A stretch of 63,714 bases of DNA, the filler included, from Licmophora abbreviata (Eukaryota): the NCBI GenBank assembly GCA_900291995.1. It is 18 parts of 18 records of this genome, joined end to end, with 100 filler letters (N's around TTAATTAATTAA, not from the genome) between each part and the next. Parts side by side here need not be neighbours in the genome. Positions count along the whole stretch, not along the records: positions 53,506 to 56,291 come from OLMU01002213.1; 17 more parts are not named here. One strand, given 5' to 3'. The notes under the pieces are model-generated. The model was not told the DNA's origin. It saw nothing but the letters and a program-made list of their open reading frames with translations, and searched no databases. The translations under genes were made by a program, and so were the position numbers. Below, in pieces: positions 1 through 63,714 of the stretch; position 1 is the stretch's first letter; each line of letters opens with the position of its first letter.

Positions 1-1527
1 CTTCTGCATCCAGCCGCGCGCGGCGTATTCGTCGCTCACCGGCGCTCCCTTGCCGGCCTTGAGCACCTTCGAGGCCAGCGCCGGGCAGGCGGTCAGCGCC
101 ACGAAGGTCGAGATCGCGACCGTCCCCGCCATCACCCAGCCGAATTCCACGAACAGCTTGCCCACCTGTCCCGGCATGAACGACAGCGGCACGAACACCG
201 CGATCAGCGTGACCGACGTCGCCAGCACCGCGAATGTCACCTGCCGCGCGCCCTTCATGCTCGCCACCAGCGGGGTTTCGCCATTCTCGATCCGGCGCTG
301 GATGTTCTCCAGCACCACGATCGCATCATCCACCACCAGACCGATCGCCAGCAGCAGCGCCAGCAAGGTCAGCGTGTTGACCGAAAACCCCCACATCCCG
401 ATCAGGATGAAACAGCCCAGCAGCGACACCGGAATGGTGATCGCCGGAATCAACGTGGCGCGGATGCTGCGCAGGAACAGCAGGATCACCAGCACCACCA
501 GCGCCAATGAGATCGACAGCGCCACCACCACTTCGCGAATCGAGGCGCCGACGAACAGCGCGTCGTCCGAGCCGATGACGATCTCCATGCCCTCGGGCAG
601 GGTCGGGGTCAGCCGCGCCACCTCGGCCCGCACCGCGTTCGAGATCTGCAGCGTGTTCGACTGGCTCTGGCGTTGGATCGCCATGCCCACCGCATCGCGC
701 CCGTCGCTGCGCGCGATGGTGGTGTCGCTGGCCACCCCCGGCTCCACGCGCGCCACGTCGCGCAGCCGCACGGGGTATCCTGCCACCCGGTCCAGCACCA
801 CGTCGCGGAAATCCTCCACGCTGGCCAATCGGCTGTTCAGCCTTACCGAAAGCTGCCGGTCGATCGAGGTGACCTCGCCCGCGGGCAATTCCACGTTGTT
901 GCGCCTGAGCGCGCTTTCCACATCGGCAATCGTCAGCTTGCGCGCCGCCAAGGCACGCCGGTCCAGCCAGATGCGCACCGCAAAGGCCCGGTCGCCATAG
1001 ACCCGCACATTGGCCACCCCGTCCAGCGTCGCCAGACGGTCCACGATGAACCGGTCCATGTAATCGGTGATCTCGGCCGTGGTCATCCGGTCCGAGGTCA
1101 CGGCCAGCCGCATCACCGGATCGGCATCCGCATCGGCCTTTTCCACCTGCGGCTGGTCGGCATCTTCGGGCAAGGTGTCCAAAATCCGGCCCACCGCGTC
1201 GCGCACGTCATTGGCCGCGATGTCGATATCGCGGCCCGGATCGAACTCTATGGTGACTTGCGAGCGGCCCTGCCGGCTTTCCGAGCTGATCGTCCGGATG
1301 CCCGCGATCGACGCGACAGCGCCCTCGATCGTTTCGGTGATATCGGTGTCGATCACCTCGGGCGCCGCCCCGCGATAGGTGGTGGTGATGCTCACCACGG
1401 CATTGTCCACATCGGGCAATTCGCGCACCGGCACATCCCGCAGGGCGCTCACCCCGAACACGATCAGCAACAGGCTCGCCACCGCAGCCAGAACCGGGCG
1501 GCGGACGGAAATATCCGACAGCGTCAT
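1..1527 (-). CDS. RND efflux permease, AcrB/AcrD/AcrF family (runs off window edge)
   Basis: Reverse strand reads MTLSDISVRRPVLAAVASLLLIVFG...; contains the AcrB TM4 motif LAIGLVVDDAIVVLENI; ATG overlaps the upstream MFP stop (ATGA). Not in ORF track because it has no stop in the window. Confidence 0.93.
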   Translation of the reverse strand, partial: MTLSDISVRRPVLAAVASLLLIVFGVSALRDVPVRELPDVDNAVVSITTTYRGAAPEVIDTDITETIEGAVASIAGIRTISSESRQGRSQVTIEFDPGRDIDIAANDVRDAVGRILDTLPEDADQPQVEKADADADPVMRLAVTSDRMTTAEITDYMDRFIVDRLATLDGVANVRVYGDRAFAVRIWLDRRALAARKLTIADVESALRRNNVELPAGEVTSIDRQLSVRLNSRLASVEDFRDVVLDRVAGYPVRLRDVARVEPGVASDTTIARSDGRDAVGMAIQRQSQSNTLQISNAVRAEVARLTPTLPEGMEIVIGSDDALFVGASIREVVVALSISLALVVLVILLFLRSIRATLIPAITIPVSLLGCFILIGMWGFSVNTLTLLALLLAIGLVVDDAIVVLENIQRRIENGETPLVASMKGARQVTFAVLATSVTLIAVFVPLSFMPGQVGKLFVEFGWVMAGTVAISTFVALTACPALASKVLKAGKGAPVSDEYAARGWMQK

Positions 1528-2170
1528 GTCTTGTCGCCTTCCGGCTTGGCAGCCGTGCCGCGCAGCTCACTGCTGGTCTTGTCCTCGCCATCCGTGCCTG
1601 TCTCGCCCAGCACCTGTACCGCCGCGCCGTCGCGCAAGCGTTGCAGCCCGCGCACGATCACGGTCTGTCCGTCCTCGATGCCGTTCCGCACGGCAACCAT
1701 GCCGTCGCGCCGCTGGCCGGTCTCGACCACAACGCGCCGCGCGGTGTTGTCCTCGACAACGAACACATAGGTTTCCGCCGCCTGAAAGATCAGCGCCTCC
1801 TCGGGGATGACCACGAATTCGGATTGCGACAGCAGCAGCTCCAGCGACATGAACATGCCCGCGGGCAGGGTGCCTTCGGGGTTTGGCAAAATAGCGCGGG
1901 TGCGGAACGACCGGCTGACCGGGTCGATCCTGTTATCCACCGCGTCGATTTCGCCCTCGAAGACCTGACCGGGAAAGGCCGCGCTGGTCGCGATGACCGA
2001 CTGACCCTTTGTCACCTGTGNNNNNNNNNNNNNNNNNNNNNNNNNNNNNNNNNNNNNNNNNNNNTTAATTAATTAANNNNNNNNNNNNNNNNNNNNNNNN
2101 NNNNNNNNNNNNNNNNNNNNCCGACCGCCACGAGAAGGCACAGGATGAACAACTGTTTCCAGATTGACAA
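1524..2170 (-). CDS. RND membrane-fusion (periplasmic adaptor) subunit, interrupted by assembly gap 2021-2120
   Basis: C-terminal part has MFP motifs (IDPVSRSFRTRA, LPAGMF, IPEEAL); across the gap a TTG start gives MSIWKQLFILCLLVAV with GAAAGGGA RBS. Confidence 0.85.
2021..2120. other. Artificial contig linker (first of 17; others start at 4405, 17691, 19973, 25245, 29334, 33319, 34815, 36208, 38537, 40577, 43513, 47975, 53406, 56292, 58263, 61618)
   Basis: Identical N44-TTAATTAATTAA-N44 spacer with stops in all six frames. Confidence 0.99.
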
Positions 2171-2295
2171 AAGAGCAGTCCCTTTCAAACGAGCATGGAC
2201 CACCGGCGGCCGCTCTGAGGTTGAATCGAACGTATATCGGCTAGGGGGAATAACAACTCCCTAAATACGCGCGCCACGGCCCTGCCGGGCCCGGA

Positions 2296-2377
2296 TGTGT
2301 ACGGAAGGGACACAAATCACGCAGTTTTGACCGAACGTCGTCCTGAACGCGCGTAAGTTTCGTACGAACCCTACACA
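2296..2377 (-). repeat. 82-bp intergenic element, copy A
   Basis: Reverse complement aligns without gaps to 47471-47552 (61/82 identical by hand count) and 18934-19015; ends TGTGTA...TACACA are inverted. Confidence 0.85.
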
Positions 2378-2447
2378 AGTTTAGGTGCCCTGTCTTTGCG
2401 CCCTGTTCTTTGTGCCCCGTGGGCCTTGGGTCATGGGCGCCAAGGTC

Positions 2448-4404
2448 TCAGGCGGCTTTGTCCTGCGCGTTCAGATGCCTGAGCGTTTTCTCCCAAGCCT
2501 CTGAAAAGGCGTGCAATTCCTTCTCAAGCTCTTTGATGTCTCCGGCTTTTGCCGCTGTCTCCGCCCGGCACAGAATGTCCCTGACCGCAATCGCCCCAAC
2601 CGTCGCAGCGATCCCCGCAAACTTGTGCAGCTGCCCACCCAGCGATTCAGGATCAATTTTATCGATGTTTTTCAATATCTTAAGGATGTCTGAGGAGTCC
2701 TTGCTAAGGGCTTGAATTAGGGTGTGAAAACGGTCTTCCGTCAGGGCGGATTTCAACTGCTTCGTAACCGCCGTATCAAGTGTTTCGTGGACATCAGACT
2801 TTGGTTGCCTGGGGCCTTTTCCTGTAAGCAGCCTGTCCAGATCAGCCATGCGCAGCGGTTTGATATGGACATCGTCGACACCGGATTTCATCAATGTTTC
2901 CCGTGTGTTGACGTCAATATATGCGGAAAGCGCCACGATCCTCGTCCGGGCACTCGCCCCGTTTCCACTCCGAATCCGCTGCGTCGCTTCCCCCCCGTCG
3001 ATCCCCGGCATGTTCACATCGACCACAACAAGGTCGAACGACCTGACCCTCGACAGCGCCACGCCGGTTTCTCCATCGACGGCGAGACTAACCCTATGTC
3101 CTTGTTTTTCCAGCATGACTTTAAGAACGAAGCGGTTCGTCGGGTTGTCTTCGATGATAAGAATATCCATCGGCGCGATGCTTTGAGAGACGGTTTTGGA
3201 GGTATCTTTCAACGCGGCCTCTTGCTCGATCCTCGCTGCCCGCAGCGGCAGTCGCACCCAAAACACGCTGCCTTCCCCCAACAGGCTCTCCACCCCGATA
3301 TCCCCGCCCATTTGCAACACCAGATTTCGCGCGATCCCAAGGCCCAGACCTGTCCCTTCGGTGCGCTCCCCGTCCGATGAGATCACGCGCACAAAGTCAT
3401 CAAAGATCCGCTCCACATCGTCTTCTGCAATCCCGATGCCGGTGTCAGATACTTGAATTTCAAAGATATTATCATGTTTCCCATGCAGCCCGACCCGTGC
3501 GGCCTCGATGGTTATGTGCCCATTGCGGGTGAATTTTATCGCGTTCGACACGAGGTTCAGCAAAACCTGCTGGACACGGTCTCGGTCCCCCAGAACCGTG
3601 CCGACAGGGGCATTCTGAACATGCAGGTCAATGGTATTTCCGTGGGCTTCGGCCACCGCACCCTGACTTGTCGCGATGTCCTCGATCAACTGTTCGACAT
3701 CGAACACCGTCTCCACCAGCGGCAAGGGCTCTGCGCTCGACCGGGTGATATCAAGCGCATCATTGATCTGATTGAGCAAAACCTGCCCGGAAGACTTCAT
3801 GATATCGCTATATCTTGTCTGTTCCGGCGACAAAGGCGTGCTATCCATCAGATCCAGCGTTCCCAATATCCCATGCAGTGGCGTGCGCATTTCATGGCTG
3901 ATCCGTCCCAGAAAATGCGCCTTGGCCTTTTCGTTGGACAACGCTTTGTCCCGCGCCGCCTGCACTTCGGCCTCCGCCGCCAACCTGTCCGAGATATCGC
4001 GGATGAAACACACCCAGACTTCGTCCCCCGATCGCGCGGCGACGTTGGCCGAAAGCTCGACCGCGGCCAAACTCCCGTCTTGCCGACGGGCCACAAGAGG
4101 CGCGGGGTCAGCTTCGCCGGCGCGGACATCTCCGAGAGGCTCATCGGTGATCGCAGTCAGTGTCCCGTCGTCTTCCTGACGGTATAAGACGCCGTAAATG
4201 TTGCTCTTTCCGGCTTCTGTATTGTCCGAGCCGAACAGGCTCCGGGCCGCGGTGTTGGTCTCGATGATCGTGCCATCCGGACGCACCACCAGAATGGCGT
4301 CTTCCGAGGTGTCCAAAATCGTCGAGAGCCGGTTCAGCGTGATCCGGTTCTGAAACGCCCGGTGTCGGTAGAGCGTGTAAAGCCGCCACAAAAGCCACAT
4401 GAGC
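2448..4404 (-). CDS. Hybrid sensor histidine kinase (PAS-HisKA-HATPase-REC-HPt), 5' end lost in gap
   Basis: H-box SHEMRTPL, N-box NLVSNAIKFT, G boxes DTGIGI and GTGLGL, receiver DVNMP, HPt LHKFAGIAATVGA. Confidence 0.92.
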
Positions 4405-4504
4405 NNNNNNNNNNNNNNNNNNNNNNNNNNNNNNNNNNNNNNNNNNNNTTAATTAATTAANNNNNNNNNNNNNNNNNNNNNNNNNNNNNNNNNNNNNNNN
4501 NNNN

Positions 4505-5180
4505 TGTTCGAGGCGCCACAGGTGGTGTTGACCCCCAGCTCCTCGCGCAGGCGGCGGACTAGGGTAAAGACCTGAATGCCCGCCGTTCCCATGGCGCCGA
4601 TCGGCATCACAAGCGGGTCCACGACGATGTCGTGAGCCGGAATGCCGAAATCGGCGGCGCGCTCGACGATCTTCTTGGCGACGGCAAAGCGCACATCGGG
4701 ATCTTCGGAGATGCCGGTGTCGTCGTTGGAGATCGCCACCACGGGCACGTTGTATTTCTTGACCAGCGGCAGAACGAGTTCCAGGCGGTCTTCTTCGCCT
4801 GTGACCGAGTTCAGCAGGGGGCGACCCTCGCAAGCGGCCAGACCGGCCTCGAGCGCGCCGGGGACCGAGCTGTCGATGCAGAGCGGCACATCGACAAGCC
4901 CCTGCACGAGTTCGATCATCTTGCGCATCAGGGGCGGCTCGGTCTCGTTCGGATCGGGGTTGGAGTTGTAGACGACGCCCGCGTTGATATCGAGCACGGT
5001 GGCGCCTGCGGCGACCTGTGCGATGGCATCCGACTCGACGGTCGAGAAATCACCGGCCTCGAGTTCGGCGGCCAGTTTCTTGCGGCCGGTGGGGTTGATC
5101 CTCTCACCGATCACGCAAAACGGCTGATCGAAGCCGATAATCGCGGTCTTGGTTTTGCTTTCGACGACTGTTCGGGTCAT
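4505..5180 (-). CDS. Methyltetrahydrofolate:corrinoid methyltransferase (pterin-binding domain, split MetH/AcsE-like), 3' end in gap
   Basis: IGERINPTG, LDINAG, CIDSS, NSVTGE, DPLVMP, GASN motifs of the pterin-binding TIM barrel. Confidence 0.88.
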
Positions 5181-5199
5181 GTATCCATGTGTCCTTCGG

Positions 5200-6135
5200 T
5201 CAGGTGGCGTTTGCGGGTACGGCGGACGCGCCGCCGTTTTCGATCGCCCATGTGGCGTTGGTCTTGATGCCGCCCAATGGGAAGAAATGAACCGCCTCGA
5301 TGTTGAAATCGGGGTTGGCGGCCTTGTGGGCTGCGAGGTCGGTCAGAACATCGGTCGGCTCGTAGGGGAGCAGCAGCTTGGAGACATCCATAGCGCGTTT
5401 CTGCAGCACCTTCAAAGACGGACCGACGCCACAGGCGATGGCGAATTTGATGAGGGTCTGCAGCTTGGCGGGACCGGCGATTCCGATATGGACCGGCAGG
5501 GTGATGCCCGCCGCGGGCAGGCCGTCCGCCCAAGCGATGATCGGCTTGGCGTCAAAGGCGAACTGCGTGGCAAGGGCCATTTGTGCATCTGTGCGTTCGG
5601 AGAATTTCTGTTTCCATTGAAGGGCTTCTTCGACGTTCTTCATGTCGCCCGAGGGGTCGATATCGCGGTTGCCTTCGGGGTGGCCGGCCACATGAAGGCG
5701 CTTGAAACCGGCACGGTCGAAGGCGCCGGATTCCATAAGTTGCATCGAGCTGTCGAACTCACCATGCGGCTTTGTCACACCGCCGGCCAGCAACAGCGCC
5801 TGATCGACGCCGGCTTCGCCCTGATAGCGGGCAATCCAGTCCTCAAGCATTGCCTTGTCGCGGATGATGCGCGCCGGGAAATGCGGCATGACCGGATAGC
5901 CGTCACGTGCCAGGCGCGCGGCGGTGGCGACCATGTCCTCGATCGGGGTGCCTTCGATATGGGCGATATAGACCCGCGTGCCCTCGGGCAGAAGATCGCG
6001 GAAATTCTCGACCTTTTCGGCCGTGCGCGGCATGACCTCGATCGAGTAGCCTTGCAGGAAGGCTTCGACCTGCGGGTTGACGGGGGTGGGCGCTTGCGCG
6101 CCGGCATCACGTTTTCTGAAGTTCAACAAAGCCAT
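5200..6135 (-). CDS. Methylenetetrahydrofolate reductase family protein (MetF-like)
   Basis: SIEV, PH..AR, AGHPEG, TQF.FD motifs; ATG at 6135 preceded by GGGAGG. Confidence 0.85.
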   Translation of the reverse strand: MALLNFRKRDAGAQAPTPVNPQVEAFLQGYSIEVMPRTAEKVENFRDLLPEGTRVYIAHIEGTPIEDMVATAARLARDGYPVMPHFPARIIRDKAMLEDWIARYQGEAGVDQALLLAGGVTKPHGEFDSSMQLMESGAFDRAGFKRLHVAGHPEGNRDIDPSGDMKNVEEALQWKQKFSERTDAQMALATQFAFDAKPIIAWADGLPAAGITLPVHIGIAGPAKLQTLIKFAIACGVGPSLKVLQKRAMDVSKLLLPYEPTDVLTDLAAHKAANPDFNIEAVHFFPLGGIKTNATWAIENGGASAVPANAT

Positions 6136-6161
6136 TACGGCCTCCCATAGCGATGCTGGCG

Positions 6162-6458
6162 TCATGCCCAGCCATCATTGGCGATCAGGGCTTTGATGCG
6201 GTCCTGATCGTACTCCGCTTCGAGCCGGGTCGCTTCGGCTTCGGCCACGTCGGCCGGGTCGCCTTCGACCTGATAAGGGGCCGCCTTGCGCCATTCGGCG
6301 AGGTAGGCGTCGGTTTCGGCCGCGCCGGTTTTCATCGCCGCGCGGTCAATCGCCTGTTCGAACCGTTCGGCGAGTTGCTTTTTCGCGCCGCGACGGCCTT
6401 TTCCGACAATCACCTGTGCGGGTATGTCCCGCCAGTAGACGATAGTGACGTCAACCAT
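6162..6458 (-). CDS. Small 'virulence factor' family protein typical of methyl-transfer clusters
   Basis: IVYWRDIPAQV and RFEQAIDRAAM signature; AGAGGA RBS; co-oriented with the metF-like gene. Confidence 0.75.
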   Translation of the reverse strand: MVDVTIVYWRDIPAQVIVGKGRRGAKKQLAERFEQAIDRAAMKTGAAETDAYLAEWRKAAPYQVEGDPADVAEAEATRLEAEYDQDRIKALIANDGWA

Positions 6459-6692
6459 GGCTGATTCCTCTTACTCGGTGGACCCTCTCTAATGCAGGGA
6501 GGACGTGTCGCTTGGTCGGTTTTCGACAGAACGCGCGCGCCATGCGACGTGCAGACATTAGTGCGAACCGCGCCGCGCCGCCACAGGGCGGATGCCGAAA
6601 AGCTTTCATGATGTTTATGCATGGCGGCAAAGCTTGCGCAGGGCGCCGCAAGGGACTACCTTTGGGACAACTCGAAATGGAGGGCGTATGAC

Positions 6693-7806
6693 ATGGCGCC
6701 CAAGCGTCCCGAAAGTGCGGGCGCTATCCCGAAAACGGTAGAGAGCCCCGCACTGAGCTCCCTTGGTCAGGCCGACCTTTATGCGGCGCTGGACCTTGGC
6801 ACAAACAGCTGCCGGATGCTGATTGCCCGTCCTGACGGGGATCAGTTCAAGGTGGTGGACAGTTTCTCGAAGTCGGTCCAGCTTGGGTCCGGCCTTGAGA
6901 AATATGGCCGATTGTCGCGTTCTGCCATCATGCGGACGCTTCAGGCGCTGCGCGTTTGCCAACAGAAGATCACCCGCCACAAGGTCAAGCGGATGCGCCT
7001 CGTCGCCACCGAGGCCTGCCGGCGCGCCGCCAATGGAGAGGCGTTCCTGAGCCGTGTGCAACGCGAGATCGGCTTGCAGCTGGACATGATCCAGCCGCAG
7101 GAAGAGGCGCAGCTTGCGGTGGTGTCCTGTGCGCCACTGGTCAATCCCGGCACCGAGCAGCTTCTGGTGGTGGATATTGGCGGCGGATCGACCGAGCTGG
7201 TATGGATCGACCTGCGCGATGTGCCGCCGGTCGAGCGCGCGCAGGCGATCATGCGGATGCATGGCGGCTTTCATTGCAGCGAGAGTGGACGGGCCTCGGC
7301 GCGGGTGGTGGACTGGATCAGCGTGCCGCTTGGGGTGGCCACGCTGCGCGATCAGTTCCGCGACGTCGAGGATGACAGCGCGCGGTTTGCCTTGATGAGC
7401 TGGTTCTTCGAGGAGAACCTTGCGGAATTCGCGCCCTACAAGAACGAACAGACGCGCGAGGGGTTTCAGATCATCGGCACCTCGGGCACGGTGACGACGG
7501 TGGCGGCCAGCCATCTGGGATTGAAGCGCTATGACCGCAACAAGGTGGATGGGCTGTGCATGACCAGTGACGAGATCGATCTGGTGATCCGCAAGTATCT
7601 GGCGCTTGGTCCGTCGGGCCGGCGCAAGGACCCGCGGATCGGGCTGGACCGGCAGGCTTTGATCATGTCGGGGGCGGCGATCCTGCAGGCGCTGCTGCGG
7701 TGCTGGCCGACGGACCGGCTGTCGGTGGCGGATCGGGGGGCTGCGCGAGGGTATGCTCTATGCATTGATGTCATGCGATGGCGTGCTTGAAGATAGGACG
7801 AAGTGA
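6693..7806 (+). CDS. ppx: Ppx/GppA exopolyphosphatase family; apparent +1 frameshift in G6 run at 7735-7740
   Basis: [29 protein letters not shown] motifs; removing one G restores [11 protein letters not shown] and a stop overlapping the rlmE ATG. Confidence 0.88.
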
Positions 7807-8522
7807 TGGCCAAGGGACCGGATGGAAAGAACACCTCGGGGCGCGGGCTGCGTGACCTGACGGTCAAGGTCAAGACGGCCCGCGGGCGCAAGGCGTCTTC
7901 GACGCGCTGGCTGCAGCGGCAGCTGAACGACCCTTATGTGCAGCGCGCGCAGGCCGAAGGGTATCGGGGACGCGCGGCCTACAAGATCATGGAGCTGGAT
8001 GACAAGTTCCGGTTTCTGGTGCCGGGGGCGCGGGTGGTCGATCTGGGCTGTGCGCCGGGCGGCTGGTGCCAGGTGGCGGTGCCGCGCATCAATGCGCTTG
8101 GCGACAAGGGCGGCAAGGCGCAGGGTTTCATTCTGGGCATTGATCTGCAAGAGGTCGAGCCGATCGCGGGATGCGTTCTCAAACAGCTGGATTTCATGGC
8201 CGATGATGCCGATGTGCAGGTCAAGGAATGGCTGGGCGGCAAAGCCGACGTTGTGATGAGCGACATGGCGGCGGCCAGTTCGGGCCACAAACAGACCGAC
8301 CATTTGCGCATCATCGCGCTGTGCGAGGCGGCGGCTTATCTGGCGTTTGACGTTCTGGACGAGGGTGGCACATTCGTGTCGAAGGTTCTGGCCGGGGGGG
8401 CGGAGGGCGAGCTCCAGAAATTGCTCAAGCAGCGCTTCACCAAGGTGGCCAATGTCAAGCCGCCCGCATCACGGGCCGACAGTTCCGAGAAATTCGTTGT
8501 GGCCACTGGTTTCAAGGGCTGA
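7806..8522 (+). CDS. rlmE: 23S rRNA Um2552 methyltransferase RlmE/FtsJ
   Basis: [36 protein letters not shown] motifs. Confidence 0.95.
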
Positions 8523-8811
8523 GCACGGGGCTTGATCCTTGTGTCGGGCGAAGGCGGCGCGAAAGAGCGTTCGGCGGCCGCGAGAAAGGCCAGAGCGTGG
8601 TCCGGATCAAGCGCTGTCGGTTGCGGCACACGCAGGGCACGCACCTCCCGGCGGTTTTGCTGGTTCATCAGTTCGAACAGCCGCGCGCGCGCGGTGTGCG
8701 GATAGCTGTGGGCGGGAGCGGGCACGGGGTCAATCTCCATGAAACGCAGTCTGAACGCGAAAGATTGCCATGCGATTAAGGCAATTCCGGTGCCAAGATG
8801 CAGCGAGACCA

Positions 8812-8945
8812 TGGAGAATTCGGCGCACAGGGGCTTTCACCAGCCAAGGCGTTGAATGGCCGCGAAGACATGCGCGGTTGACCTCGCCCGTGTCGGGCAA
8901 TGGGCGCTCGGCCCGGAGACCTCCCAAGTTGGCGGAAAAGCGCAT
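8812..8945 (-). pseudogene. Collapsed remnant of a hydroxypyruvate isomerase (Hyi/OtnI) family gene
   Basis: MRFSANLG..RPLPD fused directly to TGEVN / (frameshift) AHVFAAIQRLGW*KPLCAEF, resembling the N- and C-termini of Hyi-family proteins. Confidence 0.65.
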
Positions 8946-9126
8946 TGCTCCCACTCCAGCTTGCGAGGCGTGTCGGCTTGAGGGGCAAACTCTGTTGGAC
9001 AGGACGCAGGGTAGAGACCGGGGTGCGGGAAGCTTGCGTGCCCACGAGCGACAGTTGCGTGTCTGATTTGGGGGAGGGTCGCCAAGCGGTTACGCCTTTT
9101 CACACGAGCGTTATGCTTGGCATAAA

Positions 9127-9216
9127 TGGCGGAGAGACAGGGATTCGAACCCTGGGATCCCGTGAAGGATCAACGGTTTTCGAGACCGCCCCGTTCGACC
9201 ACTCCGGCACCTCTCC
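9127..9216 (-). tRNA. tRNA-Ser (anticodon CGA)
   Basis: GGAGAGGTGCCGGAGTGG...GCGGT CTCGAAA ACCGT...GGTTCGAATCC...CTCTCCGCCA; long variable arm, encoded CCA, 90 nt. Confidence 0.97.
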
Positions 9217-9334
9217 GCGGGGTATGGAGGCTGCGTGTAATTGCCTTTGGCGGGCATGACAAGGGGGTTTTCCGTTGTTTGTGATGAGAAAATGCCTAGG
9301 TTCTCGAAAGTCAGCAGGCATCGGAGGACACGGC

Positions 9335-10186
9335 ATGGCAAGGACGCGTCAAATACCCTCGATTTTGTTCAAGATGGTGGGGCTTGTGGTGCTGGTGGCC
9401 CTGCTGTCCGGCTCGCCTGTGAAAGCGGCGGATCGGGATCGGCTCAAGGCGTTCCTGAACGTGACCGGCTTTGATGTCGCGCTGGACAGTATCGCGCTGT
9501 CGGCGGCGGATGCGCAGGAGATGCTTGGCATGTCGGCCAGCGATTTCGGGGAGAGCTGGACGCGGATTGCCGAAAAGGTGTTCGACACCGACATCATGCG
9601 GGGCATGGCGCTGGATATTCTGGAGCAGACCCTGAGCGATGACGATCTGGCCCATGCGGCGGGCTTCTATGCCTCGCCCCTTGGGATGCGACTTGTGGAG
9701 GTCGAGAACGCCTCGCATATGGATGCGGATAACGCGCGAAAACAGGCTGAGGGCGAGGATCTGGTGGCGGCCATGGTTGCCAGCGGCGATGAGCGGCTGG
9801 ATGTGCTGGTGCAGATGAACGCGGCGGTCGACAGTGGAGATGTCGCTGTGCGCGCGGTGCAGGAGATCCAGCTGCGCTTTTTGCTGGCCGCCAGCACGGC
9901 CGGAGTGCTGGAACAGGAGTTCGACGAAGAGATGTTGCGGGCCTTGATGAAGGAAAGCGAGGGGGAGTTGCGCCTGAGCATGCGGCGGTCGGCCCTTGCG
10001 TCGGCGGCCTATACTTATCGCGACATCAACGACGCGGATCTGCGCGCGTATCTTGCAGCGCTGGAAGATCCGCAAATGCAACGCGTTTATGAATTGATGA
10101 ACGCGGTGCAATGGGAGATCATGGGCAACCGTTACGAGGCGTTGGCCGTGCGGATGGCCGAAATTTCCGGAGGTCAGGATCTGTGA
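9335..10186 (+). CDS. Exported DUF2059-like protein
   Basis: Signal peptide; FY.SPLG-type motif; GGAGGA RBS; paralogous to next gene. Confidence 0.75.
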   Translation: MARTRQIPSILFKMVGLVVLVALLSGSPVKAADRDRLKAFLNVTGFDVALDSIALSAADAQEMLGMSASDFGESWTRIAEKVFDTDIMRGMALDILEQTLSDDDLAHAAGFYASPLGMRLVEVENASHMDADNARKQAEGEDLVAAMVASGDERLDVLVQMNAAVDSGDVAVRAVQEIQLRFLLAASTAGVLEQEFDEEMLRALMKESEGELRLSMRRSALASAAYTYRDINDADLRAYLAALEDPQMQRVYELMNAVQWEIMGNRYEALAVRMAEISGGQDL

Positions 10187-11013
10187 TCGTGGAGAGGGTG
10201 AAAGGCGGCCTTTTGGCCTTGGCGGTCAGTCTGGGCTGTGCCGGGATGGCGCTGGCGCAGGATGCGCAGATCGAAGACCTGTCAAAGGCGCTGCGCCTGT
10301 CCGACACCGTCGCCATCATGCGCGATGAGGGGCTGGTCTATGGCCGCGATCTTGGGCTTGAGATGCTGCCCGAGGGGGATAGCGAAGGCTGGCAGGACGT
10401 CGTGTCGCGGATCCATGATGCCGACAAGATGCAGGCCTTGGTCGAAGCCGGTTTTGCCGCAGCGCTCGAGGGCGAGGATGTCGCGAAGATGCTGGCGTTT
10501 TTCACGTCGGAGCGAGGGCAAGAGATCGTCGGTCTGGAACTGGCCGCGCGGCGCGCGTTCATGGATGATGCCGTGGAAGAGGCGGCGATGGACCGGAGCG
10601 AGCGTCTGCGCGACCGGGATGCGCCGATCCTCGAGCGGATCGGGAGGCTGATCGCGGACAGCGACCTGATCGAGCGCAACGTGATGGGGGCGCTGAACAC
10701 GCAGCTTGCCTTTTACCAAGGGCTGATCGATGGCGGGGCCTTCGAGATGTCGCAGGATGATGTGCTCGCGGATGTCTGGGGGCAGGAGGACACGCTGCGC
10801 CGCGAATCGCGCGACTGGCTCAATGCGTTCTTGCTGATGGCCTATGAGCCGCTGGCGCCCGAGGATCTTGAAGCCTATGCCGAGTTCTATCGCAGCCCGG
10901 AGGGGGCGGCATTGAACTCTGCGGTTTTCGCGGCCTTCGACCGGATGTACGAAGAGCTGTCCTATCTGTTGGGACGTTCCATCGCGCAAAGGATGCAAAG
11001 CGAGAAGCTTTGA
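10183..11013 (+). CDS. Exported DUF2059-like protein (tandem paralog)
   Basis: GTG start overlapping upstream TGA; signal peptide; FFTSERG and FYRSPEG motifs. Confidence 0.72.
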   Translation: MIVERVKGGLLALAVSLGCAGMALAQDAQIEDLSKALRLSDTVAIMRDEGLVYGRDLGLEMLPEGDSEGWQDVVSRIHDADKMQALVEAGFAAALEGEDVAKMLAFFTSERGQEIVGLELAARRAFMDDAVEEAAMDRSERLRDRDAPILERIGRLIADSDLIERNVMGALNTQLAFYQGLIDGGAFEMSQDDVLADVWGQEDTLRRESRDWLNAFLLMAYEPLAPEDLEAYAEFYRSPEGAALNSAVFAAFDRMYEELSYLLGRSIAQRMQSEKL

Positions 11014-11034
11014 ACGGGAAAACCCCGCCACCCC

Positions 11035-11066
11035 CTTGACTTTGGGCGGCATCTTTTGAATAAGCG
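11035..11066 (+). promoter_or_regulatory. Putative sigma70 promoter of rplU-rpmA
   Basis: CTTGACT -35 followed by an AT-containing -10 region upstream of ribosomal protein genes. Confidence 0.5.
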
Positions 11067-11199
11067 CGCATCTCGGCAGGGTGGACTTGCACGGGACATG
11101 TAACTATCGCTCGCACTGGGCGCGCTGCTCGAGGTGGCTTTGGGCCGTAAACTCCCGAAATGGGGACCACAGAGCGCGGCAATCGAAAAGGAAACGAAG

Positions 11200-11850
11200 A
11201 TGTTCGCGGTTATGAAAACCGGTGGCAAGCAGTACAAGGTGCAGTCCGGCGACGTTCTGCGCGTTGAAAAGCTGGCAGCCGATGCCGGTGAGAAAGTTCA
11301 GTTCAACGATATCCTGATGCTGGGTGGCGATACGCCCGTCATCGGTGCGCCCTTTGTGGCGGGGGCTGCTGTGCAGGCCGAGGTCGTTGACCAGATCAAG
11401 GGTGACAAGGTCATCCACTTCGTCAAGCGCCGCCGTAAGCACGGCTCGAAGCGCACGAAGGGGCACCGCCAGCAACTGACGCTGCTGCGCGTGACCGAGA
11501 TCCTGGAGAAGGGCGCCGACAAATCCGGCGTCAAGGCCGCCGTGGGTGCGGGTTCTGTCGCAGCGGTCGCCGCTGGCGCAGCCGAAGCGAAAGCCCCGGC
11601 CAAGAAGGCCGAAAAGAAAGAGGCAGCACCGGCAAAGAAGGCCGATGCGGCTGGCGATGACCTGAAATTGCTGTCGGGCGTCGGTCCCGCGCTGGAAAAG
11701 AAGCTGCACGATTCTGGTGTGACCAGCTTCGCCCAGATCGCGGCGTGGACGGATGCGGATATTGCTGATATGGACGAGAAATTGTCGTTCAAAGGCCGGA
11801 TCGAGCGTGAAGGCTGGGTCGAACAGGCCAAAGAACTGGCCAAGGGCTAA
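11200..11850 (+). CDS. rplU: 50S ribosomal protein L21 with Ala/Lys linker and C-terminal HhH-like extension
   Basis: [14 protein letters not shown]...KGHRQ; extension [17 protein letters not shown]. Confidence 0.97.
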
Positions 11851-11864
11851 AGGAGCAACACGAT

Positions 11865-12134
11865 ATGGCACATAAAAAAGCAGGCGGTTCCTCCCGTAAC
11901 GGTCGCGACTCCGCGGGTCGCCGCCTTGGCGTTAAGAAATATGGCGGCGAAGCCGTTATTCCGGGCAACATCATCGTGCGTCAGCGCGGAAACAAGTTCT
12001 GGCCGGGCGCCGGCGTGGGGCAGGGCAAGGATCACACCCTGTTCGCCTTGGAAGAGGGCGCCGTGAAGTTCCACAAGGGGCTGAAGGGTCGGAAATTTAT
12101 TTCGGTGCTGCCAGTCGCGGAGGCGGCCGAGTAA
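11865..12134 (+). CDS. rpmA: 50S ribosomal protein L27
   Basis: [24 protein letters not shown]. Confidence 0.99.
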
Positions 12135-12161
12135 GCCAATCCTGACAGGGTTCAGAAATTG

Positions 12162-12196
12162 GGGGATCGGCGGAACCGCCGGTCCCTTTTCTTTTT
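12162..12196 (+). terminator. Rho-independent terminator after rpmA
   Basis: GGGGATCGGCGG-AA-CCGCCGGTCCCT hairpin followed by TTTCTTTTT. Confidence 0.8.
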
Positions 12197-12285
12197 CCGT
12201 CGGTCCGGATTTGAGGAGGTCGGGACCAGACCGTGGATGGCGGGCGCTGCGGTGATGACGGATACCAGCAGGTGGAGGAGAGAGT

Positions 12286-12825
12286 ATGAAACATGATCTG
12301 ATCGTGAGCCAGCCGATGATCGAGACCGAGCGTTTCGATCTGAGGCCGCTGCGGCTGTCGGATAGCGGCTTGATCGATCTGCACGCGGGCGATGCGCGTG
12401 TGGCCAAGGCAACCACCTCGATCCCGCATCCGTTGCCGCCGGGCACGACCGAGGCGTTCATCGCGCGGGCCCAATCCGCGAACCGGACGGAAGATGTCTG
12501 GACGATGGATGGCACGAAATCGGGCGGTCCCGAGGTGATGGGCGTGATCAGTCTTGACCGGCTGGAGCGGGGGCAATGCGAGATTTCGTTCTGGGTGGCA
12601 CCTGCCTATTGGAATACCGGGGTGGCGTCTGCGGCTGTTGCGGCCCTCATCGGGGCCAATCCGCTGGAGTGCCGCACGATCTTTGCCACGGTTTTTCAGG
12701 ACAATCCGGCTTCGGCGCGGGTTCTGACGAATTCGGGGTTCGAATATCTGGGGGATGCTGAGACATTCTCGGTTGCAAGAAACGCAAAGGTTCCGACATG
12801 GACCTACAGCCTCAAAATGGATTGA
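12286..12825 (+). CDS. GNAT (RimJ/RimL-type) N-acetyltransferase
   Basis: IETERF.LRP, YWNTGVAS, DNPASARVL motifs; GGAGGAG RBS. Confidence 0.88.
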   Translation: MKHDLIVSQPMIETERFDLRPLRLSDSGLIDLHAGDARVAKATTSIPHPLPPGTTEAFIARAQSANRTEDVWTMDGTKSGGPEVMGVISLDRLERGQCEISFWVAPAYWNTGVASAAVAALIGANPLECRTIFATVFQDNPASARVLTNSGFEYLGDAETFSVARNAKVPTWTYSLKMD

Positions 12826-12847
12826 GGCCGACCACGCCTTTGCATAA

Positions 12848-14988
<2,141 letters not shown>

Positions 14989-15032
14989 GGCGCACCAATG
15001 GTAGTCTTTGCGCAAACCGAAAGGACATTCGG

Positions 15033-16298
15033 ATGAAAGATCACGGTGACATCCCTCAGTTGATGGCCGATATCGGACAGCGCGCCAAGGCGGCGGCGGT
15101 CGAGCTGTCGGTTGCCAGCTCAGAGGCCAAGCGCCATGCGCTTGAGGCGGCGGCGGATGCCGTGTGGGCGCAGCGCAGCGAGATCATTACGGCCAACGGC
15201 AAGGATCTGGACTATGGCCGGGACAAGGGGTTGTCCGAGGCGATGATGGACCGGCTGCTGTTGTCGGAGGATCGGATCGCGGGCATCGTCGAGGGGCTTC
15301 GCGCGGTGGCGGCACAGGACGATCCCGTGGGCGAAGTACTGGCGGAATGGGACATGGCGTCGGGTATTCACATTCGCCGGGTGCGCACCCCGCTTGGCGT
15401 GATCGGCGTGATCTATGAAAGCCGGCCCAATGTGACGGCGGATGCGGGGGCGCTGTGCCTGAAGTCCGGCAATGCCGTCATCCTGCGGGGCGGGTCGGAA
15501 AGCTTCCACTCATCAGGCGCGATCCACGCCTGCCTCGTGGAGGGGTTGAGGTCGGCAGGATTACCCGAGGATGCGATCCAGCTGGTTCCCACCCGCGATC
15601 GCGCCGCCGTTCAGGAAATGCTGACCATGGTCGACACGATAGACGTGATCGTTCCGCGCGGCGGCAAGGGGCTTGTGGGGCTGGTGCAGCGCGAAGCGCG
15701 GGTGCCGGTCTTTGCCCATCTCGAAGGGATCGTGCATATCTATATCGATCGTGATGCGGACCCGGAAAAGGCGCTCAAGGTCGTTCTCAATGCCAAAACC
15801 CGCCGCACGGGGATTTGCGGTGCCGCCGAATGCCTGCTCATTCACCGCGATGTGGTGGACACGATCGGTCAGGGCGTGATCCGCGCGCTGATGGATGCCG
15901 GTGTGGAGGTGCGCGCCGATGCGACGCTCAAGGCCATCGCAGGCACGCAGGCGGCAACGGAAGAGGATTGGGGCCGCGAATATCTTGATTCGATCATCGC
16001 CGTGAAAGTGGTGGAGGACGAAGAGGGCGCGATTGCCCATATCCGGCGCTACGGCTCTCAGCATACCGATTGCATCATCACCGAGAACGATGAAGCGGCC
16101 GAGATGTTCTTTCGTCGTCTGGATAGCGCCATCCTCATGCGCAACACCTCGACCCAATTCGCCGATGGCGGAGAGTTCGGCATGGGCGCCGAGATCGGTA
16201 TCGCGACCGGCAAGCTTCATGCGCGAGGGCCGGTTGGGGCGGCGCAACTGACCAGTTTCAAATATCTGGTCGAAGGCGACGGGGTTGTTCGGCGCTAA
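15033..16298 (+). CDS. proA: Gamma-glutamyl phosphate reductase
   Basis: [39 protein letters not shown]. Confidence 0.97.
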
Positions 16299-16894
16299 AC
16301 CGTGATCCGCGCGCTGTCTTCTGTCAGGCTGCAGGCGCAGGTCCTGCCCAGATCCGTCAGGATCAGCGGGAGAAGCAAGAACTGCACCGCCGCCGGGGGA
16401 ATGTCTTGCGGTATCGGTTGCCCGGTCAGGCTTCCCCACAGTCCCGGATCGACGCGCAGGCGGGGGCTTCGGGCTTCGATCTGCCAATGCTCACCGACCT
16501 CATGAACCCGCAACTGCCCCCCGACACCCAGCCCGTGCTCGGCGCACAGAACAGCAAGCAGAACGGCTTGGGCCATGGCGCGCGGCAGGCTTGTGCTAAG
16601 GGTGGTCTCGATCTCGATCCGGGTGCCGCTGTAGATCGCGTTGAGGATCTCGTTCACCTCTTCGGCGGCGACCATCTGAGTGTCGGAGGCGATGCCGAAT
16701 GTCAGTCGAAAAAAGCGGATGCGGGCTTTGGCATGTGCGGCGCTTTCACTGACCAAAGCCATTTCAGGACCGTCCGACGTGCCGGCAAACTGCATCGGCT
16801 CCATCCCGTTCGCCCCGGCGCCGATCGGACTGATGAGATCATGACAGATGCGCGAGGCTGTCAGGGCGGCTATGTTATGGGTATGGTAGGGCAT
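16295..16894 (-). CDS. chpT: Histidine phosphotransferase ChpT
   Basis: [13 protein letters not shown] phospho-His motif, ARIRFFR.FG; proA/DUF3553 neighbourhood typical of the family. Confidence 0.88.
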
Positions 16895-16923
16895 GGGGCT
16901 CACTCCGGAAGGCGGGTGCATAG

Positions 16924-17106
16924 ATGACGGAACTCAATTCGCTGCTCGAACCCGGGATGCTGGTGACGCATCCACAACAACCCGATTGGGGCGTGGGGCA
17001 AGTGCAGTCCAATATCGGCGGGCGCATCACTGTGAACTTTCGCGAGGTCGGCAAGATGGTGATCGACGGGAGTCGCATCTCTCTTGTCATGGTTATTGAA
17101 GACTGA
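16924..17106 (+). CDS. DUF3553-family small protein
   Basis: LEPGMLVTHP..PDWG.GQVQS..RITVNF signature; divergent from chpT. Confidence 0.85.
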   Translation: MTELNSLLEPGMLVTHPQQPDWGVGQVQSNIGGRITVNFREVGKMVIDGSRISLVMVIED

Positions 17107-17111
17107 AGGCG

Positions 17112-17127
17112 GTTACCAAATCATTAA
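17112..17127 (-). promoter_or_regulatory. Putative CtrA box upstream of chpT
   Basis: Minus strand TTAA-TGATTTG-GTAAC, one mismatch from TTAA-N7-TTAAC. Confidence 0.6.
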
Positions 17128-17221
17128 TGGAAAGCTGGCCGCCGGGACCTGACCGCAGAACGTTGCCATCACGCCATGGCTTGACTAAAACCCCGGAAAT
17201 GACCGATGGGATCCGAGGCAG

Positions 17222-18092
17222 ATGGAGTCGGAAAACGGCCCGCAGTTTCGCGTAAAGCTGGCGAGTACCGACGCGGAACTGCGCGCGGCGCAGCGCCTGA
17301 GATATCGCGTTTTTGTCGAGGAACTGGGCGGTGACGGACCGATGGTGGATCACGATTCCGGTCTTGAACGGGACAGGTTCGATCCGTTTTTCGAGCATCT
17401 CATCCTTCTGGACGAGGCAAAAAATAACGCTGTCGTAGGGGTTTACCGGCTCTTGCGCGATGATCGGGCACAGCGGGCCGGGCAATTCTATTCCGAGGAT
17501 GAGTATGATCTTGGCGTACTGAAGCGATCCGGGCGCCGGTTGATGGAGTTGGGGCGCTCCTGCCTTGATCCGGAGTATCGCGGTGGGGCGGCGATGCTGC
17601 ATCTGTGGAACGGGCTTGGACACTATATCGCCACCCATGACATCGAGATCCTGTTTGGTGTCGCCAGTTTTCACGGCACCGATCCGCAGTNNNNNNNNNN
17701 NNNNNNNNNNNNNNNNNNNNNNNNNNNNNNNNNNTTAATTAATTAANNNNNNNNNNNNNNNNNNNNNNNNNNNNNNNNNNNNNNNNNNNNCTTTGGCCCA
17801 ACCCCTGTCCTTGCTGCATCATCGCTATCTCGCGCCGTCCGAATTGCGGGTCAGGGCGCGTGAGGATCATTTCCAGGCGATGGACCTCATCCCGGAAGCG
17901 GAGCTTGATCGCAGGGCTGCGATGTTGCAAGTGCCGGCGTTGATCAAGGCCTATCTGCGATTGGGTGGCCATGTCGGCGAGGGCGCCTTTGTCGACCATA
18001 GTTTCAACACCACGGATATCTGTCTGGTGATGGATACAAGCCGTATGAGCGACCGGAACAAAAGCATTTATAAAAAACGGGTTACACTGTGA
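17222..18092 (+). CDS. olsB: Ornithine N-acyltransferase (GNAT), split by gap 17691-17790
   Basis: AQRLRYRVF, ELGRSC, FGVASF, PALIKAYLRLGG, D..FNTTD; adjacent to acyltransferase. Confidence 0.85.
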
Positions 18093-18931
18093 CATTCACG
18101 TGGACTGGTCACGGTGAAGAGCCACCTCCAAGCGCCGCTCCGGGGCTGGGTGGCTGGCTGCGCGTGATCCGACGCGGGGGGGCTCTGGCGATGGTGCTGG
18201 TGGCGGGTGTCGTGCTGATGTTGCTGGTGCGCGGCGTTGAACGTCCGCTCTTCGGATTGGGCCGGCCCTGGACGCCGTATATCACGCAATGGGTCTGCCG
18301 GGCGGCGTTCGTGATCCTGGGGATGCGCCACGACACGCGCGGGCAGCCCATGCAGGCGCATGGCGCTGTGGTGGCTAACCATTCGTCCTGGCTTGATATT
18401 TTCGCCCTCAATGCGCGCAAGCGGATCTATTTTGTCTCGAAATCCGAGGTCGCGGGCTGGCCCGGGATCGGCACGCTGGCGCGGATTACCGGGACAGTGT
18501 TCATCAACCGCACCCCGAAAGAAGCCAAATCTCAACGCGATATGTTCGAGGCGCGCCTGCAGGCGGGGCACAAGCTGCTGTTCTTTCCCGAAGGGACATC
18601 CACTGATGGAATGCGGGTTTTGCCTTTCAAATCAACGCTTTTTCAGGCGTTCTTCAGTCAAAACATCATCCATGACCTGCATATCCAGCCCGTGACCGTG
18701 ATCTATCGGGCGCCAAGGGCCGAAGACCCGCGCTTTTACGGCTGGTGGGGCGATATGGAGTTCGGGGGACATCTGCTGAAAACCCTTGCGGCAAAGCGTC
18801 AGGGCGGGGTCACGGTGGTCTATCACCCCCCCGTCAGGGTTGAGGCGTTCGCCGATCGCAAGGCGCTCGCCGCGCATGTCGAAGAGGTGGTGCGCAGCGC
18901 CATGCCCGAGGATCGGCGCGCGCCCGGCTGA
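18089..18931 (+). CDS. olsA: Lyso-ornithine lipid / lysophospholipid acyltransferase
   Basis: NHSSWLD and FPEGTS motifs; GTG overlaps the olsB stop. Confidence 0.85.
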   Translation: MTFTWTGHGEEPPPSAAPGLGGWLRVIRRGGALAMVLVAGVVLMLLVRGVERPLFGLGRPWTPYITQWVCRAAFVILGMRHDTRGQPMQAHGAVVANHSSWLDIFALNARKRIYFVSKSEVAGWPGIGTLARITGTVFINRTPKEAKSQRDMFEARLQAGHKLLFFPEGTSTDGMRVLPFKSTLFQAFFSQNIIHDLHIQPVTVIYRAPRAEDPRFYGWWGDMEFGGHLLKTLAAKRQGGVTVVYHPPVRVEAFADRKALAAHVEEVVRSAMPEDRRAPG

Positions 18932-18933
18932 GA

Positions 18934-19015
18934 TGTGTGCGATTTGTACGAAACCGACACGCGTTTGCGACCAACCGCGTGTCATTTACCGAAATTTGTG
19001 TCCATCCCGTACACA
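18934..19015 (+). repeat. 82-bp intergenic element, copy C
   Basis: 61/82 identical (hand count) and gap-free versus 47471-47552; lies between convergent olsA and thiE-like genes. Confidence 0.82.
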
Positions 19016-19040
19016 AACAGGCGCAAAAACCGGCCCCGGA

Positions 19041-19661
19041 TCACCCCATGGCCGCGATCAGAGCGGCAAGGGCGCCGGCGGGATCCTCGGCGTTCCAGAT
19101 CTCATCTCCGATGCCAAAGAAATCCGTGACCGGGGCCAGATCGGCGATCAGGCGCGCATCGAGGGCCCCTTCGGCCACCACCGGCAGTTCGATCATATGC
19201 GACCACCAGTCGAAGAGCTCATGTTCGGCCATCGACCCGTCACCAAGCGCCGAGGCACCGACGGGTCCGAAGCTGATGTAGTCGGCGCCCGCCTCGCCGG
19301 CTGAGATGCCTTCATGACGCGAGGTTCCGCAAAACGCGCCGATGATGGCGTCGGTTCCCAGCTCCTTGCGGGCCTTGCGCACCGAGCGCGCCCCGTCGGT
19401 CAGATGCACGCCATCGAGCCCAAGGCGCTCGACCAGCATGATGTGGCTGTCGATCACCAGCGCCACGTCACGCGCATGGGTCACCTCGCGGCAGGCATCT
19501 GCGGCGCGCGCCAGCCGGTCCTCGTCGCGGGTGGCCATGGCCAGACGCACGCAGGCGATCTCCTGCGCGTCCAGAACCGCCGCCAGCTGGTCGGGAAAGT
19601 CCGACAGCTCGAAATCGGGTGGTGTGATGAGATAGATCTGCGGCTGCTCGGTTTCGGCCAT
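19041..19661 (-). CDS. Thiamine-phosphate synthase family protein
   Basis: IYLITP, LDGVHL, GADYISFGP, PVVAEG. Confidence 0.82.
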   Translation of the reverse strand: MAETEQPQIYLITPPDFELSDFPDQLAAVLDAQEIACVRLAMATRDEDRLARAADACREVTHARDVALVIDSHIMLVERLGLDGVHLTDGARSVRKARKELGTDAIIGAFCGTSRHEGISAGEAGADYISFGPVGASALGDGSMAEHELFDWWSHMIELPVVAEGALDARLIADLAPVTDFFGIGDEIWNAEDPAGALAALIAAMG

Positions 19662-19737
19662 GGTCTTGTCCTGACGTTTCTTTGCGCCCCTATAGCCCGG
19701 ATCAAGGGGGCAGGCCAAGCGCAGGTTGCGCGCGCGT

Positions 19738-19892
19738 CTCTTTCGGCGCGAAATATTCCGGCGGTGTCTTTCGATGAGTATTTCCAGAACGATGAAGGGG
19801 GCGTCGCGCGCGTTTCTTCTGGCCGGAAATATCCCGGGGGAGGCGTTGAAATCCCCCTTCAGGGATTTCAACGTCGGGGGCTGGCCCCCCTG
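19738..19892. repeat. Cluster of palindromic intergenic repeat-like units
   Basis: Three related heads (CTTTCGGCGCGAAATATTCC; inverted CTTCATCGTTCTGGAAATACTC; CTTCTGGCCGGAAATATCCC) plus perfect 12-bp stem CGTTGAAATCCC/GGGATTTCAACG at 19844-19873. Confidence 0.6.
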
Positions 19893-19901
19893 CGCCGATG
19901 A

Positions 19902-22383
<2,482 letters not shown>

Positions 22384-22407
22384 AGCGCGGTTGCGGGGCG
22401 GTGAGCC

Positions 22408-23574
22408 ATGACCCCCGAGGCGCGCATTCAGGCCGCAATCGAGGTGCTGGACGGGGTTCTGGCGGGCGATGCGGCTGAAAAGGCGCTGACCTCATGGGGG
22501 CGGCGGTCGCGCTTTGCGGGCTCGAAGGACCGCGCGGCTGTGCGCGATCACGTGTTTCAGGCGCTGCGGTGCAAGCGGTCCTATGCCTGTCTGGGCGGGG
22601 CCGAGACCGGGCGCGGGCTGATGCTGGGCGCGCTGCGCGCGGGCGAAGTGGCGCCTGAGACGGTGTTCACGGGGCAGGGCCATGCGCCCGAGGTGCTGAG
22701 CCAGGACGAAGCGGCGGGCGGTGCTGCGCCGGTGACGGCGGGCGACCGGCTTGATCTGCCGGACTGGATGGTGCCGCTTTTCGAGGCGGCGCTCGGGGAT
22801 GGGGCCGAGGCGGCGGCGCGGATGCTGCGCGAGCGGGCGCCAGTGTGCTTGCGGGTCAATATTCGCATGAACTCCGTCCCTGACGTCATTGAAAAGATGA
22901 TGACAATCGGGATTTCGGTTCGTCGGGCTGAGATCGCCGAAGAGGCGTTGATCGTGACCGAGGGCGCGCGCAAGGTGGCGCAATCGGAGCTCTATGCGAC
23001 GGGCGGCATCGAGCTGCAGGACGGCGCAAGCCAGGCGGCGATGGCGGCGTTGGAGATCGCACCGGGCGCGCGCGTGCTTGATTACTGCGCAGGCGGCGGT
23101 GGCAAGACGCTGGCGCTTGCCGCGCGGCATAATGCGCATTGGGTCGCCCATGACGCCGATCCGCGGCGGATGGCCGATCTTCCGGCGCGCGCGGGGCGCG
23201 CGGGCGTCGCGGTGACGCGGCTGGAAGGGCGGGATCTGGCTGCGGCGGGGCTGTTCGATCTGGTGCTGTGCGATGTGCCCTGTTCGGGCAGCGGCACATG
23301 GCGGCGCGCGCCGGATGCCAAGTGGCGGCTGACGCCGGAGCGGCTTGATGCGCTTTGCGCGATCCAGAGCGAGATCTTGAAGAGCGCCGCGGCGCTGGTG
23401 GCCCCCGGCGGGCAGCTGGTGCTGACCACATGCTCGGTGTTTCGCTGCGAGAACGAGGATCAGAGCGACGGATTTTTGCAGACCCATCCCGAATGGGGCG
23501 AAACCCTGCGCCGCCGCTGGCCGGTATCGGCCGAGGGCGACGGGTTTTTTCTGTCGGTTTTCAAGAGGATATGA
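22408..23574 (+). CDS. RsmB/NOP family RNA m5C methyltransferase
   Basis: QDGASQ, DYCAGGGGKT, DVPCSGSG, TCS, DGFF. Confidence 0.92.
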   Translation: MTPEARIQAAIEVLDGVLAGDAAEKALTSWGRRSRFAGSKDRAAVRDHVFQALRCKRSYACLGGAETGRGLMLGALRAGEVAPETVFTGQGHAPEVLSQDEAAGGAAPVTAGDRLDLPDWMVPLFEAALGDGAEAAARMLRERAPVCLRVNIRMNSVPDVIEKMMTIGISVRRAEIAEEALIVTEGARKVAQSELYATGGIELQDGASQAAMAALEIAPGARVLDYCAGGGGKTLALAARHNAHWVAHDADPRRMADLPARAGRAGVAVTRLEGRDLAAAGLFDLVLCDVPCSGSGTWRRAPDAKWRLTPERLDALCAIQSEILKSAAALVAPGGQLVLTTCSVFRCENEDQSDGFLQTHPEWGETLRRRWPVSAEGDGFFLSVFKRI

Positions 23575-23619
23575 GGCGCGGTTATATGCGCCCGAAAGCC
23601 CGCCCAAAAAAGGTTCCGC

Positions 23620-23635
23620 GTTAACACCTGTTTAA
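23620..23635. promoter_or_regulatory. Perfect CtrA box upstream of cckA
   Basis: GTTAA-CACCTGT-TTAA = TTAA-N7-TTAAC on the minus strand, about 50 bp before the likely start. Confidence 0.85.
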
Positions 23636-23687
23636 GTCGTTTCGTGCACACTGTCTTGGACGCGAGGTGCAAGACGAGTGTGACAAG

Positions 23688-25244
23688 GTGGCAGAGACGA
23701 CGCAATTCATTCTGCCGGTGCGGCGGGCGGTAACGGAGCTGCGGCCCCGTGCGGGGCTTCTTGTTCTGTCGGCGGCTCTTTTTGCGGCAACGGGGTGGCT
23801 GCTCGGGCCGGGGCCGGGGCAAGCGGTGCTGTTTCTGGTGGCCGGAACGCTGGCGATGTGCGCAGGCTGGAGCCATGTGATCGCCCGCGCCGGGCAAAGA
23901 GTGCACGACAGCGCGCGCGGTGCGTTTTCCGGCATGTTCGATCATGACAGCGCGCCCAGCCTTGTGGCGGATGGCGACGGGCGTCTGGTCTATGTCAACC
24001 CCGCAGCGGCGGAGCAGCTTCTTACCGACCGCGCCACAACGCTGGTCGCGGCCTTGCGGGGCTGTCTGGCCGATCCGGGGCTGATTCTTTTTCGTCTTGA
24101 AAGCCGGGCGCGGGCCACCGGCGCCGCGCAGGAAGATGTGGTGACCCGGAGCGGTCATCTGCGGATCAGTGCGCATCGGGTGGGCGATGATCTGCTGCTC
24201 TGGCGAGTCGAGAAATCCGCTGACCGGCCGCAATCCCAAGGCGACGCCAGCCCTTTGCCGATGCTAACGGTGGGGCGCAATGACACGATCCTGTTCATGA
24301 ACGCGGCGGCTCGCCATCTGGTGGGCGACCGGCTGCGTTCGCTCGATCAGCTGTGCCCGGAGCGTCCGCTGCGCTCCGGGGCGATGAATGCAATCACCAC
24401 GCGCGACGGCCCGCAATCATGTCTGATGGTCGAATTGGAAGGTGTGGCGGGGCGCCGTGAAGTGTTCCTTTTACCGGGGATCGCCGCGCCGGAATACCAG
24501 CCGGACGGGTGGGCGTTTTTCGATGAATTGCCGGTGCCCTTGCTGAAACTGGCGGCGACGGGTGAGGTGCAGCTGTCCAACCGGCCTGCGCGCGACCTGC
24601 TTGGCGTGGATCGGTGTCAAAATGTCCGGCTCGGGGATCTGATGGAAGGATTGGGCCGGCCGATCACGGATTGGCTGGGCGATGCGGCTGCGGGCCGCGG
24701 CACGGTGCATTCGGAATTCATGCGCATGCGGCGCGACGACAAGGAAGTCTTTGCGCAAGTGTCGCTCAATCGTGTGGTTGAAGACGGGCAAGCGGTGCTG
24801 ATCGCGGTGCTCAGCGATGCGACCAAGCTCAAATCGCTGGAAGCGCAGTTCGTCCAGTCTCAGAAAATGCAGGCCATTGGCCAGCTTGCCGGGGGCGTGG
24901 CGCATGACTTCAACAATCTTCTGACGGCGATCTCAGGGCATTGCGACCTGCTGTTGTTGCGCCACGATCAGGGGGATGGCGATTATGCCGATCTCGTGCA
25001 GATCAGTCAGAATGCCAACCGGGCCGCGGCACTGGTCAGCCAGTTGCTGGCCTATTCCCGCAAGCAGACGTTGCGCCCGGAAATCATGGACCTGCGCGAT
25101 ATGCTGGCGGATCTGACCCATCTTCTCAATCGGCTTGTCGGCGAGAAGGTGAGCCTGATCCTGCGGCATGATCCGGTTCTGGCGCGCATTCGCGCGGACA
25201 AGCGGCAGTTGGAGCAGGTGTTGATGAACCTCGTGGTGAATGCG
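23688..25244 (+). CDS. cckA: Hybrid histidine kinase CckA (3' part lost in gap)
   Basis: Two TM helices, PAS-like regions, QKMQAIGQLAGGVAHDFNNLL; rsmB-cckA-recA synteny. Start uncertain (23667 or 23688). Confidence 0.88.
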
Positions 25245-25541
25245 NNNNNNNNNNNNNNNNNNNNNNNNNNNNNNNNNNNNNNNNNNNNTTAATTAATTAA
25301 NNNNNNNNNNNNNNNNNNNNNNNNNNNNNNNNNNNNNNNNNNNNATCGCTGACGATCATGGCGGCATGGGGCGCTAGTGCCGCCTGATAGGCCGTGGAGC
25401 CTGTCTTCGGCACGGACAAGAACACCAGCCTAGCCTTTGAAAACACGAGCATTTCCGCCCAATCCCCCACTCGACAACAGATTTTGGCGCCTGTTTACGG
25501 CTTTTTAATCACTGCATGAAAAACTGGGCCTTGTGAACAAA

Positions 25542-25594
25542 ATTCTTGAAATGTTCTCCTTTTGTCTCCATACCTGTCGGAACAAGAGGTGAAC
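25542..25594 (+). promoter_or_regulatory. LexA (SOS) boxes of recA
   Basis: GAAC-AAGAGGT-GAAC at 25580-25594 (perfect alphaproteobacterial box) and ATTC-N7-GTTC at 25542-25556. Confidence 0.88.
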
Positions 25595-25645
25595 ACAGGC
25601 AGCGATTGCCGCTCGATACAGGGTGTGAAATAAGGGACCGGAACA

Positions 25646-26740
25646 ATGGCAACGGCAGATCTTTTGACAATGGACAGCAAGAAGAACGCGGACAAGCAAA
25701 AGGCGCTGGAAAGCGCGCTGGCGCAGATCGAACGGCAGTTCGGCAAGGGCTCGATCATGAAAATGGGGTCGGACAACCCCGTTGCCGATATCGAGGCGAC
25801 CTCGACCGGGTCGCTGGGGCTGGATATCGCGCTTGGAATCGGCGGTCTGCCGAAAGGCCGGATCGTTGAGATCTACGGTCCGGAAAGCTCGGGCAAGACG
25901 ACGTTGACGCTGCATTGCGTGGCCGAGGAACAGAAAAAGGGTGGGGTCTGCGCCTTCGTGGATGCCGAACATGCGCTCGACCCGATCTATGCGCAGAAGC
26001 TGGGCGTGGATATCAACGAATTGCTGATCTCGCAGCCCGATACCGGCGAGCAGTCTCTGGAGATCGTGGATACCTTGGTGCGGTCCGGGGCGGTCAGCAT
26101 GATCGTCGTTGATTCTGTGGCGGCGCTGACGCCCAAATCCGAGCTTGAAGGCGATATGGGCGACAGCAATGTGGGCGTGCAGGCCCGCCTGATGAGCCAG
26201 GCGATGCGCAAGCTGACCGGGTCGATCAGCCGCAGCAAATGCACGGTGATCTTCATCAACCAGATCCGCATGAAGATCGGCGTGATGTTCGGCAGCCCGG
26301 AAACCACGACGGGCGGCAACGCGTTGAAATTCTACAGCTCCGTGCGTCTGGATATCCGCCGCATCGGCTCGATCAAGGACCGCGACGAGGTGGTCGGCAA
26401 CGCGACACGCGTGAAGGTGGTGAAGAACAAGGTGGCCCCGCCGTTCAAGCAGGTGGAATTCGACATCATGTATGGTGAAGGCATCTCGAAAACCGGAGAG
26501 CTTCTGGATCTTGGCGTCAAGGCTGGTGTGGTGGAGAAATCGGGCAGCTGGTTCAGCTATGGCGACGAGCGCATCGGTCAGGGCCGCGAGAATGCCAAGC
26601 AGTTTCTCAAGGACAACCCCAAGATCGCTTACAGTATCGAGGACAAGATCCGTGCGTCGCACGGGTTGGAATTCGATATGGCCGAGCCTGAGGGGGGCGG
26701 TCATGGCGGCCCTGAGGGCGACGATATCCTCGAGGCGTGA
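25646..26740 (+). CDS. recA: Recombinase RecA
   Basis: [34 protein letters not shown]. Confidence 0.99.
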
Positions 26741-26901
26741 CGGTCCTTCGGGACCGGGGTTGAAGGTTGAAGGCCCGCGCGCACACTTGCGGCGGGTCTT
26801 TCCCCGGCTGAGCGGGCGCTTTCTTGCGGTGGACACCGGCAACGGTGCTGGATAAACCTGCACGAACGCAAGCCCAGACCGCTCCGGATAAAGAGACACA
26901 G

Positions 26902-27093
26902 ATGCCCACGCTCAACGACATCCGCTCGACCTTTCTGAATTTTTTCGAAAAGAACGATCACCAGATCGTCGACAGCTCGCCGCTTGTCCCGCGCAACGAT
27001 CCGACCCTGATGTTCACCAATTCGGGGATGGTTCAATTCAAGAACCTTTTCACCGGGGTCGAACATCGCGATTACAGCCGGGCGGCAACCAGT

Positions 27094-27128
<35 letters not shown>

Positions 27129-29530
27129 TCTGGACAATGTGGGCTATACCGCGCGGCACCACACGTTTTTCGAGATGCTGGGGAATTTCAGCTTCGGCGA
27201 CTACTTCAAGGAACAGGCGATCCCTTATGCCTGGGACTTGCTGACCAAGGATTTCGGGATCGACAAATCCAAGCTGCTGGTCACGGTCTATCACACCGAT
27301 GACGAGGCGGCGAATATCTGGAAGAAATACGCGGGCCTGCCGGAAGAGCGGATCATCCGGATCGCCACGGATGACAATTTCTGGTCGATGGGCGCGACCG
27401 GGCCGTGCGGGCCGTGCACGGAAATTTTCTATGACCACGGTCCCGAAATCTGGGGTGGCCCGCCGGGCAGCCCGGAAGAGGATGGCGACCGGTTCATCGA
27501 GATCTGGAACCTTGTTTTCATGCAGAACGAGCGGTTCGAGGATGGCACGCAGCGCGATCTGGACATGCAGTCGATCGACACCGGTATGGGGCTGGAGCGG
27601 ATCGGCGCGCTGTTGCAGGGCAAACATGACAATTACGACACCGATCTCTTGCGCGCTTTGATCGAGGCCAGCGCCAATATCACCGATGGCGCGCCCGATG
27701 GGCCGGGCAATGTGCATCATCGGGTGATCGCGGATCACCTGCGCTCGACCTCGTTCCTGATCGCGGATGGGGTGATGCCGTCGAATGAAGGGCGCGGCTA
27801 TGTGCTGCGGCGGATCATGCGCCGCGCGATGCGCCACGCGCATCAGCTGGGCGCGGGCGATCCGGTGATGCACCGGCTGGTGCCGAGCCTTGTTGCGCAG
27901 ATGGGGCAGGCCTATCCGGAGCTGGGGCGCGCGCAGGCGCTGATCGAGGAGACGCTGAAACTGGAGGAGACGCGGTTCCGGCAGACGTTGGATCGCGGGT
28001 TGAGGCTTCTGGATGACGAGTTGGACAAGCTGGCCAGCGATGCGCCGCTGCCCGGGGAAACGGCGTTCAAGCTATACGACACGTTCGGGTTCCCACTGGA
28101 CCTGACGCAAGATGCGCTGCGCGAAATGGGCCGGTCGGTGGATGTGGCCGGGTTCGATGCGGCGATGTCCGAGCAGAAGGCCAAGGCGCGCGCGGCATGG
28201 TCCGGCTCGGGCGAGGCGGCGGATGCGACGATCTGGTACGATATCGCCGATGACAAGGGCACCACGGATTTCCTGGGCTATGACACGGAACGCGCCGAGG
28301 GCCAGATCACGGCGCTTGTGCGCGATGCGCAGCGGATCGAGGCCGCGTCACAGGGCGAAGAGGTGCAGATCGTTCTGAATCAGACGCCGTTTTATGCCGA
28401 ATCCGGTGGTCAGGTGGGCGATATCGGGGTGTTGCGCACCGAAGGCGGGGCGGCACGGATCACCGACACGCGCAAGGTGGCGGGTGTTTTCCTGCATGTG
28501 GCCGAAGTGACCGAGGGGCGGATTGCGGCGGGCGAGGCCGCGCAGCTGGAGGTCGATCACGCGCGGCGCGCAGCGATCCGGGCCAACCATTCGGCGACGC
28601 ATCTGCTGCATGAGGCGCTGCGCGAGGCGCTTGGCGATCACGTGGCACAGCGCGGGTCGTTGAATGCGCCGGACCGGCTGCGGTTCGATTTCAGCCATGC
28701 CAAGGCCTTGAGCGCGGAGGAATTGGAGCGGGTGGAGGCGGATGTGAATGGCTTCATCCGTCAGAACGCGCCCGTGGATACGCGGATCATGACGCCGGAT
28801 GACGCGCGCGCGCTTGGGGCGCAGGCGTTGTTCGGTGAGAAATACGGCGACGAGGTGCGCGTCGTGTCGATGGGCAAGCTGGACGGGTCGGGCAAGGGCT
28901 CGGACGGGCGGACCTATTCGATCGAGCTGTGTGGCGGTACGCATGTGCGCCAGACCGGGGATATCGGGGTGTTCGTGGTGACCGGCGATCAGGCGTCGAG
29001 CGCGGGTGTGCGCCGGATCGAGGCGCTGACCGGAGAGGCGGCGCGGCAGTATCTGAGTGCGCAGGCGCATCGGGTGGATGCGCTGGCCGCCGAGTTGAAG
29101 GCGCGGCCCGACGATGTGGTGACCCGCGTGAAGGCGCTGATGGATGAGCGCAAGCAGCTGGCCAATGAAGTGGCGCAGCTGCGCCGCGAGCTGGCGATGG
29201 CGGGTGGCGCGGGGCAAGGCGACGGCCCTGAGGTGCGCGAGATCGGCGGCGTGCCGTTCCTTGCGCAGGTGCTGCGCGGCGTGTCGGGCAAGGATCTGCC
29301 GGCGATCATCGACGAGCACAAGGCGCGGATGGGNNNNNNNNNNNNNNNNNNNNNNNNNNNNNNNNNNNNNNNNNNNNTTAATTAATTAANNNNNNNNNNN
29401 NNNNNNNNNNNNNNNNNNNNNNNNNNNNNNNNNCGGCGGCGGGCGGCCCGATATGGCGCAGGGCGGTGGCCCCGATGCGGGCAATGCCGATGCGGCGATC
29501 AGGGCCGCCGAACAGATATTGGAGGGATAA
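26902..29530 (+). CDS. alaS: Alanine--tRNA ligase, split by gap 29334-29433
   Basis: [47 protein letters not shown]-terminus after gap. Confidence 0.98.
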
Positions 29531-29533
29531 GCG

Positions 29534-29821
29534 ATGCCAGCACTCTGGATTGCGCATGTGACGGTGACCGACGCGGAGGCCTATGGCCGATATGCCGAGC
29601 TGGCCGGGCCTGCGATTGCGCAGCATGGCGGGCAGTTCATTGCCCGTGGCGGGCGCTATGTGCAGCTTGAGGGCAAGGAGCGCCCACGCAATGTCGTGGC
29701 GCGCTTTCCGTCGGTCGAGGCGGCGGAGGCGTGTTACCATAGCCCCGAATATCAAGAGGCGCTGAGCCATGCGCGCGGCGCGTCCGAGCGCGAATTGCTG
29801 ATCGTCGAGACCACCGAATAG
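29534..29821 (+). CDS. DUF1330-family protein
   Basis: GGQFIARGG, FPSVEAA..YHSPEYQ signature. Confidence 0.88.
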   Translation: MPALWIAHVTVTDAEAYGRYAELAGPAIAQHGGQFIARGGRYVQLEGKERPRNVVARFPSVEAAEACYHSPEYQEALSHARGASERELLIVETTE

Positions 29822-29879
29822 GCACTGGCCAGCCGCCGGGCGCGCGCTATCTGCTTGCAGCGGATAAAGGAGGCGCGCG

Positions 29880-30428
29880 ATGCGGTTTTTGCTTTTGGCT
29901 GCGATGCTTTGGCTGCCTTTGGAGGCAATGGCGCAGGATATGTCGATGCTCAAGCAGCCGGGGGTTGTTGCGCTGATGCGGCATGCGCTGGCGCCGGGCA
30001 CGGGGGATCCGGCCAATTTCGAGATCGGCGATTGCAGCACGCAGCGCAACCTGGATGCACGGGGCCGCGATCAGGCCCGGCGTGCAGGCGAGGCGATGCG
30101 GGCGGCGGGCGTGAGCTTCGATCACATCTGGACAAGCCAGTGGTGCCGGGCGCGCGAGACCGCGGAGTTGCTGGAGATCGGGGATGTGGTGGAGCAACCG
30201 CCGCTCAATTCGTTCTTTCAGGGGCGCGGCGACCGGGCGGCGCAAACGGCCCGCACGCAAGCGATGATCGACGCGCTGCCGCAGGGGGCGCGTGTCCTGC
30301 TGGTGGGGCATTTCGTGAATATCAGCGCGCTGACCGGGGTCGGCCCCGGTTCGGGCGAGATCATCGTGACCCGCCGCGACGGGCGCGGCGGGCTGGAGGT
30401 GGTGGGCCGGATCGCGACCGCGCCCTGA
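29880..30428 (+). CDS. Exported histidine phosphatase family protein
   Basis: Signal peptide; RHA, QRNL, CRARETA, VGH motifs. Confidence 0.85.
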   Translation: MRFLLLAAMLWLPLEAMAQDMSMLKQPGVVALMRHALAPGTGDPANFEIGDCSTQRNLDARGRDQARRAGEAMRAAGVSFDHIWTSQWCRARETAELLEIGDVVEQPPLNSFFQGRGDRAAQTARTQAMIDALPQGARVLLVGHFVNISALTGVGPGSGEIIVTRRDGRGGLEVVGRIATAP

Positions 30429-30440
30429 GGACTGTGCGCC

Positions 30441-32261
30441 TCAGGAGGATTTCGACGCGCGCTTGCGCTCGTGCGGATCGAGATGCCGCTTGCGCAGACG
30501 GATCGCGTTGGGGGTCACCTCGACCAGTTCATCGTCGTCGATATAGGCGATGGCCTCTTCGAGACTCATGGTGATCGGCGTGGTGAGGCGCACGGCCTCG
30601 TCGGTGCCCGAGGCGCGCACGTTGGTGAGTTTCTTGCCCTTGAGGGGATTCACCTCGAGATCGTTTTCGCGGCTGTGCTCGCCGATGATCATGCCCTGAT
30701 AGACCTTGGCCTGAGCGCCGATGAACATGCGGCCGCGATCTTCGAGGTTCCAGAGCGCATAGGCGACCGACTCGCCGTCTTCCATGGAGATCAGCACACC
30801 GGCACGGCGGCCGGGGATCGGGCCTTTGTGGGGCGCCCAGCTGTGGAAGACGCGGTTGAGCACGCCGGTGCCGCGCGTATCGGTCAGAAATTCGCCCTGA
30901 TAGCCAATGAGCCCGCGCGAGGGGACATGGGCGATGATCCGGGTCTTGCCGGCACCGCCGGGGCGCATTTCGGCCAGGTCGCCCTTGCGCGCGCCGGTGA
31001 TCTTTTCGATCACCGCACCCGAGTAATCGTCATCCACGTCGATGGTGACTTCTTCGATGGGTTCGAGCGTGGTGCCGTCGGCATCCTTGCGCAGCAGCAC
31101 TTGCGGGCGCGAGATCGACAGCTCGAAGCCTTCGCGGCGCATGTTCTCGATCAAAACGCCCATCTGCAATTCGCCACGGCCCGCAACCTCGAAGGCTTCG
31201 CCGCCGGGGGTGTCGGTGACCTTGATGGCGACGTTCGATTCGGCCTCTTTCATCAGGCGTTCGCGGATCACGCGCGATTGCACTTTCTTGCCGTCACGGC
31301 CCGCGAGGGGGCTGTCGTTGATCCCGAAGGTGACCGAGATGGTTGGCGGATCGATCGGCTGGGCCTCGAGCGGCTCATCCACGGCGAGCGCACAGATCGT
31401 ATCGGCGACGGTGGCTTTCTGCATACCGGCAAGGCTGACGATATCGCCGGCTGCCGCCTCGTCGATGTCCTGCTGGCCAAGGCCGCGGAACGCCTGAATG
31501 CGGGTGACGCGGAATTGTTCGATCTTCTGGCCCACGCGGCTGATGGCCTGCACGGTCTGACCGACCTTGAGGCGGCCGGTCTCGACCCGGCCGGTCAGGA
31601 TGCGGCCCACGAAGGGGTCGGCGCTGAGGGTGGTGGCGAGCATGCGGAAATCGTCGTTCACGTGCTTGATCTGGCGCGGGGCGGGGACGTGATTCACGAT
31701 CAGGTCAAACAGCGCCGAGAGATCCTTGCGCGGTCCGGTCAATTCGGTATCGGCCCAGCCTGCGCGGCCCGAGGCGTAGAGATGCGGGAAATCCAGCTGA
31801 TCTTCGTTCGCGTCGAGATTGGCGAAGAGATCGAAGCATTCATCGAGCGCGCGATCGGGTTCGGCATCGGGCTTGTCGACCTTGTTGAGCACCACGATCG
31901 GACGCAGGCCGAGGGCAAGCGCCTTGGAGGTGACGAATTTGGTCTGCGGCATCGGGCCTTCGGCGGCATCGACCAGCAGAACGACGCCGTCGACCATGCT
32001 GAGGATACGCTCGACCTCGCCGCCGAAATCGGCGTGGCCGGGGGTGTCGACGATGTTGATGCGCGTGGTCTTCCATTCGACGCTGGTGGCTTTGGCGAGG
32101 ATGGTGATGCCCCGCTCACGCTCGAGGTCGTTGGAGTCCATGGCGCGTTCGTCCACGGCCTGATTGGCGCGGAAGGCGCCGGATTGCTTGAGAAGTTCGT
32201 CGACAAGCGTGGTCTTGCCATGGTCGACGTGAGCGATGATTGCGATGTTGCGCAGGTCCAT
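30441..32261 (-). CDS. typA: Translational GTPase TypA/BipA
   Basis: [34 protein letters not shown]. Confidence 0.98.
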
Positions 32262-32363
32262 TTTGGTCCGATCCCGGGGAAGTTTCCCTGCGCCCTATAG
32301 GCTGTGGGGCAGAAAAGAAAGAGGCAAAAGCGCCGCGCGGCAGGGTTGTGAGTGTGCATAAGC

Positions 32364-32390
32364 AAAAGGGCCACCCCGGAAGGTGGCCCC
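32364..32390 (-). terminator. Rho-independent terminator after ssb
   Basis: Minus strand GGGGCCACC-TTCCGG-GGTGGCCCTTTT. Confidence 0.8.
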
Positions 32391-32412
32391 GAAATGCTGC
32401 GATGCGGCAAGA

Positions 32413-32931
32413 TCAGAACGGGATTTCGTCGTCGATATCGCGCGATGGGCCACGGGCCGGTTCGCCCTGCGGGCCGCCGCGGCCCGGATCGTTGTCATAG
32501 CCGCCGTACCCGCCGCCGTAATCGCCGCTGTCCTGACCGCCGCCATAAGAGCCGCCGCCGCCGCCGCCGCCGGCATCGCTGCGGCCATCGAGGAAGGTCA
32601 TTTCACCGGCATAGGGGCGCAGCACCACTTCGGTGCTGTAGCGGTCCTGTCCGGATTGGTCCTGCCATTTGCGGGTTTCGAGCTTGCCCTCGATGTAGAC
32701 CTTGGAGCCTTTGCGAAGATATTGTTCGGCCAGACGCACGAGAGCTTCGTTGAAGATCGCCACGGTGTGCCATTCGGTCCGCTCGCGGCGTTCGCCGGTG
32801 GTGCGATCTTTCCAGTTTTCGGAGGTGGCGATGCGCAGGTTGCAGACCTTGCCCCCGTTCTGGAAGGTGCGCACTTCGGGATCGCGGCCCAGATTGCCGA
32901 TGAGAATTACCTTGTTGACTGAGCCGGCCAT
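32413..32931 (-). CDS. ssb: Single-stranded DNA-binding protein
   Basis: [16 protein letters not shown]; Gly-rich linker; DDEIPF tail. Confidence 0.99.
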
Positions 32932-33129
32932 GGCGGACCTCCTTGGAACTGTCGCTTGCGTCTATGCGCAGCGTTACACCATCGCATGGGGATGAAGGAA
33001 AGGTAAATTTTGCCGAAAATTCGCATGGCTGGTCGGGAAAAACGACGCAGGCGGCTGCAGGCAACTGGAATTCAAGACGGATTCGCGTATATTGCGCCGA
33101 AGCGAAACAAGCCGGGGGGCAGAGCGCGC

Positions 33130-33749
33130 ATGCGGTATCTTATGGTTGCGGTGATGTCGTGCGGCATTCTGATGCCGCTTGTTGGCCATGCGGATGTGCT
33201 GTCCAGCAAGAACCGGGCCATGGTGTTCAAGTCGCAGACCAAGGTTCTGGATACCCGCGCCAAGCAGCAATACAACAATTCGGTGCGCTTGCAGCCGCAG
33301 GCATTTCAGACCCCGACCNNNNNNNNNNNNNNNNNNNNNNNNNNNNNNNNNNNNNNNNNNNNTTAATTAATTAANNNNNNNNNNNNNNNNNNNNNNNNNN
33401 NNNNNNNNNNNNNNNNNNACGGCGGCACGATGTGCCGGTCGATCTGTTCTTGCGGCTTGTGCAGCAGGAATCGAGGTGGAACCCCAAGGCGGTGTCGCAC
33501 AAGGGCGCGATCGGACTGGCGCAGCTGATGCCGGGGACGGCGCGTCTGTTGCGGGTCAATCCGCATGATCCTTACGAGAACCTCGATGGGGGCGCGCGGT
33601 ATCTGGCCGAGCAGTATCGCACCTTCAGGTCATGGCCGCTGGCGCTGGCGGCGTATAATGCGGGGCCGGGGGCGGTGCAGAAATACGGCGGCGTTCCCCC
33701 GTTCAAGGAAACGCGCAACTATGTGCGGATCATCTGGGGCAACGGCTGA
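33130..33749 (+). CDS. Lytic transglycosylase (SLT domain), split by gap 33319-33418
   Basis: Signal peptide; QES, GLAQLMP, AAYNAG, ETRNYV. Confidence 0.9.
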
Positions 33750-33769
33750 GCCGCGGCGGGCCCTATGGG

Positions 33770-35524
33770 TTACGCCGAAAAGCCGATCTTGTAGAGATGG
33801 ATTTCGTTGGCCGGGTGTTTCTCGGCATTCACCAGCGTGCCGTTGTGGTGATTGTAGAGTGCGCGCCAATAGGGCTGGATGATCACACCGTCTTCGCGCA
33901 TCGTCGTCTGAATGCGGCGCATCACCTCGCGGCGGGCGTCGGCATCGGTGAGCGACATGGCCTGATCCAGAAGCGCATCGAAGGCCGGGTTGGCATAGCC
34001 GCTTTCGTTCCAGGCGGCGTCCGAGCGGTAGGCCAAGTTCAGGATCTGGATGCCAAGGGGGCGGTGGTTCCATAAGGTGAGCGAGAAGGGAAATTCCTTC
34101 CAGTTGTCCCAGAACTCGGCGCCGGGAAGGATCACGCGGCGCACGGAGATTCCGGCATCATTGAGCTGTGCTGCCACCGCATCGCCGGTATTGCGCTGCC
34201 ATTCGTCATCGAGCGTGACCAGCGTATGCTCGAAATCGCCAAGCCCCGCCGCGCGGATATCGGCCAGCGCCTGATCGGGATCATAGGGGGCGGGGCCAAG
34301 ATCGGCATGGGCGGGATGCAGAGGGCTGACATGGTCATTGGCGGCGACGGTGCCACGCCCGGCATGGCCCAGCTCGAGGCAGATCTCGTTGTTGACGGCC
34401 AGCGCCATCGCCCGGCGCAAGGCGGCGTTGGCATAGGGGGTGGCGCCGTCGATCTCGGCGCGGGCATTGGCGCGGATCACGGCGGTGGAGGCGCTTTCGG
34501 TGCGGGTGCGGGTCCAGCCGATGGCGTCCATGATGTCGATGAAATCGCCCACGCTTTCATAGAGCAGGTCGATGTCCCCGTCGCGCGCGGCGTCGACCCA
34601 TTTCGAGGGGTCGGTGCCGTAATCGATGAATTCGATGCGGTCCAGATAGGGCCCGCCGAAGACCTCGGTGCCCCACCACTGATGCGCGGGATCGCGTTCG
34701 AGCACGCAGCTTTTGCCGACCTCGAGGCTGACAGGGCGGAAGGGACCGGTGCCGATGCCATGCATGAAGGGATCGCCACCATCATAGGAGGAATGCACGA
34801 TAGCGGCAGGATAANNNNNNNNNNNNNNNNNNNNNNNNNNNNNNNNNNNNNNNNNNNNTTAATTAATTAANNNNNNNNNNNNNNNNNNNNNNNNNNNNNN
34901 NNNNNNNNNNNNNNCGATCACGGTGATGTCGGGGGCCGACAGCTGCAAGGTCACGGTCAGATCGTCGGGCGTGCCCACGGCGCCGTCGCGCAGCTGGCCT
35001 GTCGCGGGGTCGATCAGGCCGGGAAAGCGGCTGGCCATGCCATTGCGCGGCGCGGTGCTGTCGCACCAGCGCGCCAGATTATGCGCGACATCCGCCGAGG
35101 TGAAGCGATCGCCATTGTTCCATGTGATGCCGGGGCGCAGGTTGAGCACGTATCGGGTGGCGTCTTCGTTGACCTGCCATGTCTCGAGCAGAAGGCCGCG
35201 AAACGTGCCATCGGCGTTGTACTCCACCAGATATTCCAGAAAGCCCCGGGTCTGATTGCCCATCTCGCTCCAGTCATAGCTGCGCGGATCGCGCAGGGCC
35301 TTGACGTTTTGCTGGATGCGCAGCGTGCCGCCCTGAGCGATCGCGGTCTGGGCCGGGGCAGGGGTGGGCAAGCCGCCAAGCGCGAAAGCCGCCGCCGCAC
35401 CGACACCAAGGCCGGTGGCACGGGTCAGAAACTCGCGCCGGTCGATGCGTCCTTCCTGTAGCGCGCGGGCGAGGGGCCGGGCGGCAGGATGGAAAGAGGC
35501 GGGGCGGCGGGGGCGTGAAGGCAT
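33770..35524 (-). CDS. ABC transporter substrate-binding protein family 5, Tat-exported, split by gap 34815-34914
   Basis: DRREFL twin-arginine motif, GGTLRI, LRPGITW, GTGPF, WNESG. Confidence 0.88.
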
Positions 35525-35637
35525 GTGCTGAAATTCGCTTTCGGTTGGCGTGGGGAGACAGGCAATCGGGTGCGGGCGCGTTTATGAGGTGCAAATCAGG
35601 ACTCGCAGTTCCATTACACATCCGGGGCGCTGCGAGT

Positions 35638-36207
35638 TCAACCAAAACCGCGTTCGGCGGCTTGCGGCATCGTCGCGCCATGCGCCGCCCGGCGCAGTTG
35701 GGTGGGCGTCTGTCCGGTGTGGTGCAGCATGAAACGCGAGAAATAGGCAGCACTTCGAAAGCCCAGCATGGCGGCGATGCGGTTGAAAGGATGATCCGAT
35801 TGGTCCAGCAGGCTGCGCGCGGCGTGCAGGATCCGTTGCGTGAGAAGCTGAGAGGCACTCATGCCCGCGCATTGCCGACAGGTGCGGGTCAGATGGGTGG
35901 GTGTGACGCCGAGCGCGCGGGCGAAATCGGCCATCGGCTTGCCAGTCGCGTGGTCCCGTTCGATCAGGGCGGCATAGGCCCGGACAAGTCGTTCGGCGGC
36001 AGGAGGGCGGGCCGGATCGGGGTCTTGCTCGATCATGCTGCGCCGGAGCCAGACCCCGAGCAGAACGGAATGGGCGCGCATCGCCTCGTCCGAGAAGGGC
36101 CGCTGTGCCTTGTCCTCGCGCTGCATGGTTTCAAGGATCGTCGTCAATTCCGACTGTGCATGGACATCGCGCAGCCGCAGAAGCTGTGCGCTGTCAGGCA
36201 TCGGCAC
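35638..36207 (-). CDS. AraC-family transcriptional regulator (5' end in gap)
   Basis: LGVTPTHLTR and IAAMLGFRSAAYFSRF double HTH. Confidence 0.9.
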   Translation of the reverse strand: MPMPDSAQLLRLRDVHAQSELTTILETMQREDKAQRPFSDEAMRAHSVLLGVWLRRSMIEQDPDPARPPAAERLVRAYAALIERDHATGKPMADFARALGVTPTHLTRTCRQCAGMSASQLLTQRILHAARSLLDQSDHPFNRIAAMLGFRSAAYFSRFMLHHTGQTPTQLRRAAHGATMPQAAERGFG

Positions 36208-36307
36208 NNNNNNNNNNNNNNNNNNNNNNNNNNNNNNNNNNNNNNNNNNNNTTAATTAATTAANNNNNNNNNNNNNNNNNNNNNNNNNNNNNNNNNNNNN
36301 NNNNNNN

Positions 36308-36552
36308 AATTGAACGAGGAGCGCCGCAAGGAGCTGACCAAGGTCGCGGCCCAATATGCCGAGCATGCCCGCGTCGCCGTGCGCAACGTGCGCCGGGATG
36401 GCATGGACCAGATCAAGAAGGCCAAGGCCGACGGCATGTCCGAGGATGACCAGAAGTTCTGGGAAACCGAGGTGCAGGACCTGACCAACAAGTTTATCGC
36501 GCAGGTCGACGAGGCGCTTGAGACCAAGCAAGCCGAGATCATGCAGGTGTGA
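36308..36552 (+). CDS. frr: Ribosome recycling factor (3' part)
   Basis: EERRKEL.K...[10 protein letters not shown]...K.AEIMQV. Confidence 0.95.
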
Positions 36553-36569
36553 CGATGAAGGATTGCGAC

Positions 36570-37295
36570 ATGGCGAGGAACAGCCCCCCGACCGGTGGAC
36601 CGCGCCATGTGGCGATCATCATGGATGGCAATGGCAGATGGGCGCAGGCGCGCGGACGGCCGCGCCTTTTCGGGCATCACGCAGGCGCCCGGCGCGTGCG
36701 CGACATCGTCAGCGCCTGCCCGGAACTGGGCGTGGATTACCTGACGATCTTTGCCTTCTCGACCGAGAACTGGAAGCGCACCCAGACCGAGGTGTCCGGG
36801 CTGATGGCGCTGTTCCGGCGGTATATCATCAAGGAAATGCAGGAATTCGTGAAGGAAAACGTGCGGGTGCGGTTCATCGGGGATCGTCGGCGGCTTGATC
36901 GGTCCTTGCAGGACCTGATGGATGAGGCCGAGACGATGACGAGCCATTGCACCCGTCTCAACCTGACCATAGCGCTGAATTACGGCGGGCGCGACGAGGT
37001 GGCACGGGCCACCAAGCGGCTGGCGCAGGATGTGGCGCTTGGGCGGCTCGACCCGGAGGCCGTGGATGAGGAAACCCTGCCCAAGTATCTGGATACCTGC
37101 GTTCTGCCGGATCCCGATCTGGTGATCCGCACCAGCGGCGAGGCGCGGATTTCCAACTTCTTGCTGTGGCAATCGGCCTATTCGGAATATGAATTCATCG
37201 ATACGCTCTGGCCGGATTTCTCCAAGGATATCTTTACCGACGTGCTCCGGAGTTATGGCGCGCGCGAGCGGCGTTTCGGCGCCGTCATCGGATGA
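36570..37295 (+). CDS. uppS: Undecaprenyl diphosphate synthase
   Basis: HVAIIMDGNGRWA, FSTENWKR, IRTSGE.RISNFLLWQ; start could be 36549-36570. Confidence 0.96.
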   Translation: MARNSPPTGGPRHVAIIMDGNGRWAQARGRPRLFGHHAGARRVRDIVSACPELGVDYLTIFAFSTENWKRTQTEVSGLMALFRRYIIKEMQEFVKENVRVRFIGDRRRLDRSLQDLMDEAETMTSHCTRLNLTIALNYGGRDEVARATKRLAQDVALGRLDPEAVDEETLPKYLDTCVLPDPDLVIRTSGEARISNFLLWQSAYSEYEFIDTLWPDFSKDIFTDVLRSYGARERRFGAVIG

Positions 37296-38071
37296 GTTCA
37301 CCGGCCCGCTGGTCCGACCTTGCGCCGCGGCTTTTGTCGGGGCTGGCGATGGCTGTGGCGGGTGCGGTGGCGCTGTGGTCGGGGGGCTGGATCTTCAAGG
37401 GCATGATCTGTGCGCTGGCTGGCCTGATGACATGGGAGGCCGCGCGGATGCTCGGCGCCAAGGGGCCTGTCGGGCTTGGGCTTTTGTCGGCTGTGGCGCT
37501 GGCGCTTGCGTTGCTGCTGCCGGGAATAGTCGTGCTGCCGGCGCTGGCGGCGGCGGCGCTGGTGGGGGCCACGCAGTCGGGGCGCGAGGGCGGGGTCTAT
37601 GCCGTGTTCGTGCTGTGGGTTCTGCTGGGCTGCTATGGGTTCGGCGTTTTGCTGGACGCGGCTGGCCTTGGCTGGATCGCGTGGCTGGTGCTGGTGGTGG
37701 TGGTGTCGGATGTGGCGGGCTATTTCGCGGGCCGCATCCTTGGCGGGCCGAAATTCTGGCCGCGCTTCAGCCCCAAGAAAACATGGTCCGGCACGCTGGC
37801 AGGCTGGGCCGGGGCGGGGATCGTCGGGCTGGTCTTTGCCGAACCGCTCGGGGCCGGGGCGGGGCTTGTCGTGATCTCGATGCTGGTGGGCTTCGCCGGG
37901 CAGATGGGCGACATCGCGGAAAGTGCGGTGAAGCGGCGGACCGGGGTGAAGGACAGCTCTCACCTCATTCCGGGGCATGGGGGCGTGCTTGACAGGTTCG
38001 ATGCGATGCTTGGCGCTGCGATGATGGTGATGATCTTGTGGATGGCCGGCGTGATGCCGGGGCTGACATGA
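37292..38071 (+). CDS. cdsA: Phosphatidate cytidylyltransferase
   Basis: SPKKTWSG, GD..ES.VKR, KDS..LIPGHGG.LDRFD. Confidence 0.95.
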   Translation: MSSPARWSDLAPRLLSGLAMAVAGAVALWSGGWIFKGMICALAGLMTWEAARMLGAKGPVGLGLLSAVALALALLLPGIVVLPALAAAALVGATQSGREGGVYAVFVLWVLLGCYGFGVLLDAAGLGWIAWLVLVVVVSDVAGYFAGRILGGPKFWPRFSPKKTWSGTLAGWAGAGIVGLVFAEPLGAGAGLVVISMLVGFAGQMGDIAESAVKRRTGVKDSSHLIPGHGGVLDRFDAMLGAAMMVMILWMAGVMPGLT

Positions 38072-39352
38072 AGCGGGTGACGATCCTTGGGGCCACCGGG
38101 TCCATAGGGCAGAACACGCTGGACCTGATCCGTCGTGCGCCGCAGGAGTTCGAGGTTGTCGCGCTGACCGGGGGGCGCAATATCGCACAGTTGGCCGCCG
38201 ATGCGAGGGAGTTCCGCGCAAGCCTTGCGGTCACGGCGCATGACGATTTGCTGGACGATCTGCGCGCGGCGCTCGCGGGATCGGGGATCGAGGCCATATC
38301 GGGCGCACAGGCGCTGATCGAGGCGGCGGCCCGTCCAGCGGATTGGGTGATGTCGGCGATCGTGGGGGCGGCAGGGCTGCCACCGGGGCTGACAGCGCTT
38401 GAGCAGGGCGCGACACTGGCGCTGGCCAACAAGGAATCGCTGGTGGCGGCGGGCCCGCTTCTGATGACGACGGCGGCCCGGCACGGCGCGCGCATCTTGC
38501 CGGTGGACAGCGAGCATTCGGCGATTTTTCAGGCGCNNNNNNNNNNNNNNNNNNNNNNNNNNNNNNNNNNNNNNNNNNNNTTAATTAATTAANNNNNNNN
38601 NNNNNNNNNNNNNNNNNNNNNNNNNNNNNNNNNNNNTTTTTCAGGCGCTTGTGGGCGAGGACATGGACGCGGTGCGCCGGGTCATCATCACCGCGAGCGG
38701 CGGCGCGTTCCGCGACTGGCCGATGGAGCGGCTGGCGGGGGCCACGATCGAAGAGGCCTCGACCCATCCCAACTGGGATATGGGGCAGCGGATCACCATC
38801 GACTCGGCGTCGATGTTCAACAAGGCGCTCGAGATGATCGAGGCGCGGGAATTCTTCGCGCTGGACCCGGAGAAGATCGAGGTGCTGGTGCATCCCGAAT
38901 CCCTTGTCCACGCGCTTGTCGGGTTTTGCGATGGGGGGCTCATGGCCCATGTCGGGCCGCCCGACATGCGGCACGCCATCGGCTATGCGCTGAACTGGCC
39001 CGAGCGGCGGGAGCTGCCCGTAGAGGTGCTGGATCTGGCCGCAACGGGACAGTTGACGTTTCGCGCGCCCGACACGGCGCGCTATCCCGCTTTGCGACTG
39101 GCCCGCGAGGTGATGCGGGCGCGCGGGTTGAGCGGGGCGGTGTTCAACGGCGCCAAGGAACGCGCGCTGGATCATTTCATCGCAGGCCGCATCGAATTTC
39201 TGGCGATGAGCGCCATCGTGGAAGAGGTTCTGACCCGTCTGTCGGCGGATAAAGGCCTTATTGATGCCGAGATCACCCTTGATACCGTGATGCATCTGGA
39301 CCACCTCTCACGGGTATGCGCCGACGAGGTGGCGCAAAAGCAGAGCAGATAG
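38068..39352 (+). CDS. dxr: 1-deoxy-D-xylulose 5-phosphate reductoisomerase, split by gap 38537-38636
   Basis: LGATGSIG, LANKE, PVDSEHSAIFQ, HPNWDMG; flanks of the gap share a 12-nt overlap. Confidence 0.97.
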
Positions 39353-39362
39353 GACAGCGATC

Positions 39363-40576
39363 TTGGACAGCGTAGCGTTTTTGCCGCAATTCGGCGGCCT
39401 CTTCATGACAATTCTGGCTTTCGTGATCGCCCTGTCGGCGATCGTCGCGGTGCATGAATACGGCCATTACATCGTCGGTCGTTGGTCGGGCATCAAGGCG
39501 GATGTGTTCTCGATCGGGTTCGGGCCGGTCATCTGGGCGCGGATGGACAAGCACGGCACCCGCTGGCAGGTGGCGCTGCTGCCGTTCGGGGGCTTCGTGA
39601 AGTTTCGGGGTGATGCGGATGCGGCGAGCGCGACGGCCGAGGGTGCGCTCAATCAGATGAGCCCGGAAGAGCGGCGGCAGACCATGCATGGCGCGCCGTT
39701 ATGGGCGCGCACGGCGACGGTGGCCGCGGGGCCGGTGTTCAATTTCGTGCTGTCCATTCTGGTTTTTGCCACGATCATGATGACCCAAGGCAAGGTGGCC
39801 GAGCCGTTGGCGGTGGGAGAGTTGAAGCCCCTGCCGGTCGAGGGCATCACCCTGCAGCCGGGAGATGCGCTGCTGAACGTGGCGGGGATTGATGTGCCCG
39901 ATTTCGGGAACCCGGATGTGTTCGATCCGTTCATGGATCAATTGCCGACCGAGCCGCTGCTGGATTACGTTGTGCTGCGCGATGGGCAAGAGGTGACCGT
40001 GCAAGGCCCCTATCCGCTGCCGCCGCTGGTGGCGCAGCTTGCCCCGCAATCCGCCGCCTTCGAGATCAACATGCGTCCGGGCGATGTGATCACCGCCGTG
40101 GACGGCACGCCGATCCACGCGTTTTCCGAACTCAAGGTGGTGGTCGAAAGTTCGGACGGGCGGCCCTTGGCGCTGCAGGTCTGGCGCGAGGGTGAGACGC
40201 TCGATTTCGTGCTCGAGCCGCGGCGCGTGGACGAGCCGCAGCCGGATGGCGGGTTCGAGACGCAATGGCGCATCGGGATCGCCGGGGCGTTGGCCTTCGA
40301 TCCAGCGACCGAGCGGCTTGGCCCCGTGGAGGCGGTGCAGCGCGGTGCGGTGCAGGTCTGGGACATCATCGAGGGCTCGTTGTCGGGCCTGTATCACATG
40401 ATCACCGGGGCGATCAGCAGTTGCAACATGTCCGGCCCCATCGGGATTGCCGAAGTGTCGGGCGCGATGGCCAGTCAGGGCGCGCAGAGCTTCATCTGGT
40501 TCATCGCCGTGTTGTCCACTGCGGTCGGATTGCTGAACCTGTTTCCGATCCCGGTTCTGGATGGCGGGCATCTGGC
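39363..40576 (+). CDS. rseP: RIP metalloprotease RseP (3' end in gap)
   Basis: HEYGH, PDZ domains, NLFPIPVLDGGH. Confidence 0.95.
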
Positions 40577-40824
40577 NNNNNNNNNNNNNNNNNNNNNNNN
40601 NNNNNNNNNNNNNNNNNNNNTTAATTAATTAANNNNNNNNNNNNNNNNNNNNNNNNNNNNNNNNNNNNNNNNNNNNGATCGTCGGCGCGGTCATCAGGGT
40701 CACGATCACGACCAGGGGCGTCGCGGCACGGTCCGCGGCGCCTTGAAAATGCCGAAATCCTGTCCTGGCCGTCGCCATAATGGGTCTGCATCCATGGGCC
40801 ATAAGATCTGGCAGGACCAAGACC

Positions 40825-40950
40825 ATGCAACACATCAAACGCGGATATCGGGGCCTCGGCCTTCTGCTCAATCTGAATTGGGACCGGATTCTGTATCTGG
40901 CGACCATCACTGTGGCGTTGCTGGCAGGTGGGTTTATCGGCTCGATGTGA
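40825..40950 (+). CDS. 41-aa putative single-pass membrane protein
   Basis: MQHIKRGYRGLGLLLNLNWDRILYLATITVALLAGGFIGSM; GGCAGGA RBS; basic N-terminus plus hydrophobic helix; below ORF-track cutoff. Confidence 0.65.
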   Translation: MQHIKRGYRGLGLLLNLNWDRILYLATITVALLAGGFIGSM

Positions 40951-41077
40951 CGCCAGCGCCGCAGCGGGGCCGCGCCGCATGAAATTTGTCCGGCAAACTT
41001 GCTCTCCCAGTTTTGACAAGCCTTTCCAGACCGGATACTGACATCTATGATAGGGATGTTGGACCGGATATTACGAC

Positions 41078-43402
41078 ATGGAAATAAAGCACCAGCGCCG
41101 CGTCTTCAGCGGGGGTATTGCGCCAAGCCTCGTTAAGATCTTCCGGGCCTTTGGCCTTGTCATGGTGACATTTGCCGTTCTGGCCTATGCCGGGGTAGCC
41201 TCGGCACAGTCCTATCGGTTCAGCACCGTCGAGATCGAGGGCAACCAGCGCGTCGAGGCCGGCACGATTCTCAGCTATGCGGGGATCGAGCGGGGGCAGA
41301 CGGTGTCCGCCGCCGAATTGAACGATGCCTATCAGAAAATCCTGGAAACCGGGTTGTTCGAAAGCGTGACGATCGAGCCGCGCGGCAACCGGCTTTTCAT
41401 CAGTGTCGTCGAATACCCGACCATCAACCGCATCGCCTTCGAGGGGAATCGACGGCTGAACGATGAGGATCTCGAGGGCTTCGTGCAAAGCCGGGTGCGG
41501 CAGGTCTTCAGCCCGACGCAGGCCGAGCGGGATGCAGCAACCCTTACCGAAGCCTATGCGCAGAACGGGCGCTTGTCGGCGCGGGTGTCGCCCAAGGTGA
41601 TCCGCCGCAGCGATAATCGCGTGGATCTGGTGTTTGAGATTTTCGAAGGTGGCAAGATCGAAGTGCAGCGCATCGGTTTTGTCGGCAACAAGGCGTTTTC
41701 CGATCGCCGCCTGCGGCGCGTCATCGACAGCAAGCAAGCCGGTCTGCTGCGCGCGCTGATCGAACGCGACACCTTTGTCGAGGACCGGATCGAGTTCGAC
41801 AGGCAGGTGCTCACGGATTTCTACCAGTCGCGCGGCTATGTGGATTTTCGCGTCACCGGTACGAACGCGGAACTGGCGCGGGAGCGTGACGCCTATTTCG
41901 TGACGTTCAATATCCAGGAAGGCCAGCAATTCACCTTCGGTGAGATCACCACCATCAGCGATTTGCCGGAAATCGATCCCGAGGCCTATCAGGCCGTGCT
42001 CAAGGTCAGGCCGGGCATGGTCTATTCGCCCACCCGTGTGGAAAACGCGATTTCGCGGATGGAGCGTCTGGCGATCAAGGAGGGTGTGGATTTCCTGCGG
42101 GTTGAGCCGCGAATCTCGCGCAATGACCGGGACCTTACGCTGAACGTCGAATTCGCGCTGGTGCGCGGTCCGAGGGTCTTTGTGGAGCGGATCGACATCG
42201 AGGGCAACACCACCACTGTGGATCAGGTGATCCGGCGTCAGTTCGACGTGGTCGAGGGCGATCCGTTCAACCCGCGTCAGATCCGCGAAGCGGCGGAGCG
42301 TATCCGCGCGCTTCGGTATTTCTCGGATGTTGAAGTGGATGCGCGCGAAGGCTCGCGGCCCGATCAGGTGGTCGTGGATGTCAATGTCGAGGAAACCACG
42401 ACCGGCTCGCTCAGCTTTGGTGGCAGCTATTCGACCAATAGCGGTCTTGGTATCAGCGTGGGCTTCAGCGAGCGCAACTTCATGGGGCGCGGTCAGGAGC
42501 TGACCGCTCAGATCGCCGCGGCGGAAAACAACGCCAATTACAATATCAGCTTTGTCGAGCCTGCCTTCCTTGGCCGCGATGTGGCGTTTGGGTTGGACTT
42601 TGCGCTGATCGAATCCGACAGTGATTTCAGCCTGTTCAACACAACGACGGGCATTTTCCGGCCCAGCCTGACCTTCCCGGTGAGTGAAAACGGCCGTTTG
42701 TCGCTGTACTATGACGCGAGCTACGACGAGATGACCGATTACCGTGGTTTCTCGAGCGTGCTGCGGTCAGAGGTGGCACGCAAAGGCCTGTGGTCAAGCG
42801 GCATCGGCTATGAATACACTTATGACACGCGCCGGGGCGGGCTTGATCCGAACTCGGGCGTGCTGTTGTCCTTCGGGCAGGAATTCGCCGGGCTTGGTGG
42901 GGATACGGAGTTCATCAAGACCAATGCCCGTGTCATCGCGCAGACCATGGTTCTGAACGAGGAGGTCACCTTGCGGGCCACGCTGGAAGGTGGCGCGCTT
43001 GATTTCCAGAAGGACACCAGCCGTGCGGTGGATCGCTTCAGCTCGCAAGTGATGCGCGGCTTCGAGCCGAACGGCATGGGGCCGATCGAAGGGACAGAGC
43101 ATCTGGGTGGCGACTTCTACGCGGTGGCCAAGTTCGAAGCCGAATTCCCCTTGGGCCTTCCGGAAGAATACGGGATTTCCGGGGGAGCCTTTTATGACGT
43201 GGGGAGCATCTGGGGGCTGGATACGCGCAATGCCACGGGCGTGATCCGCTCCAAGGGTTTCAAGGCGCGTCATGTCGTCGGGGTGTCGATGTTCTGGGCA
43301 TCGCCTTTCGGTCCGCTGCGGCTGAACTGGTCCACGGCGCTTGAAAAAGAGCCGGGCGATATCGAGCAGACATTCGATCTGACTGTCAGGACGGAGTTCT
43401 GA
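41078..43402 (+). CDS. bamA: Outer membrane protein assembly factor BamA
   Basis: Five POTRA repeats (I.GN), MRGF motif, SPFGPL, terminal Phe. Confidence 0.97.
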   Translation: MEIKHQRRVFSGGIAPSLVKIFRAFGLVMVTFAVLAYAGVASAQSYRFSTVEIEGNQRVEAGTILSYAGIERGQTVSAAELNDAYQKILETGLFESVTIEPRGNRLFISVVEYPTINRIAFEGNRRLNDEDLEGFVQSRVRQVFSPTQAERDAATLTEAYAQNGRLSARVSPKVIRRSDNRVDLVFEIFEGGKIEVQRIGFVGNKAFSDRRLRRVIDSKQAGLLRALIERDTFVEDRIEFDRQVLTDFYQSRGYVDFRVTGTNAELARERDAYFVTFNIQEGQQFTFGEITTISDLPEIDPEAYQAVLKVRPGMVYSPTRVENAISRMERLAIKEGVDFLRVEPRISRNDRDLTLNVEFALVRGPRVFVERIDIEGNTTTVDQVIRRQFDVVEGDPFNPRQIREAAERIRALRYFSDVEVDAREGSRPDQVVVDVNVEETTTGSLSFGGSYSTNSGLGISVGFSERNFMGRGQELTAQIAAAENNANYNISFVEPAFLGRDVAFGLDFALIESDSDFSLFNTTTGIFRPSLTFPVSENGRLSLYYDASYDEMTDYRGFSSVLRSEVARKGLWSSGIGYEYTYDTRRGGLDPNSGVLLSFGQEFAGLGGDTEFIKTNARVIAQTMVLNEEVTLRATLEGGALDFQKDTSRAVDRFSSQVMRGFEPNGMGPIEGTEHLGGDFYAVAKFEAEFPLGLPEEYGISGGAFYDVGSIWGLDTRNATGVIRSKGFKARHVVGVSMFWASPFGPLRLNWSTALEKEPGDIEQTFDLTVRTEF

Positions 43403-43410
43403 GCCCTCGG

Positions 43411-44159
43411 ATGACGGGTCTGGCATTTCTCAAGAGAGTGGCGGTTTCTGTCGGGTTGGGGATCACGATGCTGGCCGGGGCGCAGGCGGCGGCGCAATCC
43501 ATCGGTGTGGTGNNNNNNNNNNNNNNNNNNNNNNNNNNNNNNNNNNNNNNNNNNNNTTAATTAATTAANNNNNNNNNNNNNNNNNNNNNNNNNNNNNNNN
43601 NNNNNNNNNNNNGGCGCAGGCGGCGGCGCAATCCATCGGTGTGGTGCAAAGCGACGTGCTGGTGGTCAACCCCGATCTGCTCTTTGCCGAGACCCGGCTT
43701 GGCCAGCGTATGACCGATGAATTGCAGGCTGAAAGAGACGCGCTGATCGCGCTGAACCGGGATCTTGAACAGCAGCTTGAAAGCGAAGAGAAGGCGCTGA
43801 CGGAATTGCGGGCCGAGACCAGCCCGGAAGAGTTTCGCCGCATGGCGGATAGTTTCGACCGGAAAGTGCAGCAAATCCGAGAGGATAGCGAACGCCGCGT
43901 GCGCGATCTGGAGCGCAGCAGGTCTCAGGCGCCTGTGACCTTCATGCGCATTGTCGAGCCGATCCTGATCGAGATCATGCGCGATGCCGATGCCGCCGTG
44001 ATCCTTGACAGTCGCGCGACGCTGCTCAGTGTGGAGGCGGCGGATATCACCGCCCTTGCGATTTCGAGGGTGGATGAGACGATCGGCGACACAATGCCAC
44101 CTGAGCTGATGAGAGGACCGCAAGCTGCGCCGGATGACACATCTTCTGGCGCCGAGTGA
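43411..44159 (+). CDS. skp: OmpH/Skp periplasmic chaperone; artificially split
   Basis: Signal peptide MTGLAFLKRVAVSVG...; coiled coil; DIT motif; 34 nt duplicated on both sides of gap 43513-43612. Confidence 0.85.
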
Positions 44160-44240
44160 CCCGGTCGCCTTCTGGCCGCTTGCCCATGACAGGTTGAGTT
44201 GCTAGGGACATGGCAAGCCTGCACATCGAAGGAATGCATC

Positions 44241-44705
44241 ATGACCGAGCCGCTGAAATCCGCGGATATCCAGCTGATCCAAGCGCTTATCCCGCACCGC
44301 TATCCGTTTCTGCTGATTGACAAGGTGGTCGATATCGATGGCTGCAAATCGGCGCGCGGGATCAAAAACGTCACGATGAACGAGCCGCATTTTCAGGGGC
44401 ATTTCCCCGGCAAGCCGATCATGCCAGGGGTCACCATCGTCGAGGCGATGGCCCAGACCGCGGCTGTCATGGTCGGGACTGCCATGGGCATGGAAGGCCG
44501 CGACCTGCTGGTCTATTTCATGGCGATCGACAATTGCAAATTCCGCCGCATGGTCGTGCCGGGCGATGTTCTCGAGTTGAAGCTGACAACGCTGCGCGGC
44601 AAGCCCGGTGGCAAGGTGTGGAAATTCGCCGGCGTGGCCGAGGTCGAGGGTGAGATCGTCACCGAGGCCGAATTCACCGCCATGATGGATTTGCCCAAGG
44701 AGTGA
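44241..44705 (+). CDS. fabZ: 3-hydroxyacyl-ACP dehydratase
   Basis: [25 protein letters not shown]. Confidence 0.97.
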
Positions 44706-44710
44706 CGCCG

Positions 44711-45514
44711 ATGCCGCAACTGGCGGAAACCTTCATTCACCCGACCGCGCTTGTCGAAGAGGGCGCGGTTTTGGGGACCGGCTGTCATGTAGGGCCGTTT
44801 TGCCATGTCGGCCCGGATGTCCGGCTTGGTGATCGCGTCGTGCTGAAATCGCATGTCGTGGTGGCCGGCGACACGGTGATCGGCGAGGATACAGTGATTT
44901 TTCCCTTCGCCTGCATCGGGGAGGTGCCGCAAGACCTGAAATTCAAAGGCGAACGGACACGGTTGGTGATCGGCGCGCGCAACCGCATTCGCGAGCATGT
45001 GACGATGAACACCGGCACCGAAGGCGGCGGCGGGGAAACCCGCGTGGGCGATGACGGGCTGTTCATGGCAGGCTGTCACGTGGCGCATGACGTGCATCTG
45101 GGAAACCGGGTCATCATCGTGAACAACGCGGCCCTTGCCGGGCATTGCGTGCTGGAGGACGATGTCATCATCGGCGGTCTGTCGGGTGTGCATCAATTCG
45201 TGCGCATCGGTCAGGGCGCGATCATCGGGGCGGTCACGATGGTGACCAATGATGTGATCCCTTATGGTCTGGTGCAGGCGCCGCGCGGTGAATTGGATGG
45301 GCTGAATCTTGTGGGTCTCAAGCGGCGCGGTGTGCCGCGCGCGGATATCACCGCGCTGAGGGCGGCGTTTCAGATGCTGGCACAGGGCGAGGGCGCGTTT
45401 CAGGATCGCGCCCGACGCCTTGGGGACGAGACGGAAAGCGACTATGTGCGCCAGATCGTCGACTTCGTGACGGGGGCGAGCGACCGGTCGTTCCTGACAC
45501 CGGGCGCGGGCTGA
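44711..45514 (+). CDS. lpxA: UDP-N-acetylglucosamine acyltransferase
   Basis: IHPTA, hexapeptide repeats, PQDLKF, HVAHD, HQF, GLNLVGL. Confidence 0.97.
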   Translation: MPQLAETFIHPTALVEEGAVLGTGCHVGPFCHVGPDVRLGDRVVLKSHVVVAGDTVIGEDTVIFPFACIGEVPQDLKFKGERTRLVIGARNRIREHVTMNTGTEGGGGETRVGDDGLFMAGCHVAHDVHLGNRVIIVNNAALAGHCVLEDDVIIGGLSGVHQFVRIGQGAIIGAVTMVTNDVIPYGLVQAPRGELDGLNLVGLKRRGVPRADITALRAAFQMLAQGEGAFQDRARRLGDETESDYVRQIVDFVTGASDRSFLTPGAG

Positions 45515-45516
45515 GC

Positions 45517-46323
45517 ATGGCGGGACGTCTGGCGATCCTGGCCTGTAGCGGCGGCCTTCCGGTGCAGATCGCCGAGGCGCAACCCGATGCAGTGAAGATC
45601 GGATTTTATGGCGTTCCCAATGAGTTGCAGGGCGATGTTCATCTGCACCGCTTCGAGAAGATGGGTGCTGTCTTTGACGGGTTGAGGGCGCAGGGCGTGG
45701 ACCGGGTGGTCTTTGCCGGATCGCTGTCGCGCCCGCCGCTTAACCCCGCGGAGTTCGATCCGGTGATGCTGGGTCTTGCCCCGCGGCTGATGGTGGCGAT
45801 GCAGGGCGGCGATGATGCGCTTCTGAGAGACGTGATCGCGATTTTCGAGGAACAGGGCTTTGCCGTGATGGGCGCGCATGAGCTGGTGCCGGGGCTGACC
45901 GCGGATGAGGGGCTTTGTGTCGGCGCCGAGATGTCCGAAACCGATCTGCAGGATGCTGCGCGCGCGTGGGATATCCTGATGGCCTTGTCGCCGCTGGATG
46001 TTGGACAGGGCTGTGTGGTCGCCGGTGGTCAATGTCTGGGGATCGAGACGGTGCAAGGGACCGATGCCTTGCTCGGGTACGTGGCCGCTACGCCAGAGGC
46101 GTTGCGCCGGGGCGTGAGGGGCGTTTACGTCAAGGCGGCCAAGCGGGGGCAGGACCTGCGGGTCGATATGCCGGTGATCGGGCCGAAGACCATCGAGGCG
46201 GTGGCCGCTGCCGGGCTTGCGGGGCTTGTGGTCGAAGCGGGCAGGGTGATGATCCTCGAGCGCGAAAAGACCTTGCAGGCAGTTGAAAAGGCAGGGCTTT
46301 CTCTTTCCTCACGGGTGCTGTGA
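45517..46323 (+). CDS. lpxI: UDP-2,3-diacylglucosamine pyrophosphatase LpxI
   Basis: GDDALL, DVGQG, GTD, QDLRVDMP.IG; between lpxA and lpxB. Confidence 0.92.
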   Translation: MAGRLAILACSGGLPVQIAEAQPDAVKIGFYGVPNELQGDVHLHRFEKMGAVFDGLRAQGVDRVVFAGSLSRPPLNPAEFDPVMLGLAPRLMVAMQGGDDALLRDVIAIFEEQGFAVMGAHELVPGLTADEGLCVGAEMSETDLQDAARAWDILMALSPLDVGQGCVVAGGQCLGIETVQGTDALLGYVAATPEALRRGVRGVYVKAAKRGQDLRVDMPVIGPKTIEAVAAAGLAGLVVEAGRVMILEREKTLQAVEKAGLSLSSRVL

Positions 46324-47477
46324 TGCGGGTGTTCCTGATTGCCGGAGAGGCGTCGGGCGACAAGCTGGGTGCCGCGCTGATGGCCGGGTTGAAATCCCTT
46401 GAAAGCGTTGAATTCCAAGGGGTTGGCGGGCCTCTGATGCAGGCCGAAGGGATGGTTTCCCTGTTTGACATGGATGAGCTGTCGGTGATGGGGTTGGCGG
46501 AGATCGTGCCGAAATATCCCCATCTGCGGCGACGGTTGCACCAGACGGCCAAGGCGGTGCTCGAGGCGCGGCCGGATGTGCTGATTACCATCGACAGCCC
46601 GGATTTCTGTTTGCGGGTCGCGAAGCTGGTCAAGGCGAAAAGTGACATAAGAACAGTGCATTACGTGGCGCCGTCGGTCTGGGCATGGCGCGCGGGGCGC
46701 GCGCGCAAGATGGCACGGGTCGTCGACCAGGTCTTGGCGCTCTTGCCGTTCGAGCCACCATATATGGAAGCGGCGGGGGTGGACTGCGATTTCGTGGGGC
46801 ATCCTGTCGTCAGTGAGCGTCAGGCGAATGCCGAGGAAATTCAAGGGTTTAGGGAGCGTCACGGGATCGAGGGGGCGCTGTGGATGATCCTGCCGGGCTC
46901 GCGCCGGGGAGAGGTGCAGCGCCTTGGTCCGATATTTAGTGAGGTTGTTCATAGGGTTATCCGGGAAAAGCCGGATCTTTCGGTGGTCATTCCGACGAGG
47001 TCAAACGTGGCGCCAATGGTGCGGGAGATGGTCGAGGGCTGGCCGGTGAGGCCGGTGATCCTGGACCCCGCCGAAACCGATGCCGAAACCGCCAAGGCCG
47101 AGAAGCGGGCGGCGTTCGGGGCGGCCGATTGGGCGCTGGCGGCGTCTGGGACGGTGTCACTGGAACTGGCGGCGGCGGGCACGCCGATGGTCATTGCCTA
47201 TGACGTCAACCCGTTGAGCCGGTTCATTATTTCCAAGATGCTGACCATCGACACGCTGACGCTTGTCAACCTTGTCTCGGAGACACGGGCGGTGCCGGAG
47301 TTCAACGGCAAGCGGTGCCGGCCCGAGTTGATCGCGCCGGGCATGCTTGAGGTCATGGATGCGCCGGGCGCGCAACGCGCGGCGATGGAGCTGACCATGC
47401 AACGGCTGGGGCGTGATGGTGAGGCGCCGGGGCTGCGTGCGGCAAGGGCGGTTCTGGCGCGAATGGGCGATGTGTAG
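46323..47477 (+). CDS. lpxB: Lipid-A-disaccharide synthase
   Basis: AGEASGD, IDSPDF, PSVWAWR, PGSR, SGTVSLE. Confidence 0.96.
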   Translation: MRVFLIAGEASGDKLGAALMAGLKSLESVEFQGVGGPLMQAEGMVSLFDMDELSVMGLAEIVPKYPHLRRRLHQTAKAVLEARPDVLITIDSPDFCLRVAKLVKAKSDIRTVHYVAPSVWAWRAGRARKMARVVDQVLALLPFEPPYMEAAGVDCDFVGHPVVSERQANAEEIQGFRERHGIEGALWMILPGSRRGEVQRLGPIFSEVVHRVIREKPDLSVVIPTRSNVAPMVREMVEGWPVRPVILDPAETDAETAKAEKRAAFGAADWALAASGTVSLELAAAGTPMVIAYDVNPLSRFIISKMLTIDTLTLVNLVSETRAVPEFNGKRCRPELIAPGMLEVMDAPGAQRAAMELTMQRLGRDGEAPGLRAARAVLARMGDV

Positions 47478-47552
47478 GGTTCGTACGAAACCGACACGGG
47501 TTTGGGACGGAGTTTGTGCAATTTGTCGAAAATTGTGTCCCGTCCGTACGCA
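47471..47552 (+). repeat. 82-bp intergenic element, copy B (overlaps lpxB stop codon)
   Basis: TGTGTAGGGTTCGTACGAAAC...TTGTGTCCCGTCCGTACGCA; first 21 nt identical to copy A. Confidence 0.85.
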
Positions 47553-47611
47553 ATTCGCCGGTTTGACACGCGATCGCCGGGCAAGGTTCTGGCGGTGAGA
47601 GAGCCGCGCGC

Positions 47612-48780
47612 TCAGTATCCGCGCCAGATCCAGCCGCCACCAAGGATGCGGCTGTCGCCGGTTTCATAGAACACGCAGGCCTGACCGGGGCTGACGCCTT
47701 CTTCGGGGCTGAGCAGCTCGACCTCGGCGCCGCCACCGGGCAGGGGACGAAGGATCGCCTCTTGCGGGGGGCGGGTGGAGCGCAGCTTGACCGAGAGGTG
47801 CCATTCCGGGCGGCTATCGAGGGGGGCGTCGCCCAGCCAGTTGATCTCGCGCACGGGAACGAGGCGGGTGGCGAGCAGTTCCTTGGGGCCGACGATGACG
47901 CGCTGCGCGTCGACATCGAGCTTCACCACATAGAGCGGCTCGCTCAGCCCGCCGATGCCAAGGCCGCGACGCTGNNNNNNNNNNNNNNNNNNNNNNNNNN
48001 NNNNNNNNNNNNNNNNNNTTAATTAATTAANNNNNNNNNNNNNNNNNNNNNNNNNNNNNNNNNNNNNNNNNNNNGTTCGGCGGCGCCGGGGCGCAGTTTT
48101 TCGATCACTGCGGCATAATTGCCATCGGGCACGAAGCAGATATCCTGACTGTCGGGCTTGTCGGCCACTTTCAGCCCGTAGCGTGCGGCCAGCTCACGGG
48201 TGGCGTGCTTGGAGGGCAGGTGGCCCAAGGGAAAGCGCAGGAAATCGAGCTGTTCGGGGGTGGTGGAGAACAGGAAATAGCTTTGATCGCGGGCGGCATC
48301 GGCGGCGCAGTGCAATTCGGGGCCATGCGCGCCCATCTTGCGCTGGATGTAATGGCCGGTGGCCATGCAATCGGCATCGAGATCGCGGGCGGTGTGCAGC
48401 AGGTCCTTGAATTTCACCCGCTCGTTGCAGCGTATGCAGGGCACGGGCGTGGCGCCCGCAAGGTAGCTGTCGGCAAATTCGTCGATCACCGCGTCGCGGA
48501 AGATGTTTTCGTAATCGAGCACGTAATGGGGAAAGCCCATGTCTTCGGCCACGCGGCGCGCATCATGGATGTCGATCCCGGCGCAGCAGGCGCCTTTTTT
48601 CGCAAGTGCGGCGCCATGATCGTAAAGCTGCAGGGTGACGCCCACCACGTCATAGCCTTCCTCGGCCAGTTGGGCGGCCACGACCGAGCTGTCGACGCCA
48701 CCGGACATGGCGACGACGACACGGGTGTCGGCTGGGGCTTTGGCGAAGCCCAGGGAATTGAGGCCGGATTCGAGGGGCAT
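47612..48780 (-). CDS. mnmA: tRNA 2-thiouridylase MnmA, split by gap 47975-48074
   Basis: [40 protein letters not shown]. Confidence 0.97.
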
Positions 48781-48903
48781 TGGACGGGTCTCCTTGGTGT
48801 GACGGAATATAAGAAAATGCGAGACAGTCTCAAGGGGCGGTTTCACCTGCCGTTAAAAGCTAAGGGGCAGTCTTGTGCCCGGTTGCTTTTGAGGGTGAGA
48901 GAG

Positions 48904-49188
48904 ATGTTTCTGAAAAAGGTGAACGGGCCGCGGATCGTGACCTTGCCGGATGGCAGTATCCTGAGCAGGGGCGATCTGCCGCCGGCGGATACGCGGCGCT
49001 GGACGGCGCGTCGCAAGATGGCGGTGGTGCGCGGCGTGGTGCATGGGCTGATGTCGCAGGACGAGGCGCAGAGCTTTTACGAGCTGAGTGAAGCGGAGCT
49101 TGCCGAATGGCTGATTTCGGCCGAACGAGAGGGCACATCGGGGTTGCGCGCGACGGTCAGAACGAAAGAAGTGGACAACCTTGGGTAG
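48904..49188 (+). CDS. sciP: CtrA inhibitor SciP (DUF1153)
   Basis: MFLKK..GPR.VTLPDG...LPP..TRRW.ARRK..VV; mnmA-sciP-ctrA synteny. Confidence 0.9.
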   Translation: MFLKKVNGPRIVTLPDGSILSRGDLPPADTRRWTARRKMAVVRGVVHGLMSQDEAQSFYELSEAELAEWLISAEREGTSGLRATVRTKEVDNLG

Positions 49189-49211
49189 AAAAATGTATTT
49201 TCGTCGCACTG

Positions 49212-49227
49212 GTAACTTGTGCTTAAC
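49212..49227 (+). promoter_or_regulatory. Putative CtrA autoregulatory box
   Basis: GTAA-CTTGTGC-TTAAC about 55 bp upstream of ctrA. Confidence 0.7.
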
Positions 49228-49281
49228 CAATCTTGTCCATGGTTTCGATCGGATACTCGAAGACATAGCGGAGTTGAGTGA

Positions 49282-49998
49282 ATGCGTGTGCTGTTGGTAG
49301 AAGACGACCCCACGACCGCGAAAAGCATCGATATGATGCTGACCCATGCGAACCTGAACGTCTATACAACCGATCTGGGCGAGGAGGGGATCGATCTTGC
49401 CAAGCTCTATGATTACGACCTGATCCTGCTGGATCTGGGTCTGCCGGACATGAACGGTCACGAGGTGTTGCGCCAGTTGCGGCTTGCGCGCATTGATACG
49501 CCGATCCTGATCCTGAGCGGTGCGGATGATACGGACAACAAGATAAAGGGGTTCGGTTTTGGCGCGGATGATTACCTGACCAAACCGTTCCACCGAGAAG
49601 AGCTTGTGGCGCGGATCCACGCGATCATCCGCCGCTCGAAGGGGCATTCGCAATCGGTGATCCGCACCGGGCGCATCAACGTCAATCTGGATGCCAAGAC
49701 GGTGGATGTGGAGGGGCGGACGGTGCATCTGACCGGCAAGGAATACCAGATGCTCGAATTGCTGAGCCTGCGCAAGGGCACGACCCTGACCAAGGAGATG
49801 TTCCTCAATCATCTTTATGGCGGCATGGATGAGCCGGAACTGAAGATCATCGACGTGTTCATCTGTAAACTTCGCAAGAAATTGAGCGAGGCGACGGGCG
49901 GCGACAATCATATCGAGACTGTCTGGGGCCGGGGCTATGTGCTGCGCGATCCAGAGCCGGGGGCCATCGGATCGGGCCGTCTGGCGCTTGGCGCCTGA
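49282..49998 (+). CDS. ctrA: Response regulator CtrA
   Basis: MRVLLVEDD...[16 protein letters not shown]...[31 protein letters not shown]. Confidence 0.98.
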
Positions 49999-50038
49999 AG
50001 GGTGGGGGCCTGAGAGGTTGGGGGCGGCGGATCGGGGT

Positions 50039-50128
50039 CTGTTTTGCGTGGTCCGACCTTTGGGTTTCGCGGGCCTGTCTTGAGTGTTCCGATGCCGGGG
50101 ATCACCGGAGCTGTCTTGAGGGGTCCGG
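50039..50128. repeat. Three degenerate 18-bp direct repeats at exact 36-bp period
   Basis: CTGTTTTGCGTGGTCCGA (50039), CTGTCTTGAGTGTTCCGA (50075), CTGTCTTGAGGGGTCCGG (50111). Confidence 0.65.
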
Positions 50129-50211
50129 GCCTGCGGCCCATAGCGCCCATATCGCGCCCTTTCGGGCACTGGACGTCAGACCGCGCGCGGCCTATCACTT
50201 TGACCGGATAG

Positions 50212-54580
<4,369 letters not shown>

Positions 54581-54583
54581 GCG

Positions 54584-54611
54584 ACCTGATTTTTTGTGCG
54601 AAAAATCAGGT
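54584..54611. terminator. Inverted repeat after recG (terminator or operator)
   Basis: ACCTGATTTTT / AAAAATCAGGT 11-bp perfect stem. Confidence 0.5.
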
Positions 54612-54634
54612 GGTTGCAGAAAAAATCCGCAAAA

Positions 54635-54697
54635 GTTCGCAAATGTTCTCATAAAGTTCTTTACAGGGGCTGTGTAAAATGAGAACAAAGGGGCAAC
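54635..54697 (+). promoter_or_regulatory. LexA boxes in front of a small ORF
   Basis: GTTC-TCATAAA-GTTC (54645-54659, perfect), an extra GTTC at 54635, and GAAC-AAAGGGG-CAAC (54683-54697). Confidence 0.82.
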
Positions 54698-54722
54698 ACA
54701 CCATCAGCGAAAGGAACAGATC

Positions 54723-54845
54723 ATGTTTCGTCAGATCAAGGCCACCGCGATACGATCCTCGGACACCCTGCTGGGGGATTTTCTGGGGGCGGCGGCGCTC
54801 ATGGTCACGCTGATTGCCGGGCTCTGGTTGCCCGGTCTGTTCTAG
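54723..54845 (+). CDS. 40-aa putative SOS-inducible membrane microprotein
   Basis: MFRQIKATAIRSSDTLLGDFLGAAALMVTLIAGLWLPGLF; AAAGGA RBS; own promoter boxes and terminator. Confidence 0.75.
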   Translation: MFRQIKATAIRSSDTLLGDFLGAAALMVTLIAGLWLPGLF

Positions 54846-55001
54846 AGTTTCTGCCTGCGACGTTCCGATCCGTACCGCGCCTGTTGCATCCTTGTCCCCA
54901 AGCGGGATGTGACTGACCCCTTACCTGTCCCGAGGTCCGACAAGGGTTTCTGCCTGATCCCTTGATGCGCAAATCGGAGTTACCGGAGCCCGCTTTTCCT
55001 T

Positions 55002-55037
55002 CCGCCGCCGCTCGACCGAGCGTGCGGCGGTTTTTTT
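55002..55037 (+). terminator. Rho-independent terminator of the microprotein transcript
   Basis: CCGCCGC(C)GCTCG-AC-CGAGCGTGCGGCGG followed by T7. Confidence 0.82.
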
Positions 55038-55068
55038 ATGCGCGAAATTTTACGCGGGAAAGAGGCTG

Positions 55069-55524
55069 TCAGATGCAGGACTGGGCCGCGCGGGCCTGTT
55101 CGAGCGCTTCGACGGCGGCATCGAGGGTCAGCATGATCGAGGCGTGACGGTTCTTGTAGTCGCGCGCGGGGCTGAGCACCTCGAGCCCGTTGAAGGGGGC
55201 TGCGGGCGGAGGGCCGTCGGCCTTGAGCATGTCCTTGAGCGCGTCGCGGGTGGCGACCACCTGATCGGGGGTGCAGCCGATGATATGCGCGCCCACGACC
55301 GAAGCTGCGGCCTGTCCAAGCGCGCAGGCCTTCACCTCGGCGGCATAGTCGGTGATGGTGTTGCCATCGGTGCAGAGATCGACCGTGACGGTCGAGCCGC
55401 AAAGCGGCGCGCGTTTTTTCACGGTCGCGTCGGGGGCGTCGAGCCTTCCATGATGCGGAATATCGGCGGCCAGCTCGAGGATGCGCGCCGAATAGAGTTT
55501 GATGAGGTCGGTTTCGCCGCTCAT
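55069..55524 (-). CDS. IscU/NifU N-terminal-like Fe-S scaffold family protein
   Basis: PLCGS, ACALGQA, RHAS motifs. Confidence 0.85.
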
Positions 55525-55591
55525 GACTTTTCCTTTGCTGCGTTACCCAATAGATAGAAAACCTGACCGCAGATGCAAAAGGTTTTCGCCC

Positions 55592-55954
55592 ATGCCCTTC
55601 GATCCCGCCAGTTTGACATATGATGATCGCGGCCTCATTCCAGCGATCGCGCAGGACGCGGCCACGGGCGAGGTGCTGATGATGGCGTGGATGAACCGCG
55701 AGGCGGTGGCGCGCACGCTGGAATGCGGGCGCGTGACCTATTGGAGCCGGTCGCGGGCGGCGTTCTGGGTGAAGGGCGAAAGCTCGGGGCATGTGCAGGA
55801 GTTGGTGGAGATGCGGGTGGATTGCGACCGCGATTGCCTGCTGGTGCTGGTGCGTCAGACCGGTCCGGCCTGTCATACCAACCGGCGGAGCTGCTTCTAC
55901 ACGGCGGTGAGGGACGGCGAAGAGGTCGAGATCATGGCGCCGGAAGAGGGCTGA
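55592..55954 (+). CDS. hisI: Phosphoribosyl-AMP cyclohydrolase
   Basis: YWSRSR, KGESSG, DCDRD, ACHT.RRSCF. Confidence 0.97.
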
Positions 55955-55957
55955 GGG

Positions 55958-56291
55958 TCAGAGGCCCAGCATCGCGCGGATGTCCCGAGGGGTCTTGCCT
56001 TCGGCGCGGTAGGTGGCGATGGCGCGGGCGTCGTCGCGCTTGGCCAGCCGCTTGCCGGCCTCGTCACGGATCAGCCGGTGATGGTGATAGATCGGCGTGG
56101 GCAGGCCCAGAAGCCCTTGCAACAGCACATGAATTTGCGTGGCACTGAAGAGATCGCGACCGCGGATCACGTGGGTGATCTGCTGCTCGGCATCATCCAC
56201 CACCACCGACAGGTGATAGGACGCGCCCAGACCGGGGCGGGCAAGGGCGACATCGCCCACGGTCCGGGTCATGTCCGAGGGCGTGATGAGG
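55958..56291 (-). CDS. gluQ: Glutamyl-Q tRNA(Asp) synthetase (3' part)
   Basis: SYHLSVVVDD, ITHVIRG.DL, KRLAKRD. Confidence 0.88.
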
Positions 56292-56391
56292 NNNNNNNNN
56301 NNNNNNNNNNNNNNNNNNNNNNNNNNNNNNNNNNNTTAATTAATTAANNNNNNNNNNNNNNNNNNNNNNNNNNNNNNNNNNNNNNNNNNNN

Positions 56392-57398
56392 CGCAAGCGC
56401 ATCTGGTCGTCCAGCAGCGTGGGCGAATTGAGGAAGGTGTTGCGGTGAATGCCGCCCAACCGCGCGAAGGAGGCATTTTCGAGACCGGGGATCATGCGGA
56501 ACACCTCGGTCTGGGCGCCGTATTTCATCTTGGTCTGAAAGCCCACGATGTTGAACAACGTGCCGAGCGCGTTGTCGCGCCGCAGCTGCACGACGGCATG
56601 GGGTTTGACATCGGGCTGATGCGGATTGGTCAGGCCCACGGGCTTCATCGGGCCGTGGCGCAGGGTTTCGCGGCCGCGCTCGGCCATCACTTCGATGGGC
56701 AGGCAGCCGTCGAAATAGCCAGCGGTCTCGCCCTCGTGAAACTCGGTCTTGTCGGCGGCGAGAAGCGCGTCGATGAAGGCGTCATAGGTGGCCCGGTCCA
56801 TCGGGCAGTTGAGATAGGCGGTGCGCTCTTCCTCGGTCTCGCCCTTGTCATAGCGCGATTGCATCCACGCCTTGGACATGTCGATGCTGTCGGCATAGAC
56901 GATGGGGGCGATGGCATCGAAAAAGGCCAGCGCATCGGCGCCGGTCTCGTGGGCGATGGCCTGTCCGAGACCCTGACTGGTGAGCGGGCCGGTGGCGATG
57001 ATCCAATGGCCATCGGCGGGAAGCGCGGTGATCTCGTCGTGCTGGATGGTGACGAGGGGATGGTTGCGCAGGGTTTGCGTGACATCGCGGGCGAACAGAT
57101 CGCGGTCCACGGCCAGAGCACCGCCCGCAGGCAGGCGGTGACGGTCGGCGGTCTGCATGATGAGCCCGTCAGCGGCGCGCATTTCCCAATGCAGCAGGCC
57201 CACGGCGTTTTGTTCGTCATCATCCGAGCGGAAGGAATTCGAGCACACCATCTCGGCCAGATCGCCGGTGCGGTGCGCGAAGGTTTCGACGCGCGGGCGC
57301 ATTTCGTGAATCACGACGGGAACGCCCATGTGGACGGCCTGCCAGGCGGCTTCGGAGCCGGCCATGCCGCCGCCGATGATATGGAGTGTCTTGTTCAT
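56392..57398 (-). CDS. trmFO: tRNA m5U54 methyltransferase TrmFO (3' end in gap)
   Basis: [37 protein letters not shown]. Confidence 0.96.
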
Positions 57399-57559
57399 GG
57401 CGCTGGATGTAGGGGATTGCGCGGCGTTTGGAAAGGGAGGGAACGCTCGGGTCGCCGCGATGGTCCTGTCGGAACCGGAAAGAGGCCGGTCTGGAGGGAC
57501 TGGACGCCGGCGGCGACCCCGAAATGCATCGCAAGCTCAATCGATGCCGTTCTGTCCAT
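57395..57559 (-). CDS. Possible 54-aa protein translationally coupled to trmFO
   Basis: GGAG RBS before [35 protein letters not shown]...; stop overlaps trmFO start (ATGA). Confidence 0.4.
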
Positions 57560-57652
57560 GTCTGTATACTCCAACCCGTGCCCCGGAAAAATACCGATTG
57601 TGGAAAAAACAAGGCATGGTTTCGGAAACAACAAGGCGGGGGCGCGCGGCGG

Positions 57653-58262
57653 TCAGTCCTGATCCCAGTCCGGGCTGCGCTTTTCGAGAAAGGCGCTGAT
57701 GCCTTCGGCGGTGTCGCGATACATCATGTTTTCCACCATCACCTCGCCGGTATAGGCATAGGCCTGATCGAGCGGCATTTCGAGCTGATCGTAGAAGGCG
57801 CGCTTGCCGATGCGCACGGCGGCACCGAGCTTGGCGGCGATCTGTGCGGCCAGCGCGTCGGTTTCGGCCTCGAGCCGGTCAGGATCGACGGCGCGGTTGA
57901 TGAGGCCGAGTGCCTGCGCGCGGTCGGTGTCGATGAAGTCGCCGGTGGTGAGCATCTCGAAGGCCTGTTTGCGCGGGATATTTCGGCTGAGGGCCACCAT
58001 CGGCGTGGAACAGAAGAGCCCGATATTGACGCCGTTCACGCCAAACCGCGTGCCGGTGGCGGCGATGGCCAGATCGCAGGAGGCGACCAGCTGGCAGCCC
58101 GCGGCGGTGGCGATGCCATGCGGCTGCGCGATCACCGGCTGGGGCAGGGTGCGGATCGCGGTCATCACCCGCGCACAGCGCGCGAAGAGATCGGCGAAAT
58201 AGGCGCGCCCGCCATCGGGCGCCTGCCGGCCTTGGGTCATTTCCTTGAGGTCATGGCCTGCG
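57653..58262 (-). CDS. Enoyl-CoA hydratase/isomerase family protein (5' end in gap)
   Basis: AGHDLKE, AAGCQLVASCD, GLFCSTP, EGISAFLEKR. Confidence 0.92.
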
Positions 58263-58422
58263 NNNNNNNNNNNNNNNNNNNNNNNNNNNNNNNNNNNNNN
58301 NNNNNNTTAATTAATTAANNNNNNNNNNNNNNNNNNNNNNNNNNNNNNNNNNNNNNNNNNNNGTAAATAGATACCGTTATTGCAAGCTACTGAATTAGCT
58401 CGTTTTTATCAGGAAAGAGGGC

Positions 58423-58451
58423 CTTGACCTGTTTGTGTGGGGCTATATAAC
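58423..58451 (+). promoter_or_regulatory. Putative sigma70 promoter of rplM-rpsI
   Basis: CTTGACC ... CTATATAAC upstream of rplM. Confidence 0.6.
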
Positions 58452-58517
58452 CGCGCAATCGCATGAAGGGGCGGCAGTTTCGATCGCCCGACACGTCAAC
58501 CAAGGGATTTCCCTGCA

Positions 58518-58982
58518 ATGAAAACATTCTCTGCAACTCCGGCAGATATCGACAAGAAATGGATCCTGATCGACGCCGAGGGCGTTGTTCTGGGCCGTCT
58601 TGCCTCGATCGTCGCGATGCGCCTGCGCGGCAAGCACAAGGCGTCGTTCACGCCTCATATGGACATGGGCGACAATGTCATCGTCATCAATGCCGACAAG
58701 GTCCAGCTGACGGGCAACAAGCGCAACAAGCCCAATTACTGGCACACCGGCTATCCGGGCGGCATCAAGTCGCGCACCACGGGCCAGATCCTGGAAGGGG
58801 CGTATCCCGAGCGCGTCGTCATGCAGGCGGTCAAGCGGATGCTTCCGGGCAACCGCCTGTCGCGCAAGCAGATGACCAATCTGCGCGTCTATGCCGGCAC
58901 CGAGCACCCCCACGAGGCGCAAAGCCCCGAGGTGCTGGACGTCAAGTCGATGAACAACAAGAACACGCGGGTGGCGAACTGA
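58518..58982 (+). CDS. rplM: 50S ribosomal protein L13
   Basis: [27 protein letters not shown]. Confidence 0.99.
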
Positions 58983-59470
58983 TGGCTGAAGAAATCAAAT
59001 CCCTCGAGGGTCTGGAAGCGGTCGCCGGTGGCGCCGTGGCCGAGGCCGCGATCGAAGCGCCGCGCGAGCCTGTCCGTGACGAGCTGGGCCGGTCCTATGC
59101 GACCGGCAAGCGCAAGGATGCGGTCGCCCGCGTCTGGATCAAGCCGGGTTCCGGCAAGGTCAGCGTGAATGGCAAGGAAATGAAGGCGTATTTCGCGCGC
59201 CCCGTTCTGCAGATGATCCTGCGCCAGCCGTTCACCGTTGCCGGTGTCGAAGATCAGTTCGACGTGATGGCGACGGTCAAGGGCGGTGGTCTGTCGGGTC
59301 AGGCCGGTGCGGTCAAGCATGGCATCTCGAAAGCGCTGCAGCTGTATGATCCGTCGCTGCGCGGCGCGCTGAAGGCTGCTGGCTTCCTGACACGCGACAG
59401 CCGCGTTGTGGAACGCAAGAAGTTCGGTCGCCGCAAGGCGCGTCGGAGCTTCCAGTTCTCGAAGCGTTAA
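58982..59470 (+). CDS. rpsI: 30S ribosomal protein S9
   Basis: [26 protein letters not shown]. Confidence 0.99.
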
Positions 59471-59494
59471 GCCGATCTTCGCGATTTTTCCCGT

Positions 59495-59528
59495 AAGGGC
59501 CGCCCGGTTGGGTGGCCCTTTTGCTTTT
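59495..59528 (+). terminator. Rho-independent terminator after rpsI
   Basis: AAGGGCCGCCC-GGTT-GGGTGGCCCTTTTGCTTTT. Confidence 0.85.
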
Positions 59529-59543
59529 GGCGCTGCGGTGGGA

Positions 59544-60161
59544 TTAGGTGTCGGGGGCGCCGAGGCCGAGGCCGCGCAGGTAGATGCCGATGCCGGTCTC
59601 GAGCAGCTCTTCGGGGGCGAAGGGCACGGCGGTGCCGGGGGAGTTGCGCGCGAAAAGCTCGACCACGCCATGCGACATCGCCCAGATATGGGCGCTGAAC
59701 ATCGCCGCAGGCGGGCGGCGTTCGGGGGAGATATGCTGGCTGAGGTCTTCGGCGGCCTGTTCGATCACCGCGCGGGCGCGGCGCGCGACGAGGGCCAGCT
59801 CGGGGGTGCGGTTCACCGAGAGCCCGCTTTCGAACATCGCGATGTAATGGCCGGGATAGTGGCGCGCGAAGGCGAGATAGGCGCGTCCCGTGGCCTCGAC
59901 GCTGGCCAGCGCCGAGGGCTGGCCGCGATCATAGGCCTCCTGCATGACATCGGCGAAGATCACATAGCCTTGGCGCGCGGCTTCGGCGATCAGGTCGTCG
60001 CGGCCTGCGAAATGGCGGTAGACCGCCGCGGGCGTCACCCCGGCCTGTTTGGCCGCCTCCGACAGGGTGAAGCCCGACGGCCCCTTGGCTTCGATTAGGC
60101 GCAGGGCGGCATCCACCAGGGCCTGTTTCAGGTTGCCGTGGTGGTAGCCCTGTTTAGGCAT
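59544..60161 (-). CDS. TetR/AcrR family regulator (WHG-type C-terminus)
   Basis: [24 protein letters not shown]. Confidence 0.92.
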
Positions 60162-61023
60162 TCCAGATTTCCGGCCCGGCACAGACCGAGCTGTCGGGAG
60201 AGCCTATGGCGCGGGCATCCTTGCGCCCGTAGTCGACATTCAGGAGCAGATGGCGGATCGCTTCAAGCCGGGCACGGCGTTTGTCATCCGAGCGCACCAC
60301 GGTCCAAGGCGCGTGGCTGGTATGGGAGCGATCCAGCGTTTCCGAGATCGCGGAGGAATACTCGTCCCATTTGGCCAGCCCTTCGACATCGATGCGGCTG
60401 AGTTTCCATTGCTTGAGGGGGCTTGCCTCGCGGTCGAGAAAGCGGCGCAGTTGCTCTCCACGGCCCACATTGAGCCAGAACTTGACGAGGTGAATGCCCT
60501 CATCGACCAGCATCTTTTCGAAATCGGGCACCTGGTGGAAAAAATGTTCGCGCTGCGCATGGGTGCAAAAGCCGAACACCTTTTCCACCACGCCGCGATT
60601 ATACCAGCTTCGGTCGAAGAACACGATTTCGCCGCCCGAGGGGAGGTGATCGACATAACGCTGGAAATACCATTGGCTGCTTTCGACATCCGAGGGTTTC
60701 GACAGTGCCACGACCCGCGCGCCGCGCGGATTGAGATACTCGCGGAACCGCTTGATCGTGCCGCCCTTGCCGGCGGCGTCGCGGCCCTCGAAGACGATGG
60801 CGATGCGCGCGCCGCTGGACTTGGTCCAGTTCTGCAGCTTGACCAGTTCGATCTGCAGCGCCTCGAGTTCCTTTTCGTAATGCTTGCGCGGCAGGCGTTC
60901 GGAATGGGGAAAGCCCGGGTCGATGATGTCGCCCTTCTCGCCGCGGCGGATCGCGTTGCGGATGCGTTCGGGCGCGTCGTTGGCGTAAAAGGCGCTGATC
61001 GCCCCGTCGAATGGCAGCTCCAT
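60154..61023 (-). CDS. ppk2: Polyphosphate kinase 2
   Basis: [33 protein letters not shown]. Confidence 0.96.
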
Positions 61024-61059
61024 GGGTGTCTCCCTGCAGTTTTGCGCCACTATGGCGGC

Positions 61060-61617
61060 TCAATCGGCGGGGTGCAATCCGGCGCGGACGGCGGCGCGCG
61101 TGATGGCGGCGATGACCGCGTCCTCGGCGGCGTGGTGCGGCATATGGGCGATGCCGGGCAGGCGGGTCAGGGTGGCGGAGGGCAGATCGCGGGCGAGCGG
61201 CTCGGCATGGATGTGCAGGCCCACGGTGGTGTCTTCGGTGCCGTGGACCACCTCTACCGGGAGGGTGAGCCGGGCGATGGCGTCCTGCATGGCGGTGATT
61301 TCGGAGAGCAGGTTGGCGCGTTGCAGGGCATTGGCACGCAGGCTGTCGCGGCGCAGGGTCAGAGGCGCGCCGACATGGTCGATATAGCCCGGCGGCACGG
61401 CGTTCGGCTCGAATATTGCGGCCACGGCGCGTTCCACCCGCGCGTCGCGGACAAAGGCGGTCAGAAGCGGACTGACGAGGGGGCCAAGGACGGGATGCGA
61501 CAAGGTCTTGTAATAGAGGCTGAGATCGCTTTTCCAGGGTTTCGCGGGGGCCGCGAGCGGCACGAGGGCCGCGATGTGATCGGGGCGGTGCACCGCCCAG
61601 GCCAGCGCCACGGCACC
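61060..61617 (-). CDS. Alpha/beta hydrolase (3' part)
   Basis: AVALAWA after the nucleophile elbow, HGTED, GIAHMPHH. Confidence 0.85.
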   Translation of the reverse strand, partial: GAVALAWAVHRPDHIAALVPLAAPAKPWKSDLSLYYKTLSHPVLGPLVSPLLTAFVRDARVERAVAAIFEPNAVPPGYIDHVGAPLTLRRDSLRANALQRANLLSEITAMQDAIARLTLPVEVVHGTEDTTVGLHIHAEPLARDLPSATLTRLPGIAHMPHHAAEDAVIAAITRAAVRAGLHPAD

Positions 61618-61717
61618 NNNNNNNNNNNNNNNNNNNNNNNNNNNNNNNNNNNNNNNNNNNNTTAATTAATTAANNNNNNNNNNNNNNNNNNNNNNNNNNN
61701 NNNNNNNNNNNNNNNNN

Positions 61718-62324
61718 CCGCTACCGGATCACAAAAAGCGGGCGCGAGGCCATGATGACGCTGCTGGATGACAGCGCGGCGCCGCAGGACGGCATCGCCG
61801 CCGGCTTTCGGGACATGCGCCCGGCCTTGGGGCATGACCGGACCGAGAGCCATACGCGCGACGCCTCGGATCGGCAGCGCAGGCTGCGCTATGGTGCTGC
61901 CGAAACGCCGCTGATCGCGCTGGCGCGGCGCCGGGATCGCGACGGGCGGCATTTCCTGTCTCCCGAGCTTGTGCGCGCCGGAGAGCGTCTGCGCGAGGAT
62001 TTCGATCTTGCGGGGCTTGTGCCGATGCGGCCGGAAAGCTGGGATCAGATGATGATGCAGACGACACCCGCGCCGGGGCATGTGCAGGGCGCTCCGGGCC
62101 GCCCGGAAGCTGCGCGTCTGCGGGTGCTCGAGGCGCTGCGCGAGCTTGGCCCCGGCCTTGGGGATGTGGCGCTGCGGTGTTGCTGCTATCTCGAAGGGTT
62201 GGAGACCGCCGAAAAGCGCATGGGCTGGTCGGCGCGGTCGGGCAAGATCGTGCTGCGCATCGCGCTGCAGCGGTTGCGCCGCCATTATGAGGGGTTGCAT
62301 GACGGCGGGGGGCTGATCGGGTAG
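61718..62324 (+). CDS. gafA: GafA-like (DUF6456) gene-transfer-agent activator, 3' part
   Basis: AGERLREDF and CCCYLEGLETAEKRMGWSARSGKIVLRIAL C-terminal HTH; near lipA, as recalled for Rhodobacterales gafA. Confidence 0.78.
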
Positions 62325-62338
62325 GCGCGGGTCTTGCC

Positions 62339-63073
62339 TCAGCCGCCCACCAGCCAGCCCACGAAGAACGCGACGATGGCACAGACCGTGCCGACAAGAA
62401 CCGTTTCCCCGACCGACCGGGTGATGCGTTCGCGCGTCGCGCTGAACCGCAGCAGGCCAAGCCCGATCAGGGCGCTGAGCGTCGTGCCGATGGACATGAA
62501 GAAGGTCTCTTGGGTCGGCTCGAACAGGAAATAGGGCAGCAACGGGATCGCGCCGAACACCACGAAGGACATGAAGGTGAACAGCCCGTTGAGGGCCGGG
62601 TTTTCCTCGTCCGGGTCCTGCATGCCGAATTCATAGGTCATCATCAGATCGGCCATGATCTGCGGATGGCGGGACAGGATCGCGGTGGCGGTGTCGGCCT
62701 CGCCCGCCGGCAGGCCGCGCTGGCGCAGGATCTCAAACAGCTCCATGCGCTCCTGTTCGGGGTTGCGGGCGATTTCGCGCAATTCGGCCTGTCGCCGTGC
62801 CCGGTAGAGATCGTGCTGCGAGCGGGCCGACAGGAATTCGCCCAAGCCCATGCTGACCGCATCGGCAAAGAGGTTGGCAAGCCCGAAGACCAGCACCGCG
62901 ACCCCGCCGATCTGGGCCACGCCATCGGCCGATGCCCCCGCGAATCCCGCAACTATGGCGAAGGTGGTGACGATGCCGTCATTGCCGCCATAGACGATCT
63001 GCTTGAGGAATTCCTGTGTCTTGCCCAAGGCATGGGCCTCGCGCCGATGGGCCTGCCAGTCCAGATGTTCCAC
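62339..63073 (-). CDS. VIT1/CCC1 family metal transporter
   Basis: IVYGGNDGIVTTFAIVAG, ADAVSMGLGEFLS, PLLPY. Confidence 0.9.
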   Translation of the reverse strand: MEHLDWQAHRREAHALGKTQEFLKQIVYGGNDGIVTTFAIVAGFAGASADGVAQIGGVAVLVFGLANLFADAVSMGLGEFLSARSQHDLYRARRQAELREIARNPEQERMELFEILRQRGLPAGEADTATAILSRHPQIMADLMMTYEFGMQDPDEENPALNGLFTFMSFVVFGAIPLLPYFLFEPTQETFFMSIGTTLSALIGLGLLRFSATRERITRSVGETVLVGTVCAIVAFFVGWLVGG

Positions 63074-63241
63074 ACGCTGTCCCTTGTTGTGTGATGGTTT
63101 CGGGCAGAATAGCCCAAGGCACGAAGGCTGCAACCCGGCTGCACCGAGCGGCGATGCATGGCGGATATGCGGAACTGGCACTCGCGCTTGGCTTGGACTA
63201 TGTTACGCCCATCACAAGGACCGAGCAGCGGGGAGTTTTCC

Positions 63242-63714
63242 GTGCGAGACATCAAGATACCGGGTCAGCGCCACCCCGAAAAGGCGCATCGCCCGGACAA
63301 TGCGCAACCCAAGAAACCCGACTGGATCCGCGTCAAGGCGCCGACCGGGGCGGGGTATCGCGAGACCCACAAGATCATCCGCGAGCACAAGCTGGTGACG
63401 GTCTGCGAAGAGGCCGGCTGCCCCAATGCGGGCGAATGCTGGAGCCAGGGACATGCCACGATGATGATCATGGGCGATGTCTGCACGCGCGGCTGCACCT
63501 TTTGCAACGTGGCCACGGGCAAGCCGGATGCTTTGGATCTGTTCGAGCCGGGCCGGGTGGCCGATGCGGTGCAGAAGCTGGGACTGAACCATGTGGTCAT
63601 CACCAGCGTGGACCGCGACGATATCGACGATGGCGGGGCCGAGCATTTCGCCCAGACCATCCGCGCCGTGCGCCATCGCAGCCCCGGCACCACGATCGAG
63701 ATCCTGACCCCGGA
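63242..63714 (+). CDS. lipA: Lipoyl synthase (runs off window edge)
   Basis: [37 protein letters not shown] start with GGGGAG RBS. Confidence 0.97.

Follow-up and report, generated by a model that had tools for sequence, protein, structure and literature searches.

Dedicated SOS inhibitors of cell division are known in few lineages only (SulA, SidA, YneA, SosA and a few others). YneA (Bacillus), SosA (Staphylococcus) and DdrR (Acinetobacter) are lineage-specific, damage-induced small proteins, often membrane-bound, that delay septation; they are longer proteins with extracellular domains. The unit described here would share that general description, but its sequence and architecture are unrelated to theirs, and in the accounts consulted none of the three is reported together with a structured RNA. 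In Escherichia coli, TisB and DinQ are LexA-controlled peptides, short and hydrophobic, which are inserted into the inner membrane. SidA, a LexA-induced inner-membrane inhibitor of 29 residues from Caulobacter crescentus, acts on FtsW/FtsI/FtsN (PMC4211646). DinR of Klebsiella is a small RNA from the 3' end of a LexA-controlled mRNA, which blocks the ftsZ ribosome-binding site and represses translation, leading to filamentation; its parent gene, dinI, encodes a small protein modulating the stability of the RecA filament (PMC10907235).

The locus studied here lies downstream of recG in a window of 63,714 nt (the window being the whole stretch of DNA that was analysed). The initial annotation had placed a complete LexA-boxed transcription unit, including its own terminator, within positions 54635-54845. 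The boxes, the Shine-Dalgarno sequence and the ORF proved real, but the unit runs on into a structured RNA of approximately 190 nt with a candidate link to ftsZ, which had been missed. The terminator exists, though not within 54635-54845, where the only terminator-like match (54756-54777) was at chance level (two found versus 0.8 expected); it is located approximately 160 nt past the stop codon. The candidate SOS unit is therefore described as boxes, a 40-codon ORF and a structured RNA followed by a terminator, with the following features:

53525-54580, + strand: recG, 3' part (Pfam Helicase_C, RecG_dom3_C and DEAD); the gene is broken by a masked stretch further upstream
54635-54659, + strand: operator 1, GTTC-N6-GTTC-N7-GTTC, with GTTC at 54635, 54645 and 54656; the perfect GTTC-N7-GTTC box is 54645-54659
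54660-54665, + strand: -35-like hexamer TTTACA abutting operator 1 (putative -35 element)
54680-54697, + strand: TGA and operator 2, an inverted LexA-type box GAAC-N7-CAAC (54683-54697) with one departure from consensus
54710-54715, + strand: Shine-Dalgarno sequence AAAGGA, spaced 7 nt from the ATG (54723)
54723-54845, + strand: ORF of 40 codons, MFRQIKATAIRSSDTLLGDFLGAAALMVTLIAGLWLPGLF; the N-terminal half of the product is basic and polar, the C-terminal half hydrophobic and free of charge
54846-55002, + strand: structured 3' RNA, with the leader UUUCUGCCUGCGA, the long-range closing stem P1 and hairpins P2 and P3 (covariance model and folding)
54851-54857, + strand: CTGCCTG in the single-stranded leader UUUCUGCCUGCGA
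54892-54899, + strand: loop UUGUCCCC of hairpin P2
54924-54931, + strand: linker CCUGUCCC
54950-54956, + strand: CTGCCTG in the loop UUUCUGCCUGAU of hairpin P3
55002-55037, + strand: Rho-independent terminator, stem CCGCCGCC...GCGGCGG (approximately 55002-55030) and U7 (55031-55037)

The nearest genome (G001; 3.9 Mb, 99% complete) served as the whole-genome reference. The family referred to throughout is the group called Rhodobacteraceae/Paracoccaceae by the named relatives; it includes abundant marine roseobacters as well as the models Rhodobacter, Paracoccus, Ruegeria and Dinoroseobacter.

The peptide gene was detected in 34 of the 37 genomes of the same genus (E <= 3.6e-6) and, by profile search, in 243 of the 301 genera of the family, mostly with one match per genome. 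Three further genera hold divergent copies of the ORF that the profile missed or scored weakly. In a profile search of a draw from the class, whose named families were not identified, the peptide was found in all three family genomes and in none of the 298 others. The recG gene was located upstream, on the same strand, in all 59 orthologous loci, the ORF starting 99-623 nt after the recG match ends. The unit is conserved family-wide, always just downstream of recG. In the representative protein library, 275 clusters matched the peptide at E <= 0.001; they were mostly 40 residues long, and the best 150 representative matches were all at least 38 residues long. A word-indexed protein search with the peptide returned merely eight matches, against those 275 representative clusters. 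Comparison with curated families gave no Pfam match at E <= 0.1 and no NCBIfam match at E <= 10, and the protein clusters of the peptide were named only 'hypothetical protein', in agreement with the initial annotation, which had recognised no characterised homologue. No description of the peptide or of the RNA was found in the main text of openly searchable papers; the gene may be listed as a hypothetical protein in Table S3 of PMC6473078.

Conservation and dN/dS had been proposed initially as checks on the ORF, and both supported it, the former through the 243 genera given above and the latter through a median dN/dS of 0.225. The frame starts with ATG, spans 40 codons and contains no internal stop in all 30 genus loci. 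Variability by codon position was 0.18/0.13/0.39, and pN/pS was 0.38 in the ORF frame versus 1.25 and 1.59 in the remaining two frames. Relatives carry GGAG- or AGGA-type sites at the place occupied here by AAAGGA. The ORF is a genuine protein-coding microgene under purifying selection, and its translation is predicted from these signatures. Among close relatives, the 3' RNA varies less than the ORF does (1 difference across 54846-54971 versus 15 in the ORF), as would be expected if the ORF were untranslated and the whole unit were a non-coding SOS RNA with an incidental open frame. We consider that reading extremely improbable: the length of exactly 40 codons is retained together with the ATG, the third codon position is the most variable, the other frames show no such pattern, certain residues are invariant across 186 distinct sequences, and the Shine-Dalgarno sequence stands at the right distance.

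Among the 186 distinct 40-mers, D19, G22, L34 and P37 were 99% conserved, and D19, G22, L26, L30, L34 and P37 were near-invariant. Residues 1-18 carry a net charge of +1.3, whereas residues 21-40 contain a mean of 0.02 charged residues, and the mean hydropathy of residues 20-40 is 2.06. AlphaFold2 modelled the peptide as a single helix spanning residues 2-39 (pLDDT 89.7). A basic N-terminus and a hydrophobic C-terminal helix were also given in the initial annotation. The peptide is very small and probably a single-pass inner-membrane protein, the N-terminal half of which is presumably cytoplasmic. The stripe G22-L26-L30-L34, followed by (H/Y)-L-P, looks like a specific helix-helix contact face; the conserved helical face was borderline in significance (permutation p 0.059). 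SidA is likewise a very small single-helix inner-membrane protein of an alphaproteobacterium whose gene stands behind a LexA operator, which is predicted for the present gene. The two were set beside each other by description, and they differ in that the peptide studied here is 40 residues long and conserved over an N-terminal half of 19 residues, and in that its family was confined to its own bacterial family in the class draw (3/3 versus 0/298 elsewhere).

The regulatory region contains the perfect GTTC-N7-GTTC box and, starting 38 bp further on, the second box GAAC-N7-CAAC, both as initially annotated. PMC3323433 gives GTTC-N7-GTTC as the LexA site of alphaproteobacteria. In the window alone, the number of perfect boxes was at chance level (2 versus 1.32 expected, with 39 of 100 shuffles reaching 2), and with one mismatch allowed there were 34 boxes versus 39 expected. 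The evidence for the boxes comes from the comparison with other genomes. Conservation of the upstream boxes was another of the checks named at the outset. The perfect box was present in all 59 loci retrieved with the peptide, and the triple GTTC repeat in 55 of them; a GAAC-N7-NAAC box was also present in 59/59, with CAAC as its second half-site in 54. The offset of 38 bp between the box starts was identical in 58/59 loci. Box 1 starts 76-110 nt before the ATG, with box 2 inside that span, and the flanks of the same loci held a single perfect box in 140,099 nt. The promoter architecture of the unit is among the most strictly conserved in the genomes sampled.

The two-box layout had been likened to that of recA in the window, and the recA boxes (ATTC-N7-GTTC at 25542-25556 and GAAC-N7-GAAC at 25580-25594) are indeed 38 bp apart as well. 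A composite two-box pattern matched exactly two sites in the 3.9-Mb nearest genome, this locus and recA, and its reversed-pattern control matched none. Among 31 genera-level genomes, the composite pattern was found in 25, with at least 22 matches at this promoter and 2 at recA, whereas the control gave one match in all. At lexA in the nearest genome, a GAAC-N7-GAAC box overlaps TTGACA-N17-TAGAAC and lies over the -10, and its GAAC-N7-GAAC-N6-AAAC mirrors the arrangement of operator 1. Since the boxes are conserved in 59/59 loci, share the recA layout and have a perfect counterpart at lexA, LexA control of the unit is well supported in silico, and LexA is predicted to bind there.

A scan for consensus sigma-70 promoters found none. 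The -35-like hexamer is TTTAC(A) in the majority of loci, with TTGACA, TTGACT or TTGCAT taking its place in certain genera; the -10 proposed for the unit (TG-n-GAACAA) is poor. Operator 2 is presumed to overlie the extended -10/start region, given this putative placement of the -10. The conserved CAAC of box 2 could reflect another constraint or another protein. The retention of this non-consensus half-site in 54/59 loci and of the third GTTC at N6 in 55/59 exceeds the needs of a plain LexA site, which would suit a regulator other than LexA, or GTTC repeats that serve mainly as promoter or 5'-leader elements, with the unit outside the SOS response. Such an arrangement is very unlikely, given that the core agrees exactly with the LexA motif published for alphaproteobacteria, that both motif and spacing recur at recA and at lexA, and that across whole genomes the composite pattern is all but limited to this promoter and recA.

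Downstream of the ORF, the conserved RNA including the terminator covers approximately 190 nt (54846-55037). The minimum free energy of the 3' RNA was -72 kcal/mol (z -4.14). The covariance model matched 54845-55037 with 80.5 bits (E 5.7e-23), its sole match in the window, and a full-length match directly after the ORF was obtained in 96 of 100 sources. Of 145 family genomes, 120 held the RNA in a single copy, and none of the six genomes of the sister family held it. On the alignment fitted to the model, the covariation score was 0.388 versus 0.121 in shuffles (none of 500 reached it) and at most 0.065 with slid partners; on the same basis, 94.8% of cells were paired versus 76.4% in the shuffled alignments, and both partners vary in 31 of the 33 pairs. 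The RNA fold therefore covaries. RNAalifold recovered P1, P2 and the terminator from a closer subset of sequences, and the terminator alone from a broad MAFFT alignment of 57 sequences. The apical stem of the terminator covaries, and a T-run comes after the stem in the + orientation only. A search of both strands of 54400-55200 against Rfam gave no match at E <= 1. The fusion of the gene to a conserved structured RNA also sets it apart from sidA, for which, to our knowledge, no fused structured RNA has been described.

The initial annotation had named the unit as a candidate SOS division inhibitor or toxin. A real microgene behind conserved LexA-type boxes agrees with the general proposal, but its toxin alternative fits less well. 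Under that alternative, the unit would be an SOS-induced type I-like membrane toxin, similar to TisB/IstR-1 and DinQ/AgrB of E. coli, that depolarises or permeabilises the inner membrane and leads to dormancy after DNA damage, with the 3' RNA as a cis element for stability or translation of the toxin mRNA. The likeness consists of a short hydrophobic peptide under LexA control, as predicted here, to which the long structured UTR may be added. The Shine-Dalgarno region was also predicted to be mostly paired with codons 32-36 (mean unpaired probability 0.28-0.30). This pairing is barely above that in the codon-shuffled control (0.30 versus 0.40), and its partner is the ORF rather than the 3' RNA. 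Hok-like fold-back inhibition by the 3' RNA is not supported, as the partner of the Shine-Dalgarno sequence lay within the ORF in most of 53 transcripts and the pairing was near control. Type I toxins are typically patchy or multicopy, and in those of the TisB/DinQ type the primary transcript is translationally inert and has a leader that is long and structured. The present gene, by contrast, is single-copy, vertically inherited, syntenic with recG and family-wide, its helix is uncharged and its leader short. On either strand of 54400-55200, no antitoxin or antisense RNA family of Rfam matched, and no conserved opposite-strand terminator was seen; an antisense RNA of a new kind may nonetheless be present. 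Because the gene is single-copy, syntenic and family-wide, with an uncharged helix and a short leader, the toxin reading is rated as improbable.

The 3' RNA carries CYGCCUG repeats, and these are complementary to the ribosome-binding element of ftsZ, an unusual ACAGGCGGA. C[TC]GCCTG was present in 94 of 102 RNAs, at 1.49 copies versus a background of 0.129 per 190 nt. On the ftsZ side, 23 of 30 family genera had CAGGC[AG]G in the 30 nt that precede the start, compared with 25 of 465 control start regions. When the full-length RNA was folded as a duplex with the ftsZ start region, a crude method, there was no signal (mean percentile 0.56, n=13), and short-motif tests took its place. In the short-motif test, the ftsZ start region ranked at a mean percentile of 0.20 against 300 control start regions, with 6 of 21 below 0.05. 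The pairing would comprise 7-9 bp, one G-U included; by a rough estimate, some 7-mer complementarity between conserved stretches of such sizes would arise by chance in about 1 case in 10. With the strict pattern, the ftsZ motif was found in 22 of the 26 family genomes with the locus, or 23 when the start in G098, which we think was called too far upstream, is moved. Of the four family genomes where the locus was not found, one (G100) had the motif. None of the 24 other alphaproteobacterial families had it, and ordinary GGAG-type sites are present there. The genomes are kin, so the co-distribution of motif and locus may reflect shared ancestry. The complementarity and the co-distribution hold in silico, and base-pairing between the RNA and ftsZ mRNA is predicted from them.

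An SOS role outside division was weighed against these data. The peptide could be a membrane microprotein modulating a membrane enzyme, transporter, protease or respiratory complex, or the envelope events of gene-transfer-agent release, and the 3' RNA could be a stabiliser or a small RNA with targets other than ftsZ. LexA has been tied to gene-transfer-agent control in the family (PMC6473078), the short RNA motifs could fit many mRNAs, and the one-sided helix face with the invariant D19 and P37 points to some specific membrane partner. The RNA-complementary ftsZ element nevertheless accompanies the locus, occurring in 23/30 family genera and in 0/24 other families. SulA (PF03846) was not found in the nearest genome, which leaves the SOS division-inhibitor role without a known occupant there. 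On balance, a function outside division is considered unlikely.

The most likely function of the unit is to enforce a DNA-damage cell-division checkpoint. We infer an SOS-induced division-checkpoint transcript, possibly with two arms, a SidA-like peptide and a DinR-like RNA, an explanation that we hold with roughly even confidence. It would operate as one LexA-repressed (SOS) transcription unit of approximately 340-360 nt, in which two LexA-type operators flank and overlap the core promoter and, judging from the sequence and the established motif, DNA damage would relieve repression. The transcript would encode a 40-residue tail-anchored inner-membrane helix, followed by the structured 3' RNA of approximately 190 nt with its U-tailed terminator and with CYGCCUG(U) motifs exposed in unpaired segments. 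The target of the peptide would be the late membrane divisome, by analogy with the action of SidA on FtsW/FtsI/FtsN, and the 3' RNA would pair with the ACAGGCGGA element of ftsZ, as DinR does in Klebsiella. In its fullest form, which we advance tentatively and regard as rather doubtful, a single LexA-controlled transcript would apply two independent division brakes, a divisome peptide and an RNA masking the family-specific ACAGGCGGA of ftsZ. In that case, this site and the RNA would have coevolved in the family, as proposed because the other alphaproteobacterial families keep GGAG sites and are without the unit.

The likeness to DinR lies in an RNA predicted at the 3' end of an SOS-controlled small-protein mRNA, with a Rho-independent terminator and complementarity to the ftsZ ribosome-binding region. 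The two differ in phylum branch, sequence and fold, the RNA presented here being without an Rfam match; the complementarity is carried by a short repeated motif (7-9 bp) rather than by one long duplex, and the parent ORF encodes a predicted membrane peptide instead of DinI. If the RNA arm is true, the unit would join DinR as the second, independent instance in which a 3'-end RNA places ftsZ translation under SOS control, and would be an example of an mRNA serving as both message and regulator. No paper on an SOS division inhibitor of Rhodobacteraceae/Paracoccaceae was found among the openly searchable ones. The unit is a good candidate for the missing cell-division brake of a major marine bacterial group, and a concrete, directly testable one, with a 40-residue peptide in about four fifths of the sampled genera. 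The locus also illustrates conserved biology in space that many gene callers leave empty.

A hint of expression comes from contigs of RNA libraries in three studies, which span 54680-54971, 54709-54971 and 54745-54988; strand, ends, transcription and induction are not readable from them, and their uncovered parts and ends are no evidence on transcript ends or habitat. The shares were small (0.07-0.16). The contig starting at 54680 begins upstream of the start site predicted from the promoter reading.

The microgene downstream of recG was delimited as a 40-codon ORF preceded by two boxes and followed by a structured 3′ RNA. The elements of the unit and its neighbours are as follows.

Features of the locus (position, strand, element; basis in brackets)
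54580, +, end of recG (ORF and Pfam calls)
54635, 54645 and 54656, +, three GTTC words (sequence)
54645-54659, +, perfect GTTC-N7-GTTC, box 1 (sequence)
54660-54665, +, TTTACA (sequence)
54680-54697, +, TGA then GAAC-N7-CAAC, the latter (54683-54697) being box 2 (sequence)
54710-54715, +, AAAGGA (sequence)
54723-54845, +, 40-codon ORF (sequence)
55031-55037, +, terminator U-run (sequence and fold)
55069-55524, −, NifU_N-like gene, converging on the unit's terminator (Pfam)
55499-55954, +, PRA-CH (hisI-type) gene, after the NifU_N-like gene (Pfam)

The perfect first box, the second box about 40 bp further on, the AAAGGA ribosome-binding site and the 40-codon ORF reported in the initial annotation were all recovered, with box 2 starting 38 bp after box 1. 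The terminator attributed to the unit also exists, but it lies outside the interval 54635-54845 in which it had been placed, approximately 160 nt beyond the stop codon. RecG was the same-strand upstream neighbour in all 59 orthologous loci, and a NifU-like gene lay convergently downstream in 49 of them. Directly past the recG stop codon, an A+T-rich inverted repeat (ACCTGATTTTT...AAAAATCAGGT, 54584-54611) may represent the end of the recG transcript; its conservation in relatives was not obvious, as judged from their printed upstream sequences. Masked stretches, which translate as runs of X (approximately 53454-53524, 56300-56345 and 58300-58320), break up recG and two other genes of the window, and recG appeared as two ORFs in the ORF listing because such a stretch interrupts it.

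A six-frame search detected the ORF in 34 of 37 same-genus genomes (E <= 3.6e-6); the three genomes without a significant match were 76%, 73% and 99% complete. All 30 loci examined had an ATG start and exactly 40 codons, with no internal stop. With a profile of 28 sequences, the ORF was identified in 243 of the 301 family genera searched (Rhodobacteraceae/Paracoccaceae; one genome per genus), and divergent copies were present behind the same boxes in three further genera. In the class-wide draw, the ORF was found in 3/3 genomes of the family and 0/298 genomes of other families, and none of the six sister-family genomes in the order draw gave a significant match. The median dN/dS was 0.225 (411 pairs). 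Variability was highest at the third codon position (0.39 versus 0.18 and 0.13), and pN/pS exceeded 1 in the other two reading frames; this codon-level pattern contradicts the alternative that the ORF is non-coding. The peptide had been described as lacking a recognised characterised homologue, in agreement with the searches: no Pfam or NCBIfam family matched it, its ESM Atlas clusters were all named 'hypothetical protein', and a word-indexed protein search returned only eight matches, none of them named. The representative protein library contained 275 clusters at E <= 0.001, mostly of 40 aa.

Within the window alone, perfect boxes were not above chance (2 found versus 1.32 expected) and one-mismatch boxes were not enriched (34 versus 39 in shuffles). 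The boxes were conserved at the 59 orthologous loci, which were selected via the peptide search and not via the promoter. Both the perfect GTTC-N7-GTTC and the second box were present in 59/59, the triple repeat in 55/59, and the second box started 38 bp after the first in 58/59; across the 140,099 nt flanking these loci, a perfect box occurred only once. The composite pattern, comprising both boxes in fixed layout, occurred exactly twice in the 3.9 Mb of the nearest genome, G001, at the microgene and at recA (reversed-pattern control, 0). It was also present in 25 of 31 genomes of different genera, against a single control match overall; no fewer than 22 of the matches corresponded to the microgene promoter and two to recA. 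Among the matches listed, records with the promoter pattern were almost all from Rhodobacterales, including Roseovarius, Sulfitobacter, Ruegeria, Paracoccus, Thioclava and Gemmobacter. The peptide was found downstream in 78 of 80 such loci examined among the matches listed, its match starting 23-74 nt past the pattern in 74 of the 78 (the other four were mis-parsed).

The recA-like two-box layout noted previously was upheld, as ATTC-N7-GTTC at 25542 and GAAC-N7-GAAC at 25580, upstream of recA in the window, show the identical 38 bp spacing. Within this stretch (25542-25594; recA ATG near 25671), the first box contains a TTGAAA. The recA locus of another genus (L208 of genome G090) also fits the composite pattern. 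The lexA promoter of G001 (locus L062, approximately 2200-2270) reads TTGACA-N17-TAGAAC, with GAAC-N7-GAAC-N6-AAAC overlapping the −10 element, the mirror image of GTTC-N6-GTTC-N7-GTTC at the microgene. The identification of GTTC-N7-GTTC as the alphaproteobacterial LexA site agrees with the available text of PMC3323433. It is possible that a regulator other than LexA binds the repeats, because box 2 keeps CAAC in 54/59 loci and the third GTTC is conserved; against this, recA and lexA have the same motif. A consensus scan found no sigma-70 promoter at the microgene. TTTACA, which reads TTGACA or TTGACT in some genera, is a candidate −35 element, as these variants fit; in that case, box 2 would span the −10 and start region.

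Residue conservation was computed on 186 distinct 40-residue sequences. D19, G22, L34 and P37 were 99% conserved, followed by L26 (95%), L30 (92%), L36 (90%), T15 (85%), R11 (84%) and K6 (75%). The predicted basic N-terminus and single hydrophobic C-terminal helix were in line with the net charge of residues 1-18 (+1.3) and a mean of 0.02 charged residues per peptide in residues 21-40. AlphaFold2 with an alignment returned a single helix (2-39, mean pLDDT 89.7), with a G22-L26-L30-L34 stripe on one face, although the periodicity test was borderline (p 0.059). We read the peptide as a tail-anchored inner-membrane helix with a cytoplasmic N-terminus and a specific partner, for which we infer both insertion and topology. 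The Shine-Dalgarno region (54709-54719) was predicted to pair with 54816-54830 (codons 32-36) in most of 53 transcripts, the partner being GGnCUCYAC, which encodes G-L-(H/Y) near the ORF end. Since the codon-shuffled control was almost as paired (unpaired 0.40 versus 0.30), this pairing may be a composition effect. A type I-like toxin is disfavoured by this weak sequestration, as well as by the single-copy vertical inheritance and fixed synteny, the uncharged helix and the short leader; an antitoxin family was not found at the locus.

The approximately 190 nt from the stop codon to the terminator were conserved within the genus and across genera, and were arranged in the order below.

Layout of the 3′ RNA (5′ to 3′)
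1, single-stranded UUUCUGCCUGCGA, directly 3′ of the stop codon
2, long-range closing stem, after UUUCUGCCUGCGA
3, hairpin with loop CCUGUCCC(A/C)A
4, linker CUGCCUGUCCC
5, hairpin with loop UGCCUC or CUGCCUG
6, terminator, invariant CCGCCGCC/GCGGCGG with a covarying tip

For the copy in the window, the predicted folding energy was −72 kcal/mol (z −4.14); from 16 sequences, RNAalifold recovered the terminator together with the closing stem and first hairpin. A covariance model of 189 positions and 33 pairs matched at full length in 96/100 sources, immediately 3′ of the ORF, and had a sole match in the window (54845-55037, 80.5 bits, E 5.7e-23). In the model-guided alignment, 94.8% of cells were paired versus 76.4% in shuffles, both sides had changed in 31/33 pairs, and the covariation score was 0.388 versus 0.121 in shuffles (0/500 reaching it; slid partners <= 0.065), figures that lean towards the model because the alignment was fitted to it. 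Exactly one copy was present in 120 of 145 whole genomes of the family and none in six of the sister family; Rfam gave no match. Short RNA-library contigs from three studies cover 54680-54971, 54709-54971 and 54745-54988, with 15 differences from the window in the ORF and one in 54846-54971. They provide a weak hint that ORF and RNA share one molecule, as neither strand nor ends nor transcription can be read from contigs.

In silico, the unit is a real microgene with conserved LexA-type operators over its core promoter and a covarying 3′ RNA, and we hold a LexA-type-boxed peptide-plus-RNA unit to be very probably genuine. In the proposed mechanism, LexA would repress the unit and DNA damage would induce its transcription. 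The peptide would enter the inner membrane and keep the late divisome inactive, the point of likeness to SidA, which is a LexA-induced protein of 29 aa targeting FtsW/FtsI/FtsN (available text of PMC4211646). The 3′ RNA, whole or processed, would reduce translation of ftsZ. SulA was not detected in G001. The chances that the unit is a division checkpoint via either arm are roughly even, and the joint operation of peptide and RNA as proposed is rather doubtful; alternatively, the peptide may act in the membrane on something other than division. Two known types offer precedents of this kind: small membrane inhibitors induced by damage, and an SOS RNA that derives from the 3′ end of an mRNA. Curated libraries contain neither the peptide family nor the RNA family, nor the combination of the two in a single transcript. 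The openly searchable literature yielded no description of the unit, and the available text of an in-silico LexA survey of Dinoroseobacter shibae mentions no such gene (PMC6473078).

FtsZ was tested as the single target candidate, chosen beforehand. A crude full-length duplex test gave no signal (mean percentile 0.56, n = 13). When the short conserved motifs served as seeds, the start region of ftsZ had a mean percentile of 0.20 both against other windows of its locus (7/21 genomes under 0.05) and against 300 start-like control regions (6/21 under 0.05). This rank was due to a nearly invariant, unusual ACAGGCGGA at approximately −17 to −7, which replaces a GGAG-type Shine-Dalgarno sequence in ftsZ of 30 family genera (L216-L245) and is complementary to CUGCCUGU or, in some genera, CCGCCUGU. 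CAGGC[AG]G preceded the ftsZ start in 23/30 family genera versus 25/465 control start regions, and its complementary heptamer occurred in 94/102 RNAs (1.49 copies versus a background of 0.129 per 190 nt). The window RNA has two copies (54851-54857 and 54950-54956), the first of which could pair over 9 bp with the G001 ftsZ site. Complementarity was accompanied by co-distribution: the strict ftsZ motif was present in 22/26 sampled family genomes with the locus, or 23/26 if the ftsZ start of G098, apparently called too far upstream by the script, is moved. Four family genomes in which neither promoter pattern nor RNA was found had the motif in one case and different, mostly ordinary sites in the other three. 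Other alphaproteobacterial families had it in 0/24, excluding four unparsable loci and one unpublished genome, and nearly all carried GGAG-type sites. The pairing covers few bases and the genomes share ancestry, and by rough estimate two conserved stretches would show short complementarity of some kind by chance in about 1 in 10 cases; ftsZ as a putative target is a lead, not a finding. In genome G083 (L203, L233), ftsZ has AGGTGG for AGGCGG and the second hairpin loop of the RNA has CCACCTCA for TGCCTCA, so that AGGUGG matches CCACCU of the loop, possibly as a compensatory pair in this one genome.
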